Virus record (IMG/VR): IMGVR_UViG_3300024297_000002
Origin: an uncultured virus (IMG/VR IMGVR_UViG_3300024297_000002)
Taxonomy: Duplodnaviria > Heunggongvirae > Uroviricota > Caudoviricetes
Direction: 5' to 3' (one strand)
DNA length: 57,584 nt
The notes beneath the pieces are model-generated. The model did not search any database, was not told where the DNA came from, and saw only the letters and a program-made list of their open reading frames with translations. Each line of letters begins with the position of its first letter. The stretch's first letter is position 1. Shown piece after piece: positions 1 through 57,584 of the stretch. The position numbers and the translations under genes are program-made.

Positions 1-167
1 TTGATAATATTTGCAACCTGTCTAGTCATATCTCCGTATACTACCGGAACTTGACGTAGATTAACTTCGCCGTTTTTCCCTTTTCCTTGCTCTATAGAAA
101 AATTACTCAATACTCTAATAAATTGAGTTACAAATTTTCTAACTTGTCCTTCGTAAAAGTGTAACAT
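1..167 (-). CDS. Tail sheath stabilizer/terminator (T4 gp15-like), N-terminal part, runs off window
   Basis: Hand translation MLHFYEGQVRKFVTQFIRVLSNFSIE...RQVPVVYGD resembles the gp15 N-terminus (FY...R...F...VP..Y); lies downstream of the neck gene. Confidence 0.7.
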   Translation of the reverse strand, partial: MLHFYEGQVRKFVTQFIRVLSNFSIEQGKGKNGEVNLRQVPVVYGDMTRQVANII

Positions 168-169
168 TC

Positions 170-1339
170 TTAATTGTCAGCCTTTGGTTTTAATGCATCT
201 GATAATGATTGTCGTTGTTCAACTGTTAAACCGTTAATTGTTTTTGTTCCAGATGTATTAGTAAATTGTGTTTTGAAATTTTTTCTTGTGTCGTTGTTTG
301 TTGTTGTTAATCTAATTGAATCTTCTACCTTTATCCATCTTGTACCATCATAACGGAATAATCTATTAGGCAAAAAGTCTGTTCTTAAGAAGTAATCACC
401 TTTGTTCTTGTCTGTTGCCGGGAAAGAAGTACCAAACCCTGATGGATAACCATTTGGTGCAACACCGTCGCCGTCATAATAAAATCCATAAGAAGAACTT
501 GCTGGTGTATCTATGGTTGAATTAACAGGTTTATCGTTTGATACTCTGTCTGAATTGTTATTAACATTATCAGTTCTCACATTACCTTTTTCATCAATAG
601 GAGTAACATAATATTGCTTATAATTAAATCCTGATTTGGGTGCATCTGCTTCTGCTTGATTTATTATTGCATCGTTTATTTCTTTTTCTTTGTTAAATGA
701 ACTCATGTAACTTGCAAGAGATCCTGTGTCTTTTGCATCACCTAATATATCTTTAAATTCTTGTGAATCTACTAGGGTTTTCATTTTTAATCTTAATAGG
801 TGTGGCCACCAAGTTTGTGAAAATCCTTCTGCCGCTCTGTTTACATCTTCTACAACATAAAATCTTTTTAATGCAATTGGTATATTTTTATCTAAAGAAA
901 AATCATCTTTCATGTGAGGGAATTCTATAACATCACCACTCATTGGTTTTCTACCTAATCTTTCAACTGTATCATTTAAATGAACTGTTAAAAATAACGT
1001 ATCGTTCTGTAAGAACATTCCAAACTGAGACAAATTAAAATCAGCATCTTGTACATTATAAATTCCTCTAATTGTGTAAACATCAGGAGAATATTTTCTA
1101 TCTCTGTTTTCTAAAAATAATAAATCTTGTATTGTTAATTCGTTAATTTCGCTACCAGCATAATTAGGTTGAGTAGGGGAAGCATTTCCGTCTTTTTGCA
1201 GTTCTCCCTGGTCATACGGTCCTAAATACTTGTGAATATTTAGGTCAGTTCCGCCGACCTGAAACATCTCATTTATGTTACGATCGTGAAATTTGTAATC
1301 GTTTCCTTTTTCTGGTTTGAATAAAGATAATCTTGGCAT
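170..1339 (-). CDS. Neck/head closure protein (T4 gp14-like)
   Basis: Start moved to MPRLSLF, 8 nt after TAAATA; L..FG.F, GRKPMSGDVIEFPH and FYVVEDV motifs; divergent from the gp13-like gene. Confidence 0.7.
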   Translation of the reverse strand: MPRLSLFKPEKGNDYKFHDRNINEMFQVGGTDLNIHKYLGPYDQGELQKDGNASPTQPNYAGSEINELTIQDLLFLENRDRKYSPDVYTIRGIYNVQDADFNLSQFGMFLQNDTLFLTVHLNDTVERLGRKPMSGDVIEFPHMKDDFSLDKNIPIALKRFYVVEDVNRAAEGFSQTWWPHLLRLKMKTLVDSQEFKDILGDAKDTGSLASYMSSFNKEKEINDAIINQAEADAPKSGFNYKQYYVTPIDEKGNVRTDNVNNNSDRVSNDKPVNSTIDTPASSSYGFYYDGDGVAPNGYPSGFGTSFPATDKNKGDYFLRTDFLPNRLFRYDGTRWIKVEDSIRLTTTNNDTRKNFKTQFTNTSGTKTINGLTVEQRQSLSDALKPKADN

Positions 1340-1383
1340 ATCACACATATTTATTGAAAGCGAACCATGTGGTAAATATGTAT

Positions 1384-2145
1384 ATGTCAGAATTACAAAC
1401 AGGTCAACAAGAGATATTTGATTACGTTAAAAACAGCCTTGGTGAAGGTATGATTGACGTTGAATTGGATCCTAAACATTATCAAACTGCTTTAGAAAGA
1501 GCAATAAACAGATACAGACAAAGATCATCAAATGCTGTTGAAGAATCGTATGCTTTTTTAACACTAAAGAAAAACGAAAACACTTACATTTTACCAGATG
1601 AAGTAATTAACGTAAGAAAGTTATTTAGAAGAACAGTAGGTTCAAGAACTGAAGGCGGAGAAGGTGGAACATTGTTTGAACCATTTAACCTTGCATACAC
1701 AAATACGTATTTGTTAAGAGCAGGAGCAACAGGCGGACTTGCTACATATTTTGCTTTTGCATCATACCAGGAATTAGTGGGAAAATTGTTTGGAAGTTTC
1801 ATACAATTCCATTGGGACGTAGCAACTAAAAAACTTACAATAACACAAAGACCAAGAGCAGACAACGAAACTATACTAATGCACACTGACAACTATAGAC
1901 CAGACATAACATTGTTCAAAGATATCTATTCTAAACCATGGATCAGAGACTATACTTTGGCAGTTGCAAAAACTATGTTAGGTGAAGCAAGAGGAAAATT
2001 TAGTACTATTGCTGGACCACAAGGTGGCACAACACTTAACGGAGAAGCCTTAAAAGCAGAAGGCCTAGCAATGATGGAAAAACTTGATGCAGAGATTAAC
2101 GAATTTGCAGATGGCGGGACACCACATAGTTTTGTTATAGGTTAA
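1384..2145 (+). CDS. Neck protein (T4 gp13-like head-tail adaptor)
   Basis: LGEGMIDVEL, WIRDYTLAVAK...GEARGKF, GGTTLNG motifs; ATG 5 nt after TAAATA (1373-1378). Confidence 0.85.
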   Translation: MSELQTGQQEIFDYVKNSLGEGMIDVELDPKHYQTALERAINRYRQRSSNAVEESYAFLTLKKNENTYILPDEVINVRKLFRRTVGSRTEGGEGGTLFEPFNLAYTNTYLLRAGATGGLATYFAFASYQELVGKLFGSFIQFHWDVATKKLTITQRPRADNETILMHTDNYRPDITLFKDIYSKPWIRDYTLAVAKTMLGEARGKFSTIAGPQGGTTLNGEALKAEGLAMMEKLDAEINEFADGGTPHSFVIG

Positions 2146-2177
2146 TTCCATATTAATCTTTTTTAAATACTAACACT

Positions 2178-2381
2178 ATGCCTAAAGTAAGTGTAAATGT
2201 AGATTCAGGAGACGAACGTTGTAGACGTTACAGCGATCTAAGACCTGATGAATTAGAACACATGGTAAAGCATTTGGAAAATGATGCCAAAAGAGCCAAA
2301 AGTGATCCACACCTAAGAAGACAAGTTTTAGGTGCTGTCCAAGAAGCAAAAGAAGAGATTGCAAAAAGAATAAAAAGATAG
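2178..2381 (+). CDS. Hypothetical protein
   Basis: 67-aa ORF, 8 nt after TAAATA (2164-2169). Confidence 0.55.
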   Translation: MPKVSVNVDSGDERCRRYSDLRPDELEHMVKHLENDAKRAKSDPHLRRQVLGAVQEAKEEIAKRIKR

Positions 2382-2393
2382 TATACTCTACAA

Positions 2394-3008
2394 ATGCTTA
2401 TAGGTATTTGTGGTTTAATAGGTTCGGGTAAAGGCACAGTTGCGGACATACTCGTAGAAAAACACGGATATCAAAAAGACAGTTTTGCCAAAAGTTTAAA
2501 AGATGCAGTAAGTTCCATGTTCAATTGGGATAGGAAAATGCTTGAAGGCGATACTAAAGAAAGCAGAGAGTGGCGGGAAAAACCAGATGTTTTTTGGAGC
2601 AAACGTTTTGGCAAAGAAGTAACTCCTCGATGGGTACTACAATACTTTGGCACAGAAGTTATGCGTCAAGGAATGCATGATGCTATATGGGTTGATAGTT
2701 GTTTAGGTCGATATAAAGGTCAAAATACTGTCATTGCAGACACAAGATTTCCTAACGAAGTAAAACGTATAAAAGAAAACGGTGGAGTAATCTTACTAGT
2801 AAAAAGATTTAAAGATCCGGATTGGTTTACAAGTTATGTTGAAGGAAACGTAGAACCTAAAGGTATACATTCATCAGAATATATGTGGGCAAAATCAGAG
2901 TTTGATTATACTATCGAAAATAACGGAAGTTTAGAAAATCTAAATGTTAGAGTAGATGATATTATCCGTCAACTTCAAGATCTCCCACCGACCAACGAAG
3001 CCGCTTAA
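2394..3008 (+). CDS. Deoxynucleoside monophosphate kinase (T4 gp1-like)
   Basis: GLIGSGKGT P-loop, SFAKSLK, TPRWVLQYFGTE, DTRFPNE, HSSE. Confidence 0.9.
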   Translation: MLIGICGLIGSGKGTVADILVEKHGYQKDSFAKSLKDAVSSMFNWDRKMLEGDTKESREWREKPDVFWSKRFGKEVTPRWVLQYFGTEVMRQGMHDAIWVDSCLGRYKGQNTVIADTRFPNEVKRIKENGGVILLVKRFKDPDWFTSYVEGNVEPKGIHSSEYMWAKSEFDYTIENNGSLENLNVRVDDIIRQLQDLPPTNEAA

Positions 3009-3321
3009 CACTGGCTAATCGCTGGCAATTAGCACAAACAGTTTTTAAATTAGTATCTACAGCATTGTTTTTATTGCCGTCTATAAACAACACATCTAAC
3101 TGAATTTGCTCACGTGCTTTAAATCCACACAATTCGCACTTGGATTTTTTGCTATATCCAGAACGTTGCAACGGTGTAATACCGCCTATTTTGAGATTTT
3201 TCTTTTTCCGTAAACAAGCATCACAATGCCTACGCCAATATATCTTGGTACCTTTACGATACCCCATGGCTCTTGGATTTGTTTTACATTGTACGCACAG
3301 TGGCCTTAATTCAGCATTCAT
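2962..3321 (-). CDS. Zn-finger plus HNH-fold protein, probably catalytically inactive
   Basis: Several CxxC pairs; LDVLFIDGNKNN...NLKTVCANCQR matches an HNH motif without the histidines. Confidence 0.65.
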   Translation of the reverse strand: MNAELRPLCVQCKTNPRAMGYRKGTKIYWRRHCDACLRKKKNLKIGGITPLQRSGYSKKSKCELCGFKAREQIQLDVLFIDGNKNNAVDTNLKTVCANCQRLASVKRLRWSVGDLEVDG

Positions 3322-3455
3322 GTTAGTATTTAAGTCACCTATATAGGTACCAAAAAAGCATTTATTTTGCCGTAAAATACTTAATGACCGCTAAATAGTA
3401 TTAACATATTAAAAGAGAACAAATAATTTGTTTAATTGCAAGGAGACAAAATATT

Positions 3456-6400
3456 ATGGCAACACTAACTAGTCCAGGAGTAGCAGTAAGCGTCATAGAC
3501 GAGAGTTTTTACGTACCAGCAGATGCAGGTACTACACCTTTATTCATAGTTGCTTCAGCACAGGATAAAACATCAGGTTCAGGAAGTGCGACAGCATCAG
3601 GAACACAAACTACAAACGCAAACAATGTATATCTAATTACATCACAAAGAGAATTAACAGAGACTTTTGGAGATCCAAAATTCTACACAGATGCATCAGG
3701 AAATTCACTAAATGGTTACGAACTAAATGAGTACGGTTTACAAGCGGCATACTCATTCTTAGGAATTGCCAACAGAGCATATGTGTTAAGAGCAAACATT
3801 GATCTAAACGATTTAATGGGAAGTTCTTCTGCACCAACTTCAAACCCAACAGATGGAACTTATTGGTTCGACCTTGCATCATCATCTTTTGGTATATTTG
3901 AATGGTCAGCAACTAACCAAAAATTTATAACAGTAACTCCAACGTTGATTACAAAACTTACTGACCTAGTAGGTGATGTGGCAACTGGAGCACCAAAACC
4001 TCATATTGGAACAATTGGTGATTACGCAATCAACACAACACACAATTCAAACAAGATCTACTACAAAAACGATAGTGGAACTTGGAGACACGTTGGATCT
4101 ACTGGTTGGCATACATCACACGCAACAATTACTTCAACTGTAAGCAATGGTACAATTACATCAGGACATTCAATTACAATTAACGGTTCAAACGTATCAT
4201 CTAGTTCAACTACATTTGCTAACATGGCGGCACAAATTAATGCGGCGTCAATACCAGGTGTTACAGCGGCAGTTGATGCAACAACAGGTTACTTGGAAAT
4301 ATTCTCAGATGGAACTTCAAAATCAAATGGTTCTGTTTTAGATGGCAAAATTACTATTGCTAACAACTCAGGAACACTTTTAACTGATATCGGTTTAACA
4401 GCAGGAACATCTGCAAGTCCAGAGTTTTTACAAGCACCACACACATCAAGACCAGAGTGGAAATCAGCAGACACAACTCCAAGACCTAATGGATCTGTTT
4501 GGTTTAAATCAACTTCACCTAACTCAGGTGCAGATATGAAAGTTAAACTTTACAGTTCATCATCAGCGGCATATTCAAGTGTTGCGGCACCGTTGTATGC
4601 AACTAACCATTCAGCACTTGCTAATTTAGATCCATCAACAGGTGGAACTGCAATTAAGGCTGGAACGTTATACGCACAATACAATGTTACTGAAGAATCA
4701 GGATTCGACAGTTTACCTAACGTTGCTGATTTTACATTCATGAGATACGAAGGTGGAAAAACAGAAGTACAATCAAAACTTACACACAGAACTGGATTAC
4801 AAGGAACATTCACAATCCAAGAATCTACAAAAGGTTCAGAAACTTTATCAAGTGCGGTAACTGTTACAGTTACTAACTTGGACGGTTCTACAATCGCAGA
4901 CCAAAACGACTTTGTTGCGGCAGTTAACTCAGCAGGTTTAACAAACGTAAGTGCAGAAGTTGTAGCATCAGGACAATATGCAGGTGCTATTAAATTTACT
5001 CACTCACTAGGTGGTGATTTTAGAATGGTTGATACACAAGGAACTCCACTTGCAACAGCAGGTTTCAGTTCAGCAACAGCACACAGTTACGGAACGTATA
5101 CAGCAAACTCAACTTCATTGATTGATAACTTATACGATGCACCAACTGGTGAAGCATTAGACTCATCGGCTAACAATGCAGTTGTTGGATCTAACTTTAG
5201 AAGATTATCATACACAGCGTCATCTAGCCAACCTTCAAATGAAGCAGTAGCAGGTACTTTATGGTACAACACAAACTTAGATGCAGACATCATGGTACAC
5301 AACGGAACAACTTGGAAAGGTTACGCAGAAGTTTATTCTACAACTGATCCAAATGGTCCACAATTTTCAGCAGTTGAACCAACTAAACAATCAGATGGTA
5401 CAGCACTTGTAAATGATGACTTATGGATTGATACTTCAGACTTAGAAAACTATCCAAGACTTTACAGATGGAACACATCTGCAACAATTACTAATTCAAC
5501 TTCGGGTGTAGCAGTAACTACTACTGGACCTGCTTTTGAATTGGTTGATAATACGGACCAAACAACTGAAAACGGTATTGTTTTTGCAGACGCTAGATAT
5601 CATACTGCGGCTAACAGAACAGATAGCACATCAGCAGGCGGTGTTGGTACAGCAAGTTCAATTAAAGATCTTTTAAGTGATTCTTTCTTAGATCCAGATG
5701 CACCAAATCCTAAATTATATCCTAAATCAATGTTGTTATGGAACACAAGACGTTCAGGTTACAATGTTAAAGAATACAAAAACAGTTACATTACAACTGC
5801 GGCGTATCCAGGTTCAGGATCAACTGGATTAGGTAACATCAGATACAGTAACGAATCAGTTTCTACATACCACCCGGACAGATGGGTTTCTAAAAACTCA
5901 ATCAACGCAGACGGTTCAGGTTGTTTTGGAAGAAAAGCACAAAGAAAAGTTATTACAGCACAAGTTAAATCAACAATTGATACTAACCAAGCAATTAGAG
6001 AAGACCAAAGAGGATTCAACGTTATGGCTTGCCCTGGATATCCAGAAGCAATTTCAAACTTATTGAATCTAAACGCAGACAGAGGTTACACTGGCTTTAT
6101 AGTTGGAGATACTCCAATGAGATTAGAAGGTACTGCAACAGCAGTTTCTAACTGGTCAGCAAACTCGGCTGGAGCGGCAGACAACGGTGAAGACGGTCTA
6201 GTAAGTGCAAGTGAGTACTTGGGTGTGTTTTATCCATCAGGAAAAACTACTTCAAATACAGGTAAGTCAATTATTGTTCCACCATCACACATGATGATGA
6301 GAGTATTAGCGAACAACGACAATTTAGCATATCCTTGGTTTGCACCAGCAGGTACAAGAAGAGGTATTGTTGACAACGCAACAGCAGTTGGATACATTGA

Positions 6401-6881
6401 TGCTAAAGAAGGCGAGTTCCAAACAATGGCAATATCAGAAGGTATGAGAGATTCGATGCACACATCAAAAATTAATCCACTTACTTTCTTCTCAGGCGCA
6501 GGAATTATGAACTACGGTAACTTAACTAAAGTTGCGGCAAGTTCAACTTCAGCACTTGATAGAATAAATGTTGCTAGATTAACAGTTTACTTAAGAACTC
6601 AATTAGAGAGAATTGGTAAACCGTTTATTTTTGAACCAAATGATACAATTACTAGAAACGAAATCAAACAAGCAATTGAATCATTCTTACTAGAACTAGC
6701 AGGCCAAAGAGCAGTTTATGACTTCTTAGTAGTTTGTGATAGTACTAACAACACAGCAACTAGAATAGACAGAAACGAATTGTATGTTGATATAGCAATT
6801 GAACCAGTTAAATCAGTTGAATTTATTTACATACCATTGAGAATTAAAAACACAGGAGAAATCGGAAAATTAGGGTCTTAA
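3456..6881 (+). CDS. Contractile tail sheath protein with large insertion domains (gp18-like)
   Basis: SPGVAVSVIDES N-terminus; PPS, WFAPAGTRRG, DRINVARL, FEPND, P.KSVEFI C-terminus; AAGGAG SD. Confidence 0.95.
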   Translation: MATLTSPGVAVSVIDESFYVPADAGTTPLFIVASAQDKTSGSGSATASGTQTTNANNVYLITSQRELTETFGDPKFYTDASGNSLNGYELNEYGLQAAYSFLGIANRAYVLRANIDLNDLMGSSSAPTSNPTDGTYWFDLASSSFGIFEWSATNQKFITVTPTLITKLTDLVGDVATGAPKPHIGTIGDYAINTTHNSNKIYYKNDSGTWRHVGSTGWHTSHATITSTVSNGTITSGHSITINGSNVSSSSTTFANMAAQINAASIPGVTAAVDATTGYLEIFSDGTSKSNGSVLDGKITIANNSGTLLTDIGLTAGTSASPEFLQAPHTSRPEWKSADTTPRPNGSVWFKSTSPNSGADMKVKLYSSSSAAYSSVAAPLYATNHSALANLDPSTGGTAIKAGTLYAQYNVTEESGFDSLPNVADFTFMRYEGGKTEVQSKLTHRTGLQGTFTIQESTKGSETLSSAVTVTVTNLDGSTIADQNDFVAAVNSAGLTNVSAEVVASGQYAGAIKFTHSLGGDFRMVDTQGTPLATAGFSSATAHSYGTYTANSTSLIDNLYDAPTGEALDSSANNAVVGSNFRRLSYTASSSQPSNEAVAGTLWYNTNLDADIMVHNGTTWKGYAEVYSTTDPNGPQFSAVEPTKQSDGTALVNDDLWIDTSDLENYPRLYRWNTSATITNSTSGVAVTTTGPAFELVDNTDQTTENGIVFADARYHTAANRTDSTSAGGVGTASSIKDLLSDSFLDPDAPNPKLYPKSMLLWNTRRSGYNVKEYKNSYITTAAYPGSGSTGLGNIRYSNESVSTYHPDRWVSKNSINADGSGCFGRKAQRKVITAQVKSTIDTNQAIREDQRGFNVMACPGYPEAISNLLNLNADRGYTGFIVGDTPMRLEGTATAVSNWSANSAGAADNGEDGLVSASEYLGVFYPSGKTTSNTGKSIIVPPSHMMMRVLANNDNLAYPWFAPAGTRRGIVDNATAVGYIDAKEGEFQTMAISEGMRDSMHTSKINPLTFFSGAGIMNYGNLTKVAASSTSALDRINVARLTVYLRTQLERIGKPFIFEPNDTITRNEIKQAIESFLLELAGQRAVYDFLVVCDSTNNTATRIDRNELYVDIAIEPVKSVEFIYIPLRIKNTGEIGKLGS

Positions 6882-6909
6882 TTTTTTGGATAAATAGGAG
6901 AGAGAAACT

Positions 6910-7536
6910 ATGTCAATATCAACATTATCAAAATTTACAGTACCTTTAGCAAACGATCAAAGTGCTCAGTCACAAGGTCTGTTAATGCCGAAATTACAGT
7001 ATCGTTTTAGAGTTATTTTGGAAAACTTTGGAGTATCAACACCTAGATCCGAACTAACAAAACAAGTTGTTGATGTTACAAGACCAGATTTATCTTTTGA
7101 CCAAATTACTTTAGACGTGTACAACTCAAGAGTTTACATGGCAGGTAAACACACTTGGAACCCAATTACATTGAATTTAAGAGACGATGTAAACAATGCG
7201 GTATCTAAACTAGTTGGTGAACAGATCCAGAAACAATTTGATTTCTTTGAACAATCATCAGCGGCATCAGGTATTGATTACAAATTTACTGCAAGAACAG
7301 AAGTTCTTGATGGTGGACAAGGTGCATCAGAACCAACTGTTTTAGAAACATTTGAGTTATATGGTGCTTACATTGAATCAGTTAACTACAACACATTAGC
7401 ATATAACACTTCAGATCCAGCAACTATTACGTTGAACATCAGATATGACAACGCAATACAAACACCACAAGGTACTGGAATTGGAAGTGCTGTAACAAGA
7501 ACACTTGGTACACTTGCTACTGGTGGTGGACAATAA
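6910..7536 (+). CDS. Tail tube protein (gp19-like)
   Basis: Directly follows the sheath; PKLQYRFRV, AGKHTWNPITL, LYGAY...LNIRYD. Confidence 0.9.
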   Translation: MSISTLSKFTVPLANDQSAQSQGLLMPKLQYRFRVILENFGVSTPRSELTKQVVDVTRPDLSFDQITLDVYNSRVYMAGKHTWNPITLNLRDDVNNAVSKLVGEQIQKQFDFFEQSSAASGIDYKFTARTEVLDGGQGASEPTVLETFELYGAYIESVNYNTLAYNTSDPATITLNIRYDNAIQTPQGTGIGSAVTRTLGTLATGGGQ

Positions 7537-7553
7537 AGTTAGGAGTATAGAAA

Positions 7554-7907
7554 ATGGCAGGTCAAACTAGAATATTTGGACTAGGAGTAACAGCAGGAAC
7601 TCTTTACAGTCATGGTGCAAACGGTTTTAAACTAACTGTACAAAATGCCTCTAACTCAAACATAGATTTAAGAGCAGAAGACGACGCAGTCAACGAAGCA
7701 GTAGAAGAAATTATTGGGGAATTAAATCCTTTGATGTACTTCGTTGTTAATGACAACTCAGGTGTTATTCATTTAGTAATGGATAAAAATCACAACGCGG
7801 CGGATATTCAGCAAAGAGTAAGAAATTTAGGAACAGCAGTAGGACCAAATAACATTGATGTTACAGGTTCAGACTGTGTAGCGGCATCGTCAATAACGAT
7901 TGCATAG
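7554..7907 (+). CDS. Putative virion structural protein
   Basis: AGGAG SD; in line with sheath and tube before a terminator; codon usage like the virion genes. Confidence 0.55.
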   Translation: MAGQTRIFGLGVTAGTLYSHGANGFKLTVQNASNSNIDLRAEDDAVNEAVEEIIGELNPLMYFVVNDNSGVIHLVMDKNHNAADIQQRVRNLGTAVGPNNIDVTGSDCVAASSITIA

Positions 7908-7951
7908 AATTAGAGTAGCATTATAAATTACATTCGGCCTCCCGAATAAGG

Positions 7952-7979
7952 AAAAAGCGTCTTTATAGACGCTTTTTTT
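7952..7979 (+). terminator. Rho-independent terminator, possibly bidirectional
   Basis: AAAAAGCGTCT-TTAT-AGACGCTTTTTTT; preceded by a small hairpin ATTCGG-CCTC-CCGAAT (7932-7947). Confidence 0.85.
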
Positions 7980-7999
7980 GTGACTATAAATACAAGTGT

Positions 8000-9403
8000 A
8001 TGCCAAGTATCAATAATTTTTTAAAAGGATTCTCAGACGGCCTTCCAGGAATGAAGGATTACCGTCACGCATCTAGATTATATTTTGACGATAATTTTAA
8101 ATTAGCACCTAAACACAAATATCTTTACCATGTTGTTTTTGATTGTGATTGGTCAGTTACCGGTGTGTCAAAACCCTTTTCCAATAATGAAAAATTAGAA
8201 TTGAATATGTTGGTTAAAGCAATCGACTTGCCAAAATATAACATGAATGTCGATGAAAAAATTCAATATAATAAAAAAATGTATCTTGCAACAAGAATAG
8301 GATACGAGCCTGTTAGTGTAACTTTTCATGACGACAATGCTGATACTGTAAATGCATTCTGGAAAACATATTACGAACATCATATAGCAGATTCAATAAC
8401 TACAAATCCTGCTATGCGTACTCAAAACAAAGACACACAATACGATGCCAAACTTACTACAACACAATTTGGTATGGATACTGCAACAAAAAGAAAGAAA
8501 CCTTTTTTAAGAGGAATTGACATTTTTGTTCTACACAAACAAAGATTTACATCGTTTAGTTTAATAAATCCTGTAATTGGTTCTTGGGCACACGACACAT
8601 TAGATCAAGCAGACGGTCAAGGATTATTACAAAACTCAATGCAAGTTTTTTATGAAACAGTTTTATATAACACAGGACTAGTTAAAGGTGGTGGAGTACC
8701 AGGATTTGCTAGTTTGCATTACGATAATTCACCGTCACCATTATCTGTGCTAGGTGGTGGTACAAGTTCTATATTTGGTCCTGGAGGTATTGTTGATGGT
8801 ATTGGTTCTGTTATGGGCGATGTTCAAAACGGAAGAGTTGGATTAGGCACAATTCTAAAAGGTATTAACACTTACAACAATGCTAGAAAAATAAAAAATG
8901 CCAAAGGACAATTAAAAGAAGAACTTGGCGGAATAGTAAAAGACGAGATAGGAAAAATAGGAGAGTCTGCTGGAACTATTGCTAACCCAATTGGAGACTT
9001 TTCAGTAGGTAATGCGGCAACCACAGCAGTATTGGCAGGAACAACCATTGCCGCGGCAAAAGGATTAATTGACGGGAAGAATAATGATAACACAGTTGTA
9101 CATAACACTACATTAAACACAGAAGTATATCTAACACCTAGTGAAAGTTTTGACATTGTTACAAACAATCCTAATATAAAAAATCAAATTGCATCAAATA
9201 TGTATTACAAAGATGTTGGAAGTAGAAAAGGTTTAACAGTTGCCGAAAGTGATGTTGAGTTTGCTTCTTCGTCTGACAGTGTAAAAAATGTTTATAACAA
9301 CAAAGCAACTTCAAATGTTACAAAACTTGTTAACGAAGGATATATTAAAATTGATAGAAACTCTTCTGACGTATCTATCTCAACAGAAAGTCAAGGTATA
9401 TAA
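8000..9403 (+). CDS. Tail tube-like baseplate/tube initiator protein (gp54/gp48-like)
   Basis: LVKAIDLPKY...YEPVSVTFHDD...LINP.I tube-fold pattern; TATAAATA 7 nt before ATG. Confidence 0.65.
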   Translation: MPSINNFLKGFSDGLPGMKDYRHASRLYFDDNFKLAPKHKYLYHVVFDCDWSVTGVSKPFSNNEKLELNMLVKAIDLPKYNMNVDEKIQYNKKMYLATRIGYEPVSVTFHDDNADTVNAFWKTYYEHHIADSITTNPAMRTQNKDTQYDAKLTTTQFGMDTATKRKKPFLRGIDIFVLHKQRFTSFSLINPVIGSWAHDTLDQADGQGLLQNSMQVFYETVLYNTGLVKGGGVPGFASLHYDNSPSPLSVLGGGTSSIFGPGGIVDGIGSVMGDVQNGRVGLGTILKGINTYNNARKIKNAKGQLKEELGGIVKDEIGKIGESAGTIANPIGDFSVGNAATTAVLAGTTIAAAKGLIDGKNNDNTVVHNTTLNTEVYLTPSESFDIVTNNPNIKNQIASNMYYKDVGSRKGLTVAESDVEFASSSDSVKNVYNNKATSNVTKLVNEGYIKIDRNSSDVSISTESQGI

Positions 9404-9780
9404 TGGCAAATAATTTTTATTCAAATTTACCGTCTGCAGAAGAAGACAAACTAAAACAAACAATAAAAACATTAGAACACGACGACGAAAGTGCTTTTGA
9501 ATTTAACGTTGGTGATTATGATACAGCGATTGCGTTTTTTGTTAAAAGAGGATTTGAACGTGCTTCAGCAGAACAACTAGCATATATTATTTTAAGACAA
9601 GCAAAAATTGATGACGTTAATCCTCAAGAAGTAATTCAAAAATTAGGAAATGCAAATCCTGTTGAATTATCCGAAGTAACACAAATGATTTTAAATTCTA
9701 CTAGATATAAATCTAGTCGTTTAGGAACAAGACAGACTAAAAAAACAAAAACTTCTGTATCTAGAAATATAGTAGGATAG
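9403..9780 (+). CDS. Hypothetical protein (virion module)
   Basis: Translationally coupled ORF (TAATG overlap). Confidence 0.6.
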   Translation: MANNFYSNLPSAEEDKLKQTIKTLEHDDESAFEFNVGDYDTAIAFFVKRGFERASAEQLAYIILRQAKIDDVNPQEVIQKLGNANPVELSEVTQMILNSTRYKSSRLGTRQTKKTKTSVSRNIVG

Positions 9781-9784
9781 CATC

Positions 9785-10225
9785 ATGGCTATGAGATTTG
9801 CAAGAGGAAAATATAGCCTCAAAAATCCAGAAAAGTATATTGGAATTAAAACACCCACCTACAGAAGCAGTTGGGAACACGCATTTATGAGATTATGCGA
9901 TGAACATCCTAACGTGGCAAAGTGGGCAAGTGAATCAATAAAAATTCCTTACAGACATCCTATAACAGGAAAATTTACAATATATGTGCCAGATTTTTTT
10001 ATTGTTTACATAGATAAAGATGGAAAAAAACACGCAGAATTAATTGAAGTAAAACCAGCGGCACAATCATCAATGGAAAAAGCAGGAAAGAGCAGAGGTA
10101 AGCAGATGCAAGTAGTAGTTAATACTGCAAAATGGGAGGCCGCTAACGCCTATGCTAAACAGAACAGAGTTACGTTTAGAGTGGTTTCAGAAGAACAATT
10201 ATTCCACAATGGTAATCGTAAATAA
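9785..10225 (+). CDS. Head completion nuclease (T4 gp4-like, PD-(D/E)xK)
   Basis: KNPEKY, YRSSWE, WASE, YVPDF, IEVKP, NTAKWEAA. Confidence 0.9.
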   Translation: MAMRFARGKYSLKNPEKYIGIKTPTYRSSWEHAFMRLCDEHPNVAKWASESIKIPYRHPITGKFTIYVPDFFIVYIDKDGKKHAELIEVKPAAQSSMEKAGKSRGKQMQVVVNTAKWEAANAYAKQNRVTFRVVSEEQLFHNGNRK

Positions 10226-10230
10226 TTGCA

Positions 10231-10752
10231 ATGACAAAGAAATTAGAAGACATACTCAATTTACCAAATGTTAAAGAAGCATTTACAAAAGTTGACGAAA
10301 AAGAAAAAGAGAAAGAGTCTAAAAATAACGGTACATCTGCACCTAAAAATGTAGATCCTCAAACTGCTACTGCACTTGAAAAAACATACAAAGAGTTTGA
10401 TAAGATTTCTGCATCTTTGCCAGCAGTAAAAGGATTAGGTGAATTATCTGATTTAGAGTTAGACAAGTTGGCCGGAGAAGCAGAGGATTCATATAAAAAT
10501 TTAATGGATTTAGGAATGAATGTTGACTCTCGTTATTCAGGACGTATATTTGAAGTAGCGAGTACTATGTTGCGTAATGCCATTGATGCTAAATCTAGCA
10601 AGATAGATAAGAAACTGAAAATGGTTGAACTACAACTGAAGAAAGCAAAACTGGACAAAGACGGTGATACAGGCCCAGAACCTGTTGAATCGGAGGGTAT
10701 GATCATATCTGACCGTAACGAATTAATGAAGAAACTATTGAAAAAAGGCTAA
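10231..10752 (+). CDS. Putative terminase small subunit (gp16-like)
   Basis: Helical protein with R.FEVA..ML segment similar to the gp16 core; packaging neighbourhood. Confidence 0.55.
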   Translation: MTKKLEDILNLPNVKEAFTKVDEKEKEKESKNNGTSAPKNVDPQTATALEKTYKEFDKISASLPAVKGLGELSDLELDKLAGEAEDSYKNLMDLGMNVDSRYSGRIFEVASTMLRNAIDAKSSKIDKKLKMVELQLKKAKLDKDGDTGPEPVESEGMIISDRNELMKKLLKKG

Positions 10753-10762
10753 ATATTATATT

Positions 10763-11338
10763 ATGAGCACATTCGGACAATATCTAACAGAATCAACGAA
10801 GCAATACGAGTATAGAATTAAAGTAGCAGGCGATATAGCAGACGACTTTAGTTCTCGTATGGAGCAGGCGTTGTCAAAATACGAAGTATCAAAACTTTCA
10901 GCAGGTAAAAAAACACCTATTCAAGAGCATCCATTAGATTTTCCAATGTTAAAAAATCATGAAGTACATATTTTTGATTTAACGACAAGTTATCCAGCAT
11001 CTCCAAGAGAGATAAAAGAATATCTAGCAGATTATATGAGAATGTCTCCAGCAATGATCATGGTTAAACACCCTGGTGCACCTGAAGAAGAATATCAAGC
11101 ACAAATGAATTCACAATCTGAATATAAAAATAAATTATTAGATATTGAAATGGGTTCAGCAAGTGATGTTAAGCCAGAAGATATGTTTGGCGACAAAGCA
11201 AACATGAGTTTGTTAAAAGAATTATTAAAAGGCAGAGAAGATAGATACCAAGTTGAAAAAGGTACAGACAACAAAACTCAAGAAACACAAAGTAAAGAGG
11301 ACGCACCAAGCGATTCGCCTTTAACTAAAAGGAAATAA
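10763..11338 (+). CDS. Hypothetical head-associated protein
   Basis: TAAATA 7 nt upstream; N-terminal F.QYLTES pattern typical of prohead-protease-processed proteins. Confidence 0.55.
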   Translation: MSTFGQYLTESTKQYEYRIKVAGDIADDFSSRMEQALSKYEVSKLSAGKKTPIQEHPLDFPMLKNHEVHIFDLTTSYPASPREIKEYLADYMRMSPAMIMVKHPGAPEEEYQAQMNSQSEYKNKLLDIEMGSASDVKPEDMFGDKANMSLLKELLKGREDRYQVEKGTDNKTQETQSKEDAPSDSPLTKRK

Positions 11339-11342
11339 CACT

Positions 11343-12689
11343 ATGGAAATGATTGACGTTTTAAAAAAACTAGAAGATATAGCAAGTAGCAGTCCAGAAG
11401 TTGCAAAAGCAATTGAAAGCACAGAAGCAATGAATCCAAAAGAAGTTGACGAGAATGCTGTTCAAAGCGATAAAAGTGTATCACAAAACGATCAAGAAGT
11501 TTCAGAAGAAGTAGCAGATAAAATTAACGAATATAAAGTTGGCAGTTACAAAGATTTTTTATCTGGAAAAGGTATAGACATTTACAAACTAAAAGGCGAC
11601 GAACACGTTAAGTATGCAAAAATGTACAGAGATGCAAAAGCACAATCAGATCAAGATGCAACTGCACACAAAGGATCAGAAGATCATAAAACTTATACAC
11701 CATCATCAGCAAACTCTCCGGCAAAAGTAGAAGACGAAACTAACGAAGGCGGAATGAGTGACATACACATAGGCGCTCAAGAGGCACTAGGTGAATACAT
11801 GGACGATGATGGAAATTTAACAGCACCAAAAAGAGATGTTGTTGCGGCACTAGTTAAAAAATCAAAAGAAGAACCTTTCCCAGCAAGTTACGAATATGAA
11901 ACTGCGGCAAGAATGGCGGCGGATGATTTTGATGACAGCGGTGAAAGAAAAGCAGAAATGGAACCTGCTATGGACTCAGAGCAAGTTGCTGACGAAGGCA
12001 ATGCATTTGCACAAGCAGTACAACAAGCCAAAGCATCGGGCATGAAAAAAGGCGACAAGTTTAAAGTTGGAGACGAAGAGCACACATTAAGAGATAGCGA
12101 CTTTGAAGAGGTAAATACTTCTACAATGAAAACAGAAGACAAAAAATCAGTAAACGAAGCAATTCAAATATCAACAGATTCTCCAGAAGAAGCAGGAATT
12201 ATGATGAAAATTTTAAAACTTGCAGGTGTACAACAAGTAACACCAGACATGATGGGACACGACCATGACAACGACGGAGAACAAGATCATTCACCGGAAG
12301 AGCATGATAGCGAAATGCCAATGGACAAAATGAGAGATATGATACAGCAATCTCAAGAAGAAGAAACTGCTGAAGAAGACTTTGCTAACAGTCCAGATGA
12401 GAAACATCAAGACACAGAGTATATGCTTAACAAACTTGCTGGTGGTTTAAACAAACCTAAACAACAAGTAAGAAAAGAATATCCTGGAGATAATCCATTA
12501 GCAGTTGAAGATACAGTTACTGAACAGGATCTAGCAAATAGTTTAAGAAGCCAATACGAAGGTTTCAAAAAATCATATCAAGAAGCGACAAAAGTTGCTG
12601 AAGCAAAACCAGACTTTTTAGATATGGACAAAGATGGCGATAAAAAAGAACCAATGAAAAAAGCCATCAAAGACAAAGAAGCAAAGTAA
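11343..12689 (+). CDS. Acidic prohead core/scaffold-like protein
   Basis: Very Glu/Asp-rich; repeated (V/I)xE motifs; DxDxDG motifs. Confidence 0.55.
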   Translation: MEMIDVLKKLEDIASSSPEVAKAIESTEAMNPKEVDENAVQSDKSVSQNDQEVSEEVADKINEYKVGSYKDFLSGKGIDIYKLKGDEHVKYAKMYRDAKAQSDQDATAHKGSEDHKTYTPSSANSPAKVEDETNEGGMSDIHIGAQEALGEYMDDDGNLTAPKRDVVAALVKKSKEEPFPASYEYETAARMAADDFDDSGERKAEMEPAMDSEQVADEGNAFAQAVQQAKASGMKKGDKFKVGDEEHTLRDSDFEEVNTSTMKTEDKKSVNEAIQISTDSPEEAGIMMKILKLAGVQQVTPDMMGHDHDNDGEQDHSPEEHDSEMPMDKMRDMIQQSQEEETAEEDFANSPDEKHQDTEYMLNKLAGGLNKPKQQVRKEYPGDNPLAVEDTVTEQDLANSLRSQYEGFKKSYQEATKVAEAKPDFLDMDKDGDKKEPMKKAIKDKEAK

Positions 12690-12719
12690 ACCCAATAACA
12701 AATACGTTTAAATAAGCAT

Positions 12720-13478
12720 ATGAGTTTAAAAAAACTTATGGCTGATAATTCGTTTGCACTAGTGAATAACACTATGTGGATAGGAATTCCTAAGGTTGCA
12801 ACATCGAGTCTGTATCCTGTTTTTAAAAATGTATCTACAACATATTACAATGACAACGAAGAATTTCTGAACAATAGTAAAAATAATAACATAAACAAAC
12901 TTTGGTGTATATGGAGAGATCCATGGGAAAGATGGCTTTCTGCTGTAATACAAGATTACGAGTATAAATTTGATTTAGGCATTGTTCGTAACGGAGTTAA
13001 GCAACATAGAGACCTCACAGACAAAGAACTATCAGAACTTTATAATGAATTAACGATCGACTGGAAGTTTAGTCATTTAAATTTAAAAAACAGAAAATTT
13101 CAACACAGCGGAATTTATCTTGCAAGGTATATTACATTGTTATGGAAATTAATTAATGAAAGATTTAATTGCCAAGAAATATCATTTTATACTTTACCAA
13201 AAATTGAAATAGCAATAAAAGAAAATCTTAACATAGAATTAGATATTCCAAAATTAAATGTGTCAAATGTAGAAAATACACATAGACTTGGGGTATTGTT
13301 AAAAGAAAAAGACTTTTATGGTCATTGGAAAAATCAATATCAAGAAGATTTAAATTTAAACAAAGTTATTGATAAAAATAAAAGAAGCACTAGATTTGGT
13401 TATGATTATTGGAATAATAATATTTTATATGTCAATAAATCTAGATATAATAAAATTCCAATAGGAAAAATGCAGTAA
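12720..13478 (+). CDS. Sulfotransferase family protein
   Basis: IPKVATSS (5'-PSB-like) and RDPWERWLSA (3'-PB-like) motifs. Confidence 0.7.
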   Translation: MSLKKLMADNSFALVNNTMWIGIPKVATSSLYPVFKNVSTTYYNDNEEFLNNSKNNNINKLWCIWRDPWERWLSAVIQDYEYKFDLGIVRNGVKQHRDLTDKELSELYNELTIDWKFSHLNLKNRKFQHSGIYLARYITLLWKLINERFNCQEISFYTLPKIEIAIKENLNIELDIPKLNVSNVENTHRLGVLLKEKDFYGHWKNQYQEDLNLNKVIDKNKRSTRFGYDYWNNNILYVNKSRYNKIPIGKMQ

Positions 13479-13487
13479 ATACAATAT

Positions 13488-15083
13488 ATGGCGTACGTAT
13501 CATTAGATTCTGATCAAATAAAAAAAGCAAATAAAAAGCACAAATATACTCATGACCAAGTAATACATCTTGAAAAGTGTATGGATCCTAAGTCCGGGCC
13601 TTTGTACTTTATGAAAAAATTTATGCAGATACAACACCCAACAAAAGGATCTATTCCTTTTGAGCCATTCCCTTACCAAGAAAGATTAATCGAAAGTTAT
13701 AACAAGCATAGATTTTCAATTGCTATGTTACCTAGACAAACAGGAAAGACTACCTGTGCCTCTGGTTTCCTAATTTGGTATGCTATGTTTAAACCAGATT
13801 CACAAATACTAATTGCGGCACACAAATACGCAGGAGCATCAGACATTATGTCGAGGGTGCGTTATGCTTATGAGATGTTGCCAGCATGGATAAAAGCAGG
13901 TGTAACACAGTACAACAGAAACAGTATAGAATTTGACAACGGTTCAAAAATAATGGCAACCACAACAACTGAAAACACAGGACGGGGTATGTCCTTAACA
14001 TTAATATATTGTGATGAGTTCGCTTTCGTACAACCACCCGACAAGGCCAAAGAGTTTTGGACATCACTGTCACCAACATTGAGTACAGGTGGTAAATGTA
14101 TGATAACAAGCACACCCAACTCAGACGAAGATCAATTTGCATTAATCTGGAAAGAAGCCAATAAGAGATTTGACGATTACGGCAACGACAACACCGTAGG
14201 TACTAACGGTTTCTATGCCATGAAAGCACACTGGTCGGAACATCCTGATAGAGATGAAGCATGGGCAGAAGCAGAAAAGGCCAGAATTGGAACAGAAAGA
14301 TTCAGACGAGAGCACGAATGTGAATTCTTAATATTTGATGAAACTCTTATTTCATCAACACAGTTAGTAGAAATGGAAGGCAACGAACCAATGCAAACAA
14401 TGGGACAAGTTAGATGGTGGAAGAAACCAGATCCTAAAATGACTTACATGGTTGCATTAGATCCTGCTATGGGTACTGGTGGAGATTTTGCGGCGATACA
14501 AGTATTTGAATTACCTACGTTTGAGCAAGTAGGAGAATGGCATCACAACACAACTCCAATGAATCAACAAGTAAGAATATTACAAAGTATCACAAAACAC
14601 ATCAATGACTCAATGTTAGAGCAAGATTCATCTGCTAATCCTTCAATATTTTATTCTATGGAAAATAATACTGTAGGTGAAGCGGCACTATTAAGAGTAA
14701 TGGATATCGGTGAAGAAAATATACACGGACAATTTTTATCAGAGCCAATAAGAAAAGGACACAGAAGAAAATTTAGAAGAGGATTTAATACAACAGCAAA
14801 ACATAAAATTGATGCTTGTACTAAATTTAAAGAACTTATCGAAAACAACAAAATGGTTATAAACAGTAAACCATTAATATCAGAACTAAAAGATTTTGTT
14901 GCAACAGGAGTATCATTTAAAGCAAAACCAGGACAACACGATGATCTTGTTAGTGCTTGTTTAATAATGACACGTATGATGAAAGTATTAGCAGATTTTG
15001 ATCCTAAAATTTTTGAGAAATGGACCAACAGAGACGGCGATTATACAGCACCAATGCCTATATTTGCCAACTTAGGAATATAA
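13488..15083 (+). CDS. terL: Terminase large subunit (gp17)
   Basis: PRQTGKTT Walker A, IYCDEFAF Walker B, ITSTPN, nuclease-domain DPA and HDDLV. Confidence 0.97.
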   Translation: MAYVSLDSDQIKKANKKHKYTHDQVIHLEKCMDPKSGPLYFMKKFMQIQHPTKGSIPFEPFPYQERLIESYNKHRFSIAMLPRQTGKTTCASGFLIWYAMFKPDSQILIAAHKYAGASDIMSRVRYAYEMLPAWIKAGVTQYNRNSIEFDNGSKIMATTTTENTGRGMSLTLIYCDEFAFVQPPDKAKEFWTSLSPTLSTGGKCMITSTPNSDEDQFALIWKEANKRFDDYGNDNTVGTNGFYAMKAHWSEHPDRDEAWAEAEKARIGTERFRREHECEFLIFDETLISSTQLVEMEGNEPMQTMGQVRWWKKPDPKMTYMVALDPAMGTGGDFAAIQVFELPTFEQVGEWHHNTTPMNQQVRILQSITKHINDSMLEQDSSANPSIFYSMENNTVGEAALLRVMDIGEENIHGQFLSEPIRKGHRRKFRRGFNTTAKHKIDACTKFKELIENNKMVINSKPLISELKDFVATGVSFKAKPGQHDDLVSACLIMTRMMKVLADFDPKIFEKWTNRDGDYTAPMPIFANLGI

Positions 15084-15097
15084 CTAAATATAGTATT

Positions 15098-17020
15098 ATG
15101 ACAACAGAAGTACTATCTAACAACGTTTTTAACAAAATACGATCCAAATTTGGCGATGTACAATTAGGAGATACAGACGGAAACGTTACTGCTAATCCTA
15201 GTGAAGCAGTATTCTATGACTTTGAATACATGGAAGATTCAGACACATTTGGTAGAATGAGTATTTCACTAGCAGATGGTGAATCTATGAAAGTGTTCTA
15301 TAATAGAAATTTAACTGATAAAATAGACGAAGATAGTAAAGCAGAATTTTTTAGTTTTTTAAAAGAACTAAAAGACCTTGCTGTACAGCATCAATTGAAG
15401 TTCGATGTGCGTGATATTACGAAATCTAACCTATCTAGTCAGGATTTTAAGAATCTCGCAGATGCAAATCAAACGGTAAATACTGATGAAATGTCAGAAG
15501 AGATAAAAGAAATTACTAAATTAGCAGGCGTAGAAGTGAAAGAAAGTCTACGTGGAACTACTAAAAGTTCTTATGAAAATTTAGATAAAACAAGATTAAT
15601 AATCAGACACAAAGGCAAAGTTGACGAAACTGTACCTGGTGCAAGATCAAGACAAATACAATCATTGTATATTGAAAACAGTGATGGTGAAAGATACAAA
15701 TATCCACTAACTCATTTAGCAGGTGCAAGAGCAATGGTTAGACACGTTGCCAACGGTGGAAAACCACATGATGATTTTGGACAACATATTATACAAACAT
15801 CAGAAGATATTGCTAAACTAAATTCATTCTCAAGATATGCGGCAAATAAAGATCAACTAAATGATAACGCAAGTGACATCATTGATCAAACTAAAATGAA
15901 ATTAGAAAATTTAAGACAGTATGTTAGAAACATAGGAAAACAATCACACTATGATGAAACATTTAAAAACTTTAAAACAGCAGACGAGAGAGTTTTAGAT
16001 GACGAAACTAGAAACACATACAGAGAGAAATTCACATTAAAAACATTAGATGATAGAGTTGAAGAAGCACTTCCTTTAATACACAGCATTATGTCAGAAT
16101 ACAAAACAGATGATGAGCCAACAGATAAAGATGCAAAAGTTGAGCCACCAGTTGATCATGGAGCAATAGTACAAAGTTGGTTAACTAATCCTGACAATAA
16201 ATTGGTTTTAAGAAAAGATGACACAGCAGATAAAATGTTATCTGTAACAAAATTTAATAATAAAAATACTATGTTAGGTTCAATACTTTCAGATATCGCG
16301 GCTAGAATGATGTCTAAAGGAAATGAAGAAGACAGAGTGGCAAATTTTGCTTCTAGAGTTGCAGACGAAATTGAAAAAGAAGGAACACCTTTTGCTACAC
16401 ACGATCAGGACTATTTAAAAAATAAAAAAATTGCAGTAATGTTAGCAAAAAGATATATCGACGATTATAAAAAAATGAAATCAGATCCTGCTTATGGTGA
16501 TGAAGTGAGAGTTGATCCACAAGCATTTGCACCTAAAAAAGATAGACAAGGTAAAGCAAAAGAAACAGCAGAATTTGAAAGTTGGGTTAATAACATTGAC
16601 AAAGACGAAGAAGTAAGTTCAGAAAACAGAGCATCAGGTTCTCCAGCACACGATTGCGGACCAGACTGTAAAAAATACGGTTGCCAATGTGGTACTGACG
16701 AATCAGAAGCATTCGAAGGTGAGAAATTAACTTTTGAAGACATTAAACCATATGTGTCAATGTACAGAGATAAAGAAAACAATAATAAAATGATGCATGA
16801 TGTTTTAGATAAAGATGGTAATTCAGTATTCAAAACAGCAGACAGCAAAGCGGCAATGGCATTCCTTTCTAAAAACTTTGCTAAAATGAGATCAGGTGAA
16901 CTTAAAGGTGAACCAAAAAAAGAAGATGCATCAGACCAAGAAATAGCAAAAGACCAAGTAGAAGCAGAGAAGATCAATACAGAAGTAGATAGAATCAAAG
17001 AACTCGCTAACCTATCATAA
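15098..17020 (+). CDS. Large hypothetical protein, probably head-internal
   Basis: Start moved to MTTEVL, 7 nt after TAAATA (15085-15090); repeated I.KLAG/I.ELAN motifs shared with 11343..12689. Confidence 0.6.
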   Translation: MTTEVLSNNVFNKIRSKFGDVQLGDTDGNVTANPSEAVFYDFEYMEDSDTFGRMSISLADGESMKVFYNRNLTDKIDEDSKAEFFSFLKELKDLAVQHQLKFDVRDITKSNLSSQDFKNLADANQTVNTDEMSEEIKEITKLAGVEVKESLRGTTKSSYENLDKTRLIIRHKGKVDETVPGARSRQIQSLYIENSDGERYKYPLTHLAGARAMVRHVANGGKPHDDFGQHIIQTSEDIAKLNSFSRYAANKDQLNDNASDIIDQTKMKLENLRQYVRNIGKQSHYDETFKNFKTADERVLDDETRNTYREKFTLKTLDDRVEEALPLIHSIMSEYKTDDEPTDKDAKVEPPVDHGAIVQSWLTNPDNKLVLRKDDTADKMLSVTKFNNKNTMLGSILSDIAARMMSKGNEEDRVANFASRVADEIEKEGTPFATHDQDYLKNKKIAVMLAKRYIDDYKKMKSDPAYGDEVRVDPQAFAPKKDRQGKAKETAEFESWVNNIDKDEEVSSENRASGSPAHDCGPDCKKYGCQCGTDESEAFEGEKLTFEDIKPYVSMYRDKENNNKMMHDVLDKDGNSVFKTADSKAAMAFLSKNFAKMRSGELKGEPKKEDASDQEIAKDQVEAEKINTEVDRIKELANLS

Positions 17021-17145
17021 TAAAACTTACATATTACCAATAATAGTAGTAGACAATTCATAAATATAGTAGTATATTATACGTAATGTCTGATATACAC
17101 TTAGGCACATTAAAACAAACATAGGCACACAAGGAGGCTTACATT

Positions 17146-18147
17146 ATGGCTACATTGGCTGAAATAAGAGCGAAGTTAAAAACACAAGAAGTGAATCGCT
17201 CCACTTCATCATCCGGCGGTGACAACGCAATTTACCCACATTGGAATATACAAGAAGGACAAGAAGCAGTTCTTAGGTTTTTACCTGATAAGGATACTGC
17301 TAATACGTTTTTCTGGACTGAAAGGAATATGATCAAACTACCTTTTGCAGGTATCAAAGGTCAAACAGATTCTAGACCAGTTCAGGTACAAGTACCGTGT
17401 ATGGAGATGTATGGTAAAACTTGCCCAGTACTAACAGAAGTTAGACCATGGTTCAAAGACAAGAGCATGGAAGACATGGGTAGAAAATATTGGAAAAAGA
17501 AAAGTTATATTTTCCAAGGTTTTGTTACAACGAATCCCCTAAACGAAGACACTCCACCTGAGAATCCAATTCGAAGATTTATAATTGGTCCTCAAATCTT
17601 TAACATCATCAGAAGTGCGTTACTTGATCCAGAAATGGAAGAGTTACCAACTGATTCTGTTAAAGGCGTAGACTTTAGAATCACTAAAACTTCTAAAGGT
17701 GGATATGCTGACTACTCAACATCAAAATGGTCAAGAAGAGAACGTGCATTAGATGAGGCAGAGAGAGCCGCAATCGAAACACATGGTTTACATAACCTAT
17801 CAGACTATAGACCTAAAGAACCAACCGAAGCAGAAGTAAAAATAATTAAAGAATTATTTGAAAAATCTGTTGATGGAGAGGCTTATGATCTTGAGAAATA
17901 CGGTCAATATTTTAGACCTGCAGGAACTTCTGCACCTAGAGTATCTACACCAGTAGCAAGTGAACCGGCAACAGCGGCACCAGTAACGGCACCTGTAACA
18001 GAAGCAGTAGCACAAACTACTGTTACTCCAGAGCCAGTCGCACCAGCGCCAGGAACAAATCTTACTCCAGAGGCTACTCCAAACGGAGATAGTGCCAAAA
18101 GAGCAGAAGATATCTTGAAACTGATAAGAAGCAGACAAAGTCAATAA
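17146..18147 (+). CDS. gp32: Single-stranded DNA-binding protein (gp32-like)
   Basis: LRFLP, PC....GKTCPV, GVDFRITK..KGGYADYSTSKW; AGGAGG SD. Confidence 0.9.
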   Translation: MATLAEIRAKLKTQEVNRSTSSSGGDNAIYPHWNIQEGQEAVLRFLPDKDTANTFFWTERNMIKLPFAGIKGQTDSRPVQVQVPCMEMYGKTCPVLTEVRPWFKDKSMEDMGRKYWKKKSYIFQGFVTTNPLNEDTPPENPIRRFIIGPQIFNIIRSALLDPEMEELPTDSVKGVDFRITKTSKGGYADYSTSKWSRRERALDEAERAAIETHGLHNLSDYRPKEPTEAEVKIIKELFEKSVDGEAYDLEKYGQYFRPAGTSAPRVSTPVASEPATAAPVTAPVTEAVAQTTVTPEPVAPAPGTNLTPEATPNGDSAKRAEDILKLIRSRQSQ

Positions 18148-18157
18148 TATAAAAAAT

Positions 18158-18196
18158 TACCAGACCCTGATTTTCAATTGACGGTCAGGGTCTAGT
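18158..18196. promoter_or_regulatory. Inverted repeat overlapping the putative uvsX -35 box
   Basis: AGACCCTGA...TCAGGGTCT arms around a TCAATTGA palindrome and TTGACG. Confidence 0.5.
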
Positions 18197-18217
18197 ATGT
18201 TAATATAAGGGATAAAG

Positions 18218-19279
18218 ATGACAAAAGTATTCGACGCAACAAAATTTAGAAAAAGTATTACAAAATCTATACAAGGATTAGGTATAGGATTTAGCGATCC
18301 TACAGATTGGATAAGCACAGGAAATTACGCATTAAACTATTTGATGACTGGTGACTTTAACAAAGGTATACCACTAGGTAAAGTAACAGTACTTGCTGGA
18401 GAATCCGGGGCAGGTAAATCGTATATTGCTTCAGGCAATGTAATTAAAAATGCACAGGAACAAGGTATATTTGTTATATTAATTGATTCTGAAAATGCAT
18501 TAGACGAAGCATGGTTACAAGCATTAAAAGTAGACACATCAGAAGATAAACTTTTAAAATTAAGTTTATCCATGGTAGATGATGTAGCAAAAACTATTTC
18601 GGAGTTTATGAAAGGCTACAAAGATCAACACGCAGACAACAAAGAAGATGCTCCAAAAGTATTATTTGTAATTGATTCGTTAGGTATGATGCTTACTCCA
18701 ACAGATGTAAATCAGTTTGAAGCAGGTGAAATGAAAGGTGACTTAGGTAGAAAACCCAAGGCATTGACGGCACTTGTAAGAAACTGTGTTAATATGTTTG
18801 GTAGTTGGAATGTAGGACTTATAGCAACCAATCACACATACGCATCACAAGATATGTTTGATCCAGATGATAAAATATCAGGAGGACAAGGATTTATCTA
18901 TGCATCAAGTATTGTTGTCGCAATGAAAAAATTGAAATTAAAAGAGGACGAAAAAGGCAACAAAGTTACAGATGTGAGAGGTATTAGAGCAGGTTGTAAG
19001 GTAATGAAAACAAGATATGCTAAACCGTTTGAAGCAGTACAAGTTAAAATTCCTTATGACACTGGTATGGATCCATACAGTGGATTAGTAGATCTTTTTG
19101 AAAAGAAAGGTGTATTAACACAGCAAGGAAACAGATTAAAATACGTTGATTCAAAAGGAAAGGAGCATTTAGACTTTAGAAAAGCCTGGACTGGAGATAA
19201 ATTAGATATGTTGATGTCTGATTTTGATAAATTATCTACAGCAACTAATGAAACAGTTGAACAACCAAAGGAAGACTAA
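18218..19279 (+). CDS. uvsX: RecA-like recombinase UvsX
   Basis: GESGAGKS Walker A, IDSENAL, VIDSLG, SGGQGFIYASS, KTRY. Confidence 0.95.
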   Translation: MTKVFDATKFRKSITKSIQGLGIGFSDPTDWISTGNYALNYLMTGDFNKGIPLGKVTVLAGESGAGKSYIASGNVIKNAQEQGIFVILIDSENALDEAWLQALKVDTSEDKLLKLSLSMVDDVAKTISEFMKGYKDQHADNKEDAPKVLFVIDSLGMMLTPTDVNQFEAGEMKGDLGRKPKALTALVRNCVNMFGSWNVGLIATNHTYASQDMFDPDDKISGGQGFIYASSIVVAMKKLKLKEDEKGNKVTDVRGIRAGCKVMKTRYAKPFEAVQVKIPYDTGMDPYSGLVDLFEKKGVLTQQGNRLKYVDSKGKEHLDFRKAWTGDKLDMLMSDFDKLSTATNETVEQPKED

Positions 19280-19519
19280 ATGGCAGAAATGACCCACGAA
19301 GATATCGAACGTATATGGAATTCATTTTCACACTATCTACCAGAAAGAAATAAATTAGACGGAGCAGTTGACTTTATTAACACATTAAGAGATATAGGTG
19401 TTGACGATAAAGAACTTAAAGCATCATCTGACTACGATCCTAAATTAGAAGAAGCAGTTGGTAATGTATTTGAAGATGACGAAGAGGATTCATATGACGA
19501 TGACGAATTGGTATACTAA
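19280..19519 (+). CDS. Hypothetical acidic protein
   Basis: ORF between uvsX and uvsY. Confidence 0.65.
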   Translation: MAEMTHEDIERIWNSFSHYLPERNKLDGAVDFINTLRDIGVDDKELKASSDYDPKLEEAVGNVFEDDEEDSYDDDELVY

Positions 19520-19961
19520 AGTAAGCAAAGATATCTCACTCATTCCAGAGTGTATTAATCACTATCAAACAGAATATCAACACGCACGAAAAGAATGTTC
19601 TATTTGGGGTAATTTAGAAAAAGCATCAGCATCAATGCCTGGTGTTGTTGAACAAAGGTTTAACCAACTACAAGAAATAGAAGCAATACTAGAATATCTA
19701 AATATTGAAAAAAGAAGACTTAGATCTAAGACTTTTAAAAAGTTTTTAGAAAACTATAACAGAGCATTAACTTCACGTGATGCTGACAAGTATGTCGATG
19801 GTGAAGCAGATGTTGTAGACTTAGAAAAAATTATTAATGAATTCGCATTATTAAGAAACCAATGGTTAGGCATCACCAAAGGATTAGACCAGAAACAATG
19901 GCAAATAACAAACATTGTTAAACTCAGAGTAGCGGGGATGGAAGATGCCACAATCAAATAG
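19500..19961 (+). CDS. uvsY: Recombination mediator UvsY-like
   Basis: Helical; ...KYVDGEADV...KGLDQKQWQITNIVKLRVAG; follows uvsX; start may be 19494. Confidence 0.8.
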   Translation: MTNWYTKVSKDISLIPECINHYQTEYQHARKECSIWGNLEKASASMPGVVEQRFNQLQEIEAILEYLNIEKRRLRSKTFKKFLENYNRALTSRDADKYVDGEADVVDLEKIINEFALLRNQWLGITKGLDQKQWQITNIVKLRVAGMEDATIK

Positions 19962-20565
19962 AATAATATTAACAGACGTTGACGGTGTACTGTTAGAATG
20001 GGAACATCATTTTACAAAATGGATGTTGCAACGAACACTGTTCGATGAGAGAGGTGCAAGATATCACCCGCATAGATTACTTCCAGACAAACAAAACACA
20101 TACGAAATGGCCGAAAGGTTTGGTGTAACCAAAGAACAAATAAGGAAAGAAATTAGAGAGTTTAATAGAAGTGCATGGATGGGTACGCAGAGACCAATGT
20201 TGGAATCACAAACATGGGTAAAATTGTTAGCGGCTGAGGGATGGACCTTTATACCAATAACATCACAGACATCTGACATACCAGCACAACAATTACGTAA
20301 GAGAAGAATGGGAGAACTGTTTGGCGATCATGTGTTTACAAACTATCATATCCTAGGCACAGGAGCAGACAAAGACGGTGCATTAGCGGAGTTTCATGAT
20401 ACTGGACTATATTGGGTTGAGGACAAACCTCACAACGCACTAGCAGGTCTTAAATACGGTTTAAAGCCTATATTAATCGACCACCCATACAACCGAGATT
20501 TTGAACATCCTGATATTATCCGTGTAAATAATTGGAAAGATATACACGGATTAATAGCAAGATGA
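19945..20565 (+). CDS. HAD-family 5'-nucleotidase-like phosphatase
   Basis: DVDGVL motif I, ITS, WVEDK..N, HPYN. Confidence 0.8.
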   Translation: MPQSNRIILTDVDGVLLEWEHHFTKWMLQRTLFDERGARYHPHRLLPDKQNTYEMAERFGVTKEQIRKEIREFNRSAWMGTQRPMLESQTWVKLLAAEGWTFIPITSQTSDIPAQQLRKRRMGELFGDHVFTNYHILGTGADKDGALAEFHDTGLYWVEDKPHNALAGLKYGLKPILIDHPYNRDFEHPDIIRVNNWKDIHGLIAR

Positions 20566-21236
20566 AAATATACGTAGGCCACGATAGTCGTGAAGACATA
20601 GCATATCAAGTATGCGAACACTCAATTAAAAGACGTGATCCATCAGCAGAAGTTATTCCTTTAAAACAAAAACAAATGCGTGACCAAGGATTGTATACTC
20701 GTCCTGTAGACAAGTTAGCATCAACAGAATTTACATTCACAAGATTTTTTGTTCCTTATCTAAACGACTTTAAAGGTTGGGCAGTGTTCTGTGATTGCGA
20801 TTTTCTTTGGAAGATTCCAAGCCATGAACTTGTAAAATATTGTGATCCATCTAAGGCAGTTGTAGTTGTACAGCATGATTACACACCCAAAGAAACAACT
20901 AAAATGGATGGTCAAACACAAACAGTGTACCCAAGAAAAAATTGGTCTAGCATGGTACTTTGGAACTGCGAACATCCTAAGAACAAAATACTAACACCAG
21001 AATTGTTAAACGAAGAGTCACCAAAATTCCTACACAGATTTAGTTGGTTAGATGACAATGAAATTGGATCTATGCCTGCAGAATACAATTGGTTAGTAGG
21101 TTGGTACAAAGAACCCAATGACGGGACTCCGAAAATATTACACTACACAGAAGGTGGACCGTGGTTTGATGGTTACCGAGACTGCGAGTATGGTGACGAC
21201 TGGAAAAAAGAATTAATAAATCTTTTTAGTTCGTAA
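20562..21236 (+). CDS. Glycosyltransferase (GT-A fold)
   Basis: YVGHDSRE, STEFTFTRF, DCDF, YPRKNWSS, HYTEGGPW; ATGA overlap defines the start. Confidence 0.85.
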   Translation: MKIYVGHDSREDIAYQVCEHSIKRRDPSAEVIPLKQKQMRDQGLYTRPVDKLASTEFTFTRFFVPYLNDFKGWAVFCDCDFLWKIPSHELVKYCDPSKAVVVVQHDYTPKETTKMDGQTQTVYPRKNWSSMVLWNCEHPKNKILTPELLNEESPKFLHRFSWLDDNEIGSMPAEYNWLVGWYKEPNDGTPKILHYTEGGPWFDGYRDCEYGDDWKKELINLFSS

Positions 21237-21994
21237 TGAATATATATTCTGTATTACAAAAATTTAATCCTGCAACAGATTATTTCACTGACCCATATCC
21301 TCACATAATAATCAAAGATTGCTTACCACTAAAAACATATGAATTATTGTATGAAAACTATCCTGTACAGACAGTTAAAGATAATTTTCCAATAGTCGAA
21401 GGATCCACTTACAGAGGACTAGCAAACGATTTTATAAAATCTAAAAGAGTTGAAGCAAAACAATGCTGGTTAGACTTTTTTGAGTATCATACTTCGCAAG
21501 AGTTTTATAATTTAGTGTTACGTATGTTTAATGAAAGACGTTGGATTAAAGACGAAAAAGTAAAAGTTAGACACACAGAAGGAAACGAAGGTATAGTCAC
21601 TGATACACAATTCGTAATTCATGAACCTATCACCAAAGGAACAACAAGAACACCTCACATAGATAATCCGGTAGAAATATATGCTGGTTTACTTTATATG
21701 AGGCAAAGAGGAGATAAAGCAAAAGGTGGAGATTTTGTGATATACGATACACAACCAATGAGTACTGTTGTAGAAGGAACCGGTAGACAAATAACAAACA
21801 ATCACAAACTAAAAGAATACAAAACTATTCCTTATAAAGAAAATACTTTTGTAATGTTTTTAAACTCAAATAAATCTGTGCATGGTGTAACACCTAGACA
21901 AGATCCAGGACACGATAGACTGAGTATTAATATTATTGCTGAGGTTAATAACAAATCAAATCGTTTGTTTAAATTACTCGAGGTCAGAGAGTAA
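21236..21994 (+). CDS. 2OG-Fe(II) oxygenase-like protein
   Basis: PYPH, HID, GGDF, HGV...R.SIN facial triad pattern. Confidence 0.75.
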   Translation: MNIYSVLQKFNPATDYFTDPYPHIIIKDCLPLKTYELLYENYPVQTVKDNFPIVEGSTYRGLANDFIKSKRVEAKQCWLDFFEYHTSQEFYNLVLRMFNERRWIKDEKVKVRHTEGNEGIVTDTQFVIHEPITKGTTRTPHIDNPVEIYAGLLYMRQRGDKAKGGDFVIYDTQPMSTVVEGTGRQITNNHKLKEYKTIPYKENTFVMFLNSNKSVHGVTPRQDPGHDRLSINIIAEVNNKSNRLFKLLEVRE

Positions 21995-22795
21995 ACGCCA
22001 AGCAGTACCGTTACGCATTTCTTCCATAGAAAAATTATTATAAGCAAGTGAACTAAACAGAGACATTCGATCTCCGTATACAGGTGTTTCAATTTTAGTC
22101 AAATCACTTTCTGATATAGGTGCCGCTCCGCACACATCTTGTTCACAAAACACCGGAACACCATTAGTGAAACTTTCAATCATTGTGTTACTGTTGTATG
22201 TTACACAGGCAAAATATTCATTCCAATCTATAGGTCCAGCACTTTTATTTGTTGGTATATCCATTTTAATCGTTGCTCCTACATGGTCTTTTGTAATGCC
22301 TGGATTGTATGGTTTGTCTCTAATAACCAGTTCTCTATCCGTGTTTTCACGCAGTATTTTAACAGTATTTTCTAGCCAGTGTGTAGCACCAAAGAAGTCT
22401 GCAATGGCGTTTGTAGGGGGCAGTATGAGGATCTTAGACCCCTTTTTATGCCATGGTTTGATGTTTTGTTTAAAGTATTGCTCATATCGGTCGTTTGGTC
22501 TTTTGAACAATTTGGTTTGACAATGTGCATTTTTTGTTATTCTTAACCAATGAGGCTTGTCATGAGCATTGGTAAAATAACCATGATCCATGAAGTAAAA
22601 ATCTTTATTTTCTTTTTCGCACCATTTGTATACCTCACCTGATCCTGCAAGTATTCCATACATTATTAAAGTTTCGTTTGGTAACTCATTTAATTCTCTC
22701 CAATGAAACATCTTAAATGATCCCGGGGTACCTTGCACAAAAGCATCAACATATCTTTGAGTTCTTGGTTTAGTTGTGTGTATACCTGCTATCAT
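21974..22795 (-). CDS. KpsS/capsule-synthesis-like putative glycosyltransferase (paralog 1)
   Basis: D.GYF, ILILPP, IRDKP, VTYNS..IE...GVPVF, LAY..F...E. Confidence 0.55.
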   Translation of the reverse strand: MIAGIHTTKPRTQRYVDAFVQGTPGSFKMFHWRELNELPNETLIMYGILAGSGEVYKWCEKENKDFYFMDHGYFTNAHDKPHWLRITKNAHCQTKLFKRPNDRYEQYFKQNIKPWHKKGSKILILPPTNAIADFFGATHWLENTVKILRENTDRELVIRDKPYNPGITKDHVGATIKMDIPTNKSAGPIDWNEYFACVTYNSNTMIESFTNGVPVFCEQDVCGAAPISESDLTKIETPVYGDRMSLFSSLAYNNFSMEEMRNGTAWRLLSDLE

Positions 22796-23511
22796 TTATA
22801 TTCCTTAATGAATGTTTTAAGTACATCAACATCTGCATTAAGATGTCTTTCTCGTATTTTGCTCCATACATAATCATCTCTAAAATTAATATCTAAATGT
22901 TTCCTGACTTGTTTTCCTGTATCATCAAATACCTTTTTTGCTTTGATTGTAACGTTTGGGAAAAATAAACATCTGTTAAGTTTCCTGGAAACTTTTTGTG
23001 TATATGTATCTACGTACCAATGCCAAAAGAAAGGAGGTACAAAATATCCTAATGTGTCTATCCAATTTTTGTGTACTAAAAAATGTGGAGAAGAAAAAGG
23101 AATATCTCCTATTAGTGTTGGCTTTGTTGCTTGTAATAATTTTTTAGGTTTATTTTTTTCTTTTCCGTCATATGGAATAGCCATTAAAATTTTATCTGGA
23201 TAATCATTAAATCCGTCAGTCATAATCTTATCCCAGTGTTGGGTTTTAAATTGTATATCGTCGCCTGCTAAAAATACATAATCAAATTTAGCCTTCTCTG
23301 CCATCAAGTTCCAACTGTAACAAGTAGATCTATTAGGACCTACTGTGTAGTGTTTTTTATCAATGGTGTCTTTATATTCTTGTAACGTAGGGTCGTCGTC
23401 ATTGAGATAAATTAAAAATTCTATATCTCCTGCGGCGGTATCATACGCAGTATCTATCATTCTTTTTGCTAGTTCAGGTCTGCCTCGCGATGGACAACTG
23501 ATAGAAATCAT
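22792..23511 (-). CDS. Glycosyltransferase family 2-like
   Basis: PSRGRP, WN, GDD, HWYVD. Confidence 0.75.
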   Translation of the reverse strand: MISISCPSRGRPELAKRMIDTAYDTAAGDIEFLIYLNDDDPTLQEYKDTIDKKHYTVGPNRSTCYSWNLMAEKAKFDYVFLAGDDIQFKTQHWDKIMTDGFNDYPDKILMAIPYDGKEKNKPKKLLQATKPTLIGDIPFSSPHFLVHKNWIDTLGYFVPPFFWHWYVDTYTQKVSRKLNRCLFFPNVTIKAKKVFDDTGKQVRKHLDINFRDDYVWSKIRERHLNADVDVLKTFIKEYK

Positions 23512-24515
23512 ATTAATTTATTCTTCCAAGTATCTGGAGTGTGTTCATTAATAATTTCTAAAGGTAAATGATACTGAAACTTTTTTGTTCCACGTAATCT
23601 AATATAATCTGCTGTCTTCTTAACTGACTGTCGCATATTAGTTGCTGTACTGTAACCTAATAAATCTCTTGCCTTGTCAGATGAACACGTTGCTAGTTTT
23701 ACTTCTTTAGGTCTGTCTTTATGATGTATTGGATCTAAATTTATTCCAGTTTCGTTTGCACAGGCTTCTGCTAATTCATTAATAGTAACAGGTTCTTCGT
23801 CCGGTCCAATATTGATTACTTCACCAACAACATTATCCTGAAATGCAAGTGCGTTTAAGCAATATAGACAATCGTCAATATAACTGAAGCATCTTTGTTG
23901 TTTGCCATCACCATATATAATAGGTTGTTTGCCTTGTAACATTCTGTTCAACATGATAGACATAACGTTTCTAAATGGATCATCATACTTCTGTCTTGGT
24001 CCAACAATGTTGTGTGGTACAGCAATAACATACTCAACTCCGTGTGTTTCGCATAAATTTCTCAATACATCCTCGCCGGCCTTTTTTGCGATACCGTATG
24101 GATCCTGGGGACGACATTCGTAAGTTTCTTTGTACGGTACTTCATCATGATGACCGTATCTTGCCATGCTTGAACAATATACAATACGTTTTACTTTGTT
24201 CCTTATGGCCGCTGTAATAGTTGTAACTGACGCTTCAAATATATTTCTTGTAACCAGCACAGGAGAAAATACTGACAGTCCTTCGTATGCCGTTGCGGCA
24301 GTGTGGTATACAATATCACATCCTTCCATTGCTTTAGTTAGATTTTCTAAATCAGTGCAATCTACTTGATGGAACTCTACATCTTGTGGCACATTATCTG
24401 TATAGCCACCGATCATATTATCATTACCAGCAACTGTGTGCCCTTGAGATATCATTAGGTCTGCTAGGTGCGAACCTAAAAATCCTGCCACTCCTGTTAT
24501 AAAAACTTTAGCCAT
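23508..24515 (-). CDS. NAD-dependent nucleotide-sugar epimerase/dehydratase
   Basis: TGVAGFLG, SSMARYG, YGIAK, GDGKQQRCFSYIDD. Confidence 0.92.
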   Translation of the reverse strand: MAKVFITGVAGFLGSHLADLMISQGHTVAGNDNMIGGYTDNVPQDVEFHQVDCTDLENLTKAMEGCDIVYHTAATAYEGLSVFSPVLVTRNIFEASVTTITAAIRNKVKRIVYCSSMARYGHHDEVPYKETYECRPQDPYGIAKKAGEDVLRNLCETHGVEYVIAVPHNIVGPRQKYDDPFRNVMSIMLNRMLQGKQPIIYGDGKQQRCFSYIDDCLYCLNALAFQDNVVGEVINIGPDEEPVTINELAEACANETGINLDPIHHKDRPKEVKLATCSSDKARDLLGYSTATNMRQSVKKTADYIRLRGTKKFQYHLPLEIINEHTPDTWKNKLI

Positions 24516-24524
24516 TTTTAATAA

Positions 24525-25154
24525 TTATCGGCAATATACCTTGTCAGGCCAAATGTTGATTATCTCATAAAAGCCTATTTCTTTTAGGTAACCTTCTATT
24601 TGAGTATTGCTTGATCCATATTTTTTTGTGTTGTTGTTAAGTTCGATCATTAGTAATTGTGTATTTTGTAATGTTTTTTCTGCACCATGTAACACTTTCA
24701 TTTCGTATCCTTCAACATCAATTTTAATTAAGTCAACATCTGTCCATCCAAAAGAATCTATTGTTCTAATTGGAATTTTACCTTGACTTTCTTCGATCCT
24801 TAGTGCCTGTGTAAAATCATCTTTAGTCATGCTGAGAAATCCTTCCTTATCACCTAAAGCAAAAACCATAGGATTAATATTAGGATATCTACCTGCATTC
24901 CTTTCTAAACACTTGAAGTTAGTACTGTTAGGTTCAAATGCTTTAATACTACCTGCAAATTCTGACATTTCAGATGCCCATGTTCCACACCATGCACCGA
25001 CATCAATTACTGTTCTAAATCTTTTTTGTTGAGACGTACACCATTCTTTAAACTTTAGCAAACATTTATTCTGTGTAAATGGTTTTCCCGACTTCCAATC
25101 TTCTATATGGATGTCATTATCTGGCACCCAAAAATCATTAACTTTTACTATCAT
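24525..25154 (-). CDS. FkbM-family methyltransferase
   Basis: IDVGAWCG, AFEP, IKIDVEGYE. Confidence 0.9.
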   Translation of the reverse strand: MIVKVNDFWVPDNDIHIEDWKSGKPFTQNKCLLKFKEWCTSQQKRFRTVIDVGAWCGTWASEMSEFAGSIKAFEPNSTNFKCLERNAGRYPNINPMVFALGDKEGFLSMTKDDFTQALRIEESQGKIPIRTIDSFGWTDVDLIKIDVEGYEMKVLHGAEKTLQNTQLLMIELNNNTKKYGSSNTQIEGYLKEIGFYEIINIWPDKVYCR

Positions 25155-25956
25155 AGTACTCTTTTATAATATTAACAGCAGTTCCGTTTGCAATTTCTTC
25201 TGGTGTAAATTGCTGATATGCTAATGAACATAACCACTGGTATGGGTCAGTAAAATTAGGACTTTCTATTTTACTTAAATCTGTAGATGCAACAGGCCTT
25301 GCAAAACTTTTCTCATGACAAAAAACAGGAACTCCGTTGCATATTGATTCTATTGCACTAATAGAACACGAAGTAACACAGGCCCATGCATCCTCTAGAT
25401 CTTTTTCTAATGAGACTGTTGCTTCACTAGGTCCGGAGGTTCCTCTACCACGTGGCTTTACTCTTATTTTAATTGGACGGTCTGTGTGCTTTTTAATTTG
25501 TGCTATGGTATCATCTAGCCATGTTGTTTGTTTAAGATACATATGAATACCTGCAGAACTAGGACATACTAGAATATATTTTCCTGATCTTTTTGGTGGT
25601 TTAACTTTAATTTTAAACGAATCAAATCTTGCCGAATCAACACTTGTAAGTAATTTTGCATGAATGCTATTTTTACACATACGCCACCAATGATTGTCTG
25701 GCTTTAAGTTTTTATTGTCAAATCTTCCAAAATAAGGAGTGTCAGTAAACCAGTAATTTAGTTTTTTATGTTCTATCTTATGTACCAACTGGAGATTATT
25801 ATTAACAAATCCCCAAAACATACTGTTATCAAGTGGATCTGTTGCTTTTGAATTATCTAATGTTTGGTAAGCAGTAGGCCAAGATTTCATTACACCGCCA
25901 AAAACTTCCCAGGCTTTGCTTTCAATATTTTCTAAAGGTGCATAAATTGTTAGCAT
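25138..25956 (-). CDS. KpsS/capsule-synthesis-like putative glycosyltransferase (paralog 2)
   Basis: DTPYF, ILVCPSS, IRVKP, VTSCS..IE...GVPVF, LAYQQF..EE. Confidence 0.55.
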   Translation of the reverse strand: MLTIYAPLENIESKAWEVFGGVMKSWPTAYQTLDNSKATDPLDNSMFWGFVNNNLQLVHKIEHKKLNYWFTDTPYFGRFDNKNLKPDNHWWRMCKNSIHAKLLTSVDSARFDSFKIKVKPPKRSGKYILVCPSSAGIHMYLKQTTWLDDTIAQIKKHTDRPIKIRVKPRGRGTSGPSEATVSLEKDLEDAWACVTSCSISAIESICNGVPVFCHEKSFARPVASTDLSKIESPNFTDPYQWLCSLAYQQFTPEEIANGTAVNIIKEYYDSKS

Positions 25957-25982
25957 AGTTATATTATAATTAAATAATTGTC

Positions 25983-27029
25983 ATGATGCAAGTTAAAAAT
26001 ATTCAAAGTATTCAGTATTTCCATGACAAGTTTGATGTTATTGATTATCCCCAAGAGTATTTAAACTGGAAAACTAACCCAACGTATCTTGCTGAATTTG
26101 AAGATTGTATGGTGCATACTTGGCCTTTCTTAATAACCAAAATGGGTGGACTAATATCAGAACACGTTTGGCCTTTAACATGGAAACAAAAGAAAAAATT
26201 AGGACCTAGATCAGGAATATATCCTATGTGGGGAGAAAATGTTGACATTAATATTCCTCCGCCATCGAGAGAATTTACCGATACACAAAAGTATGTTTGG
26301 TTGCCTATAGACGTTTCGTCAGGAAACAATCCATGGCATATATGGATCGATGTAATTGCAAAAATGCGATTGATTGAAAAGAGATTAAACAAACCATTTA
26401 AAGAGTTTGTGTATGTTATGCCTCACAAAAGTGAATATATGGAAAAAGTTATTAGTGATATTGTGCCAGAAATAAAACTTATAGTAATGCCAAAAAATTC
26501 TACATGGAAGTTTAAACACATATACGTACCTACTATGTGTAATCATGACGACGGTGTTGTACTACCTCAATCTGTTAACTGGCTTCGTTCTAGATTTTTA
26601 CACAAACACGTAGAAAAACCGTATAGAAAACTTTTTATTGACAGGGGTGTTGGCTCTAGAAAGTTGGCAAATAAAGATGATGTGTTTGCAATTTTAAAAG
26701 GATATGAAGTATTAAGATTAGAAGAAATGCCTATACTAGAACAAATGAAAGCATTTGCAGAAGCAACACATATAGTTGCTACGCACGGAGCAGGACTTGT
26801 AAATCTTTTATGGTGCTTACCTGAAACTCGAGTTATTGAAATTGTACATAAGCACACTGCTAAAAAAGTATATCCAAATCTTTCTCATTTATTAGGATTA
26901 AATCACAAAGTTGTAATGGGAGAACCTGTGCCTATTGCAAAAACAACAAAAGAAAAACAATATAAAAGATTAAATGATTATAATGATATTAAATTAGATT
27001 CTAGTATTTTAGCACGGAATCTGGAATAA
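25983..27029 (+). CDS. Glycosyltransferase family 61 (DUF563)-like
   Basis: NPWH, FIDR...RKL.N, EQMKAF, HGAGLVN, VIEI. Confidence 0.85.
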   Translation: MMQVKNIQSIQYFHDKFDVIDYPQEYLNWKTNPTYLAEFEDCMVHTWPFLITKMGGLISEHVWPLTWKQKKKLGPRSGIYPMWGENVDINIPPPSREFTDTQKYVWLPIDVSSGNNPWHIWIDVIAKMRLIEKRLNKPFKEFVYVMPHKSEYMEKVISDIVPEIKLIVMPKNSTWKFKHIYVPTMCNHDDGVVLPQSVNWLRSRFLHKHVEKPYRKLFIDRGVGSRKLANKDDVFAILKGYEVLRLEEMPILEQMKAFAEATHIVATHGAGLVNLLWCLPETRVIEIVHKHTAKKVYPNLSHLLGLNHKVVMGEPVPIAKTTKEKQYKRLNDYNDIKLDSSILARNLE

Positions 27030-27988
27030 ACTTTTCCAGATCTTATTTCATCAATCGACCACATCATATAACCTAAGTCATTTAGCCATTGTGTTCTATC
27101 TGGGTATTTTGGATTTTCGATATCTTCTAAATTAGTGTTTGCTACTGGCCAACAAATTGCAAGATCTGAGGTAACAAAGGTAGGGACTCCACGAATACAA
27201 GAGTCGACGCTGGCAGTAGAATTGTGAGTAATAACAGCATGACAATTATTTAATGCTTCTTGAAAGTTGAATCTATAGTACTTTTTCTCATCTCCGGAGA
27301 AATGTTTTTGTCCAATTATTAATTCGCAATCTGGTGGAAACTCGTTTCTCCGTTCTTCCATTGATGCAACATTGTTAGGGTGTGGGCGTATTAAAAATTT
27401 TCTTTTAGTTAATGGTCTCAATTTTTTGTATACATCATTAAACCATTCTATGGGATCCAACTCGTTCATACTCCAGTTGTCTTTTGGTTGTAATACAAAT
27501 AATATTGGAGCATCTGGATTAGGTTTTTGCCATTCGTAGTTTCCAATATTAAACAGTTGTTGCATTTCTTTCCATCTGTCGTCTGGTGAATTATCTGCTA
27601 AAAAATTTCCATTACGCATCGGAGTCCAAAGTGCAACTCTATATCTGTGATTTGGAACACCTGATGTATTACCAAAACTTGAACACAGTCCTCCGTCAAA
27701 TGTTACTACAACACTACCTTTCTTCTTTGCATTCTCAACAAGCATATACCTTCTACCTTTAGTGTGATGTTGTTGTCTATCTCCACCATATCCGAACATA
27801 ACCCCAATCGGTGCTGTAATATTCATTTCGCCGTCTTGTGTTGGTCCTGTCATATGCTCGTTAACAATTTCAACTTTATCGCCGGATGCTCTTACACCTT
27901 CTGCAAAATCGTATAATAGTTTGTAAGAATCGCCCCGTCTACGATCTTTTACTGTTCTTCTAAAAATTTGTACTGTTAGATTTTTCAT
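26978..27988 (-). CDS. KpsS/capsule-synthesis-like putative glycosyltransferase (paralog 3)
   Basis: LQ...D.S, IRPHP, VITHNST...GVPTF, PDRTQWL. Confidence 0.6.
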   Translation of the reverse strand: MKNLTVQIFRRTVKDRRRGDSYKLLYDFAEGVRASGDKVEIVNEHMTGPTQDGEMNITAPIGVMFGYGGDRQQHHTKGRRYMLVENAKKKGSVVVTFDGGLCSSFGNTSGVPNHRYRVALWTPMRNGNFLADNSPDDRWKEMQQLFNIGNYEWQKPNPDAPILFVLQPKDNWSMNELDPIEWFNDVYKKLRPLTKRKFLIRPHPNNVASMEERRNEFPPDCELIIGQKHFSGDEKKYYRFNFQEALNNCHAVITHNSTASVDSCIRGVPTFVTSDLAICWPVANTNLEDIENPKYPDRTQWLNDLGYMMWSIDEIRSGKVYSRFRAKILESNLISL

Positions 27989-28022
27989 TAAATATACATA
28001 TAATTATCAAAGGAAATACGTC

Positions 28023-28943
28023 ATGAGAACATTAGCGGTTGTAACAACTTTCCCACCTAACAGATGGGAGGCTTATGGAAAAAGAATGATTGAAAGTTTT
28101 ATTGACCATTGGCCTGAGGATGTAAAATTATATGTATACTACGAAAAAGAATTGCCACCAATCACAAATCCTAAAATTGAATATGTAAATCTAGAAGAAG
28201 TAAATCCAGACTTACTAGCATTTAAAGAACGTCACAAAAACGATCCAGTTGCAAACGGAGAGTTAGAAGAAATAGAAGGCGGAGTAAGAAGACTTCCAGA
28301 AGCAGGAAAAAACGATAAAGGCAAAGGATCCTTTCTATGGGACGCAGTTAGATTTGCACATAAAACATTTGCAGTTGCTCATGCAATGAAAACAATTGAC
28401 GTTGATGTTGTGTTATGGTTAGATGCTGATACCTATACATTTAGATCAATTCCAAAAGATTTTGTTTTAAATTTGTTGCCCGAAGACAAACTTGTAAACT
28501 ATCTAGGACGTGGAGAAAAATATCCAGAATGCGGATGGGTAACTTACAATAGAAGACATCCTAAGATTACAGAATTTATAAATGTGTGGGTCGACTTATA
28601 CAAAAATGACACAATATTTAAACACCTCGAATGGCACGACTCTTATGTTTTTTGGCAAGTTGTAAAACAAGTTGCACCAACTGACGGGGTCGATATTGGC
28701 AAAGGTGCTGGAGCCAAAGGACATCATATTTTTATCAATAGTGTACTCGGAGACTATGTTGACCACATGAAGGGTAAAAGAAAAGTTAAAGGAAAAAGTT
28801 CAGCAACTGATTTGAGATCTACACGCCAGGAAGACTATTGGAAAACTGTTGAGAATTACAATCCATTTGCAAAAAATGGTTTTGATCCTAAACAAGCAGA
28901 AGACATAATCAGTAAAGTTGCGAAAGGAACCCAAGGGAATTAA
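28023..28943 (+). CDS. Glycosyltransferase (GT-A, DxD)
   Basis: RFAHKTFA, WLDAD, ECG, EWHDSYVF, DHMKG. Confidence 0.75.
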   Translation: MRTLAVVTTFPPNRWEAYGKRMIESFIDHWPEDVKLYVYYEKELPPITNPKIEYVNLEEVNPDLLAFKERHKNDPVANGELEEIEGGVRRLPEAGKNDKGKGSFLWDAVRFAHKTFAVAHAMKTIDVDVVLWLDADTYTFRSIPKDFVLNLLPEDKLVNYLGRGEKYPECGWVTYNRRHPKITEFINVWVDLYKNDTIFKHLEWHDSYVFWQVVKQVAPTDGVDIGKGAGAKGHHIFINSVLGDYVDHMKGKRKVKGKSSATDLRSTRQEDYWKTVENYNPFAKNGFDPKQAEDIISKVAKGTQGN

Positions 28944-29821
28944 TGAGAATTGCAGTGTACCCAGACAATTCTAGTTTAAACGGTAGGCCTGTTTTTGCGG
29001 CACTTATCGAACATTTAAAAGCAAAAGGTGAAAAAGTTTTTATAAATGAAGATAAAAATTGCGACGTCGCTATCATTTGGTCTGTGCTTTGGCAAGGACG
29101 AATGGAAAAGAATAAAAAAATATGGGAACAGTTTAGAGGTACAGGAAGACCTGTTGTAGTTTTAGAAGTTGGTGGGTTACGAAGAAACTCATCTTTTAAA
29201 ATGGGTATAAACGGAATCAACAGAGAGGCAGATTTTGCTAATCAAACATACGATGACAAACGTTGGCCACTGTTTAATCATCAGTTTAGAGAATGGAAAC
29301 AAACAGGTAATATAATTGTGATCTGTGGACAACATCACAACAGTCACCAATGGAGAGAGAATCCAGGCTTAAAATCTTACTTTAAACATTGTATCGAAGA
29401 AATACGTAGGTACACAGACAAACCTATCATTATTAGACCACATCCGCGAAATATTGTACATAATTTTCCGGAGCACAAATACAAACACGTTAGAGTAAAT
29501 TTACCTAAAAGAGATTGGGGAACTTACGACGATACCGATTTTAAAAAAATACTAAATTCAACGTGGGCCGTTGTAAATCATAGTTCTAATCCTGCCATGG
29601 AGGCAGTAATACACGGTATACCTGTTTTTGTATCTGAAAAAAGTTTATGTCATGATGTTGGTAATACAGACTTATCTGATATCATGCACCCGGCAATGCC
29701 GGCTAGACAAAACTGGGCAAATCAGTTAGCATATACAGAATGGTTCACAGAAGAATTTAGAGAAGGAAAACCATGGGCAAGAATAAGAGAAAGACTATTA
29801 GAAAAGTACATAAAAAAATAA
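28943..29821 (+). CDS. KpsS/capsule-synthesis-like putative glycosyltransferase (paralog 4)
   Basis: EVG, ICGQ, IRPHP, VVNHSSN..EAV..GIPVF, LAYTEW. Confidence 0.6.
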   Translation: MRIAVYPDNSSLNGRPVFAALIEHLKAKGEKVFINEDKNCDVAIIWSVLWQGRMEKNKKIWEQFRGTGRPVVVLEVGGLRRNSSFKMGINGINREADFANQTYDDKRWPLFNHQFREWKQTGNIIVICGQHHNSHQWRENPGLKSYFKHCIEEIRRYTDKPIIIRPHPRNIVHNFPEHKYKHVRVNLPKRDWGTYDDTDFKKILNSTWAVVNHSSNPAMEAVIHGIPVFVSEKSLCHDVGNTDLSDIMHPAMPARQNWANQLAYTEWFTEEFREGKPWARIRERLLEKYIKK

Positions 29822-30201
29822 TAAAACCTATACACGTTAAGATTGATAAATTAATCACATTAGCAGAATTAGGTCTAGGAGTAGAGCGACCGTTGAACAA
29901 AGAAAAACGAGATTGGATTAACAAACTAACAAAACAATCAGAACCGTTGAATCCAATATTGGTTGCACCGATCAAGGATACAGGATACTATGTTTTGTGT
30001 GATGGGTGGCACAGAGTACAGGCTACTAAAAAAATGAAAGAAGACAGCATTGATGCTCTTATTATTCCAATTAAATCTGGATTAGGATTAGCAAAAGTAA
30101 ATAAAATTTTGAGAGACATTGACCAAGAACAAAAATACGGCCTAGGAGTTAGTGGGTTAATAAACAACTGGGCATTTGATAAACTAATGGAGATAGAATG
30201 A
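29773..30201 (+). CDS. ParB/Sulfiredoxin-like domain protein
   Basis: PILV...YVLCDGWHRVQA motif; start uncertain. Confidence 0.65.
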   Translation: MGKNKRKTIRKVHKKIIKPIHVKIDKLITLAELGLGVERPLNKEKRDWINKLTKQSEPLNPILVAPIKDTGYYVLCDGWHRVQATKKMKEDSIDALIIPIKSGLGLAKVNKILRDIDQEQKYGLGVSGLINNWAFDKLMEIE

Positions 30202-30944
30202 AACAAGTATTTCATATAGGTAAACGACCGGATCCTGACGAGCCAATAACATGGACACCATACGAAGGTGAGGAAATAATTGCACGTATGACAATACGCC
30301 AAGGTAAAAAAATTGAAGAGCGTGAATGGGTCGAGGATAGAGTTAAAGCAGTTCCAAAAGGAAAGGCATACTGTATAGGTAATGGCCCATCAAGAAAAGG
30401 CAAACTAGATTTAAATTGGTTGCATAACAACGGACAAACTTACGGTTGTAATGCACTGTATAGAGATTTTATTCCAACGTATTTGTTTAGTGTTGATAGA
30501 TTTATGTCTGAAAAAATTGTTAAAGACAAAGTATATGAGAAAACTACGTGCTATGCACCTGCAATAGAGATGGCTAGGTCAAAATATAAATTGAATTTAA
30601 TTCCTCATAACCCTCATTGGATATCAGGTAACGCCGCTTTCTGGACTGCTACAATGCACGGACATAAAGACATATACCTAATAGGATATGACTTTAGAGA
30701 ATACGGTAAAGGAGAACTTAATAACATATACCAAGACACAGAAAACTACGGTAAACGAAACAGCGATACAATTTTTGAACCATGGTTACAGCAATACAAA
30801 AGTATTTGCAAAAGAAGAAATGATTGTAACTTTACTATTGTACATGACAATCCACCAGATTACATAGGTACAATACCTTTTCCAAATCATAAAATTATGT
30901 CTTATGCTAACTTTATCGAGAAAGTTGTAGACCCAAGTAGTTAA
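30198..30944 (+). CDS. MptE/DUF115-like (sialyltransferase-related fold) protein
   Basis: IGNGPSR, YGCNALYRDF, SG..A, IYLIGYD. Confidence 0.65.
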   Translation: MKQVFHIGKRPDPDEPITWTPYEGEEIIARMTIRQGKKIEEREWVEDRVKAVPKGKAYCIGNGPSRKGKLDLNWLHNNGQTYGCNALYRDFIPTYLFSVDRFMSEKIVKDKVYEKTTCYAPAIEMARSKYKLNLIPHNPHWISGNAAFWTATMHGHKDIYLIGYDFREYGKGELNNIYQDTENYGKRNSDTIFEPWLQQYKSICKRRNDCNFTIVHDNPPDYIGTIPFPNHKIMSYANFIEKVVDPSS

Positions 30945-31326
30945 GTCTGTTTTTAAAACTATAAAATAGTTTATTGTGATTACCTGTGTTATTACGTAAT
31001 TTCATTTGATACAAATGTATCATTTCGTGTACTAACGTTTCTAAAAATATTTTTTTAGTAGGATATTTAGGTAACATTTCTAAAGTGTAGTGACATGGTT
31101 TTGTTTTATAAACTGTATAAACAACCTGCCCAAATGCTCCATTTATTCTTTTAATTTTTATATCATCAAACTTTGGTAATTTATTATCAAAAATAGCACT
31201 GTTGTAGTGATCGTACCAACTAGTAATACAATGCATATTGGTATTAAACTCTGTGCTGGCACTAGGTCTCTGTAACACTTTTTCCAAATGTCTTTTAAAT
31301 TTTAATGTTTTTCTTCTTTTATTCAT
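30913..31326 (-). CDS. SprT-like zinc metalloprotease
   Basis: N..IF...LP, TLVHEMIH, H...F. Confidence 0.8.
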   Translation of the reverse strand: MNKRRKTLKFKRHLEKVLQRPSASTEFNTNMHCITSWYDHYNSAIFDNKLPKFDDIKIKRINGAFGQVVYTVYKTKPCHYTLEMLPKYPTKKIFLETLVHEMIHLYQMKLRNNTGNHNKLFYSFKNRLNYLGLQLSR

Positions 31327-31399
31327 GTTTATACGGTTGACCTTTTTACCATGTGTGTTATACTCGTGTTAATAACTGTATTTAACAGGATTTACCACT

Positions 31400-32740
31400 A
31401 TGTTATCAACTCAGAAAATGCCCCAAACCGTTCAAGAATGCATAGAAATATTAGCATATAACGAACATTTCTGGGAAGGATTCCATGCTCATGAAAAAGA
31501 TCGCAAAACAATAGGCTCACTTGCTGACACTCAATATCCATGGACAGAAAAACAAGCCATGTTAGGTTTGAGGATAATCAAGCGATATAAAACACTATTT
31601 GAAAAGTATAAAATTAGCATAGACGACTTATGTAATGACCCTCAATGGAGAGATCCTTTTAGAAAAATTGATTATGCCAAAGTTTTAGAAAAATTTACAA
31701 ACGAAAATAACGAGGATCAGTTAGAAATAAGATTTCCTTATTCAGAAAAAATGATTGGATTGATACGTTGCCTTAAGGATAAACGAGGATTACCTGCAGG
31801 ATATTTTAAGTACGACGGCGAAACAAAGAAATGGACTGCGAAATATTCAGATGTTGTTGCTTATTACATGACATTGATTGGAACAAGATACGATTTTGAA
31901 TTTGCAGATAAAACAATGTTTGACGACTTTTATGAGATACGAGAAGAGAAAAGAAAGTTTAAACACATAAAAGTTAACGTAGGCAAAAAAAATCTTGGAG
32001 TAGACAATGCTCCTGAATCTTTAGCAGAATACTGGAAAAGCAATATTGCAACAAAACCGTTACTGCAACAAGTTGATAGTTTAAAAACATTTGGATTGTC
32101 TATTCCGATCGGCACTGATAAAGTAACATCACTTGCTGAAAAAATTGCAGTTACTACTACAAAAGAAGTCCATGTAAGTCCAGAAAAATGGAATAAAACT
32201 CAAGTACTATCTGCTTGTGAAGAATTAAATTTGTTTCCTATAATTTGTCCAGTATCGGATCTTTCTTCTGCAGAAGATATACAAGAAATGACTAATTGGT
32301 TTTTTGCATTTGCAGAACGAGAAATTACAGATAAACAAGTTGCTTGGGGTTTTGATCTTGCAAAGTATCCTATCTCAGATCCACTAGACGATAATCTCTC
32401 TAACGATAACATGGATAGTTTTGATGACCCGTATTCACATCTGTACACAAGAGAGATGACTAAAACACAAAAGAAAAATGTATATAATGAATTTAAGATA
32501 TTAAACAAAAAGTCAGAAAAGAATAAGTTTATTGGTAATGATACTAAAATTATTTTTATTAGAAACAAAATACCCCGAACACTACTAAAGTCTGGAGTAA
32601 GGCCTACAACAACTTTAAGTTTTATTAGTAATTCATATGCACCTTATGGAGAAACTGTAAGGAAATGGCTTGATAATATTCAAAAAAGATTGTATTATAG
32701 TACATATACAAATTATGGAAGTGCTATAGACAAAATATGA
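31400..32740 (+). CDS. Hypothetical protein coupled to uvsW
   Basis: 446-aa ORF; ATGA overlap with uvsW; TTGACC-16-TATACT upstream. Confidence 0.7.
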   Translation: MLSTQKMPQTVQECIEILAYNEHFWEGFHAHEKDRKTIGSLADTQYPWTEKQAMLGLRIIKRYKTLFEKYKISIDDLCNDPQWRDPFRKIDYAKVLEKFTNENNEDQLEIRFPYSEKMIGLIRCLKDKRGLPAGYFKYDGETKKWTAKYSDVVAYYMTLIGTRYDFEFADKTMFDDFYEIREEKRKFKHIKVNVGKKNLGVDNAPESLAEYWKSNIATKPLLQQVDSLKTFGLSIPIGTDKVTSLAEKIAVTTTKEVHVSPEKWNKTQVLSACEELNLFPIICPVSDLSSAEDIQEMTNWFFAFAEREITDKQVAWGFDLAKYPISDPLDDNLSNDNMDSFDDPYSHLYTREMTKTQKKNVYNEFKILNKKSEKNKFIGNDTKIIFIRNKIPRTLLKSGVRPTTTLSFISNSYAPYGETVRKWLDNIQKRLYYSTYTNYGSAIDKI

Positions 32741-34185
32741 GTTCATGTAAACTGGTAATAAAAGACGAAGTAAATGTCAAATTTGAAAATTTAGATTTGA
32801 AATGGAGACAACGTCTGCACCAAAAATTTAAATATCAGATACCTTATGCTTTTCATCTACCTGCTGTTAAGTTAGGAAGATGGGATGGAAAAATTGCATT
32901 TTTTGGATTGGGCGGTACAACCTATCTTAGTCTGGTTGAACAAATATTACCCATACTAGAAGACGGTGGTGTGTATGTTGATTTTAAAGATGAACGAGAA
33001 CAACACGACTTTGAATTTAAATCTATAGACAAAAATTATCTATCTAATATTAATTGGCCTACAGGTCACCCTCAAGCAGGACAACCAATAGAATTACGAG
33101 ACTATCAAGTGGACACTATCAATAAGTTTATTGAAAATCCACAATGCATACAAGAGATCGCCACTGGTGCAGGAAAGACTATAATCACTGCGGCGCTGTG
33201 CCAGTTGGTCGAACCTTATGGACGTACACTAACAATAGTTCCAAACAAAAGTCTAGTGACACAAACAGAAGAAGACTTTGTTGCTTGTAATCTAGACACA
33301 GGCGTATATTATGGTGACCGTAAAGAAGTTGGTAGATACAACACAATAGCAACGTGGCAAAGTTTAAATGTATTAGAGAAGAAGGCAAAAAACGAACACA
33401 GCACCGAGTTCAAAGAATTTGTTGAGGGCATTAACACAATTATAATTGACGAAGTACACATGGCAAAAGCAGATGTACTCAAAAGACTACTGACAGGACC
33501 ATTTGCACATTGTGGCATACGTTGGGGACTAACAGGTACAGTTCCAAAAGCAGAGTATGAGTTCATGGGTATCAAGGTATCTATTGGTGATGTTATTAAC
33601 AAGTTACCTGCTAAAGAATTGCAGGACAAAGGTGTACTTGCAAACTGTCATGTGAACGTGTTGCAAACGCAAGACTTAAAAGAATTTAAAAACTATCCAG
33701 AAGAATTAAAATGGCTAACTACGGACAGCGATAGAATGACATGGGTCGCTCAAACAATAAAAGATATTTCGTCATCAGGCAACACATTAATATTAGTTGA
33801 TAGAATATCTGCAGGAGAAATATTACAAAAGAAAATAAAAGATTCTGTGTTCATATCGGGATCAACTAAAAATACGGAAAGGAAAGAGCACTACGATGAA
33901 GTGTCTACAGCAGAAAGTAAAATCATTATTGCAACATACGGAGTCGCCTCTGTTGGAATTAATATTCCTAGGATATTCAATCTTGTTCTTATTGAACCTG
34001 GCAAATCTTTTGTAAGAGTTATACAGAGTATCGGACGAGGTATTCGTAAAGCAGAAGACAAAGATAAAGTACAAATATGGGATATTACCAGTTCTTGTAA
34101 ATTTGCAAAAAGACACCTAACACAAAGAAAAAAGTTTTACAAAGAGGCCAATTATCCGTATAATATAGAAAAGATAGATATATGA
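32737..34185 (+). CDS. uvsW: SF2 DNA helicase UvsW
   Basis: LRDYQ, ATGAGKT, DEVH, GLTGT, QSIGRGIR. Confidence 0.93.
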   Translation: MSSCKLVIKDEVNVKFENLDLKWRQRLHQKFKYQIPYAFHLPAVKLGRWDGKIAFFGLGGTTYLSLVEQILPILEDGGVYVDFKDEREQHDFEFKSIDKNYLSNINWPTGHPQAGQPIELRDYQVDTINKFIENPQCIQEIATGAGKTIITAALCQLVEPYGRTLTIVPNKSLVTQTEEDFVACNLDTGVYYGDRKEVGRYNTIATWQSLNVLEKKAKNEHSTEFKEFVEGINTIIIDEVHMAKADVLKRLLTGPFAHCGIRWGLTGTVPKAEYEFMGIKVSIGDVINKLPAKELQDKGVLANCHVNVLQTQDLKEFKNYPEELKWLTTDSDRMTWVAQTIKDISSSGNTLILVDRISAGEILQKKIKDSVFISGSTKNTERKEHYDEVSTAESKIIIATYGVASVGINIPRIFNLVLIEPGKSFVRVIQSIGRGIRKAEDKDKVQIWDITSSCKFAKRHLTQRKKFYKEANYPYNIEKIDI

Positions 34186-34685
34186 AAATTTTACAATTAG
34201 AAAATCAAACTTATACATTAGAAAAAATACCGGAATACGTAGACGATCAATTAAGATTTGCTGTATTAGATAATTCAAATCCTGCAGAGCCTGACTACTT
34301 TTTTATACCGCTTATATTTTTAGAAAGTTTTAATGCTCCAGCGGCTGTGTTAGAAATAGGTAAACACAAAATTAAGATGCCGTTGGATTGGAAGATGGTA
34401 GTAGGTGAAGCAGAGCAAGGCGAACTACACGTATTGCCCATCACAAGTTTAAATGACAGAGGTTTTGAAGCATTTACATTTAATCCTTTAACAAGTGCTA
34501 AACCAGACTTTTACCCAATAGATATTGTAGATATCTATCAAGAAGTAAAATGGTACTTTCCAAAAATTAAATCAGGACAAATACTTTGTGTTCCTTTAGA
34601 AACTAAGAAAAATCCCATATGTGCCTATTTTGTTAAAGACATTTCAAGACAATGTGAACAAATAGATTACAGCGAAGTATGGTAA
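34182..34685 (+). CDS. Hypothetical beta-rich protein
   Basis: Coupled ORF after uvsW. Confidence 0.7.
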   Translation: MKILQLENQTYTLEKIPEYVDDQLRFAVLDNSNPAEPDYFFIPLIFLESFNAPAAVLEIGKHKIKMPLDWKMVVGEAEQGELHVLPITSLNDRGFEAFTFNPLTSAKPDFYPIDIVDIYQEVKWYFPKIKSGQILCVPLETKKNPICAYFVKDISRQCEQIDYSEVW

Positions 34686-34939
34686 AACCCAAAGGACAAT
34701 CAGTTACAATACCAGCGCCGGTGTTAATGATCCCGGATGGAAATGACAAACTAGTGCCTGTGTGGATGGATAAAGGTGACTGGATACAAAATTTGATTAA
34801 ACAATTACATTACTCAAAATGGCCTTATAAAAATATAAAGTATGGAGAAGGGCAACTTACCATTAGATTTATGGACAAGGATCATGCTATAATGTTTTGT
34901 TTAAGTTATGAAGGGAAAAAATATGAAACCCAAACGTAA
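34679..34939 (+). CDS. Hypothetical protein
   Basis: Overlapping ORF within the operon. Confidence 0.55.
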   Translation: MVKPKGQSVTIPAPVLMIPDGNDKLVPVWMDKGDWIQNLIKQLHYSKWPYKNIKYGEGQLTIRFMDKDHAIMFCLSYEGKKYETQT

Positions 34940-35369
34940 GTTTTTTGAATTAAGAAATGGATTAAAGGCCGTTGATTTTAGAAATAAAGATTATTATGAT
35001 CGTATCGATGATCACGAAAAGTCTTTGTACTCGCCTTATATGTTGATGAGATACGTATCTAGTGTATCATCAAAAGATCAATTTTATGTAGAACATTATG
35101 TAGAGATGACTAACGAATGTGTTAATAAACACTTGTTTACTTTATCTAGTAAACATAAAAAACTATGCTGGATATTAACTGCTATGTGCGGAGCATTAAA
35201 ACAAGAATTTCATCCATGGATAAAACCAATGAAACGAGTACCTAATAAATCATTAAAGCAACTACAACAAATATATCCTAACTGGAAAGAATCAGATTTA
35301 GAAACATTAGACAAAATTATTACTGACCGAGAGTTAGAGGAATTGTTAGATGCCCACGGAATCAATTAA
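34908..35369 (+). CDS. Clamp loader small subunit-like (gp62-like) protein
   Basis: YSPYMLMRY.S, N...N, HPWIK pattern; replication context. Confidence 0.5.
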   Translation: MKGKNMKPKRKFFELRNGLKAVDFRNKDYYDRIDDHEKSLYSPYMLMRYVSSVSSKDQFYVEHYVEMTNECVNKHLFTLSSKHKKLCWILTAMCGALKQEFHPWIKPMKRVPNKSLKQLQQIYPNWKESDLETLDKIITDRELEELLDAHGIN

Positions 35370-36042
35370 ATTCACTTGCACATATTGTGGCAAGGCGTTT
35401 TCACGTGAAAGAACATTACACGTTCATATGTGTGAACCTAAAAGACGACATTTACAAAAACATGAAAAATGGGTTCAAAATGCTTTCATAGTATTCCAAA
35501 GATTTTATGAAGTAAATCAAAAAAATGCAAAAACTAGGACCTATGATGACTTTTGCTCATCTCCTTACTATAATGCATTTGTAAAGTTTGGCAGATTTAT
35601 GATGCATATAAATCCATTGTATCCAGACAAATACATAGACTACATTGTGTTATCTAGAATAAAACTTGATCATTGGTCACGTGAAGATTTATACGAAACA
35701 TATCTTGTTGAAACACTGAAAGTTGAACCTGTTGAAGCGGCACTACAAAGATCAATTACTACAATGATGGATTGGGCAGATACACAAAACGTACAATGGT
35801 CTGATTACTTTAGACTTGTAAACACAAACAGAGCAGTACAAAACATACAGTCGGGCAAACTATCACCGTGGCTAGTACTAGGTTGCTCTGCAGGCAAAAA
35901 AATGTTACAATCGTTTACAGACGAACAATTACAAATGACACAGAAATTTATTAACCCAGAATATTGGTCAAGCAAGTTTAAAAGTTATCCGGCAGATTTA
36001 TTGTTTGTCCAAGAAACAGCCAAAGGAGCAAGAATTGAGTAA
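35350..36042 (+). CDS. C2H2/C2HC Zn-finger protein
   Basis: FTCTYCGKAF....L..HMC. Confidence 0.65.
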   Translation: MPTESIKFTCTYCGKAFSRERTLHVHMCEPKRRHLQKHEKWVQNAFIVFQRFYEVNQKNAKTRTYDDFCSSPYYNAFVKFGRFMMHINPLYPDKYIDYIVLSRIKLDHWSREDLYETYLVETLKVEPVEAALQRSITTMMDWADTQNVQWSDYFRLVNTNRAVQNIQSGKLSPWLVLGCSAGKKMLQSFTDEQLQMTQKFINPEYWSSKFKSYPADLLFVQETAKGARIE

Positions 36043-36268
36043 GGTTAAAGTTGAAATAGCAGAAGAATTAGATTTTGATATAGGAGATTGCTGTATTATT
36101 ATTAAACCAGATGGCTCTATTGGAAAATTAATATTGCCTGAAGTAAACAGTGATACTGTGCAATCTAAAGGTTACAAAAAAATGCTTGAGGTAGTAGACT
36201 TACTGAAACCTGGTAGCGGAAAAGCAATTGACGAATATGAACATAAACAAAAAAGGAATTTACACTAA
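36005..36268 (+). CDS. Hypothetical protein
   Basis: ORF coupled to mini-DnaE; start uncertain. Confidence 0.55.
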   Translation: MSKKQPKEQELSKVKVEIAEELDFDIGDCCIIIKPDGSIGKLILPEVNSDTVQSKGYKKMLEVVDLLKPGSGKAIDEYEHKQKRNLH

Positions 36269-36882
36269 TGCCTGACGTAGATATTGATTTTTACGATAGA
36301 CAAGGAGTACTTGATTTATTCAAGCATACCCCGGCAACTATTGTTAAAAACGACACACACGAAAGACACAAAACTGGAATATATTTCCATGACATTCCTG
36401 TTAATCCAAACACAAAAGGTTCAAGTATAGATTATAAAAAAGCAGAAGGCAGAGGCTATTTTAAAATTGACGTGTTAAATGTTAATATCTATAAAGATAT
36501 AAAATCTGAAAGAGAACTTGTTGAGTTAATGATTGAAGAACCCGATTGGGATATATTAAAGAACGTAACTGTTGTTGATAATTTATTTCATTTGAATGGA
36601 CATTTTAATATTGTAAACAAATTAGAACCTAAAAATGTAGAACAACTTGCGGCTGTATTAGCAATTATACGTCCAGCCAAAAGACATTTGATGCACAAAT
36701 ACTGGAAAGATATTTTAAACGAAGTATGGACCAAACCTGCTGACGGATCATACTTTTTTAAAAAATCCCATGCTATTGCATATGCTCATGCTATTGTAGT
36801 ACAGATGAATCTAATGCGTAGGAATAAATATAGTTTTGATGCACAATCAGAAAAAGAAAAAAACAATCCGCAAAAAACTTAA
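36268..36882 (+). CDS. Miniature DNA polymerase III alpha (DnaE) palm-core protein
   Basis: MPDVDIDF, H.TG, GYFKIDVL, LAIIRP, FKKSHAIAYA family-C polymerase motifs in 204 aa. Confidence 0.85.
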   Translation: MPDVDIDFYDRQGVLDLFKHTPATIVKNDTHERHKTGIYFHDIPVNPNTKGSSIDYKKAEGRGYFKIDVLNVNIYKDIKSERELVELMIEEPDWDILKNVTVVDNLFHLNGHFNIVNKLEPKNVEQLAAVLAIIRPAKRHLMHKYWKDILNEVWTKPADGSYFFKKSHAIAYAHAIVVQMNLMRRNKYSFDAQSEKEKNNPQKT

Positions 36883-36997
36883 CAAAAAAACTTCTTCTAA
36901 AAAATCAGATCCGTATGGCTATAACCCGGATAGTCCTTTAACACAGCACTATCTTACGACAGGTGCTATACTTCCTGAAAAGAAGAAGACTAGGTAG
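36839..36997 (+). CDS. Small basic protein, 52 aa (not in ORF track)
   Basis: MHNQKKKKTIRKKLNKK...PEKKKTR*; TAAATA at 36825-36830, 8 nt before ATG. Confidence 0.45.
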   Translation: MHNQKKKKTIRKKLNKKTSSKKSDPYGYNPDSPLTQHYLTTGAILPEKKKTR

Positions 36998-37364
36998 GTT
37001 TACGCATTAACTGAATAGTTCTTCGCTTTATTCGTTTCTTCGCAATATCGGCCAAACGTACTGTTGGTCCGTGTACTATCTTAACATCTTTACCACTTAA
37101 TGTAGTCAATGTATATTTGAAATGCTTAAAGTCTTTCTTAAGAAATATATTAATTGGTAATTTTCTGTTAGACTCCCACCACCAAGTTTCCCCTAGAGTT
37201 AAGAATAATTCTCTTTCTCTCGCTGTTGCTACCTTATCGTAGTCATACACACTTATAACATTGGTGTCTTGGTTCTGTACAATACCTATATACTCAAAAT
37301 CACTCTTTCGTACTAGAGTTAAGAATGGGTATTTCTTTCCTAATTTTTCAAATATCTCGTTCAT
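36990..37364 (-). CDS. Hypothetical protein
   Basis: 124-aa ORF; YPFL, YIGIVQN, WWWESNR..PI. Confidence 0.7.
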   Translation of the reverse strand: MNEIFEKLGKKYPFLTLVRKSDFEYIGIVQNQDTNVISVYDYDKVATARERELFLTLGETWWWESNRKLPINIFLKKDFKHFKYTLTTLSGKDVKIVHGPTVRLADIAKKRIKRRTIQLMRKPT

Positions 37365-37397
37365 TCACTTTCCAATAAATACTGTTAAATATGTACT

Positions 37398-38180
37398 ATG
37401 CAAACAGTCTCAAGGTATTTAATAACCAATTTGGTAACTGCCACAATAAGTGGCTATAACGGAAGGAACGCAAAAGTGTACGATCGTAGGTTAAAAGTAT
37501 TTAAAGGAGTATCTAATCCTATTACTTTTACATTTAAAAACGAAGATCAAAAAGCACAATTTATTACTTCCAAAACCTACGAATTTAATTTAATTGATTC
37601 GGAAAGTAACAAGTCTGTACTGACTAGAAACTTAACAATTTTAGATGATGGTAGTACAATAGCAACCAAAGGACAAGCATCAGTAACAATCTCTGATGGT
37701 GATTTAATTTCATTAGATGCTAAATTTTACAATTATTCAATTAGAGAAGTTAAGTCAGATAATTCAAGAGAAGTAACTTACAGCGACACAGGATATAATT
37801 CTGCTGGAACCATTGAAATATTAAGTGGTGCATACCCAGAATTTGTAGCAAGTATTGAACCTGTGTTTGTTGATATGTCTGGCGCAACATCAAGAAAAAC
37901 TTCAGGAAATGTTTTTGCAAGACCTGGACAAAATAATAATTCTGCACTTCATACTGTTGCGGCATATTGGTCAGGATACACTGGCAACTTTAAAATACAA
38001 GGCACACTATCAGCATCTCCAGATGCAACAGATTGGTATACTATACAAAATGTAGACTATTCCAATCAAACTGGTATTACCTACTACAACTTCACTGGCG
38101 TTTGGGAAAACGTTAGATTCACACACGATAGAACATCTGGTAATAACGGCTCACTTGACAAATTGTTATATAGACTGTAA
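37398..38180 (+). CDS. Putative virion protein (beta-sandwich, Ser/Thr-rich)
   Basis: TAAATA 6 nt upstream; IQGTL...W, YYNFTG..VRF beta pattern. Confidence 0.55.
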   Translation: MQTVSRYLITNLVTATISGYNGRNAKVYDRRLKVFKGVSNPITFTFKNEDQKAQFITSKTYEFNLIDSESNKSVLTRNLTILDDGSTIATKGQASVTISDGDLISLDAKFYNYSIREVKSDNSREVTYSDTGYNSAGTIEILSGAYPEFVASIEPVFVDMSGATSRKTSGNVFARPGQNNNSALHTVAAYWSGYTGNFKIQGTLSASPDATDWYTIQNVDYSNQTGITYYNFTGVWENVRFTHDRTSGNNGSLDKLLYRL

Positions 38181-38190
38181 AATATAGTTT

Positions 38191-39210
38191 ATGAACCTGA
38201 TCCAGTCGACTATTCTGACATCCTTACCTGCGGGTAAGAAAAAAACTCCATCTGGATGGATTGCCTTTAATGGACCTTGTTGTGTACACAACGGAGAAAG
38301 TCAAGATAGAAAAAAACGTGGCGGTATAATGAATAGTCCTGACGGAACTGTATCATATCATTGTTTCAACTGTGGATTTAAAACTTCTTATATCCCTGGT
38401 AGAAAAATTTCAGTAAAAACTAAAAAATGGATGTCGTGGCTAGGCATTGACGATAACACAATTAAAAAACTTGTCATAGAAGCGATGCGTTTGGAAGAAA
38501 GCGATAATGTAATTGAGAAGAAAAAGTTTGTTTCGTTTGTTAAAAAAACATTGCCAAAGAATGCACACAACCTTGCAGTATGGTTAGAAAAATATTTAAA
38601 GAAAGATTTAACAGACAAACAACACAATTATATTGATTCATTATTAAACTATCTAAAAGCAAGAGGTATCGGTCCCGAATGGTACGACTTTATGTACTCT
38701 CCAGACATGACTTTTGATTTTAATAGAAGATTAATAATACCGTTCTACTGGAAAGGCGATGTAGTAGGATACACTGGAAGATTGTTTGACAACTCTGACA
38801 AAGTAAAATATTATACAGAAGTACAACCAGGTTATGTGTTTAATTTAGATGCACAAGACTGGAGCAGGAAATTTGTTATTGTGACAGAAGGACCATTCGA
38901 TGCTATATCCGTTTCTGGTGTGAGCATACTAGGATCAGAGATAAATGATACACAAAGAGAGTTGATAGATGCCCTAGGTCGTAAGGTAATTGTAGTACCT
39001 GATAGAGATGCACCGGGAGAAAAATTAATTAACCAAGCAATGGATTTTCGTTGGAGTGTTGCATTTCCGGAATGGGAAGAAGGAGTTGACGATGTTGCCG
39101 ATGCTGTGTTAAAATATGGAAGATTGTTTACAATGCAATCAATATTAAAATCAACAGAGTCTAATAGACTTAAAATAGATTTAAAGAGAAAGATGTATGG
39201 CAGATTATAA
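38191..39210 (+). CDS. DNA primase (Zn-binding + TOPRIM)
   Basis: PCC...HCFNC; R.IIPF, GYTGR, VTEGPFDA, PDRD..G, DVADA. Confidence 0.9.
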   Translation: MNLIQSTILTSLPAGKKKTPSGWIAFNGPCCVHNGESQDRKKRGGIMNSPDGTVSYHCFNCGFKTSYIPGRKISVKTKKWMSWLGIDDNTIKKLVIEAMRLEESDNVIEKKKFVSFVKKTLPKNAHNLAVWLEKYLKKDLTDKQHNYIDSLLNYLKARGIGPEWYDFMYSPDMTFDFNRRLIIPFYWKGDVVGYTGRLFDNSDKVKYYTEVQPGYVFNLDAQDWSRKFVIVTEGPFDAISVSGVSILGSEINDTQRELIDALGRKVIVVPDRDAPGEKLINQAMDFRWSVAFPEWEEGVDDVADAVLKYGRLFTMQSILKSTESNRLKIDLKRKMYGRL

Positions 39211-40660
39211 AGAACAATATTCGCAGGCTAAGAATTATTCGTTTGATGTTCAGAAGTTGTATTTAGAAATGTTTTTAGCAGATGCTGAATCTTTTGCTAG
39301 AGCAAGTAATATATTTTTACCACAACATTTTGAAAGAAAATTACAACCTGTTGCAAAGTTTATTAAAGACTATGTTGAAGAATACAAAGTGATGCCTGAA
39401 GTTGATCAGGTTAATGCTAGTCAAGATATTAAACTAAAAGGGGCAAAAGATCTAGACCCATCTCATTTCAACTGGTTGTTAGATGAGTTTGAAACATTTT
39501 CCAGACACAAGGCACTTGAAAGTGCAATACTATCATCTGCAGACTTATTAGAAAAAGGAGATTATGCTCCTGTAGAAGACATGGTCAAAGAAGCAGTGAA
39601 TGTAGGACTAACACGTGATCTAGGTACAGACTACTTTGAAGATCCAAAAGGTAGACTAGAACTTTTAAAAAGTTCAAATGGACAAGTCAGCACAGGGTGG
39701 ACAAATCTCGATAAGAAACTGTTCGGTGGATTTAACCGAGGAGAACTAAACATTTTTGCAGGTGGATCAGGCGCAGGTAAAAGTTTATTCTTACAGAATC
39801 TTGCAGTTAATTGGGCACTCGCTGGCTTGAACACAGTTTACATATCTTTTGAATTATCTGAAACACTTGCGGCAATGAGAATAGATGCAATGACAACTAA
39901 CATTCCAACAAAGAATGTAATGAAGTCCATGGACGATGTTGAAATGAAAGTTAAGATGCTAAAGAAAAAATCTGGTAACTTACAATTAAAATACTTGCCA
40001 AGTGGTAGTACAATACTAGATATAAAAACTTATATCAAAGAATTAGAATTAAAATCGAAAAAGAAAGTTGATTGTATACTAATTGATTATCTTGATCTAA
40101 TGATGCCTAAGAGTAAAAGAATATCACCAGCAGACTTGTTTATTAAAGACAAGTATGTGTCAGAAGAATTAAGAAATTTTGCAGTTGAATCACAAATGCT
40201 ACTTGCAACAGCGTCACAATTGAACAGAGCAAGTGTTGAAGAAATAGAATTTGATCATTCTCATATCTCAGGTGGCTTATCTAAAATACAGACAGCAGAT
40301 AATGTAATAGGTATATTCACAAGTAGAGCCATGAGAGAACGTGGCAGATATCAAATACAGTTCATGAAAACTAGATCTAGTTCTGGTGTAGGACAAAAAG
40401 TTGATTTAGAATTTGACATAGATACGTTAAGAATCAGAAGTTTAGATGAGGAAGAACAAAGCAGTTATGTTACAAAACAAACTGGACAAGTGTTTGATCA
40501 ACTTAAACAAAAGTCCAAAGTAACACCTGCAACTCCAAAAGATGCTAGGACAGATATAGATCCTAGACAAGGCCAAGACGCTGGCAAAGTAAAAGCAGAA
40601 GTTCAAGGTACAAAACTAAGACAACTGCTTAACGAACTCCATTCAGACGAAGAGCAATAA
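39197..40660 (+). CDS. Replicative DnaB-like helicase (gp41-like)
   Basis: GGSGAGKS, SFEL, IDYLDL, TASQLNR, KTRSS. Confidence 0.95.
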   Translation: MADYKEQYSQAKNYSFDVQKLYLEMFLADAESFARASNIFLPQHFERKLQPVAKFIKDYVEEYKVMPEVDQVNASQDIKLKGAKDLDPSHFNWLLDEFETFSRHKALESAILSSADLLEKGDYAPVEDMVKEAVNVGLTRDLGTDYFEDPKGRLELLKSSNGQVSTGWTNLDKKLFGGFNRGELNIFAGGSGAGKSLFLQNLAVNWALAGLNTVYISFELSETLAAMRIDAMTTNIPTKNVMKSMDDVEMKVKMLKKKSGNLQLKYLPSGSTILDIKTYIKELELKSKKKVDCILIDYLDLMMPKSKRISPADLFIKDKYVSEELRNFAVESQMLLATASQLNRASVEEIEFDHSHISGGLSKIQTADNVIGIFTSRAMRERGRYQIQFMKTRSSSGVGQKVDLEFDIDTLRIRSLDEEEQSSYVTKQTGQVFDQLKQKSKVTPATPKDARTDIDPRQGQDAGKVKAEVQGTKLRQLLNELHSDEEQ

Positions 40661-40867
40661 GCCGTAGGCGTACCGCGTTTTTTTTAGTATACTAGTTGCG
40701 TAAATTTTTAGAAAGCGAAAGCGTCTTTTTGCGTAAAATGGTTTATGAATTTGACGGTATGCGAGTGTTATAGCGGCAATAGAATACCTAGCAACATAGT
40801 TTAAATACATTCTGGCGCGGAGATTAACACAGACAATTCGCGCCATTTCCTAACTTAAATATATAAA

Positions 40868-41842
40868 ATGAGTAACAATTATAACGAACAGCCTCCAAAA
40901 ATTACACGCATACAATGGTTATTTGCAAACGTCTGTAACTATGATTGTTCTTATTGTCCAAAAATTTTACACTCTAGTCGAGTGAAGTTTCCTGATGAGA
41001 AGATACTAACTGATGCTATACAGTACACAGTTTCATCTTTGAGAATGCTTGATAGAGAACCTGCGTTTGAATTTGTAGGCGGAGAACCCACACTCAATCC
41101 TGGATTGTTGGCCATGTGTCAACGAATGGGCAATCAACAACTCAAAAACAAATTGACCACTAACGGATCTGCAGATATAAAATGGTATGAAGAACACTAT
41201 CATTATTTTTCTACAATTGAAATCAGTTATCATATCGGGTGGGCAGACCAACAGCACATCGAAGAATTAGTTGACTTCTTGGTGGCCCAGGAAGACTACG
41301 ACGGCAATAAAAAAGTACAAGTGAGAATAATGATTCATTGTACCAACGAAGATGATAAATGGGCAAATGCTATCAGTGTGTATCAACAATTCAAAGCAAA
41401 AGGGTATCCTGTGGAACTTAAACTTTTGTATTCAAACTTTACTAAAGGATTTCAATATCTTCCTTATAAAACATATCAACTGGATTATTATTTCAAAGAG
41501 CGAGGAGAAGAATGGGATCCGGAACAGACAATGTACTTGGGAAATTTAAAATACGACGGAGTTTCGAGAGCCAGACACGACATAACAAAAGAAGATGTAG
41601 ACAAAATAAACAAAGACAAACCAATAAAACAAAACTGGAACTTCCAGGGTTATAGATGTAACGCAGGCAAAGATCAGTTCGTGATTGATCAAAAAGGCAA
41701 AGTTTGGAGAGGTTGGTGTGGAGAAGACAAAAGTTTAGGAAATGTTTTATACAGGAATGTTTCTTGGCAGAACGATGCGTGGAAATGCACAAAACCTGTG
41801 TGCCGGAATGGCTTTGACCAACTGGCGACCAAGTTTAAATAG
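40868..41842 (+). CDS. Radical SAM protein with C-terminal SPASM/twitch-like Cys motif
   Basis: CNYDCSYC, GGEPT, TTNGS, ISYH; C-terminal CNAG...WC...C...C. Confidence 0.9.
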   Translation: MSNNYNEQPPKITRIQWLFANVCNYDCSYCPKILHSSRVKFPDEKILTDAIQYTVSSLRMLDREPAFEFVGGEPTLNPGLLAMCQRMGNQQLKNKLTTNGSADIKWYEEHYHYFSTIEISYHIGWADQQHIEELVDFLVAQEDYDGNKKVQVRIMIHCTNEDDKWANAISVYQQFKAKGYPVELKLLYSNFTKGFQYLPYKTYQLDYYFKERGEEWDPEQTMYLGNLKYDGVSRARHDITKEDVDKINKDKPIKQNWNFQGYRCNAGKDQFVIDQKGKVWRGWCGEDKSLGNVLYRNVSWQNDAWKCTKPVCRNGFDQLATKFK

Positions 41843-41871
41843 TTGACACTAACCAAACAATAAATTATAAT
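41843..41871 (+). promoter_or_regulatory. Consensus sigma70 promoter, leaderless into fpr
   Basis: TTGACA-17-TATAAT, ATG 6 nt later. Confidence 0.85.
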
Positions 41872-41877
41872 GAAGAC

Positions 41878-42606
41878 ATGGCAAAAGAAACAGTAACAGA
41901 AGTAATTCACTTAACAGACAATTTATTTTCATTCAAGACTACCAGAGATCCTGGATTTAGGTTTGAAGCAGGACAGTTCACAATGATTGGCCTTGACGGG
42001 ACACCTAAACGTGCATACTCCATGGTGAGTGGACCTTACGATGAATACTTGGAGTTTTTATCTATTGTAGTCGAAGACGGACCATTGACATCAGAACTGG
42101 TCAAAATTAAAGTTGGCGATACAGTCAACGTTGGAAAAAAAGCAGTAGGTACATTGATAACCGATTCATTAACAAAGGGAAAAAATCTTTGGTTGATTGG
42201 AACAGGAACCGGTATTGCGCCTTTTGTTAGCATCTGCCGTGATCCAAAAACATATGTTAAGTTTGAAAACGTGATTGTGTGTCATACTGTGAGAACAAAA
42301 AAAGAACTTGCATACTACGATTACTTCTTTAATCTGACAATGAAAAACATGATACAATATTTTCCAACAGTCACTAGAGATACCGAATGGGTCAACCAAG
42401 GCAGGATCACCAACCTGATCAAAGATCAAAGTGTTTTCCAAAATTTAGAATTACCTGTGTGGACACATCAGAACGATGCTGTCATGCTGTGTGGTTCCAC
42501 AGAATTTAATAAGGAGATGATGGAATACCTAGACCAAGGTGGATGGACAGTGGGCACACTCGGAGAGCCTGCTACCTACGTTTACGAAAAGGCATTTGTA
42601 GGATAG
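41878..42606 (+). CDS. fpr: Ferredoxin/flavodoxin-NADP+ reductase
   Basis: GQF, RAYS, GPLTS, TGTGIAPF, MLCGS, EKAF. Confidence 0.95.
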   Translation: MAKETVTEVIHLTDNLFSFKTTRDPGFRFEAGQFTMIGLDGTPKRAYSMVSGPYDEYLEFLSIVVEDGPLTSELVKIKVGDTVNVGKKAVGTLITDSLTKGKNLWLIGTGTGIAPFVSICRDPKTYVKFENVIVCHTVRTKKELAYYDYFFNLTMKNMIQYFPTVTRDTEWVNQGRITNLIKDQSVFQNLELPVWTHQNDAVMLCGSTEFNKEMMEYLDQGGWTVGTLGEPATYVYEKAFVG

Positions 42607-42623
42607 ATTAAATATTGACATTA

Positions 42624-43580
42624 ATGTCAGAAACCAACAGATACAATCCGCAAAAATTTAGAGGAGATGCTTCCAAGACTTATTGTGCGGCTTTTTACAA
42701 GCACACAAACATTCGTTATGACGGAAATGCATATGCTTGTTGCCGTGGAACTCAGCCTGTCACAAAAGTAGAAGGTGAGTCATCTTCGTTGCTTCATACA
42801 AACGAGTATCAAAATTTAAGAAATAAAACAGAACGAGGAGTCAAGTTAAACGGTTGTTCAAAATGCTATCTAGAAGAAGAACATGGTAAATTTAGTATGC
42901 GTCAGCAATTCAATAAAGAGTTAGGTACTGACAAAGAAGTTAAACTTGAATGGTTAGAAATAGGTTCGATATGGTCAGAAGTAGGAACCCAGGCAGTGAA
43001 GTCTGTTATAAAGATACCCGAAACTGTTAGGAGGATTAGATTCATGGAAAGAGAACCTTTCATGACAGGTACTCACAGAAAAATACTGCAAACAATGAAA
43101 GATCCAAATCTCAGAGAGACATCTATTGAGTATGCAACTAATGGTCAATTTATGCTTACTCCGGATGACCATGCACTGCTGTCTAGAGCCAAGCACGTGG
43201 TAATTGATGTAAGTGTTGATGCATTTGGAGGATTGAACTCTATTGTGAGAGAGGGTGTCGATTGGGAAAAAATAGATATGTTCGTTGACGATATCATGGA
43301 GAACACAAATTACAAAATTGGCATATACACTACCTTACACAACAAAGGATGGAAGAATCTTGATAAACTTGCAAAATGGGTGCGTACTAAGATGAAGGCT
43401 GATAATATGCGTTGTTTTTACTGGCAAATAAATCCCTTAACATACCCGGAGCATCTGTGCATATCACACCTGTCTAGTGATGAGAAAGAGCAGTTAATCA
43501 AGTGGATCGAGGAATACGATACTATGTTCATTAAGAGTTCGAAGCATTACATTAAAAGTATACTTAATATTGGTAAATAA
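42624..43580 (+). CDS. Degenerate twitch-domain radical SAM homolog lacking CxxxCxxC
   Basis: N-terminal C...CC...CSKC, EPF, TNG, SVDA retained; cluster motif absent. Confidence 0.7.
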   Translation: MSETNRYNPQKFRGDASKTYCAAFYKHTNIRYDGNAYACCRGTQPVTKVEGESSSLLHTNEYQNLRNKTERGVKLNGCSKCYLEEEHGKFSMRQQFNKELGTDKEVKLEWLEIGSIWSEVGTQAVKSVIKIPETVRRIRFMEREPFMTGTHRKILQTMKDPNLRETSIEYATNGQFMLTPDDHALLSRAKHVVIDVSVDAFGGLNSIVREGVDWEKIDMFVDDIMENTNYKIGIYTTLHNKGWKNLDKLAKWVRTKMKADNMRCFYWQINPLTYPEHLCISHLSSDEKEQLIKWIEEYDTMFIKSSKHYIKSILNIGK

Positions 43581-43624
43581 ACGTAATACAACTACTAAAG
43601 GGTAGTTAATAAGGAGAAATTAAT

Positions 43625-44098
43625 ATGTTAGTAATTTTAAAATGTACAGCGCCAGCAGAGGCGAGCAGAGAGTGGCCTTCAGCAGTTGCATTTGTAAGAG
43701 GTACACAGGACGCGACTGTAACTACAAATTACAAAGCCGCAATAGCACACACACCAAAAGCATTCAGATCTATTAGATGGATGAAAGCCGACAACAAAAC
43801 TATGATTCATATCATAATTGGAAAACAAGCATGGTGGAACAGTGAGTGGACAAATTATTTCGAACCAACTATCGCGGCAGGTAAACTTGCAGTAGAGAAA
43901 ATGGTAGAAGAGCAAATTGCATTACCAACTACTAATGCCGGAGACATCGATTGGAACAACGTTGCAACTTCAACAGCAGGTGCAGAGATGGAAAAATTGA
44001 TCGAAGGACTTGGTGCTGATTGGAAAGACTCTGATAACGAAGGTGCGTTTGACTGGACACAATTTGAAGAGTGGCCATCTAATTTTCCAACTGCATAA
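43625..44098 (+). CDS. Hypothetical protein, probably highly expressed late
   Basis: TAAATA (43574-43579), leader hairpin AACTAC/GTAGTT, AAGGAG SD. Confidence 0.7.
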   Translation: MLVILKCTAPAEASREWPSAVAFVRGTQDATVTTNYKAAIAHTPKAFRSIRWMKADNKTMIHIIIGKQAWWNSEWTNYFEPTIAAGKLAVEKMVEEQIALPTTNAGDIDWNNVATSTAGAEMEKLIEGLGADWKDSDNEGAFDWTQFEEWPSNFPTA

Positions 44099-44129
44099 TT
44101 TTTAAAACTAATATTCATAGGTATGGGTC

Positions 44130-44324
44130 ATGGGAATACATCACACATACAAATCTCAACGGGGCGAGAGAGCAGAACGTAAACAAGCGAAGCAAGATGC
44201 TTTGCAAAGGAAGTCTAATGCTCGAAAGGCTCGTAAAAAATCAGAGGAACAAAAGGACACTATTGTCGTTCCGGAAAATCAAATTATAACATTAGATTTT
44301 CTAACCAATCCAGAGAATAAGTAA
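44130..44324 (+). CDS. Small basic hypothetical protein
   Basis: 64-aa Lys/Arg-rich ORF. Confidence 0.55.
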   Translation: MGIHHTYKSQRGERAERKQAKQDALQRKSNARKARKKSEEQKDTIVVPENQIITLDFLTNPENK

Positions 44325-44328
44325 CAGT

Positions 44329-44409
44329 ATGAAAACAAAAGATTGTAAAGAATGTGGTTGCACTTGTCCTTGTGACGAAAGTTGTAACTGTCCAGACTGT
44401 TGTAACTAA
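44329..44409 (+). CDS. Cys-rich micro-peptide (metallothionein-like), 26 aa
   Basis: MKTKDCKECGCTCPCDESCNCPDCCN*; 9 Cys; TAAGTA 5 nt upstream. Confidence 0.7.
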   Translation: MKTKDCKECGCTCPCDESCNCPDCCN

Positions 44410-44699
44410 ACCGGATACTTTTTAAGTAACTGATTCCTAATAAACAATTCTATAAATTTTATTGGATCTGTACCTGAGAGTACTGTCTTGTATTTCATTA
44501 TTGCAATCGTTAAGTGTTTTGTTTCTCCGTAAAATTCTAATGTTGCTCTTGAACGCATATGTCTAACTGCTAGAGCATTATTTTCAAATAGATAATTTAT
44601 AAAAGGTGATTCTTTAATCAAAAGTCTCTTGCCTAATTCTGCCGGCAGATTTTCGTTGTGTTTTTTAAGTTGCAGAGTAAAGAATTTTTTCATCGACAT
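44406..44699 (-). CDS. Hypothetical protein
   Basis: Start trimmed to avoid tRNA-Ala. Confidence 0.45.
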   Translation of the reverse strand: MSMKKFFTLQLKKHNENLPAELGKRLLIKESPFINYLFENNALAVRHMRSRATLEFYGETKHLTIAIMKYKTVLSGTDPIKFIELFIRNQLLKKYPV

Positions 44700-44704
44700 A
44701 ATAA

Positions 44705-44780
44705 TGGTGGAGCGAGAGGGAATCGAACCCACGACCTCCTGAATGCAAATCAGGCGTTCTCCCGACTGAACTACCGCCCC
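44705..44780 (-). tRNA. tRNA-Ala(UGC)
   Basis: Cloverleaf, CCTGA-TTTGCAT-TCAGG, G3:U70, encoded CCA. Confidence 0.96.
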
Positions 44781-44803
44781 GTGTATGTATATATTGTGTT
44801 GAC

Positions 44804-44878
44804 TGGTAGTCCCTAGGAGAATCGAACTCCTCTTTGCGAGATGAAAACCCGCTGTCCTAACCGATAGACGAAGGGACC
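44804..44878 (-). tRNA. tRNA-Glu(UUC)
   Basis: GCGGG-TTTTCAT-CTCGC, T-arm AGGAG-TTCGATT-CTCCT, CCA. Confidence 0.94.
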
Positions 44879-44883
44879 ATTAA

Positions 44884-44973
44884 TGGCGGAAGAGGTGAGA
44901 TTCGAACTCACGAATGAATTGCTCCATTGCCGGTTTTCAAGACCGGTGCATTCAACCGCTCTGCCACTCTTCC
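44884..44973 (-). tRNA. tRNA-Ser(UGA)
   Basis: CCGGT-CTTGAAA-ACCGG, long variable arm, GCCA end. Confidence 0.96.
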
Positions 44974-44984
44974 AAGTTGTTCTT

Positions 44985-45018
44985 TACCAAAAATACCAAA
45001 AACACCAAATATACCAAT
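44985..45018. repeat. Four ~9-nt tandem repeats (YACCAAAWA) in the Thr-Ser tRNA spacer
   Basis: taccaaaaa taccaaaaa caccaaata taccaat. Confidence 0.75.
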
Positions 45019-45038
45019 GTGTGTCGTTTAGTGAAATG

Positions 45039-45114
45039 TGGTGCCCCTGGAAGGACTTGAACCTCCAACCTACTGATTACAAATCAGTTGCTCTACCAGT
45101 TGAGCCACAGGGGC
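45039..45114 (-). tRNA. tRNA-Thr(UGU)
   Basis: ACTGA-TTTGTAA-TCAGT, CCA. Confidence 0.96.
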
Positions 45115-45126
45115 AATATGTTTGTT

Positions 45127-45155
45127 ATACTATACTATAAACCTGCGTTTGTCTA
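45127..45155 (-). promoter_or_regulatory. Sigma70-like promoter of the tRNA cluster
   Basis: TAGACA-17-TAGTAT. Confidence 0.6.
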
Positions 45156-45304
45156 CCCTTTAAACGTGCATACAGCAACGTACAGCGGTGGTAACAACGG
45201 GTCTGGAGTAGTTGTATACTAGTCATTATATATGCATATAAAGGTGCGTAAAACACGCATATCTGGTATGTTGACAATGCATAAATATTTTGTATAATAG
45301 CATT

Positions 45305-45490
45305 ATGAGAGATACAAAACTTTTACAAACATATCACGATAAACAAGTTCGTGAAAATAAAGAGAAGCAACTGCAAAGACATCTTCGTAAAGAAGTTGAC
45401 ACGGGTGCAGGTGGTACTCAAAAGTATGTAATCAAAAGCGGAGCCAATAAAGGTAAAATTGCAGAAGGTTTTTCTAAGGATAAGTCTTAG
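45305..45490 (+). CDS. Hypothetical protein
   Basis: TTGACA-16-TATAAT then ATG 6 nt later. Confidence 0.65.
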   Translation: MRDTKLLQTYHDKQVRENKEKQLQRHLRKEVDTGAGGTQKYVIKSGANKGKIAEGFSKDKS

Positions 45491-45495
45491 CAATA

Positions 45496-45726
45496 TTGAT
45501 GGATAATTTTTTAAATTCAAAAAAATTTATTTTACTTTTGGCTTTTTTGCTTTTGTGTGCAGGACTATTTGGTTGTGCAAAACCAACGGCGAAAGTTGAC
45601 GAACAAAAACTTGGTGCCATTGGCAATATGCTTGGATGTATGTTCAATCCTTCACTTTGTGAAAAAGGCAAAGTTCCTAAAGACGATGAAGAGGAATGGA
45701 ACGAAATAACAAAAGAAACTAATTAA
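45496..45726 (+). CDS. Small lipoprotein
   Basis: Hydrophobic signal plus LFGC lipobox. Confidence 0.6.
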   Translation: MMDNFLNSKKFILLLAFLLLCAGLFGCAKPTAKVDEQKLGAIGNMLGCMFNPSLCEKGKVPKDDEEEWNEITKETN

Positions 45727-46037
45727 ATTTCTAGGCGATCAGGTTTAAAGTCTAACCCTTCTAACTCTTTGGGTTTACCTAATGGATATGACGGTTCTAT
45801 GGTAAACTCCTCGCCGGTCTCATCGTTCTTACAACCTGCAAGTAACCAATCCCACTCAAAATCACCTTTGTTAACAAAATCCCAAAGTACATCATAGGTG
45901 CCGTTGTTTCTTGTTTGTAGTAGTAATTCTGCTTTGCATTCTTCCATGGTGTCAAACGACTGACCCATTCTAAATGTTTGCTGTGTTGCTATTGGATCTT
46001 GTGTGATGAGATAAGCAAGTATTAAAATTTTATACAT
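45723..46037 (-). CDS. Small two-Cys hypothetical protein (repeated family)
   Basis: MYKILILAY...FDTMEEC...C. Confidence 0.6.
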   Translation of the reverse strand: MYKILILAYLITQDPIATQQTFRMGQSFDTMEECKAELLLQTRNNGTYDVLWDFVNKGDFEWDWLLAGCKNDETGEEFTIEPSYPLGKPKELEGLDFKPDRLEI

Positions 46038-46038
46038 T

Positions 46039-46254
46039 TTATTTTTTTGTTTTGTGCATATCAAACAAATGTTGACTTGGAGTTTTACCTGTTGCTTCAT
46101 GAACTCCAAAATCTATTGCACTGGATATAGCACTTCGTTGATAGTTGCCTGTCGCGGCTCCTGTAATTGAACTAGTTCCTATACTGCCAATCAAAGGTAG
46201 AGAACAACCTTGTAAAAAAATTACCGCAACTAATGTTGTAATTGCTTTATACAT
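46039..46254 (-). CDS. Small lipoprotein
   Basis: LQGC lipobox. Confidence 0.6.
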   Translation of the reverse strand: MYKAITTLVAVIFLQGCSLPLIGSIGTSSITGAATGNYQRSAISSAIDFGVHEATGKTPSQHLFDMHKTKK

Positions 46255-46257
46255 AAA

Positions 46258-46452
46258 TTATTTTTTTGGTATAAACTTACAATCTTCTTGTGTTGCTTTT
46301 ATACCTTCTTGTTTTGAGTAAACCCAAACGTGTGACCAAATTACTTGATCATCAGTTAACTTACATTTTTTTCCAAATGAAAGTCTGGGGTCTTTAATAG
46401 GTGTACAACCTACAAAAAGCATTAAAGTTATTAAACTTAATATTAATTTCAT
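46258..46452 (-). CDS. Small lipoprotein
   Basis: MKLILSLITLMLFVGC lipobox; TAAATA 5 nt upstream. Confidence 0.6.
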   Translation of the reverse strand: MKLILSLITLMLFVGCTPIKDPRLSFGKKCKLTDDQVIWSHVWVYSKQEGIKATQEDCKFIPKK

Positions 46453-46523
46453 ATACGTATTTATTATACACACACATTTAAATTCTGTCAAGGGGTCTAA
46501 AAATCAGGTAAATACAGTCGTAT

Positions 46524-47096
46524 ATGGAATATTTTGAATTACCACAGTTAAAGGTTAATAGCGAAGAACACATTGATGCTATTGATAAACTAGAGCAGTA
46601 CTTTAGACCAGTATCTCTAAAACCTGAAGGACATCAGGTTGTATATGAGGGTGTATCTGAAGATGCTAATCCAGATGACTGGACGTACTATCAAGATTTG
46701 GATCATGACGCAAACTTTGATTCAAACCCTTTGGTAGAAAAAATATGCCAAGACGCTTGTAAAATTTTAAACTTGCCTCGAAGCAAAGTTGTTAGAAGGC
46801 AGTACACTAAAATGAAACCAGGCTGGTCACTTAATATACATCGTGATGTTGCTAGACAAGTTGCACTACTTGTAGAGTTTGTTGATGCAAAGGGAGATAT
46901 CACGTGGTATAATGATAAACGTGAACCAACTAAAACTTTAGTTTATGGTCCACCGGTTGTTGTTAACACCAGGCAGTTGCATAGTGCAAGGGCAAACGAT
47001 ATCAAAAGATTTGGATTCCAAATTGATTTTGATTATAACATGAACATCGACGAAGTGTACAATGCGTACAAAACTTCGGAGTGGTTCTTAAATTAG
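46524..47096 (+). CDS. 2OG-Fe(II) oxygenase/cupin-like protein
   Basis: PG..L.IHRD, NT...HS, R...Q. Confidence 0.6.
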   Translation: MEYFELPQLKVNSEEHIDAIDKLEQYFRPVSLKPEGHQVVYEGVSEDANPDDWTYYQDLDHDANFDSNPLVEKICQDACKILNLPRSKVVRRQYTKMKPGWSLNIHRDVARQVALLVEFVDAKGDITWYNDKREPTKTLVYGPPVVVNTRQLHSARANDIKRFGFQIDFDYNMNIDEVYNAYKTSEWFLN

Positions 47097-47105
47097 GAGA
47101 AAAAT

Positions 47106-47267
47106 ATGAACTGGTTAAAAGACAGAGCAAAAGAAAGAACTTCAATAGACGGAGCAACATTGATTGTTGTTTGCGGAATTGCATTATTTTTCACTCCACT
47201 AATAAAGATCGCGGCTTGGGCCGGATTGATTTATGGTGCGTGGACAATATGGAAAAAAGAAGACTAA
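47106..47267 (+). CDS. Small two-TM membrane protein, 53 aa (not in ORF track)
   Basis: MNWLKDRAKERTSIDGATLIVVCGIALFF...WTIWKKED*; AGGAG SD. Confidence 0.75.
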   Translation: MNWLKDRAKERTSIDGATLIVVCGIALFFTPLIKIAAWAGLIYGAWTIWKKED

Positions 47268-47302
47268 TAAATTAACCCTAGATTAATAAAGGAGAAACTT
47301 TT

Positions 47303-47557
47303 ATGTGGAAGTGGTTAGAAAAAATTGTTGGTACATACGAGAAGCCTCTTGTATTAACTAACGAAGTTAAACCTAAACGTGCTAGAGGTAAAAAGGGTAG
47401 ATACAAAGCAGACGACAAATCTACTAAAGATATTAACGAAGCATGGGTAGGAGGCAAGGCTCCAAAAAAGAAAAGAGCAGTTAAGAAGAAGCCTAGTAAA
47501 AAAAAAAGAAAAATAAAAAAAGATCCGTATAACGAACCGTGGAACGGTATCGTATAG
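47303..47557 (+). CDS. Basic hypothetical protein
   Basis: AAGGAG SD; KRARGKKGRYKADD..T.D.NEAW. Confidence 0.7.
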   Translation: MWKWLEKIVGTYEKPLVLTNEVKPKRARGKKGRYKADDKSTKDINEAWVGGKAPKKKRAVKKKPSKKKRKIKKDPYNEPWNGIV

Positions 47558-47568
47558 TAGGAATAACA

Positions 47569-47730
47569 ATGAGATTGATTTTGTTGTTCCTACTTGGATT
47601 GACACTTGTAGGTTGTGCTACTGTTAATCAAACATACACTCTTCCTACTGCATACACCTATCCCGAAGAACGCAACGTACTTGTTGCTTGGCCTATTGAA
47701 CCCGTGGATACACAGAACCTCGGCCAATAA
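47569..47730 (+). CDS. Small lipoprotein
   Basis: MRLILLFLLGLTLVGC lipobox. Confidence 0.55.
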   Translation: MRLILLFLLGLTLVGCATVNQTYTLPTAYTYPEERNVLVAWPIEPVDTQNLGQ

Positions 47731-47769
47731 GATACTTTAATAATTTTGTAAATTTTTTGTTAAGATCTA

Positions 47770-47964
47770 CTAATCAAAGTCTGATCTAACAATGTGTTTT
47801 CTCAATGCTCTAACAAGTTCTTCCAACTTATCAATTATACCAATTAAACTTTTATCAGTAATATATGATTGACGTTCACGTAACTTATCGTATTCTCTCA
47901 AAGGTATCGTTACCGTACTGCTTTCGTTTTCGTAAGTTGCATCTTCTGATCTATCATCTGTCAT
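47770..47964 (-). CDS. Hypothetical protein
   Basis: MTDDRSEDATYENE...; TTGACT upstream. Confidence 0.6.
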   Translation of the reverse strand: MTDDRSEDATYENESSTVTIPLREYDKLRERQSYITDKSLIGIIDKLEELVRALRKHIVRSDFD

Positions 47965-48018
47965 AGTATAACTTAACAAGAAAATTGTTATAAGTCAAGT
48001 AATTAATGCGTTATTTTA

Positions 48019-48318
48019 TTAAGGTTTAATTTTTATTTCTAAAATAGCAGGATCTTGATCTAATGTACCGTTGGGTGTGTTCCACTCGAGTTCATCGTCT
48101 TTACGACATTCATATCCTTCTATTGTGATAGCAACGTGCATATTTCCATATTTGTATTTTAAATATTGTTTTAATGATCCTTCTAACATAATTTTGTTGT
48201 TAGGATTTTGTAGATACATTTCGCACTCTGCCATTGTTTCAAACGGTACTGCTGTGAAATTTGTTGTGTCTTTGGCTCCACCTGGAAGCATTAACATCGC
48301 TACAATTAAAAAATACAT
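48019..48318 (-). CDS. Small two-Cys hypothetical protein (repeated family)
   Basis: MYFLIVAML...FETMAEC...YEC. Confidence 0.6.
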   Translation of the reverse strand: MYFLIVAMLMLPGGAKDTTNFTAVPFETMAECEMYLQNPNNKIMLEGSLKQYLKYKYGNMHVAITIEGYECRKDDELEWNTPNGTLDQDPAILEIKIKP

Positions 48319-48348
48319 GATAATCTTATTTACGATAAAAGTCTAAAT

Positions 48349-48951
48349 TTAGGCTTTATTATCTTCTTCTCTGCTATGCACAATTTTGTCTGCTAATCCG
48401 TAAGCAATAGATTCTTCGGAAGTCATGAACTTGTCTCGTTCCATGTCTGCTTTAAGTTTGTCTAATGTTTGTCCTGTGTGCTTCTCGTAAATTTTTGTAA
48501 GTTCATCTTTCCATCTTAATAATTCTTTTGCTTGGATTTCAACATCTGTTGCTTGTCCTCTTGCACCACCTAACGGTTGGTGTATCATGTGTCTTGAGTG
48601 AGGTAACATCATACGTTTACCTTTAGTTCCTGCTGAAGCCAACAACGATCCCATAGAACAGGCTTGTCCAATTACAATAGTTTGTATATCAGATTTAACA
48701 TATTGCATGGTGTCGTATATGGCCATACCAGCAGTAACTAATCCGCCAGGGGAGTTTATGTATAAAACTATATCTTTGCCAGGTGCTTGTGATTCTAAGA
48801 ATAACAACTGAGCACATAACACAGAAGCGGTATGTTCACCAATTGGTCCTTCTAACATAATAATTCTGTCTTTAAGTAAACGAGAAAAGATGTCATAACT
48901 TCTTTCGCCTTTGCTTGTTTGCTCTATTACAATTGGTACTAGTGAACTCAT
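48349..48951 (-). CDS. clpP: ATP-dependent Clp protease proteolytic subunit
   Basis: [42 protein letters not shown]-17-TATTAT 6 nt before ATG. Confidence 0.97.
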
Positions 48952-49001
48952 ACTCATATAATAATACATTTCCTTTCGAATGTCAACCTTGTTTACTTTT
49001 T

Positions 49002-49046
49002 GCAGGTGGGTGGTGTATTGGCACCACCCTTCCAATATTAACCTGC
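49002..49046 (-). ncRNA. Structured 45-nt element (minihelix/pseudoknot-like) directly after the tRNA-like RNA
   Basis: GCAGGT/ACCTGC outer stem, GGGTGGTG/CACCACCC hairpin, loop CCAATA complementary to upstream TATTGG. Confidence 0.55.
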
Positions 49047-49136
49047 TGGTACGGTTTACAGGATTTGAACCTGTATAAAAATAGATGAACTATTGCGTCT
49101 AACCCTCATGAGTCTCCCCACTTCCGCCAAAACCGC
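49047..49136 (-). ncRNA. Non-canonical tRNA-like RNA (expanded D-loop, 5-nt anticodon loop)
   Basis: Acceptor GCGGTTT/AAACCGT + ACCA; T-arm ACAGG-TTCAAAT-CCTGT; Leu-like GCG/CGC D-stem. Confidence 0.75.
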
Positions 49137-49143
49137 AATTATT

Positions 49144-49172
49144 ATTATAGATGAATTGTATTAACTTTGCAA
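49144..49172 (-). promoter_or_regulatory. Sigma70 promoter of the tRNA-like RNA
   Basis: TTGCAA-17-TATAAT, 7 nt before G1. Confidence 0.75.
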
Positions 49173-49175
49173 GAG

Positions 49176-49574
49176 TTATAGTTCGTTTATTCCTTCGTTC
49201 ATTCCTTGCTCTAACCCTGTTATTAGACCTGTTAAAATTGCAATACCAAATAATATTGCTAGTATGATAATAGGACTTGCTAACCAAAGATACCAATAGT
49301 GTCTGAGTATTCCTCTGCCTAGTTCTAAACGTTTCTTTCTGTTATCCATAAACCAATGCACAACAAATTTAATAACTCGTTTAAGATTTTTAGAAATAAA
49401 CTTTTTGAACAACCAACGTAATACTCTCATAACAATTAATATTGGAGAACTTAAAACGTCAAATACTATTAAGAATACGTCAACACTCAAGTCGACAATG
49501 TTATCGGCAGTTGCGGCTTTACGAAATCTCTGTCGCAGTGTAGGTTTGGTAGATATTATATCTCTGTCTGCCAT
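49176..49574 (-). CDS. Hypothetical membrane protein
   Basis: Hydrophobic segments; TAATG coupling to the HtrA-like gene. Confidence 0.65.
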   Translation of the reverse strand: MADRDIISTKPTLRQRFRKAATADNIVDLSVDVFLIVFDVLSSPILIVMRVLRWLFKKFISKNLKRVIKFVVHWFMDNRKKRLELGRGILRHYWYLWLASPIIILAILFGIAILTGLITGLEQGMNEGINEL

Positions 49575-50683
49575 TAGTTCTGCTCAGGATCTTTACCAAA
49601 CACTCTTACCTGTGTTGGTTCTGCTTTGCCAAGTACAACGTTATACGTTTTATACTTGCCGTTTCTATAAATTTTTATACTAATAGTATCACCGGGCATC
49701 TTCTTCCAGAGTATTCTAATAACTTGATTAGTAACTTGTACTTTTTCGCCATCAATAGAAACTATTATGTCACCTTGTTTTATACCATATTGCTCTGCCG
49801 CTCCACCTTCTGATAAACCTTTTACTTCTAAATAATGTTCTTTGCCTGAATCTCTTAATTCATAAAACAGATCTTGATCTTCTATTATTCCCATTAGGAT
49901 ACCTATAGATGGTTTTATATGTTTGCCAAATTCAAGTATATGGTTTGCTACTCTTTCAACTAATGCAGTTGGAACCGAATACCCATATCCTACATAATAC
50001 TTTGTCGGCGATATGATTAATGTGTTTACTCCAATTACATCACCTTGCTCATTCAATAAAGGACCTCCGGAGTTACCCGAATTGATAACTGCATCTGTTT
50101 GCAGATAACTTACCCAACTTGATTGTTGATTTGGTCTTGTATCGTATCCTATAATACCTGTTGTCAGTGACCACATTTGTCCTGTGCCATGTCCTAACGC
50201 AAATACTGTGTCACCTATTAATGGATCTTCTGTTGCAAACTTTAATATACCGTGATCAATAGTTGGTGTTGCCGGAAGTTTTAACACGGCAATATCAGAC
50301 TCAACATCAAAGCCTACAACTATTACACCATTAATTTCATAAGGATGTCCCCATGCATAAATTTTAATTGATGTTGCGTTTTGAACTACATGATAATTTG
50401 TAACAATATGTCTTTCATCTATAAAGAATCCTGTACCCATAGCAACCTTTGGTGGGAACAACGGAATTACTTCCGGTTCCGGTGGATCTATATGTAACGG
50501 AGGGGGCAGTGACTCATTACTGTTTGGGCCATTAGGAAACTTTAAAAACGATGTTTGCTCTGTGCTAATCAGTACTACTGATTCAAATGCGTTTTCCCAC
50601 TTCCATTCTCGAGTATCTTCTTGAGCAATAGCAGGAAAAGAAATAGAGATTATTAATATTGCAACAAAAAGTAGTCTTTTCAT
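49574..50683 (-). CDS. htrA: HtrA/DegP-family serine protease with PDZ domain
   Basis: Signal peptide, GTGF, TNYHV, DIAVL, QTDAVINSGNSGGPL, C-terminal PDZ. Confidence 0.92.
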   Translation of the reverse strand: MKRLLFVAILIISISFPAIAQEDTREWKWENAFESVVLISTEQTSFLKFPNGPNSNESLPPPLHIDPPEPEVIPLFPPKVAMGTGFFIDERHIVTNYHVVQNATSIKIYAWGHPYEINGVIVVGFDVESDIAVLKLPATPTIDHGILKFATEDPLIGDTVFALGHGTGQMWSLTTGIIGYDTRPNQQSSWVSYLQTDAVINSGNSGGPLLNEQGDVIGVNTLIISPTKYYVGYGYSVPTALVERVANHILEFGKHIKPSIGILMGIIEDQDLFYELRDSGKEHYLEVKGLSEGGAAEQYGIKQGDIIVSIDGEKVQVTNQVIRILWKKMPGDTISIKIYRNGKYKTYNVVLGKAEPTQVRVFGKDPEQN

Positions 50684-50702
50684 GCAAATATTTATTGTAA
50701 AA

Positions 50703-51473
50703 TTACAGTATTTTTTTGTCGTGTATGAATTGTAGCAGGAGGTCTGCCCATTGGTGATGTCCCTTTTGGGAAGGATGAGCGTCATTAAAAGATTTTCTCA
50801 AACCTTGTTGAGCACAATACTCGAAGTGTGACTGAACATAATCGGTATTGGGTACTGTTACCGTTTCGTTTTTTGTCTTCATTTCGTTGTAAATTTTAAT
50901 GTTTTCTTTAACGTGTTCCGATGTTTCAAAGTTATAGAAACGATCTGTGTCAACGGCACCTTTTAAATTTTTTAAATCTCCGTCGTCGTGCAGTTCATTT
51001 GATAATGCCCAGTACATCAAATAAGGAATGTTATGTAATTTAAAAAAGTCTTGTAGTGTTAAAATATTTGTGTACAGTCTAACTGTTGCCGCCATTTCGA
51101 TATCAATATCTTTGTCACGTGCTATCCATTCGTTTTCCCAAAGTCTCCACGTACCCCACTGATAAGAAAACTTACCTATCTCGTTTGTTCTTTTAACACC
51201 TTTCATTCTATCGTAATCTGTTTTGCCATGGATGTAATCCCACCGTTGTCCAGATGACCAACCGATAGTAACAAAAGTATCTTTGAATCTGTCTGGATTA
51301 TTATAGAACCAATGCATAGTAGTAGTAACCATTCTGTCGTTACCCCTGCCGCCTTTGGCTAATGTTATAGTTGGCAGATTTAAATGTTCACCTAACTTCT
51401 GATGACAATTCATAAATGCTTTGCTAGTACTAAAACTGCAACCGTTACTTAAATGATTTATAATGTTTTTCAC
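50703..51473 (-). CDS. SGNH-like hypothetical protein
   Basis: NGCSF, G.GN, IGWS...R, DAHPS..GH. Confidence 0.6.
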   Translation of the reverse strand: MKNIINHLSNGCSFSTSKAFMNCHQKLGEHLNLPTITLAKGGRGNDRMVTTTMHWFYNNPDRFKDTFVTIGWSSGQRWDYIHGKTDYDRMKGVKRTNEIGKFSYQWGTWRLWENEWIARDKDIDIEMAATVRLYTNILTLQDFFKLHNIPYLMYWALSNELHDDGDLKNLKGAVDTDRFYNFETSEHVKENIKIYNEMKTKNETVTVPNTDYVQSHFEYCAQQGLRKSFNDAHPSQKGHHQWADLLLQFIHDKKIL

Positions 51474-51485
51474 ACTGATATTTAA

Positions 51486-51686
51486 TCAGTTGTAGTCGCC
51501 ATCGAGTTCACATTGAGCACGTATCTTGTGCTGGTGTAAATGCATTGTTTCGGCAAAAGCATTCTGTCTCACAATGCAAGTTTCTGCATCTGGATAATGT
51601 TTTCTGAACCACCCATCCATGTCTAACTGTTCTGCTGTGTACCATTCACCCGCAACGAAAAAATATACGATAAGTGCCCAGTTCAT
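51486..51686 (-). CDS. Small two-Cys hypothetical protein (repeated family)
   Basis: MNWALIVYF...YPDAETC...AQC. Confidence 0.55.
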   Translation of the reverse strand: MNWALIVYFFVAGEWYTAEQLDMDGWFRKHYPDAETCIVRQNAFAETMHLHQHKIRAQCELDGDYN

Positions 51687-51893
51687 TTACATTTCCTCGT
51701 GTATTGGAACACACTTGACTTCTAGTTTTTCCACATGAATCTGATTCATTACCATTGCTGTTGCGATATCTTCGTATTTGATTTTTGCTGTTTCTTCGCA
51801 TATTACTAGTGTTTCATACATTGTTTTTTCGGTCTCTTCCATGAAGATACATCCTTGTCCTATTAAGCACACTAGAGCAACTATTTTGAACAT
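51687..51893 (-). CDS. Small Cys-containing hypothetical protein (repeated family)
   Basis: MFKIVALVC...YETLVIC...VKC; TAAATA 5 nt upstream. Confidence 0.6.
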   Translation of the reverse strand: MFKIVALVCLIGQGCIFMEETEKTMYETLVICEETAKIKYEDIATAMVMNQIHVEKLEVKCVPIHEEM

Positions 51894-51945
51894 ACTAATA
51901 TTTAAAACTGTGTATTCGTTAGTTAAGTGTACATAGAAGTTGTAG

Positions 51946-52022
51946 TGGCGACTTCGGTAGGACTCGAACCTACAACCTACAGATTAGAAGTCTGTTGTTC
52001 TATCCAGTTGAACTACGAAGCC
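51946..52022 (-). tRNA. tRNA-Arg(UCU)
   Basis: ACAGA-CTTCTAA-TCTGT, GCCA end; TTGACA-17-TAATAT promoter at 52082-52110. Confidence 0.96.
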
Positions 52023-52122
52023 ATTGTGACAGTGTGTGGATTGTTTAAGATTGGTTCTCTTTGTTGTTTGCGACTATAACCATATTACTACAGGCAGGAA
52101 AGTCTGTCAATTAAATATTGGT

Positions 52123-52446
52123 ATGAAACTGTCAGGAAATTGGAAAACAGACGGCAAGACAACTGTTAGCGAATCAAACTATTCAGTTGTTGACAACGAA
52201 ACACTGAAAACAATGACTCTGTCAGGAATGACAATCCAACCCAACAGCGACTCATTCAGACACGGACACAAAGGACATGAAGAAATTTATATGTTCGTGC
52301 GAGGCACAGGATCAATGCAACTCAACAATGATTCCAAGTTTGGGGTTGCACCAGGAGACATTGTGTTGATACCGGACGGTACTACACACGAAGTCTGGAA
52401 CACCGGAGGAGAAGAATTATATTTCTTAATGATATATGGAAATTGA
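52123..52446 (+). CDS. Cupin domain protein
   Basis: H.H...EEIY....G.G, GD...IP....H...NTG; start 5 nt after TAAATA. Confidence 0.85.
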   Translation: MKLSGNWKTDGKTTVSESNYSVVDNETLKTMTLSGMTIQPNSDSFRHGHKGHEEIYMFVRGTGSMQLNNDSKFGVAPGDIVLIPDGTTHEVWNTGGEELYFLMIYGN

Positions 52447-53293
52447 CACAGATCACGGAACACTAGAAGCAACCATACCCGATAATCAAAAAGGTGTGGG
52501 TGTTGCAATCAGTGGCGGAATGGATTCCGCTACACTGCTCTATATGTTATGCAGACAGATCAGAGACAGACAACTTGACATTCCTGTATACTGTTACATA
52601 GTTGCATATGATTACGACAGGGGTTCATTGTACAACGGTGGACTTGTTATCAAACATATGCGTAAAGAGTTTCCGGACGTGAAAATTCATGCACAGATGT
52701 TTGTTACAGCAGAAGCAATAGGTAGCATGAAGGCACAGTTCGCAGGTGCCATGTTTCACGAAACGTTGCGTAAAAATAAATGGACGGGGACAGAATTTAG
52801 ATTATGGTTTGGATTGACTTCCAATCCACAGGATGATTCTTTTAAGTTTGAAACTCCTAAAGAATGGTATGTCACGCCCGATGATGCAAGACAACCTGGC
52901 AACATTGACTTAAAAGCAAAACCCAGATACGGTATAGGTGCTTGTCATCCGTTTGTGCTTGTGGACAAAAGAGTTATTGTTCAAGCAGTATGGAAGATGG
53001 ACCTGTGGTACTGCTTTGATACAATCACAAACTCTTGCACTAACATTAAAGAGTATGACTGTGGCAGTTGTTGGTGGTGTCAAGAAAGAGCATGGGCAAC
53101 AAAAATTTCAGTGCCAGAGGAGGATCAGCCTAGAAGTGGCGTACAAAAATTAATTCATTACAGCACACAAATACCTATCAGTAAGTTGTGGAGAGATGGT
53201 GTTGTGTGGACCAAGGAAGGCTACGAGGCCAGAATAAAATTCGAAGAAGAGAATCCTCAGTTTTTTAAAACGTTTGAACAACGAGTATCTTAA
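52436..53293 (+). CDS. QueC-like PP-loop ATPase (paralog 1)
   Basis: SGGMDS PP-loop; PF...DK; SC-x7-CxxCxxC-ER. Confidence 0.75.
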   Translation: MEIDTDHGTLEATIPDNQKGVGVAISGGMDSATLLYMLCRQIRDRQLDIPVYCYIVAYDYDRGSLYNGGLVIKHMRKEFPDVKIHAQMFVTAEAIGSMKAQFAGAMFHETLRKNKWTGTEFRLWFGLTSNPQDDSFKFETPKEWYVTPDDARQPGNIDLKAKPRYGIGACHPFVLVDKRVIVQAVWKMDLWYCFDTITNSCTNIKEYDCGSCWWCQERAWATKISVPEEDQPRSGVQKLIHYSTQIPISKLWRDGVVWTKEGYEARIKFEEENPQFFKTFEQRVS

Positions 53294-54394
53294 ATGATAC
53301 TGACGACCAAACACGGAACAATTGAAGCAACAATTAGTCCTGTCACGAAGGCTGTCATGGTTGCGGTCAGTGGTGGAATGGATTCTGCCGTTCTACTCTA
53401 TATGCTTTGCAAACAGATACGTGATAACAATTTAGGAATACCTGTGTACACCGGCACGGCCTCCTACAACAGTGACAGGGTTGCCACCTTTCATGCTTCG
53501 ATGGTAGTGAAGCATATGAGAAAGGAGTTCCCGGATATAACTATCCACCCGATGTACTGGACAGGGGAAGGCAACGTTGGCGAGATCAAACCACTGTTGG
53601 TTGAAACTATGTACAGCGATATAAGATTAAAAAATGGTTGGACAAAACATCAGTTCAAGTTGTGGTGGGGTGTTACCGGAAATCCAAGTGACGATAGTTT
53701 CAAGTTTGTGGAACCGGAGGGACACTACGTAGTTCCCCGAGAACCAAACCATTCACCTGCAAAGGTTAGGTACGGCTTGGGTTTCGCAAATCCATTTGCG
53801 AGGATAGACAAGAGACTGATTGTTGCCGCACAGATAGAATACGGATTGTTTGAATGTTACACTAGCATAACAAACAGTTGCACGTCTTTAACTGAATACC
53901 AGTGCAACAAGTGTTGGTGGTGCCAGGAACGTGACTGGGCGATAGAACAGGTTGTTCCAAAAGAACTTGTGGCTCCAAAGGATACTGCGCCAATGAGTCA
54001 TTACGACAAATTAGGAATTGATAAAAAATGGAAAGCGGGTGTTAGATGGAACAAGGAAGCATACCTGGAACGACTCAAAATGGAAGAGGAGCATTTGTCT
54101 GCAAGTGATAAACTTGTATGGGCAAAGCGATTTCTGGAGGGGATGGCTAAGGATTGCGGCACACTAGACACCAGCAAATTTAAACTAGGTGTGCGTTATA
54201 TGGAATATTCCATTAAAGAGGACAGGTATTATATAAGTGCCGGCAAGGGCGAAGAAAGAATAGGACCATTACCGACCATAAGGGACTGCTGGCCAATGTT
54301 TGATGATGTCGAGATAGTTGATTGTGCTAACGAAATACAATTGATGCTGGAAACTGGTGTTAACCCTGGGGAGACGTTACCGCCTCCCGCATGA
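53294..54394 (+). CDS. QueC-like PP-loop ATPase (paralog 2) with C-terminal extension
   Basis: SGGMDS; PF...DK; SC-x7-CxxCWWCQER. Confidence 0.75.
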   Translation: MILTTKHGTIEATISPVTKAVMVAVSGGMDSAVLLYMLCKQIRDNNLGIPVYTGTASYNSDRVATFHASMVVKHMRKEFPDITIHPMYWTGEGNVGEIKPLLVETMYSDIRLKNGWTKHQFKLWWGVTGNPSDDSFKFVEPEGHYVVPREPNHSPAKVRYGLGFANPFARIDKRLIVAAQIEYGLFECYTSITNSCTSLTEYQCNKCWWCQERDWAIEQVVPKELVAPKDTAPMSHYDKLGIDKKWKAGVRWNKEAYLERLKMEEEHLSASDKLVWAKRFLEGMAKDCGTLDTSKFKLGVRYMEYSIKEDRYYISAGKGEERIGPLPTIRDCWPMFDDVEIVDCANEIQLMLETGVNPGETLPPPA

Positions 54395-54409
54395 TTAATT
54401 AATCAATAT

Positions 54410-55339
54410 TTAGAAACTAAATTTGAATCCAACAGACATACCGGAGGTATCTGTTGCGTTTGAATTGTCGGCCATTTCATATGCGCCGTACATTTCAAGT
54501 TTTTCTGTGATTGATCTTTTTACACCCACTGTCGTATAGCCGTTGCCATCTTCCACTTTTGCATAACCCAACTGAACTGTTGTGTCATCCATAGTGTGTT
54601 GTGCAACGATTTCGTTTGCGTTCACGTCTGTGGTTGTGTCTTTGGTTGTGTAGTTGTACCCAACCGAAGTGTCATCACTCAATGCAACTGTTACGCCTGC
54701 ACCCATGTAAGTGATGTCGTTGACTTTATCATCAGAATATGCCACACCAACATCTATGCTTTCGCTGATAGATACTGTTGCCGCTGATTCATATACGTCA
54801 ACACCCGACTTACCGGTCGAACCGTCAACTTTGATTTGATTATCAAGTGTCAGTGCGCCAATTGAGTTCGAGTATGTTACTGTGTGTGAATCTCTGCTAA
54901 AAAGTTTTTGAGCCGCTTTTCCACCATACTCAGGAAAAATGTCTGTCTTAGATGTTACAGCATTTTTGAATACAGAGTTTTGTCTACCCGCTGATAGAGT
55001 TCCTGCGTCTCCCATGTCTACACCTGCGTATGCAAGTTTAGAATCAAAAGGGTTAGAGCCTGTGTCGTCGGTGTCTACATCAACTTCTATTGTTGCAAAT
55101 CCTGTTACGCCTTCTGCCAACTCTTCTGAGAAGTTAACACCAATGGAAGAACCGTTGTTCTCTGCCTTTGATGTTGCGTTGCCGTTGCTGTCTTCGTTGT
55201 TAGATATCATGTAGTTCAATGAACCGTAGACATCCATCTCCGCCGCTTCGGCAGGAGCAGGTTTAAACACCCACCCTAGTATTCCCAATGCGACGATAAT
55301 CGCCACACCCAGGCTTACTTTTTTCTTGGTTATTTTCAT
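54410..55339 (-). CDS. Outer-membrane porin (Gram-negative general porin fold)
   Basis: Signal peptide ending AEA, VYG, S.IG....E.L..G, AYAG, alternating beta pattern, C-terminal Phe; AAGGAG SD. Confidence 0.88.
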   Translation of the reverse strand: MKITKKKVSLGVAIIVALGILGWVFKPAPAEAAEMDVYGSLNYMISNNEDSNGNATSKAENNGSSIGVNFSEELAEGVTGFATIEVDVDTDDTGSNPFDSKLAYAGVDMGDAGTLSAGRQNSVFKNAVTSKTDIFPEYGGKAAQKLFSRDSHTVTYSNSIGALTLDNQIKVDGSTGKSGVDVYESAATVSISESIDVGVAYSDDKVNDITYMGAGVTVALSDDTSVGYNYTTKDTTTDVNANEIVAQHTMDDTTVQLGYAKVEDGNGYTTVGVKRSITEKLEMYGAYEMADNSNATDTSGMSVGFKFSF

Positions 55340-55480
55340 TCGTTGTATCTCCTTGTCGATATATTAATGAATATGTGATCACCGGCCGATGATCACTCTG
55401 GATTGTACGACATATTTATCGTAAAATGCAACCTAAAAATGTATGTTCTGGTAATCTAAATTTGCTGTTGCTGGTTTGTA

Positions 55481-55588
55481 CTACTTCTTGTTCAACCAAT
55501 CAGAGAACTGCTGTCCAATGGCCCACAGCATGACACCGTTGAATATGACTGCCAACAGGATCAATGTCAGGAGTATGTGATCGATCAT
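55481..55588 (-). CDS. Small single-TM protein, 35 aa (not in ORF track)
   Basis: MIDHILLTLILLAVIFNGVMLWAIGQQFSDWLNKK*; ATGA overlap. Confidence 0.5.
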   Translation of the reverse strand: MIDHILLTLILLAVIFNGVMLWAIGQQFSDWLNKK

Positions 55589-55827
55589 TTCTTGCTGGAT
55601 CTGGATGCCCACCATTTGTCCAGTACGAAATACCATACACTGTTTGCCAGTGGTTCAACAATGGCATCTGTCATTGCGATACCAAACGAGACATCTGCTA
55701 TCAGCATCAGACAGGTGATCGCGATCACAAAGTGACCGATGGTGTAGATGATGGTTCTGAGTATTGAACCCTTGCTTGCCTTGATGACTCCTATGAATGA
55801 GTCTGTGAATTCACTTATTATTGCCAT
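55585..55827 (-). CDS. DUF2061-like small membrane protein
   Basis: S...TI.Y...H, A..EP..N...Y...D..W; TTGACA-17-TAAAGT upstream. Confidence 0.65.
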   Translation of the reverse strand: MAIISEFTDSFIGVIKASKGSILRTIIYTIGHFVIAITCLMLIADVSFGIAMTDAIVEPLANSVWYFVLDKWWASRSSKK

Positions 55828-55878
55828 GACTTATCTTTTCCTTTTACTTTAGCACGAGTGTTTGACTATGTCAACAGT

Positions 55879-56028
55879 TTAATCGTAACAGTTGTATCTG
55901 CGTACCAGTATCCTGCCCACTCGTTCCCACATTAGTCGCACCCGGACCTGTTCCGCAGTGCGTGGCTCCCTCAATGCTCTTTTGTTGAGAGAATGCTTCA
56001 GTATCCTTAACTGATGTAATTTAATCAT
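55879..56028 (-). CDS. Small basic protein, 49 aa (not in ORF track)
   Basis: MIKLHQLRILKHSLNKRALREPRTAEQVRVRLMWERVGRILVRRYNCYD*. Confidence 0.45.
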   Translation of the reverse strand: MIKLHQLRILKHSLNKRALREPRTAEQVRVRLMWERVGRILVRRYNCYD

Positions 56029-56053
56029 AAAAGAACACACAAATATATATTTG

Positions 56054-57343
56054 TTAAAACAAAAAAGAAAACATTTCTGGATTTACTGTTTTGAGTGTGT
56101 TGCCGCGAATTTTTTCAACTGCTGTTGTGAGTTTTTGGAAATGCTTACGATATTTGGGGTCTTGTGTTTCTGGGAACAGTGCTGGATTCAATTGTTTGCT
56201 ATAAAAGTCACTCCATTGTGCGTGAGGCACTTGAGCAAATCTATTATATATTGTTTCTGCTTGTCTTTTATTAAGCAAGTTACTAAATGCTTGATCGCCT
56301 GTCACTTGATCCGGCCAGTTGGTCGCTGGATCTAATCCTACGTCTTGCATCCACTCATACCATTCATGCCATTTGTTTACTGTGAACACACTGACAGCAG
56401 ACTGAACTTCTAATTGTATTCCGTTGTCTTCTTTGGCTAACTGTACCCATTTCTTAGCATTGTTAGTATATTCATTCCATTTAGTTCCATATCGTACGTA
56501 TTCTGCTAATGCTCCTGTGCTCTCACCAGATATACGCAAGTACACGTTCTTCATACGAGTAAACGATTGTATAATACTGTCTTTTGGAAACAATGAGTTG
56601 TTGGTGTTGATATACAATGATACTTTGGATAGATCACAACGATCTGCCAGTCTTGTAAGGAACTCATCAAATATACGAATCATGAACGGCTCACCACCTT
56701 TTATATAAAGCATACGCAGTTCTGATAGATCGGACAATAGTATTTGCTCCATTATATGATACTCGTTGTCGTGTGTATGATATTCTGAGACTTTGTTCTG
56801 TGCAAAGTATTCTGGCTGATCAGGAAACTCTATGTTCTGTAACTGTTTAGAAGTCTTATTCCATTCTGATGATGAATAAGCATTACAGTACACACATTGG
56901 AAATTGCAAAAGTTAGAGAACATCACATCGAGATGTACTATCTTACCCGGTGCATGACGTTCTGGTACTCGTTGATGTGCTCTGCCACGCAACGATGAGA
57001 ATACTGTTTCACCTACTTTGGATGCATCTATATTAACATAGCCATATGTTTTTTCACGAACACGACATTTAGTACATGGGCCTTTAGCAAGTTTAGGATA
57101 TGTAAAAGTTGAATCTGTATTAACGTCTTCGAGGTAACTGTTTAGTGCATAGTTGTTGTGTCGTTCACGTGATCCATTCTTAAGTTTAGTAACATCAAAG
57201 TAACAACATGGTGTAACTGCAAATGTATCTTTATCAATTGCCGATGATATACATACGCCATTGGTTATGAACGCACATTCTTTATTGTTTAATAAGTGCT
57301 TATGTGGATTCTGGTCTCTGAACTTCTTGCTTATTGTTGGCAT
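56054..57343 (-). CDS. Twitch-domain radical SAM protein
   Basis: N-terminal C...PCC...CTKC; CNFQCVYC..SSS.W; GGEPF; TN; EYVRYG..W. Confidence 0.9.
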   Translation of the reverse strand: MPTISKKFRDQNPHKHLLNNKECAFITNGVCISSAIDKDTFAVTPCCYFDVTKLKNGSRERHNNYALNSYLEDVNTDSTFTYPKLAKGPCTKCRVREKTYGYVNIDASKVGETVFSSLRGRAHQRVPERHAPGKIVHLDVMFSNFCNFQCVYCNAYSSSEWNKTSKQLQNIEFPDQPEYFAQNKVSEYHTHDNEYHIMEQILLSDLSELRMLYIKGGEPFMIRIFDEFLTRLADRCDLSKVSLYINTNNSLFPKDSIIQSFTRMKNVYLRISGESTGALAEYVRYGTKWNEYTNNAKKWVQLAKEDNGIQLEVQSAVSVFTVNKWHEWYEWMQDVGLDPATNWPDQVTGDQAFSNLLNKRQAETIYNRFAQVPHAQWSDFYSKQLNPALFPETQDPKYRKHFQKLTTAVEKIRGNTLKTVNPEMFSFLF

Positions 57344-57497
57344 TTTGTTTATTTACTGTGAATCCTGCTCCCATTACATCTCTTAGGTTATCACGAAAGC
57401 CACGACCGTTGTTATGATCCATTAATGCTATAATGCAACATATAGGAAATGCAGTTATATAAAAGATGGGTATAATGGTCCAATGAATGATCTTCAC
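57300..57497 (-). CDS. Hypothetical membrane protein
   Basis: Hydrophobic N-terminus. Confidence 0.45.
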   Translation of the reverse strand: MKIIHWTIIPIFYITAFPICCIIALMDHNNGRGFRDNLRDVMGAGFTVNKQNANNKQEVQRPEST

Positions 57498-57584
57498 GCA
57501 AATGTACCGTGTATATGCCCTAGCATCAGTGCAATTAGAACGGCAACAACATACAGTCCTATGAGTATCTTCACCATATGTATA

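What the first reader, a model, noticed from the sequence alone, without database searches (positions are those of the whole stretch)
49001..49046. Second structured RNA abutting the CCA: acceptor/T-arm-like minihelix with a competing pairing
Seen: with zero spacer after the CCA comes GCAGGT-TAA-TATTGG-AA-GGGTGGTG-CCAATA-CACCACCC-ACCTGC-A. Three perfect complementary pairs (6, 6 and 8 bp) sit in 45 nt. The 8-bp hairpin stacks directly on the 6-bp closing stem, like T-arm on acceptor stem, and its loop can pair with the 5' linker like a D/T elbow. It has no U-tract on the transcribed strand and lies just upstream of the clpP promoter. Inference: a compact tRNA-mimic or switch RNA co-transcribed with the tRNA-like RNA, forming a two-RNA module between htrA and clpP. 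Full simultaneous pairing of both inner helices is sterically doubtful, so they may be alternative folds.
Basis: partly seen in the sequence, partly recalled or inferred. Interest (0 to 1): 0.7.

Follow-up and report, generated by a model that had tools for sequence, protein, structure and literature searches.

The report
Conserved pseudoknot hairpin after phage tRNA
A very stable RNA hairpin, whose loop can also pair with its own 5' flank, sits directly after the 3' end of a leucine-tRNA-like gene in this marine phage and in about thirty related viral sequences, so it is a real, uncatalogued RNA element that probably shapes or protects that RNA end.

Summary
On the minus strand, 49046-49002 carries three perfect complementary pairs: P1 6 bp, P2 8 bp, and the P2 loop against a 6-nt segment X in the 5' bulge. 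It starts with no spacer after the encoded ACCA of a tRNA-Leu-like gene. It is the most stable 46-nt fold in the 57.6-kb window and occurs once.

It is not a one-off. The same layout follows the same tRNA-Leu(-like) 3' end in 31 of 42 viral contigs and 7 of 45 metagenome contigs fetched by pattern. All three pairings covary: 15 of 20 pairs change on both sides, including 5 of 6 loop-flank pairs. G.U pairs place the structure on the tRNA strand, so it acts as RNA.

No Rfam family matches. None of the 19 parsed trailers has a U-tract. In 9 of these 19 trailers, and in L110 and L131, an ORF starts 11-25 nt downstream with no room for a promoter.

My reading is a new conserved 3'-trailer element, an apical-loop/internal-loop pseudoknot type, that defines, processes or protects the tRNA-like 3' end. 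It is not a canonical terminator, an HDV-like ribozyme or a true tRNA mimic. The mechanism is inferred, not shown.

The tRNA partner is itself odd. Its anticodon arm is often replaced by a tetraloop hairpin, and it often lies beside a permuted tmRNA, HtrA or ClpP.

The parts
49144..49172 (-). Sigma-70-like promoter of the tRNA-like cassette (TTGCAA-17-TATAAT). The -10 box ends 7 nt before the first base of the tRNA-like RNA, so the predicted start is at or next to G1.
   Evidence: 10 of 12 consensus positions. The spacing is read. The same -10 + 6-7 nt + G1 layout is seen by eye in L013, L153, L172, L177 and L190.
49047..49136 (-). tRNA-Leu-like RNA with encoded ACCA. It has a 7-bp acceptor stem and a Leu-type D-arm with an inserted GNRA-capped hairpin. 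Its 'anticodon' hairpin has only a 5-nt loop. The T-arm is normal.
   Evidence: Rfam tRNA scores 35.2 bits only in sensitive mode. ARAGORN does not call it. Compensatory acceptor and D-insert changes are seen in L013.
49041..49046 (-). P1 5' strand (6 nt), starting with no spacer after ACCA
   Evidence: 4 of 6 P1 pairs change on both sides.
49032..49037 (-). X: a 6-nt segment in the 11-nt 5' bulge, perfectly complementary to the P2 loop
   Evidence: 5 of 6 X:X' pairs change on both sides; 7 X/X' sequence classes.
49022..49029 (-). P2 5' strand (8 nt, G-rich)
   Evidence: 6 of 8 P2 pairs change on both sides.
49016..49021 (-). X': the 6-nt apical loop of P2, complementary to X
49008..49015 (-). 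P2 3' strand
   Evidence: A natural variant gives a G.U pair here (L107; RNA contig of run X19).
49002..49007 (-). P1 3' strand, directly abutting P2 3' with no spacer, so the 3' strand is continuous over 14 nt
   Evidence: The variant A>G gives a U.G pair in L107, L133, L134 and L143.
48987..49001 (-). A-rich, U-poor tail between the element and the clpP -35 box
   Evidence: The tails of all 19 distinct relatives are A/C-rich with at most 2 T in the first 8 nt.
48958..48986 (-). clpP promoter-like site (TTGACA-17-TATTAT). It belongs to the downstream gene, not to the element. clpP's conserved ATG lies at 48951.
   Evidence: 11 of 12. The same promoter and start layout is seen in clpP relatives lacking the element.

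Best explanation
The 45-nt element is one member of a conserved, previously uncatalogued RNA motif. The motif forms the 3' trailer of a phage tRNA-Leu-derived gene cassette: promoter or upstream RNA gene, then the tRNA-like RNA ending in ACCA, then the motif. Its ground state is an extended hairpin. P1 (5-7 bp) stacks on P2 (7-8 bp) through a continuous 3' strand, for 13-14 bp in all, with a 10-14-nt bulge on the 5' side. A 6-nt stretch of that bulge (X) is always complementary to the P2 apical loop (X'). This is an apical-loop/internal-loop pseudoknot topology. I infer that the motif works as RNA at the tRNA-like 3' end. A very stable, torsionally locked structure starts 0-3 nt after CCA. It would fix where a host endonuclease separates the tRNA-like RNA from downstream RNA. 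RNase E or RNase P would do this, as they do for E. coli proK/L/M and leuX terminator hairpins. It would also stop 3'-to-5' exonucleases coming from read-through RNA. After cleavage it would leave downstream RNA with a base-paired 5' end. Shown: the structure, its conservation, its strand, its exclusive link to this tRNA 3' end, and the absence of a U-tract. Inferred: the cleavage and barrier roles, and what the X:X' pairing adds (a folding intermediate, a partial pseudoknot or an intermolecular contact).
For: (1) Real and exceptional fold.
(2) Family: 31 of 42 viral loci fetched with a tRNA 3'-end pattern carry it. 28 were found by descriptor. L158 has 5 of 6 X:X' pairs, L168 is the P1-less variant, and L188 is cut off at the locus end. 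7 of 45 metagenome loci also carry it.
(3) Covariation was counted on 11 of the 20 aligned member sequences, those whose X and X' fell in common columns. 100% of 215 cells are paired, against 78.2 +/- 1.9% in shuffles (0 of 500 reach it). 15 of 20 pairs change on both sides, against 7.6 +/- 1.6 (0 of 500). Slid controls pair 39-46% of cells. The X:X' helix was not part of the model that made the alignment, yet 5 of its 6 pairs change on both sides.
(4) There are 7 X/X' sequence classes. Cross-pairing X of one class with X' of another gives 3.4 of 6 pairs on average and at most 5 (n = 302).
(5) Strand: 20 G.U pairs sit in P1 and P2 of the 19 parsed sequences. On the other strand these would be A.C mismatches.
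(6) Specificity: of 120 distinct bacterial tRNA trailers with the same 3' end, 64 have a hairpin but only 1 has a loop-flank complement, against 17 of 29 viral trailers. The descriptor found 2 weak hits in 488 kb of clpP loci, neither with a P1. A pattern built from the motif alone found 10 contigs, all already found through the tRNA. A complete 328-kb phage genome has one copy.
(7) Not a canonical terminator. All 19 tails are A/C-rich. In 9 of 19 distinct trailers an AGGAG-type ribosome-binding site and an ATG follow within about 8-25 nt. In L110 and L131 an ORF starts 11-12 nt after the hairpin. Canonical U-tract terminators exist elsewhere in the window, at 18155-18200 and 7931-7976. RNA-library contigs bridge the tRNA-like gene, the motif and clpP: X15 over 48803-49204 and X19 over 48700-49120. 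This last point is weak, because such contigs do not prove one transcript.
(8) Precedent, from abstracts: RNase E cuts immediately downstream of CCA to remove whole terminator hairpins of proK/L/M (PMC5291269). RNase P or PNPase removes the leuX hairpin (PMC2811032).
Against: No RNA ends were mapped. Only assembled contigs were available, and these cannot show ends. The other five tRNAs in this window also encode CCA and have no such element, so the element is not needed for tRNA 3' maturation in general. A plain hairpin would suffice for a nuclease barrier or a 5' cap, so this reading does not explain why the loop-flank complementarity is so strictly kept. Three lineages lack P1 (L013/L110, L131/L141, L163/L186), so a base-paired 5' terminus is not universal. 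Four loci from the same scan hold a tRNA or tRNA-like RNA with a Leu-type D-arm and the same acceptor end but lack the motif (L161, L166, L183, L189). In the window the downstream gene has its own promoter, so protection of a downstream mRNA is not needed here.
Confidence: 0.42

Rival explanations
1. U-tract-less transcription terminator. The hairpin simply ends the monocistronic tRNA-like transcription unit, as terminator hairpins do after proK, proL, proM and leuX in E. coli.
For: Its position at the 3' boundary of a promoter-tRNA cassette is the classic place for a terminator. It is the strongest hairpin in the window. In the window, L013, L107 and L133 a new promoter follows it. In L165 and L172 an ATAAATA late-promoter-like box follows (read by eye).
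Against: None of the 19 parsed trailers, nor the P1-less variants read by eye (L013/L110, L131), has a U-tract. The tails are A/C-rich. The same genome uses canonical hairpin + U-tract terminators elsewhere. Downstream ORFs start 11-25 nt after the element with only a ribosome-binding site in 9 of 19 distinct trailers, and in L110 and L131. RNA-library contigs run across it (weak). Termination does not explain the conserved loop-flank pairing.
Confidence: 0.15
2. RNase P-recruiting minihelix mimic, the closest form of the first reader's idea. P1 + P2 would imitate the coaxial acceptor/T-arm helix, so that RNase P cuts at the 5' foot of P1, 0-3 nt after CCA. This is how tandem tRNA precursors are separated.
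For: The 3' strand is continuous and the 5' strand interrupted, as in acceptor/T stacking. P1 + P2 totals 13-14 bp in the 18 trailers with a P1, although the single stems vary (5+8, 6+7, 7+7, 6+8). The first P1 base is G in 17 of 19. The spacing to CCA is 0-3 nt. RNase P is reported to remove hairpins just 3' of tRNA-Leu5 CCA and of valine tRNA operons (abstract of PMC2811032; search listing for PMC4176162).
Against: There is no T-loop consensus and no RCCA tail after P1. P2 is 7-8 bp, not 5. Three lineages have no P1. The motif scores nothing with tRNA models.
Confidence: 0.12
3. Conformational switch or leader element controlling the downstream gene. P2 and X:X' would be alternative states that change access to the ribosome-binding site or the stability of downstream mRNA.
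For: Both P2 and X:X' covary, but the connectors are only 0-2 nt, so full coexistence is doubtful. X:X' is the predicted fold of the nascent chain at 32-36 nt and is replaced by P2 from 38 nt. In many relatives the motif lies 8-25 nt upstream of a ribosome-binding site.
Against: The downstream genes differ: clpP with its own promoter, a roughly 45-aa membrane peptide, and unrelated ORFs. The upstream tRNA-like end is constant. No unpaired nucleotides are conserved, as a ligand pocket would need. State P1 + X:X' is 12 kcal/mol less stable than P1 + P2. No riboswitch family matches.
Confidence: 0.1
X of one molecule would pair with the loop of another, giving dimers or rings, as the bulge and hairpin loops of phi29 packaging RNA do (recalled, not tested here).
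For: The complementarity is strictly conserved and covaries, yet it is sterically awkward within one molecule.
Against: There is no evidence of oligomers. Large contractile-tailed phages are not known to use packaging RNA (recalled). The motif is tied to a tRNA end, not to packaging genes.
Confidence: 0.05
5. Self-cleaving ribozyme that frees the tRNA 3' end, an analogue of the HDV-like theta ribozymes found next to gut-phage tRNAs.
For: The element has the same genomic logic: a structured RNA within a few nt of a phage tRNA 3' end (PMC10879173, section 7 read).
Against: No HDV or other ribozyme family matches, at E up to 10 in the window and up to 1 in 13 member loci. The strand order is P1-X-P2-X'-P2-P1, not the nested P1/P2/P3/P1.1 of HDV. 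There is no conserved 3' partner, because the downstream flanks differ. No unpaired nucleotide is conserved that could serve as a catalytic core. Theta ribozymes mostly follow tRNAs without an encoded CCA (4.5% encode one), whereas here CCA is always encoded.
Confidence: 0.04
6. DNA-level site, such as an attP core, an origin or a protein-binding palindrome.
For: tRNA 3' ends are common integration sites, and the site contains nested inverted repeats.
Against: The 20 G.U pairs are tolerated only on the tRNA strand. The tRNA-like gene is complete and has its own promoter. The carriers are large contractile-tailed phages or relatives of the lytic-type HTVC008M. Structure is conserved but sequence is not.
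Confidence: 0.02

Closest known systems
Rho-independent terminator hairpins immediately 3' of monocistronic tRNA genes (E. coli proK/proL/proM, leuX)
   Same: The cassette layout is the same: promoter, very short or no 5' leader, tRNA with encoded CCA, then a stable hairpin starting next to CCA. In E. coli the hairpin is removed in one step by RNase E cutting just after CCA, or by RNase P or PNPase (abstracts).
   Different: This element has no U-tract in any of the 19 parsed members and an A/C-rich tail. It has an 11-nt 5' bulge and a conserved loop-bulge complementarity. Downstream ORFs are often co-transcribed.
HDV-like theta ribozymes next to gut-phage tRNAs (Kienbeck et al. 2024, PMC10879173)
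   Same: Both are compact structured RNAs placed within a few nt of a phage tRNA 3' end and proposed to handle the 3' trailer.
   Different: The fold topology differs. There is no catalytic-core conservation and no Rfam HDV match. The habitat is marine rather than gut. CCA is encoded here but rarely there.
Apical-loop/internal-loop (ALIL) pseudoknots of frameshift stimulators (Mazauric et al. 2008, cited in PMC5009743)
   Same: The topology is the same: the apical loop of an extended hairpin is complementary to a lateral bulge (passages read). That bacterial insertion-sequence cases use the same hairpin is recalled.
   Different: Those lie inside coding regions and act on ribosomes. This one is non-coding and tied to a tRNA end. 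Its connectors are much shorter (0-2 nt), so simultaneous formation is doubtful.
tRNA 3' external transcribed spacer RNAs (3'ETS of leuZ) and tRNA-like-plus-hairpin units such as MHV68 TMERs
   Same: In both, a functional or stable RNA piece is made from the sequence directly 3' of a tRNA(-like) by tRNA-processing nucleases.
   Different: X and X' covary freely, so there is no conserved single-stranded seed. Nothing shows that the motif accumulates as a separate RNA.
T4 species 1 and 2 RNAs (rnaC, rnaD)
   Same: They are small tRNA-like stable RNAs of unknown function inside a large phage's tRNA region (annotation).
   Different: No P1/P2/X motif follows them.

Membership tests
Intrinsic (Rho-independent) terminator | G+C-rich hairpin | tested here: met
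   P2 has 8 bp, 6 of them G-C. The whole fold is -23.5 kcal/mol.
Intrinsic (Rho-independent) terminator | U-tract directly 3' of the stem | tested here: not met
   The site is not listed by the terminator scan. The tails of 19 of 19 distinct relatives are A/C-rich with at most 2 T in 8 nt.
Intrinsic (Rho-independent) terminator | Transcripts end there | tested here: inconclusive
   Two RNA-library contigs bridge the site (X15, X19), but contigs cannot show ends and may hold DNA. ORFs without promoters follow in 9 of 19 trailers.
HDV-like / theta ribozyme | Nested double pseudoknot (P1, P1.1, P2, P3, P4 or a linker) with the P2 3' strand downstream of P1 | tested here: not met
   The strand order is P1-X-P2-X'-P2-P1. 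The sequence 3' of P1 is not conserved among contexts. No HDV-type Rfam hit.
HDV-like / theta ribozyme | Catalytic cytosine in J4/2 | tested here: not met
   No J4/2 equivalent exists, and no unpaired base is invariant.
HDV-like / theta ribozyme | Start within +/-5 nt of a tRNA 3' end | tested here: met
   0-3 nt after ACCA in 19 of 19.
tRNA / acceptor-T minihelix mimic | 7-bp + 5-bp coaxial stems with a 7-nt T-loop (TTCRANY) | tested here: not met
   Stems are 5-7 + 7-8 bp. Loops are 6-8 nt and fall in 7 unrelated sequence classes.
tRNA / acceptor-T minihelix mimic | Single-stranded NCCA 3' tail | tested here: not met
   No common NCCA follows P1 in the tails.
tRNA / acceptor-T minihelix mimic | Scores with tRNA models | tested here: not met
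   ARAGORN and the Rfam tRNA model match only the upstream tRNA-like gene, at 49050-49136.
ALIL / H-type pseudoknot (structural class) | Apical loop complementary to a bulge or flank of the same hairpin, kept by covariation | tested here: met
   5 of 6 X:X' pairs change on both sides. There are 7 classes. The variant lineages L013 to L131 show an A-T to G-C swap.
ALIL / H-type pseudoknot (structural class) | Both helices form at once | not testable with these tools
   Connectors of 0-2 nt argue against full coexistence. No pseudoknot-aware folding or probing was available.
Known pseudoknot riboswitches (preQ1, SAM-II/V, glutamine-II, guanidine-III, fluoride) | Match to the family model and conserved ligand-pocket nucleotides | tested here: not met
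   No Rfam match at E up to 10 in the window or up to 1 in 13 member loci. The joiners vary in sequence and length.

The most novel reading that the evidence does not exclude
The motif is the gate of a new kind of phage RNA device. An anticodon-less, still chargeable tRNA-Leu-like RNA would be released or held back by a bistable or self-associating pseudoknot at its CCA end. It would serve non-ribosomal chemistry in a phage proteolysis programme, for example as a dedicated leucine donor for L/F-transferase N-degron tagging. That programme would also include the neighbouring permuted tmRNA, ClpP and HtrA-like protease.
Probability: 0.06. Interest if true: 0.9.

Novelty: new variant of a known kind. 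Interest (0 to 1): 0.6.

Why it matters
Structured RNAs that are conserved in shape but not in sequence are rare finds in phage genomes. This one has covariation support as strong as many curated families, yet it matches none of the 4227 Rfam models. It occurs once per genome and is bound to a tRNA-Leu-derived RNA that has often lost its anticodon. It therefore points to an unknown step in how marine phages make or use tRNA-like RNAs. The carriers include a relative of pelagiphage HTVC008M and a complete 328-kb phage. The strictly kept but sterically awkward loop-flank pairing is a well-defined problem in RNA folding: switch, partial knot or oligomer. If the element proves to be a self-contained 3'-end-forming module, it would also be a useful part for expressing exact-ended RNAs.

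Tried and rejected
- The window's own assembly is not held. The nearest record, G001, does not contain the region.
- blastn of 48300-49700 against 50,697 phage records matched only clpP coding sequence.
- Of the 17 closest clpP loci, only L013 has the module.
- The HtrA-based locus search gave two new loci, L149 and L150, without the module.
- The first strict pattern found only the near-identical contig and four coding false positives.
- The looser viral pattern gave mostly tail-fibre false positives, plus L093, a different D-loop-insert tRNA-like RNA.
- Of 45 metagenome loci, 38 were GC-rich coding false positives.
I used it only as a negative control. Whether SAR11-type hosts carry the motif was therefore not tested.
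- MAFFT misaligned the subfamilies (A1). The covariance-model alignments A3 and A4 put X and X' in different columns for 9 of 20 sequences, so the official pair count used the 11 consistent rows only. L158's X mismatch is hidden there as a gap.
- My own parser demands a perfect 6-nt complement. 'Perfect' is therefore by construction for the 19 it accepts. The informative figure is that L158 alone among trailers with P1 and P2 fails, with 5 of 6 pairs.
- RNA runs: X16 has contigs on both sides but none over 49000-49070, and X17 has none over the motif. A part without cover shows nothing.
- No complementarity of X or X' to the tRNA-like body recurs among 17 members.
- T4 rnaC and rnaD and the whole T4 and HTVC008M records have no match to model R1.
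- blastn of the L172 tRNA + motif against phage records matched the tRNA part only, and 0 of 99 records cover 80% of the query. No cultured phage with the motif was found this way.
- Earlier findings of this scan: nothing relevant.
- Literature searches found no description of the element: 'pseudoknot' + 'downstream of tRNA' + 'phage' gave 0 papers, and 'tRNA-like' + 'marine' + 'myovirus' + 'pseudoknot' gave 1 unrelated review. The library lacks most subscription journals, so this is not proof that it is unpublished.

Full report
**1. What is in the window**

The following is read on the minus strand. An HtrA-like protease gene (49574-50785) and a 132-aa ORF (49176-49574) come first. A sigma-70-like promoter follows (TTGCAA-17-TATAAT, 49172-49144). 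Seven nt later a tRNA-shaped RNA begins (49136-49047). It scores 35.2 bits with the Rfam tRNA model only in the sensitive search, and ARAGORN misses it.

This RNA ends in an encoded ACCA. With no spacer comes the flagged element:
- P1a, 49046-41
- 3 nt
- X, 49037-32
- 2 nt
- P2a, 49029-22
- loop X', 49021-16
- P2b, 49015-08
- P1b, 49007-02

Fifteen A-rich nt further on lies the clpP promoter-like site (TTGACA-17-TATTAT, 48986-48958). clpP's ATG is at 48951.

The window belongs to a large phage with a contractile tail. PHROGs matches include a tail sheath, a tail tube, a large terminase, a UvsX-like recombinase and a DnaB-like helicase.

**2.

- The predicted fold is P1 (6 bp) closing an 11-nt 5' bulge and P2 (8 bp, 6-nt loop). 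Its energy is -23.5 kcal/mol, against -12.2 +/- 2.7 for shuffles (0 of 200 as stable).
- Among all 46-nt windows on both strands of the 57.6-kb sequence, it is the most stable.
- The next most stable sites, at 18155-18200 and 7931-7976, are ordinary hairpin-plus-U-tract terminators. This genome therefore uses canonical terminators, and this site is not one.
- A descriptor for P2 plus a 6-nt loop complement 1-4 nt upstream finds only this site in the window. It found two sites in twenty shuffled windows, none with a P1.
- A covariance model with filters off also finds one site.

**3. Relatives**

- Only one of the 17 closest clpP loci (L013) has the module.
- A pattern from the odd D-arm found 7 of 45 metagenome loci with it.
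- A pattern from the T-arm and acceptor 3' end found 42 viral loci, and 31 of them carry the element.
- The other 11 are ordinary tRNAs, or tRNAs and tRNA-like RNAs with a Leu-type D-arm, without it (L156, L160, L161, L164, L166, L167, L170, L171, L183, L189, L192).

The layout is constant. After ACCA come 0-3 nt, then P1 (5-7 bp). Next are a 2-5-nt joiner, X (6 nt) and a 2-3-nt joiner. Then come P2 (7-8 bp) and a loop of 6-8 nt that contains X'. P2b is followed within 0-1 nt by P1b, and then by an A/C-rich tail. P1 + P2 totals 13-14 bp throughout.

Three lineages lack P1 but keep a longer P2 and the loop-flank complementarity: L013/L110, L131/L141 and L163/L186. Between L013 and L131 an A-T pair of X:X' has become G-C.

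**4. Covariation and strand**

I counted pairs on the 11 sequences whose X and X' columns line up.
- All 215 cells pair, against 78% in shuffles (0 of 500 reach it).
- 15 of 20 pairs show changes on both sides, against 7.6 (0 of 500).
- Slid controls pair 39-46% of cells.
- By helix, the pairs with changes on both sides are P1 4 of 6, X:X' 5 of 6 and P2 6 of 8.

The alignment was fitted to P1 and P2 but not to X:X', so the pseudoknot result is the least biased.

Over 19 distinct sequences there are seven X/X' classes. Mismatched class pairs give 3.4 of 6 pairs on average. One sequence, L158, has an uncompensated change (5 of 6).

P1 and P2 hold 20 G.U pairs, which would be A.C on the other strand. 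The structure is therefore RNA, made from the tRNA strand. The same wobble variants appear in an RNA-library contig (X19).

**5. Specificity**

- Of 120 distinct bacterial tRNA trailers with the same 3' end, 64 have a hairpin but only 1 has a loop-flank complement. The figure for viral trailers is 17 of 29.
- The descriptor gave 2 weak hits without P1 in 488 kb of phage clpP loci, and none in 74 kb of bacterial flanks.
- A pattern built from the motif alone returned 10 contigs, all already known through the tRNA.
- A complete 328-kb phage genome has one copy, after its tRNA-Leu(UAA). A second weak model hit there is a normal terminator.
- HTVC008M and T4 have none.
- No phage record in the INPHARED copy matched beyond the tRNA part.

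**6. What it is not**

- No Rfam family matches the element, in the window at E up to 10 or in 13 member loci at E up to 1. The same searches did find tRNA and tmRNA there.
- It is not a canonical terminator. None of the 19 tails has a U-tract. In 9 of 19 distinct trailers a ribosome-binding site and an ATG follow within about 8-25 nt. In L110 and L131 an ORF starts 11-12 nt after the hairpin.
- Two RNA-library contigs bridge the tRNA-like gene, the motif and clpP. This is weak evidence.
- It is not HDV-like. The strand order is wrong, there is no conserved 3' partner, and there is no conserved unpaired base.
- It is not a tRNA mimic in the strict sense. It has no T-loop and no NCCA tail, and P1 is dispensable in some lineages.
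- X and X' show no recurring complementarity to the tRNA body.

**7. The loop-flank pairing**

Read as an H-type knot, the order is X, then 2-3 nt, P2a, 0-1 nt, X', 0-2 nt, and P2b.
- The 2-3-nt joiner could cross the deep groove of a 7-8-bp P2.
- By established pseudoknot geometry (an inference), 0-2 nt cannot cross the shallow groove of a 6-bp helix. The full X:X' helix and the full P2 should therefore not coexist.

Energies are -23.5 kcal/mol for P1 + P2 and -11.3 for P1 + X:X'. X:X' is the best fold of the nascent chain between 32 and 36 nt.

Three readings remain open: a co-transcriptional intermediate, a partial knot with the top of P2 open, or pairing between molecules. Topologically it belongs with apical-loop/internal-loop pseudoknots.

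**8. Most likely function (inferred)**

The element marks the 3' boundary of a self-contained cassette. The 5' end of the RNA is set by initiation at G1, or by the preceding RNA gene. The 3' end must be set next to a very stable structure.

E. coli offers the closest precedent. There, hairpins abutting the CCA of proK/L/M are removed by a single RNase E cut just after CCA, and the leuX hairpin is removed by RNase P or PNPase (abstracts).

I therefore favour an end-defining, nuclease-blocking trailer that is cut off at its 5' foot and then caps the downstream RNA.

This reading has weaknesses. The other five tRNAs of the window do without such an element. A plain hairpin would also do the job, so the pseudoknot is unexplained.

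**9. Context noticed**

The tRNA partner is peculiar.
- In 22 member loci, ARAGORN tRNA-Leu, 7 with odd anticodons, and 10 not at all.
- In several, a 3-4-bp hairpin with a UUCG or GAGA tetraloop replaces the anticodon arm.
- In 9 of the 22 loci a circularly permuted tmRNA lies just upstream, with tags such as ANFNEYALAA. The same tmRNA sits unannotated in HTVC008M.
- In the window lineage the neighbours are an HtrA-like protease and ClpP.

This recurring proteolysis and ribosome-rescue neighbourhood is the basis of the bold reading given separately.

**10. Verdict**

This is a real RNA motif, apparently undescribed and strongly supported by covariation. It is a new variant among structured tRNA 3' trailers. 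Its biochemical role is open.

Noticed in passing
window 49047-49136 (-); L155, L173, L175, L180, L184 and others: The tRNA-Leu-like partner looks non-decoding. In the window it has a GNRA-capped hairpin inserted in the D-loop and a 5-nt 'anticodon' loop. In relatives a tiny UUCG or GAGA tetraloop hairpin replaces the anticodon arm. ARAGORN of 22 tRNA-Leu, 7 of 22 with odd anticodons (one CUA, one 4-nt) and 10 of 22 not at all. The acceptor stem, A73 and CCA are kept.
   Followed up: partly
L151, L155, L162, L169, L173, L175, L179, L180, L184; L193 1470-1781 (HTVC008M, NC_020484.1, about 145.1-145.4 kb): A circularly permuted (two-piece) alphaproteobacterial-type tmRNA gene lies directly upstream of the tRNA-Leu-like gene in 9 of 22 member loci. 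Its tags include ANFNEYALAA and ANENNFALAA. The HTVC008M record has the tmRNA in an unannotated intergenic stretch, but neither the tRNA-like gene nor the motif.
   Followed up: partly
window 48951-48986 (-); L001-L017: clpP seems almost leaderless. The -10 box is followed by 6 nt and then the conserved ATG. The same TTGACA / -10 / short spacer / ATG layout recurs in the close clpP relatives (read by eye).
   Followed up: partly
window 49144-49172 (-); L013, L153, L172, L177, L190; L152: The tRNA-like cassette puts its -10 box 6-7 nt before G1 (in L152, a TATAAATA box 5 nt before it). The primary transcript would then start at the mature 5' end, with no RNase P step needed.
   Followed up: partly
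window 48349-50785 (-) and relatives: The cassette recurs beside protein quality-control genes: an HtrA-like protease, ClpP and tmRNA. One untested idea is that an anticodon-less but chargeable Leu-tRNA-like RNA feeds aminoacyl-tRNA-protein transferases of the N-degron pathway.
   Followed up: no
window 52436-53293 and 53294-54394 (+); 56054-57343 (-): Two tandem paralogous ORFs share a 90-nt stretch at 71% identity and a PP-loop-like SGGxDS motif. A radical-SAM-like ORF lies nearby. Together they may be a nucleoside or base modification pathway.
   Followed up: no
L093 (IMG/VR contig 3300042260_000111): Another phage tRNA-Leu-like gene has an insertion in the D-loop but no encoded CCA and no motif after it.
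   Followed up: no
window 18155-18200 (-) and 7931-7976 (-): These are canonical hairpin + U-tract terminators (the second looks bidirectional). They show that the phage uses ordinary intrinsic terminators elsewhere.
   Followed up: no
L151, L155, L162, L173, L180, L184, downstream of the motif: A conserved membrane peptide of about 45 aa (it starts MFEV.., MIEA.. or MMDF..) with a strong ribosome-binding site follows the motif in the tmRNA-linked lineage.
   Followed up: no

What the first reader, a model, noticed from the sequence alone, without database searches (positions are those of the whole stretch)
49047..49172. Non-canonical tRNA-like RNA with its own promoter and a disabled anticodon arm
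Seen: the minus strand reads GCGGTTT-TG-GCG-GAAGTGG-GGAGACTCATGAGGGTTAGA-CGC-AATAG-TTCAT-CTATT-TTTAT-ACAGG-TTCAAAT-CCTGT-AAACCGT-A-CCA. The acceptor stem, T-arm, A73 and CCA are intact. The D-loop is enlarged by an insertion that can fold (GACTC-ATGA-GGGTT). The anticodon arm is a 5-bp stem with a 5-nt loop, so neither CAU nor UCA fits a normal 7-nt loop register. TTGCAA-17-TATAAT places the transcript start at or next to G1. Known: GCGGAA.TGG...AGACGC plus A73 is a tRNA-Leu-like pattern, and bacterial LeuRS largely ignores the anticodon. Inference: the top half appears maintained while decoding is lost, suggesting a non-ribosomal role. Options are a decoy against tRNA-targeting defence toxins, an aminoacyl donor (e.g. 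for L/F-transferase N-degron tagging, given adjacent clpP), or a processing handle for the RNA downstream.
Basis: partly seen in the sequence, partly recalled or inferred. Interest (0 to 1): 0.8.

Follow-up and report, generated by a model that had tools for sequence, protein, structure and literature searches.

The report
Non-decoding tRNA-Leu mimic in marine phage
A small group of large marine phages keeps a tRNA-shaped RNA derived from a leucine tRNA that cannot read codons, has its own promoter and is followed by a conserved knotted hairpin pair, so it is a selected tRNA mimic and not a dead gene, though its job is still unknown.

Summary
Window 49047-49136 (-) is a 90-nt tRNA-shaped RNA. 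It has a 7-bp acceptor stem (G1.U72), A73, an encoded CCA, a normal T arm and a 27-nt D loop. A 5-bp/5-nt hairpin stands where the anticodon arm should be. ARAGORN and the whole-window Rfam scan miss it. A local Rfam scan gives tRNA at 35.2 bits (cut-off 29).

It is not a unique decayed copy. I found six distinct relatives in three subtypes, in one viral contig and several metagenome contigs. They keep the acceptor, D stem, T stem and a D-loop hairpin with a GAGA tetraloop through compensatory changes. The anticodon arm differs in each subtype (5-, 8- or 37-nt loop). The core is more conserved than clpP synonymous sites, and the D arm is leucine-tRNA-specific.

All members start 6-7 nt after a consensus TATAAT. 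All are followed by a covarying hairpin pair with loop-loop pairing and no terminator. All lie between a DegP-like protease gene and clpP.

My best reading (about 0.4) is a tRNA-mimic punctuation or stability module cut out by host tRNA-processing enzymes. Leucylation, a decoy role and a cis-regulatory role remain open. A pseudogene or a suppressor tRNA is unlikely.

The parts
49144..49172 (-). Sigma-70-type promoter TTGCAA-17-TATAAT. G1 of the RNA lies 7 nt after the -10 hexamer.
   Evidence: 10 of 12 matches. The same geometry holds in 8 of 8 family members: -35 TTGACA-like, 17 nt, TATAAT, then 6-7 nt to position 1.
49047..49136 (-). 90-nt non-decoding tRNA-Leu-like RNA, G1 to CCA.
   Evidence: Own covariance model R1 scores it 105.9 bits.
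49130..49136 (-). Acceptor stem 5' strand (positions 1-7). It pairs with 49051-49057. G1.U72 wobble is invariant and pair 6:67 covaries (U-A / C-G).
49108..49121 (-). Hairpin inserted in the D loop (positions 16-29): 5 bp closed by a GAGA tetraloop. The stretch GGGAGACU is identical in all six relatives.
   Evidence: Pairs 16:29 (G.U / G-C / C-G) and 18:27 (G-C / A-U) covary.
49095..49127 (-). D arm: 3-bp stem GCG/CGC (positions 10-12 / 40-42) around a 27-nt loop, with A14, A15 and UAGA kept.
   Evidence: The motif is tRNA-Leu-specific.
49080..49094 (-). Substitute for the anticodon arm: AAUAG-UUCAU-CUAUU, 5 bp plus a 5-nt loop, 15 nt where a tRNA has 18.
   Evidence: The loop is UUUAU in L113, 8 nt in L112 and 37 nt in L037/L110.
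49058..49074 (-). T arm ACAGG-UUCAAAU-CCUGU.
   Evidence: three of five pairs covary across subtypes.
49047..49050 (-). Discriminator A73 and encoded CCA.
   Evidence: Invariant in 6 of 6 relatives.
49002..49046 (-). Structured element directly behind CCA. Outer stem GCAGGU/ACCUGC, hairpin GGGUGGUG/CACCACCC, and its loop CCAAUA is complementary to upstream UAUUGG (pseudoknot). No U tract follows.
   Evidence: 30 of 2000 loop shuffles reach 6 bp. The equivalent element in four other subtypes has 98.7% of cells paired, and 10 of 20 pairs carry compensatory changes.
48958..48986 (-). Second promoter TTGACA-17-TATTAT for clpP. The clpP ATG lies about 7 nt after the -10 hexamer, so the mRNA looks leaderless.
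48349..48951 (-). clpP (Clp protease proteolytic subunit).
   Evidence: PF00574 at 269.9 bits. The start MSSLVPIV is conserved in relatives.
49176..49574 (-). 132-aa ORF of unknown function. It ends 4 nt before the -35 hexamer, with no terminator between.
49574..50785 (-). DegP/HtrA-like serine protease (Trypsin_2 + PDZ), the syntenic upstream neighbour.
   Evidence: It lies upstream of the RNA in the window, L113, L112, L110 and L037.

Best explanation
What it is (shown). It is a selected, tRNA-Leu-derived RNA that keeps the tRNA top half: acceptor stem, A73-CCA, D stem, T arm and tertiary-pair nucleotides. It cannot decode, because the anticodon arm is replaced by whatever hairpin each lineage happens to have. 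It is transcribed from its own consensus promoter with no 5' leader. It is followed, without a terminator, by a conserved hairpin pair with loop-loop pairing and then by the next gene.

How it most likely works (inferred). It acts as a tRNA-mimic punctuation and stability module of the degP-like/clpP transcription unit.
- Host tRNA-end enzymes recognise the L-shaped top half.
- RNase P cuts at G1 on read-through transcripts coming from the upstream gene.
- RNase E, RNase Z/BN or RNase P cuts at or just behind CCA.
- This frees a stable CCA-ended tRNA-like RNA.
- It also leaves the downstream mRNA (the 252-aa gene and/or clpP) with a 5' end buried in the pseudoknot.

The released mimic may in addition be leucylated. 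The invariant GAGA hairpin in the D loop probably binds a partner that I cannot name.

My odds: functional and non-decoding about 0.9; this processing/stability mechanism about 0.4.
For: Family and fold. Six distinct sequences fall into three subtypes (window/L109/L113; L037/L110; L112). All 20 core pairs are paired in 120 of 120 cells, 6 pairs carry compensatory changes, and 0 of 500 shuffles reach the covariation score. RNAalifold gives the same helices.

Selection. Core identity against clpP four-fold-degenerate sites is 54/71 vs 29/61 (A-B), 60/71 vs 41/63 (A-C) and 51/71 vs 29/58 (B-C).

Non-decoding. The loop is 5, 8 or 37 nt in the three subtypes, and a UUCG tetraloop in the likely distant relative in L041. 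The window reads well in code 11: 78 ORFs, 93% coding, all three stop codons used.

No leader. Position 1 lies 6-7 nt after TATAAT in 8 of 8 members. Ordinary tRNAs of the same window have leaders, about 56 nt for tRNA-Arg.

Co-transcription.
- No terminator-like site lies between the RNA and the next gene.
- In L110, L112 and L024 the next ORF starts 11-20 nt behind the structured element, with no promoter between.
- The upstream ORF ends 4 nt before the -35 hexamer.
- Contigs from RNA libraries bridge ORF132 + promoter + RNA positions 1-66 (X17), and RNA positions 26-90 + pseudoknot + clpP start (X15). X20's clpP contig runs upstream of the clpP promoter into the pseudoknot. This is weak evidence: contigs only, and DNA carry-over is not excluded.

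Downstream element. 98.7% of 77 cells are paired, 10 of 20 pairs carry compensatory changes, and 0 of 500 shuffles reach this.

Precedent. Plant-mitochondrial t-elements are tRNA-like signals for RNase P/Z at mRNA ends (PMC1920247, abstract read).
Against: - No RNA ends were mapped. The only expression data are assembled contigs.
- A transcript that starts at G1 needs no RNase P. A plain hairpin would stabilise a 5' end, so the mechanism does not explain why a whole tRNA top half is kept.
- It also does not explain why A73-CCA is invariant in 6 of 6, or why 8 nt of the D-loop hairpin are identical across lineages whose synonymous sites are about 50% diverged.
- In the window, L037 and L041, clpP has its own promoter behind the element, so the downstream gene does not depend on this transcript.
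- In the window the structured element starts at the base directly after CCA, which leaves no single-stranded site for RNase E.
- The two putative distant relatives (L024, L041) are not detected by model R1. Their kinship rests on synteny, promoter geometry and the alignable downstream element only.
- With a 1-nt linker and fully paired loops, it is not clear that all three downstream helices can form at once.
Confidence: 0.4

Rival explanations
1. Charged, non-ribosomal leucine carrier. Host LeuRS leucylates the mimic, because it needs A73 and the D/T-loop corner but not the anticodon or variable arm. G1.U72 and the missing anticodon keep the mimic away from EF-Tu and the ribosome. The leucine is passed to a transferase. 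One specific form of this idea is L/F-transferase feeding the N-degron pathway and ClpP.
For: Nucleotides that match the E. coli leucine identity set are invariant in 6 of 6: A73, C2-G71, U8, A14, A15, U48 and the UAGA segment with A20a. U54, U55 and A58 are also kept, and GG is present in the D loop of 4 of 6. Passages of PMC9976931 state that A73, A15-U48, G18G19 and A20a are decisive, and that tRNA-Leu lacking the anticodon and variable arms is still charged (their ref. 53, Larkin 2002, not read). The D-arm motif is Leu-specific: 7 of 11 tRNA-Leu vs 0 of 77 other tRNAs. CCA is encoded. The RNA is syntenic with clpP.
Against: - The 14-nt hairpin sits in the D-loop segment whose length positions G18G19. 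Subtype B has no GG there, and subtype C has U56.
- The putative relatives in L024 and L041 lack a canonical T loop, GG and CCA.
- No Leu_Phe_trans or ClpS was found in 77 window ORFs or in 4 related contig fragments. Those fragments are only 6-23% complete, and a host enzyme could serve.
- The gene that follows in three loci looks like a glycosyltransferase, not a tRNA-dependent transferase (a lead only).
- The effect of G1.U72 on EF-Tu is recalled by analogy with initiator tRNA and was not tested.
Confidence: 0.2
2. Decoy or sponge. An abundant tRNA top-half mimic titrates a host factor that binds acceptor ends or tRNA elbows. Candidates are a defence toxin that modifies or cuts the 3' CCA or the acceptor stem, or a tRNA-processing or tRNA-modifying enzyme.
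For: It has a consensus promoter, a conserved acceptor/A73/CCA and a fixed non-Watson-Crick 1:72 pair. The D-loop hairpin is invariant, which suggests a specific binding partner. Other agents of this scan reported non-decoding tRNA mimics in unrelated phages (unchecked notes).
Against: There is no direct evidence. The anticodon arm is not conserved, so anticodon nucleases are not the target. Catalytic toxins are poorly titrated by a substrate mimic. No defence or anti-defence gene was recognised beside it.
Confidence: 0.15
3. Cis-acting leader RNA. The tRNA-like fold and the hairpin pair form one regulatory unit that controls transcription read-through or translation of the following gene. Possible analogies are a sensor with a tRNA-like fold, a put-like antiterminator, or a T4 gene-32-like pseudoknot operator.
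For: The RNA starts at +1. No terminator follows. The structured element ends 11-20 nt before the next start codon in L110, L112 and L024, with an A/U-rich spacer. Every member carries at least one GNRA-capped extra hairpin that could dock on a helix. The T4 gene 32 operator is a 5' pseudoknot followed by an A/U-rich stretch (PMC3014915, passages).
Against: In the window, L037 and L041 a separate promoter lies between the element and clpP. The invariant ACCA is hard to explain for an internal leader. No Rfam riboswitch or leader family matches at E up to 10 or up to 0.1 in relatives.
Confidence: 0.12
4. Decaying tRNA-Leu pseudogene or assembly artefact with no function.
For: It is missed by ARAGORN and by the whole-window Rfam scan. 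The folding z-score is only -1.35. The family is rare.
Against: An identical copy sits in an independent viral contig, and 14 DNA runs hold the whole stretch. Six distinct relatives show compensatory changes, and the core is better conserved than synonymous sites. Promoter geometry is conserved in 8 of 8.
Confidence: 0.03
5. Working suppressor tRNA. With the closing G-C pair open, the loop GUUCAUC presents anticodon UCA (reads UGA), and L113's GUUUAUC presents UUA (reads UAA).
For: U33 precedes the triplet. Two close variants both give stop-codon anticodons.
Against: - The arm is 15 nt where a tRNA has 18, and position 37 is U.
- Subtypes B and C have 37- and 8-nt loops on the same conserved body.
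- The window uses all three stop codons in 78 ORFs at 93% coding density, 56 of them TAA, so an ochre suppressor would hit the phage's own genes.
Confidence: 0.03

Closest known systems
Canonical class II tRNA-Leu (Rfam RF00005), including phage-encoded tRNA-Leu
   Same: 7-bp acceptor stem, U8, a 3-bp D stem with GAA...UAGA, A73, CCA and a TTCAAAT T loop. Subtypes B and C keep a hairpin variable arm. Phage tRNA-Leu(UAG) genes in L009, L013 and L018 share the GCGG... acceptor start and the CAGG-TTCAAAT-CCTG T arm.
   Different: No 5-bp/7-nt anticodon arm. A 14-nt GAGA hairpin is inserted in the D loop. G1.U72 stands where those tRNA-Leu genes have G1-C72. There is no 5' leader. Subtype A has no long variable arm.
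t-elements of plant mitochondria and the tRNA-punctuation principle (Forner et al. 2007, PMC1920247)
   Same: tRNA-like structures without decoding function placed at mRNA boundaries, thought to be cut by RNase P/Z (abstract). Here the RNA sits between genes of one strand with no terminator.
   Different: This one is from a phage of bacteria. It has its own promoter exactly at position 1, an encoded CCA, isotype-specific nucleotides that are kept, and an attached pseudoknot. Cleavage has not been shown here.
Pseudo-tRNA 'tRNA-Other' of Bacillus cereus (PMC3399842)
   Same: A tRNA-like RNA that does not act in translation yet has a cellular effect (abstract as shown in the search listing).
   Different: It is chromosomal and flanks a genomic island. 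There is no sequence relation, and no D-loop hairpin or pseudoknot. I did not read the paper beyond the listing.
T4 small RNAs RNAC and RNAD
   Same: Small stable RNAs of a T4-type phage, transcribed from the tRNA region, of unknown function (passages of PMC3014915 and PMC9697503).
   Different: Blastn of the element against 50,697 phage records gives no T4 hit. That RNAC and RNAD have tRNA-like ends is my recollection and comes from no call.
tmRNA tRNA-like domain with pseudoknot PK1
   Same: A tRNA-like acceptor/T-arm domain without an anticodon, next to a pseudoknot. There is also a thematic link to ClpP-dependent proteolysis.
   Different: ARAGORN calls no tmRNA. The pair is G3-C70, not G3.U70. 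There is no tag reading frame. The tRNA-like part is contiguous, not split between the two RNA ends, and the pseudoknot lies 3' of CCA.

Membership tests
Canonical decoding tRNA (RF00005) | Covariance-model score at or above the Rfam gathering cut-off. | tested here: met
   35.2 bits against a cut-off of 29 in the local scan. L113 scores 35.8, L109 35.3 and L112 32.3. L037 and L110 give no hit at E up to 0.1. The element is missed in the whole-window scan.
Canonical decoding tRNA (RF00005) | 5-bp anticodon stem with a 7-nt loop presenting an anticodon. | tested here: not met
   The loop is 5 nt in the window, L109 and L113, 8 nt in L112 and 37 nt in L037/L110. ARAGORN makes no call. The review PMC7609411 states that the stem is 5 bp and the loop 7 nt (passage).
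Canonical decoding tRNA (RF00005) | D loop of ordinary size that pairs with the T loop. | tested here: inconclusive
   The D loop is 27 nt and contains a covarying hairpin. GG is present in 4 of 6 sequences and UUC in 5 of 6 T loops. The three-dimensional fold was not tested.
tRNA-Leu identity (bacterial) | A73, U8:A14, A15-U48, A20a and the Leu-type D arm. | tested here: met
   All are invariant in 6 of 6. The D-arm motif occurs in 7 of 11 tRNA-Leu and 0 of 77 other distinct tRNAs. The identity set is taken from PMC9976931 passages.
tRNA-Leu identity (bacterial) | Actual leucylation by LeuRS. | not testable with these tools
   This needs an aminoacylation assay.
tmRNA | Detection by ARAGORN, G3.U70, and a tag reading frame between pseudoknots. 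| tested here: not met
   There is no tmRNA call. G3-C70 is invariant. No internal reading frame exists.
t-element / tRNA punctuation signal | A tRNA-like fold without decoding function at a boundary between co-transcribed genes. | tested here: met
   no terminator, and the next ORF follows directly in 3 of 8 loci.
t-element / tRNA punctuation signal | Endonucleolytic cleavage at its ends by RNase P/Z. | not testable with these tools
   Only assembled RNA-library contigs were available. They cannot show RNA ends.
Bacterial Y RNA (YrlA) with Ro60/Rsr | An Rfam Y-RNA match and a TROVE-domain protein nearby. | tested here: not met
   No such Rfam hit at E up to 10. No TROVE family appears among the Pfam hits of 77 window ORFs. 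The window is only part of the genome.

The most novel reading that the evidence does not exclude
The mimic is a dedicated leucine carrier. Host LeuRS charges it through the anticodon-independent identity set it has kept. G1.U72 and the missing anticodon arm keep it off EF-Tu and the ribosome. The phage uses the Leu-RNA as a private aminoacyl donor, for example for L/F-transferase, to mark host proteins for its own ClpP. That would be the first viral tRNA mimic that rewires proteolysis and not translation.
Probability: 0.08. Interest if true: 0.9.

Novelty: new variant of a known kind. Interest (0 to 1): 0.62.

Why it matters
Phage tRNA genes are normally read as codon-supply or anti-defence spare parts. 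Here a phage lineage has kept a tRNA body for a long time while discarding the decoding end. It has also added a sequence-invariant hairpin and a knotted 3' module.

That points to a use of the tRNA shape itself. The shape could act as a handle for host RNA-processing enzymes, as a chargeable carrier, or as bait for a tRNA-binding protein.

Standard tRNA finders miss the family. Five searches of the held literature found no description of it. Unchecked notes from other windows of this scan report similar mimics in unrelated phages. If those hold, non-decoding tRNA mimics may be a general and overlooked class of phage RNA.

The element is small (90 nt plus 45 nt) and easy to test in vitro.

Tried and rejected
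Searches for more relatives:
- Exact and relaxed 3'-end patterns in viral contigs gave only the identical contig plus ordinary tRNAs.
- D-arm patterns in viral contigs gave only the identical contig plus chance hits in GC-rich coding DNA. One search carried one N too many and returned 4 chance hits.
- None of these scans returned the contig of L037, although it matches the pattern. The collection scans are therefore not exhaustive.
- The genome-contig scan gave 2 chance hits. I found no copy in the representative prokaryote genomes with this pattern.
- Blastn against 50,697 phage records gave only T-arm-sized matches at E of 2 or more.
- Model R1 over the window plus 82 loci and over 27 further loci found only the window and the L037 contig. 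Ordinary tRNAs scored 32.2 bits or less.
- 25 loci found with a DegP-like protein alignment added no new member.

Other checks:
- G001, the record nearest to the window, has no match.
- L040's true tRNA-Leu(UAA) is not a close relative of the element.
- The 252-aa neighbour has no Pfam or PHROG family and no PDB relative. The protein atlas points to nucleotide-sugar transferases.
- Aat and ClpS are absent from 4 related contig fragments. These fragments are 6-23% complete, so this says little.
- RNA-library contigs cover only parts of the element and cannot show ends. Uncovered stretches mean nothing.
- An SD-like reading of GGGAGA in the D-loop hairpin was dropped, because L041's GNRA hairpin lacks it.
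- The structured RNA upstream of clpP in L039 is not a member of this family.
Full report
THE OBSERVATION

Position numbers below run 1-90 along the RNA.
- Acceptor stem GCGGUUU/AAACCGU, with a G1.U72 wobble.
- U8 and G9.
- A 3-bp D stem GCG/CGC around a 27-nt loop.
- AAUAG-UUCAU-CUAUU where the anticodon arm should be.
- A 5-nt variable region.
- T arm ACAGG-UUCAAAU-CCUGU.
- A73 and an encoded CCA.

ARAGORN reports five tRNAs in the window and not this one. The whole-window Rfam gathering scan lists the same five. A local scan gives RF00005 at 35.2 bits against a cut-off of 29. In that alignment 23 nt replace 5 model positions in the D loop, and 5 nt replace 9 in the anticodon loop.

Folding energy alone is unremarkable: z -1.35, and 21 of 200 shuffles fold as well.

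TTGCAA-17-TATAAT at 49172-49144 is confirmed, 10 of 12 matches. Such matches are common in this AT-rich stretch (9 found against 5.5 +/- 2.3 in shuffles), so the promoter call rests on its conservation in relatives, described below.

RELATIVES

An identical copy lies in one IMG/VR contig. Fourteen DNA runs hold the whole stretch, so this is not an assembly accident.

Among 80 clpP-related viral loci, one carries a 132-nt relative upstream of clpP (L037).

A D-arm pattern scan of the metagenome contigs returned 10 loci.
- Six carry the element, giving four distinct sequences: L109, L110, L112 = L115, and L113 = L116.
- Four are chance hits in GC-rich coding DNA.

The scans of viral contigs and prokaryote genomes added nothing. 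They also failed to return the L037 contig, so they are not exhaustive.

No GenBank phage record has the element.

That gives six distinct sequences in three subtypes.
- Subtype A (window, L109, L113) is 90 nt with a 5-nt loop, UUCAU or UUUAU.
- Subtype C (L112) is 101 nt with an 8-nt loop and a short variable hairpin.
- Subtype B (L037, L110) is 132 nt. A 5-bp stem encloses 37 nt, and the variable arm is capped by GCGA.

STRUCTURE AND SELECTION

On the MAFFT alignment, 56 of the window copy's 90 positions are invariant.

I proposed 20 pairs: acceptor 7, D stem 3, D-loop hairpin 5 and T stem 5.
- They are paired in 120 of 120 cells.
- Six pairs show changes on both sides: 6:67, 16:29, 18:27, 49:65, 50:64 and 51:63.
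- 0 of 500 shuffles reach the covariation score.
- Sliding the partners by 1-3 columns drops pairing to 23-47%.

RNAalifold finds the same helices without my input.

The stretch GGGAGACU is identical in all six sequences.

The aligned core is better conserved than four-fold-degenerate sites of the neighbouring clpP:
- 54/71 vs 29/61 for A-B;
- 60/71 vs 41/63 for A-C;
- 51/71 vs 29/58 for B-C.

A decaying pseudogene is therefore very unlikely.

LEUCINE ANCESTRY

I took 88 distinct ARAGORN-called tRNAs from the window and all held loci. The motif 'positions 8-15 UGG[CU]G[GA]AA ... AGAC[GA]C' occurs in 7 of 11 tRNA-Leu and in 0 of 77 others.

Several phage tRNA-Leu(UAG) genes share the GCGG acceptor start and the CAGG-UUCAAAU-CCUG T arm, but they have G1-C72.

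All six family members keep A73, C2-G71, U8, A14, A15, U48 and the UAGA segment. These match the E. coli leucine identity set as summarised in PMC9976931. That review also says that tRNA-Leu without anticodon and variable arms is still charged (passages).

GG in the D loop is present in 4 of 6 members and lost in subtype B.

NOT A DECODER

The arm is 15 nt in subtype A where positions 26-43 of a tRNA take 18. Its loop length is different in every subtype.

Opening the closing G-C pair would give anticodon UCA in the window and UUA in L113. Both read stop codons, and I record this.

Against it, the window reads cleanly in code 11: 78 ORFs, 93% coding, and stop codons TAA 56, TAG 11, TGA 11. Subtypes B and C carry the same body with 37- and 8-nt loops.

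CONTEXT

The window belongs to a T4-type myovirus. It encodes a tail sheath, a T4-type terminase, gp32, a RecA-like protein and a DnaB-like helicase.

Its terminase is closest, at 55% identity, to the Pseudomonas jumbo phage PA5oct group.

Related contigs of 25-88 kb are rated 6-23% complete. This suggests a genome of roughly 400 kb.

The RNA always lies downstream of a DegP/HtrA-like protease gene (window, L113, L112, L110, L037) and upstream of clpP. In L110, L112 and L024 a 252-aa gene lies between the RNA and clpP. That gene looks like a nucleotide-sugar transferase, on a protein-atlas lead only.

PROMOTER AND LEADER

In 8 of 8 loci a TTGACA-like hexamer, 17 nt and TATAAT precede position 1 by 6-7 nt.

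The window's ordinary tRNAs have leaders.

The clpP start codon also sits about 7 nt after its own -10 hexamer. Starting transcripts exactly at the functional 5' end may therefore be the style of this phage.

THE 3' NEIGHBOUR

Directly behind CCA lies a structured element, and no U tract follows it.

In L112, L037, L024 and L041 it consists of three parts:
- a 3-bp hairpin with a 7-nt loop;
- one linker base;
- a 10-bp hairpin whose 7-nt loop is complementary to the first loop.

On that alignment, 98.7% of 77 cells are paired, 10 of 20 pairs have compensatory changes (3 of them in the loop-loop helix), and 0 of 500 shuffles reach this.

The window's version is rearranged but keeps the same logic. 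It has an outer stem and an 8-bp hairpin whose 6-nt loop CCAAUA matches upstream UAUUGG; 30 of 2000 loop shuffles do as well.

Whether all helices can form at once with such short linkers is open.

In L110, L112 and L024 the next ORF starts 11-20 nt behind this element, with no promoter between. The mimic therefore heads that mRNA.

POSSIBLE DISTANT RELATIVES

L024 (1597-1687) and L041 (1443-1541) sit in the same place. They share the promoter geometry, a 7-bp acceptor stem with a weak terminal pair (U2.G71 in L024; A1.C72 in L041), U8-G9, a GUG/CAC D stem, A73 and the alignable downstream element.

The minimum-energy fold of L041 is a cloverleaf:
- the anticodon arm is 7 bp closed by UUCG;
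- the variable arm is closed by GAGA;
- the T loop holds an extra hairpin.

They lack CCA, GG and a canonical T loop, and model R1 does not detect them. I therefore count them as likely relatives only.

EXPRESSION

Six metatranscriptome runs hold 30-42% of the sampled words of 48340-49600. I laid four of them on the window.
- X17 has a contig across ORF132, the promoter and RNA positions 1-66.
- X15 has one across RNA positions 26-90, the pseudoknot and the clpP start.
- X20's clpP contig reaches upstream of the clpP promoter into the pseudoknot.

These are assembled contigs from RNA libraries. They are compatible with read-through transcription, but they cannot show RNA ends or exclude DNA carry-over.

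MECHANISM

Two things are shown:
- The RNA is a selected, non-decoding tRNA-Leu mimic.
- It is transcribed without a leader and continues into a conserved structured element and the next gene.

My preferred mechanism is inferred (about 0.4). The top half serves as a handle for host tRNA-end enzymes. They excise the mimic from read-through and promoter-proximal transcripts, and they leave the downstream message with a structured 5' end. The precedent is the t-elements of plant mitochondria (PMC1920247, abstract).

This reading does not explain the invariant GAGA hairpin or the strict ACCA.

The rivals, with my odds, are:
- a leucylated non-ribosomal carrier, about 0.2; the specific L/F-transferase-ClpP idea is about 0.08, and no Aat or ClpS gene was seen;
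- a decoy for a protein that binds the tRNA top half, 0.15;
- a cis-acting leader, 0.12;
- a pseudogene, 0.03;
- a suppressor tRNA, 0.03.

NOVELTY

Five full-text searches found no description of such a phage RNA. T4 RNAC and RNAD remain without known function and show no sequence match here.

Notes from other windows of this scan list similar non-decoding tRNA mimics in unrelated phages. They are unchecked leads, not evidence, but they suggest a wider class.

I rate this a new variant of a known kind (tRNA-like RNAs and t-elements), with interest 0.62.

Noticed in passing
window 48949-48986 (-); also L037, L113, L041 upstream of clpP: The clpP start codon lies about 6-8 nt after the -10 hexamer of its own consensus promoter. 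The clpP mRNA made from that promoter would be leaderless or nearly so, in several related phages.
   Followed up: partly
L039:960-1210 (+): A different structured RNA of about 220 nt, with its own TTGACC/TATAAT promoter, sits upstream of clpP in a more GC-rich relative. MFE is -79.3 kcal/mol, z is -3.1, and 0 of 200 shuffles fold as well. No Rfam family matches. It is not a member of the family described here.
   Followed up: partly
L039:3102-3149 (-): Glutamine riboswitch (RF01739, 51.5 bits) in a viral contig.
   Followed up: no
window 54410-55339 (-), 52436-54394 (+), 56054-57343 (-): The phage window encodes a Gram-negative porin (Porin_4, 78.5 bits). It also encodes two adjacent QueC-like PP-loop proteins beside a cupin, and a radical-SAM protein. 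This looks like an auxiliary or DNA-modification gene island.
   Followed up: no
window 9785-10225 (+): A TnsA-like endonuclease N-terminal domain (73 bits) lies between structural genes. It may be a free-standing homing-type nuclease.
   Followed up: no
L014:1501-1599 (-) = L019: ARAGORN calls a 99-nt tRNA-Thr(AGU) with a large insert around the anticodon region in a 100-kb viral contig. It may be an intron-bearing tRNA or another aberrant tRNA.
   Followed up: no
L010:440-533 (-): ARAGORN reports a 94-nt 'tRNA-???' with a two-base anticodon inside a phage tRNA array.
   Followed up: no
Viral contigs pattern scans: The contig that holds L037 matches the pattern but was not returned by the collection scan. 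Empty answers from these scans are therefore not proof of absence.
   Followed up: partly
window 49107 (+), position 30 of the RNA: Contigs in two RNA libraries (X15, X17) carry A instead of G at unpaired D-loop position 30. This is a strain variant that leaves all helices intact.
   Followed up: no
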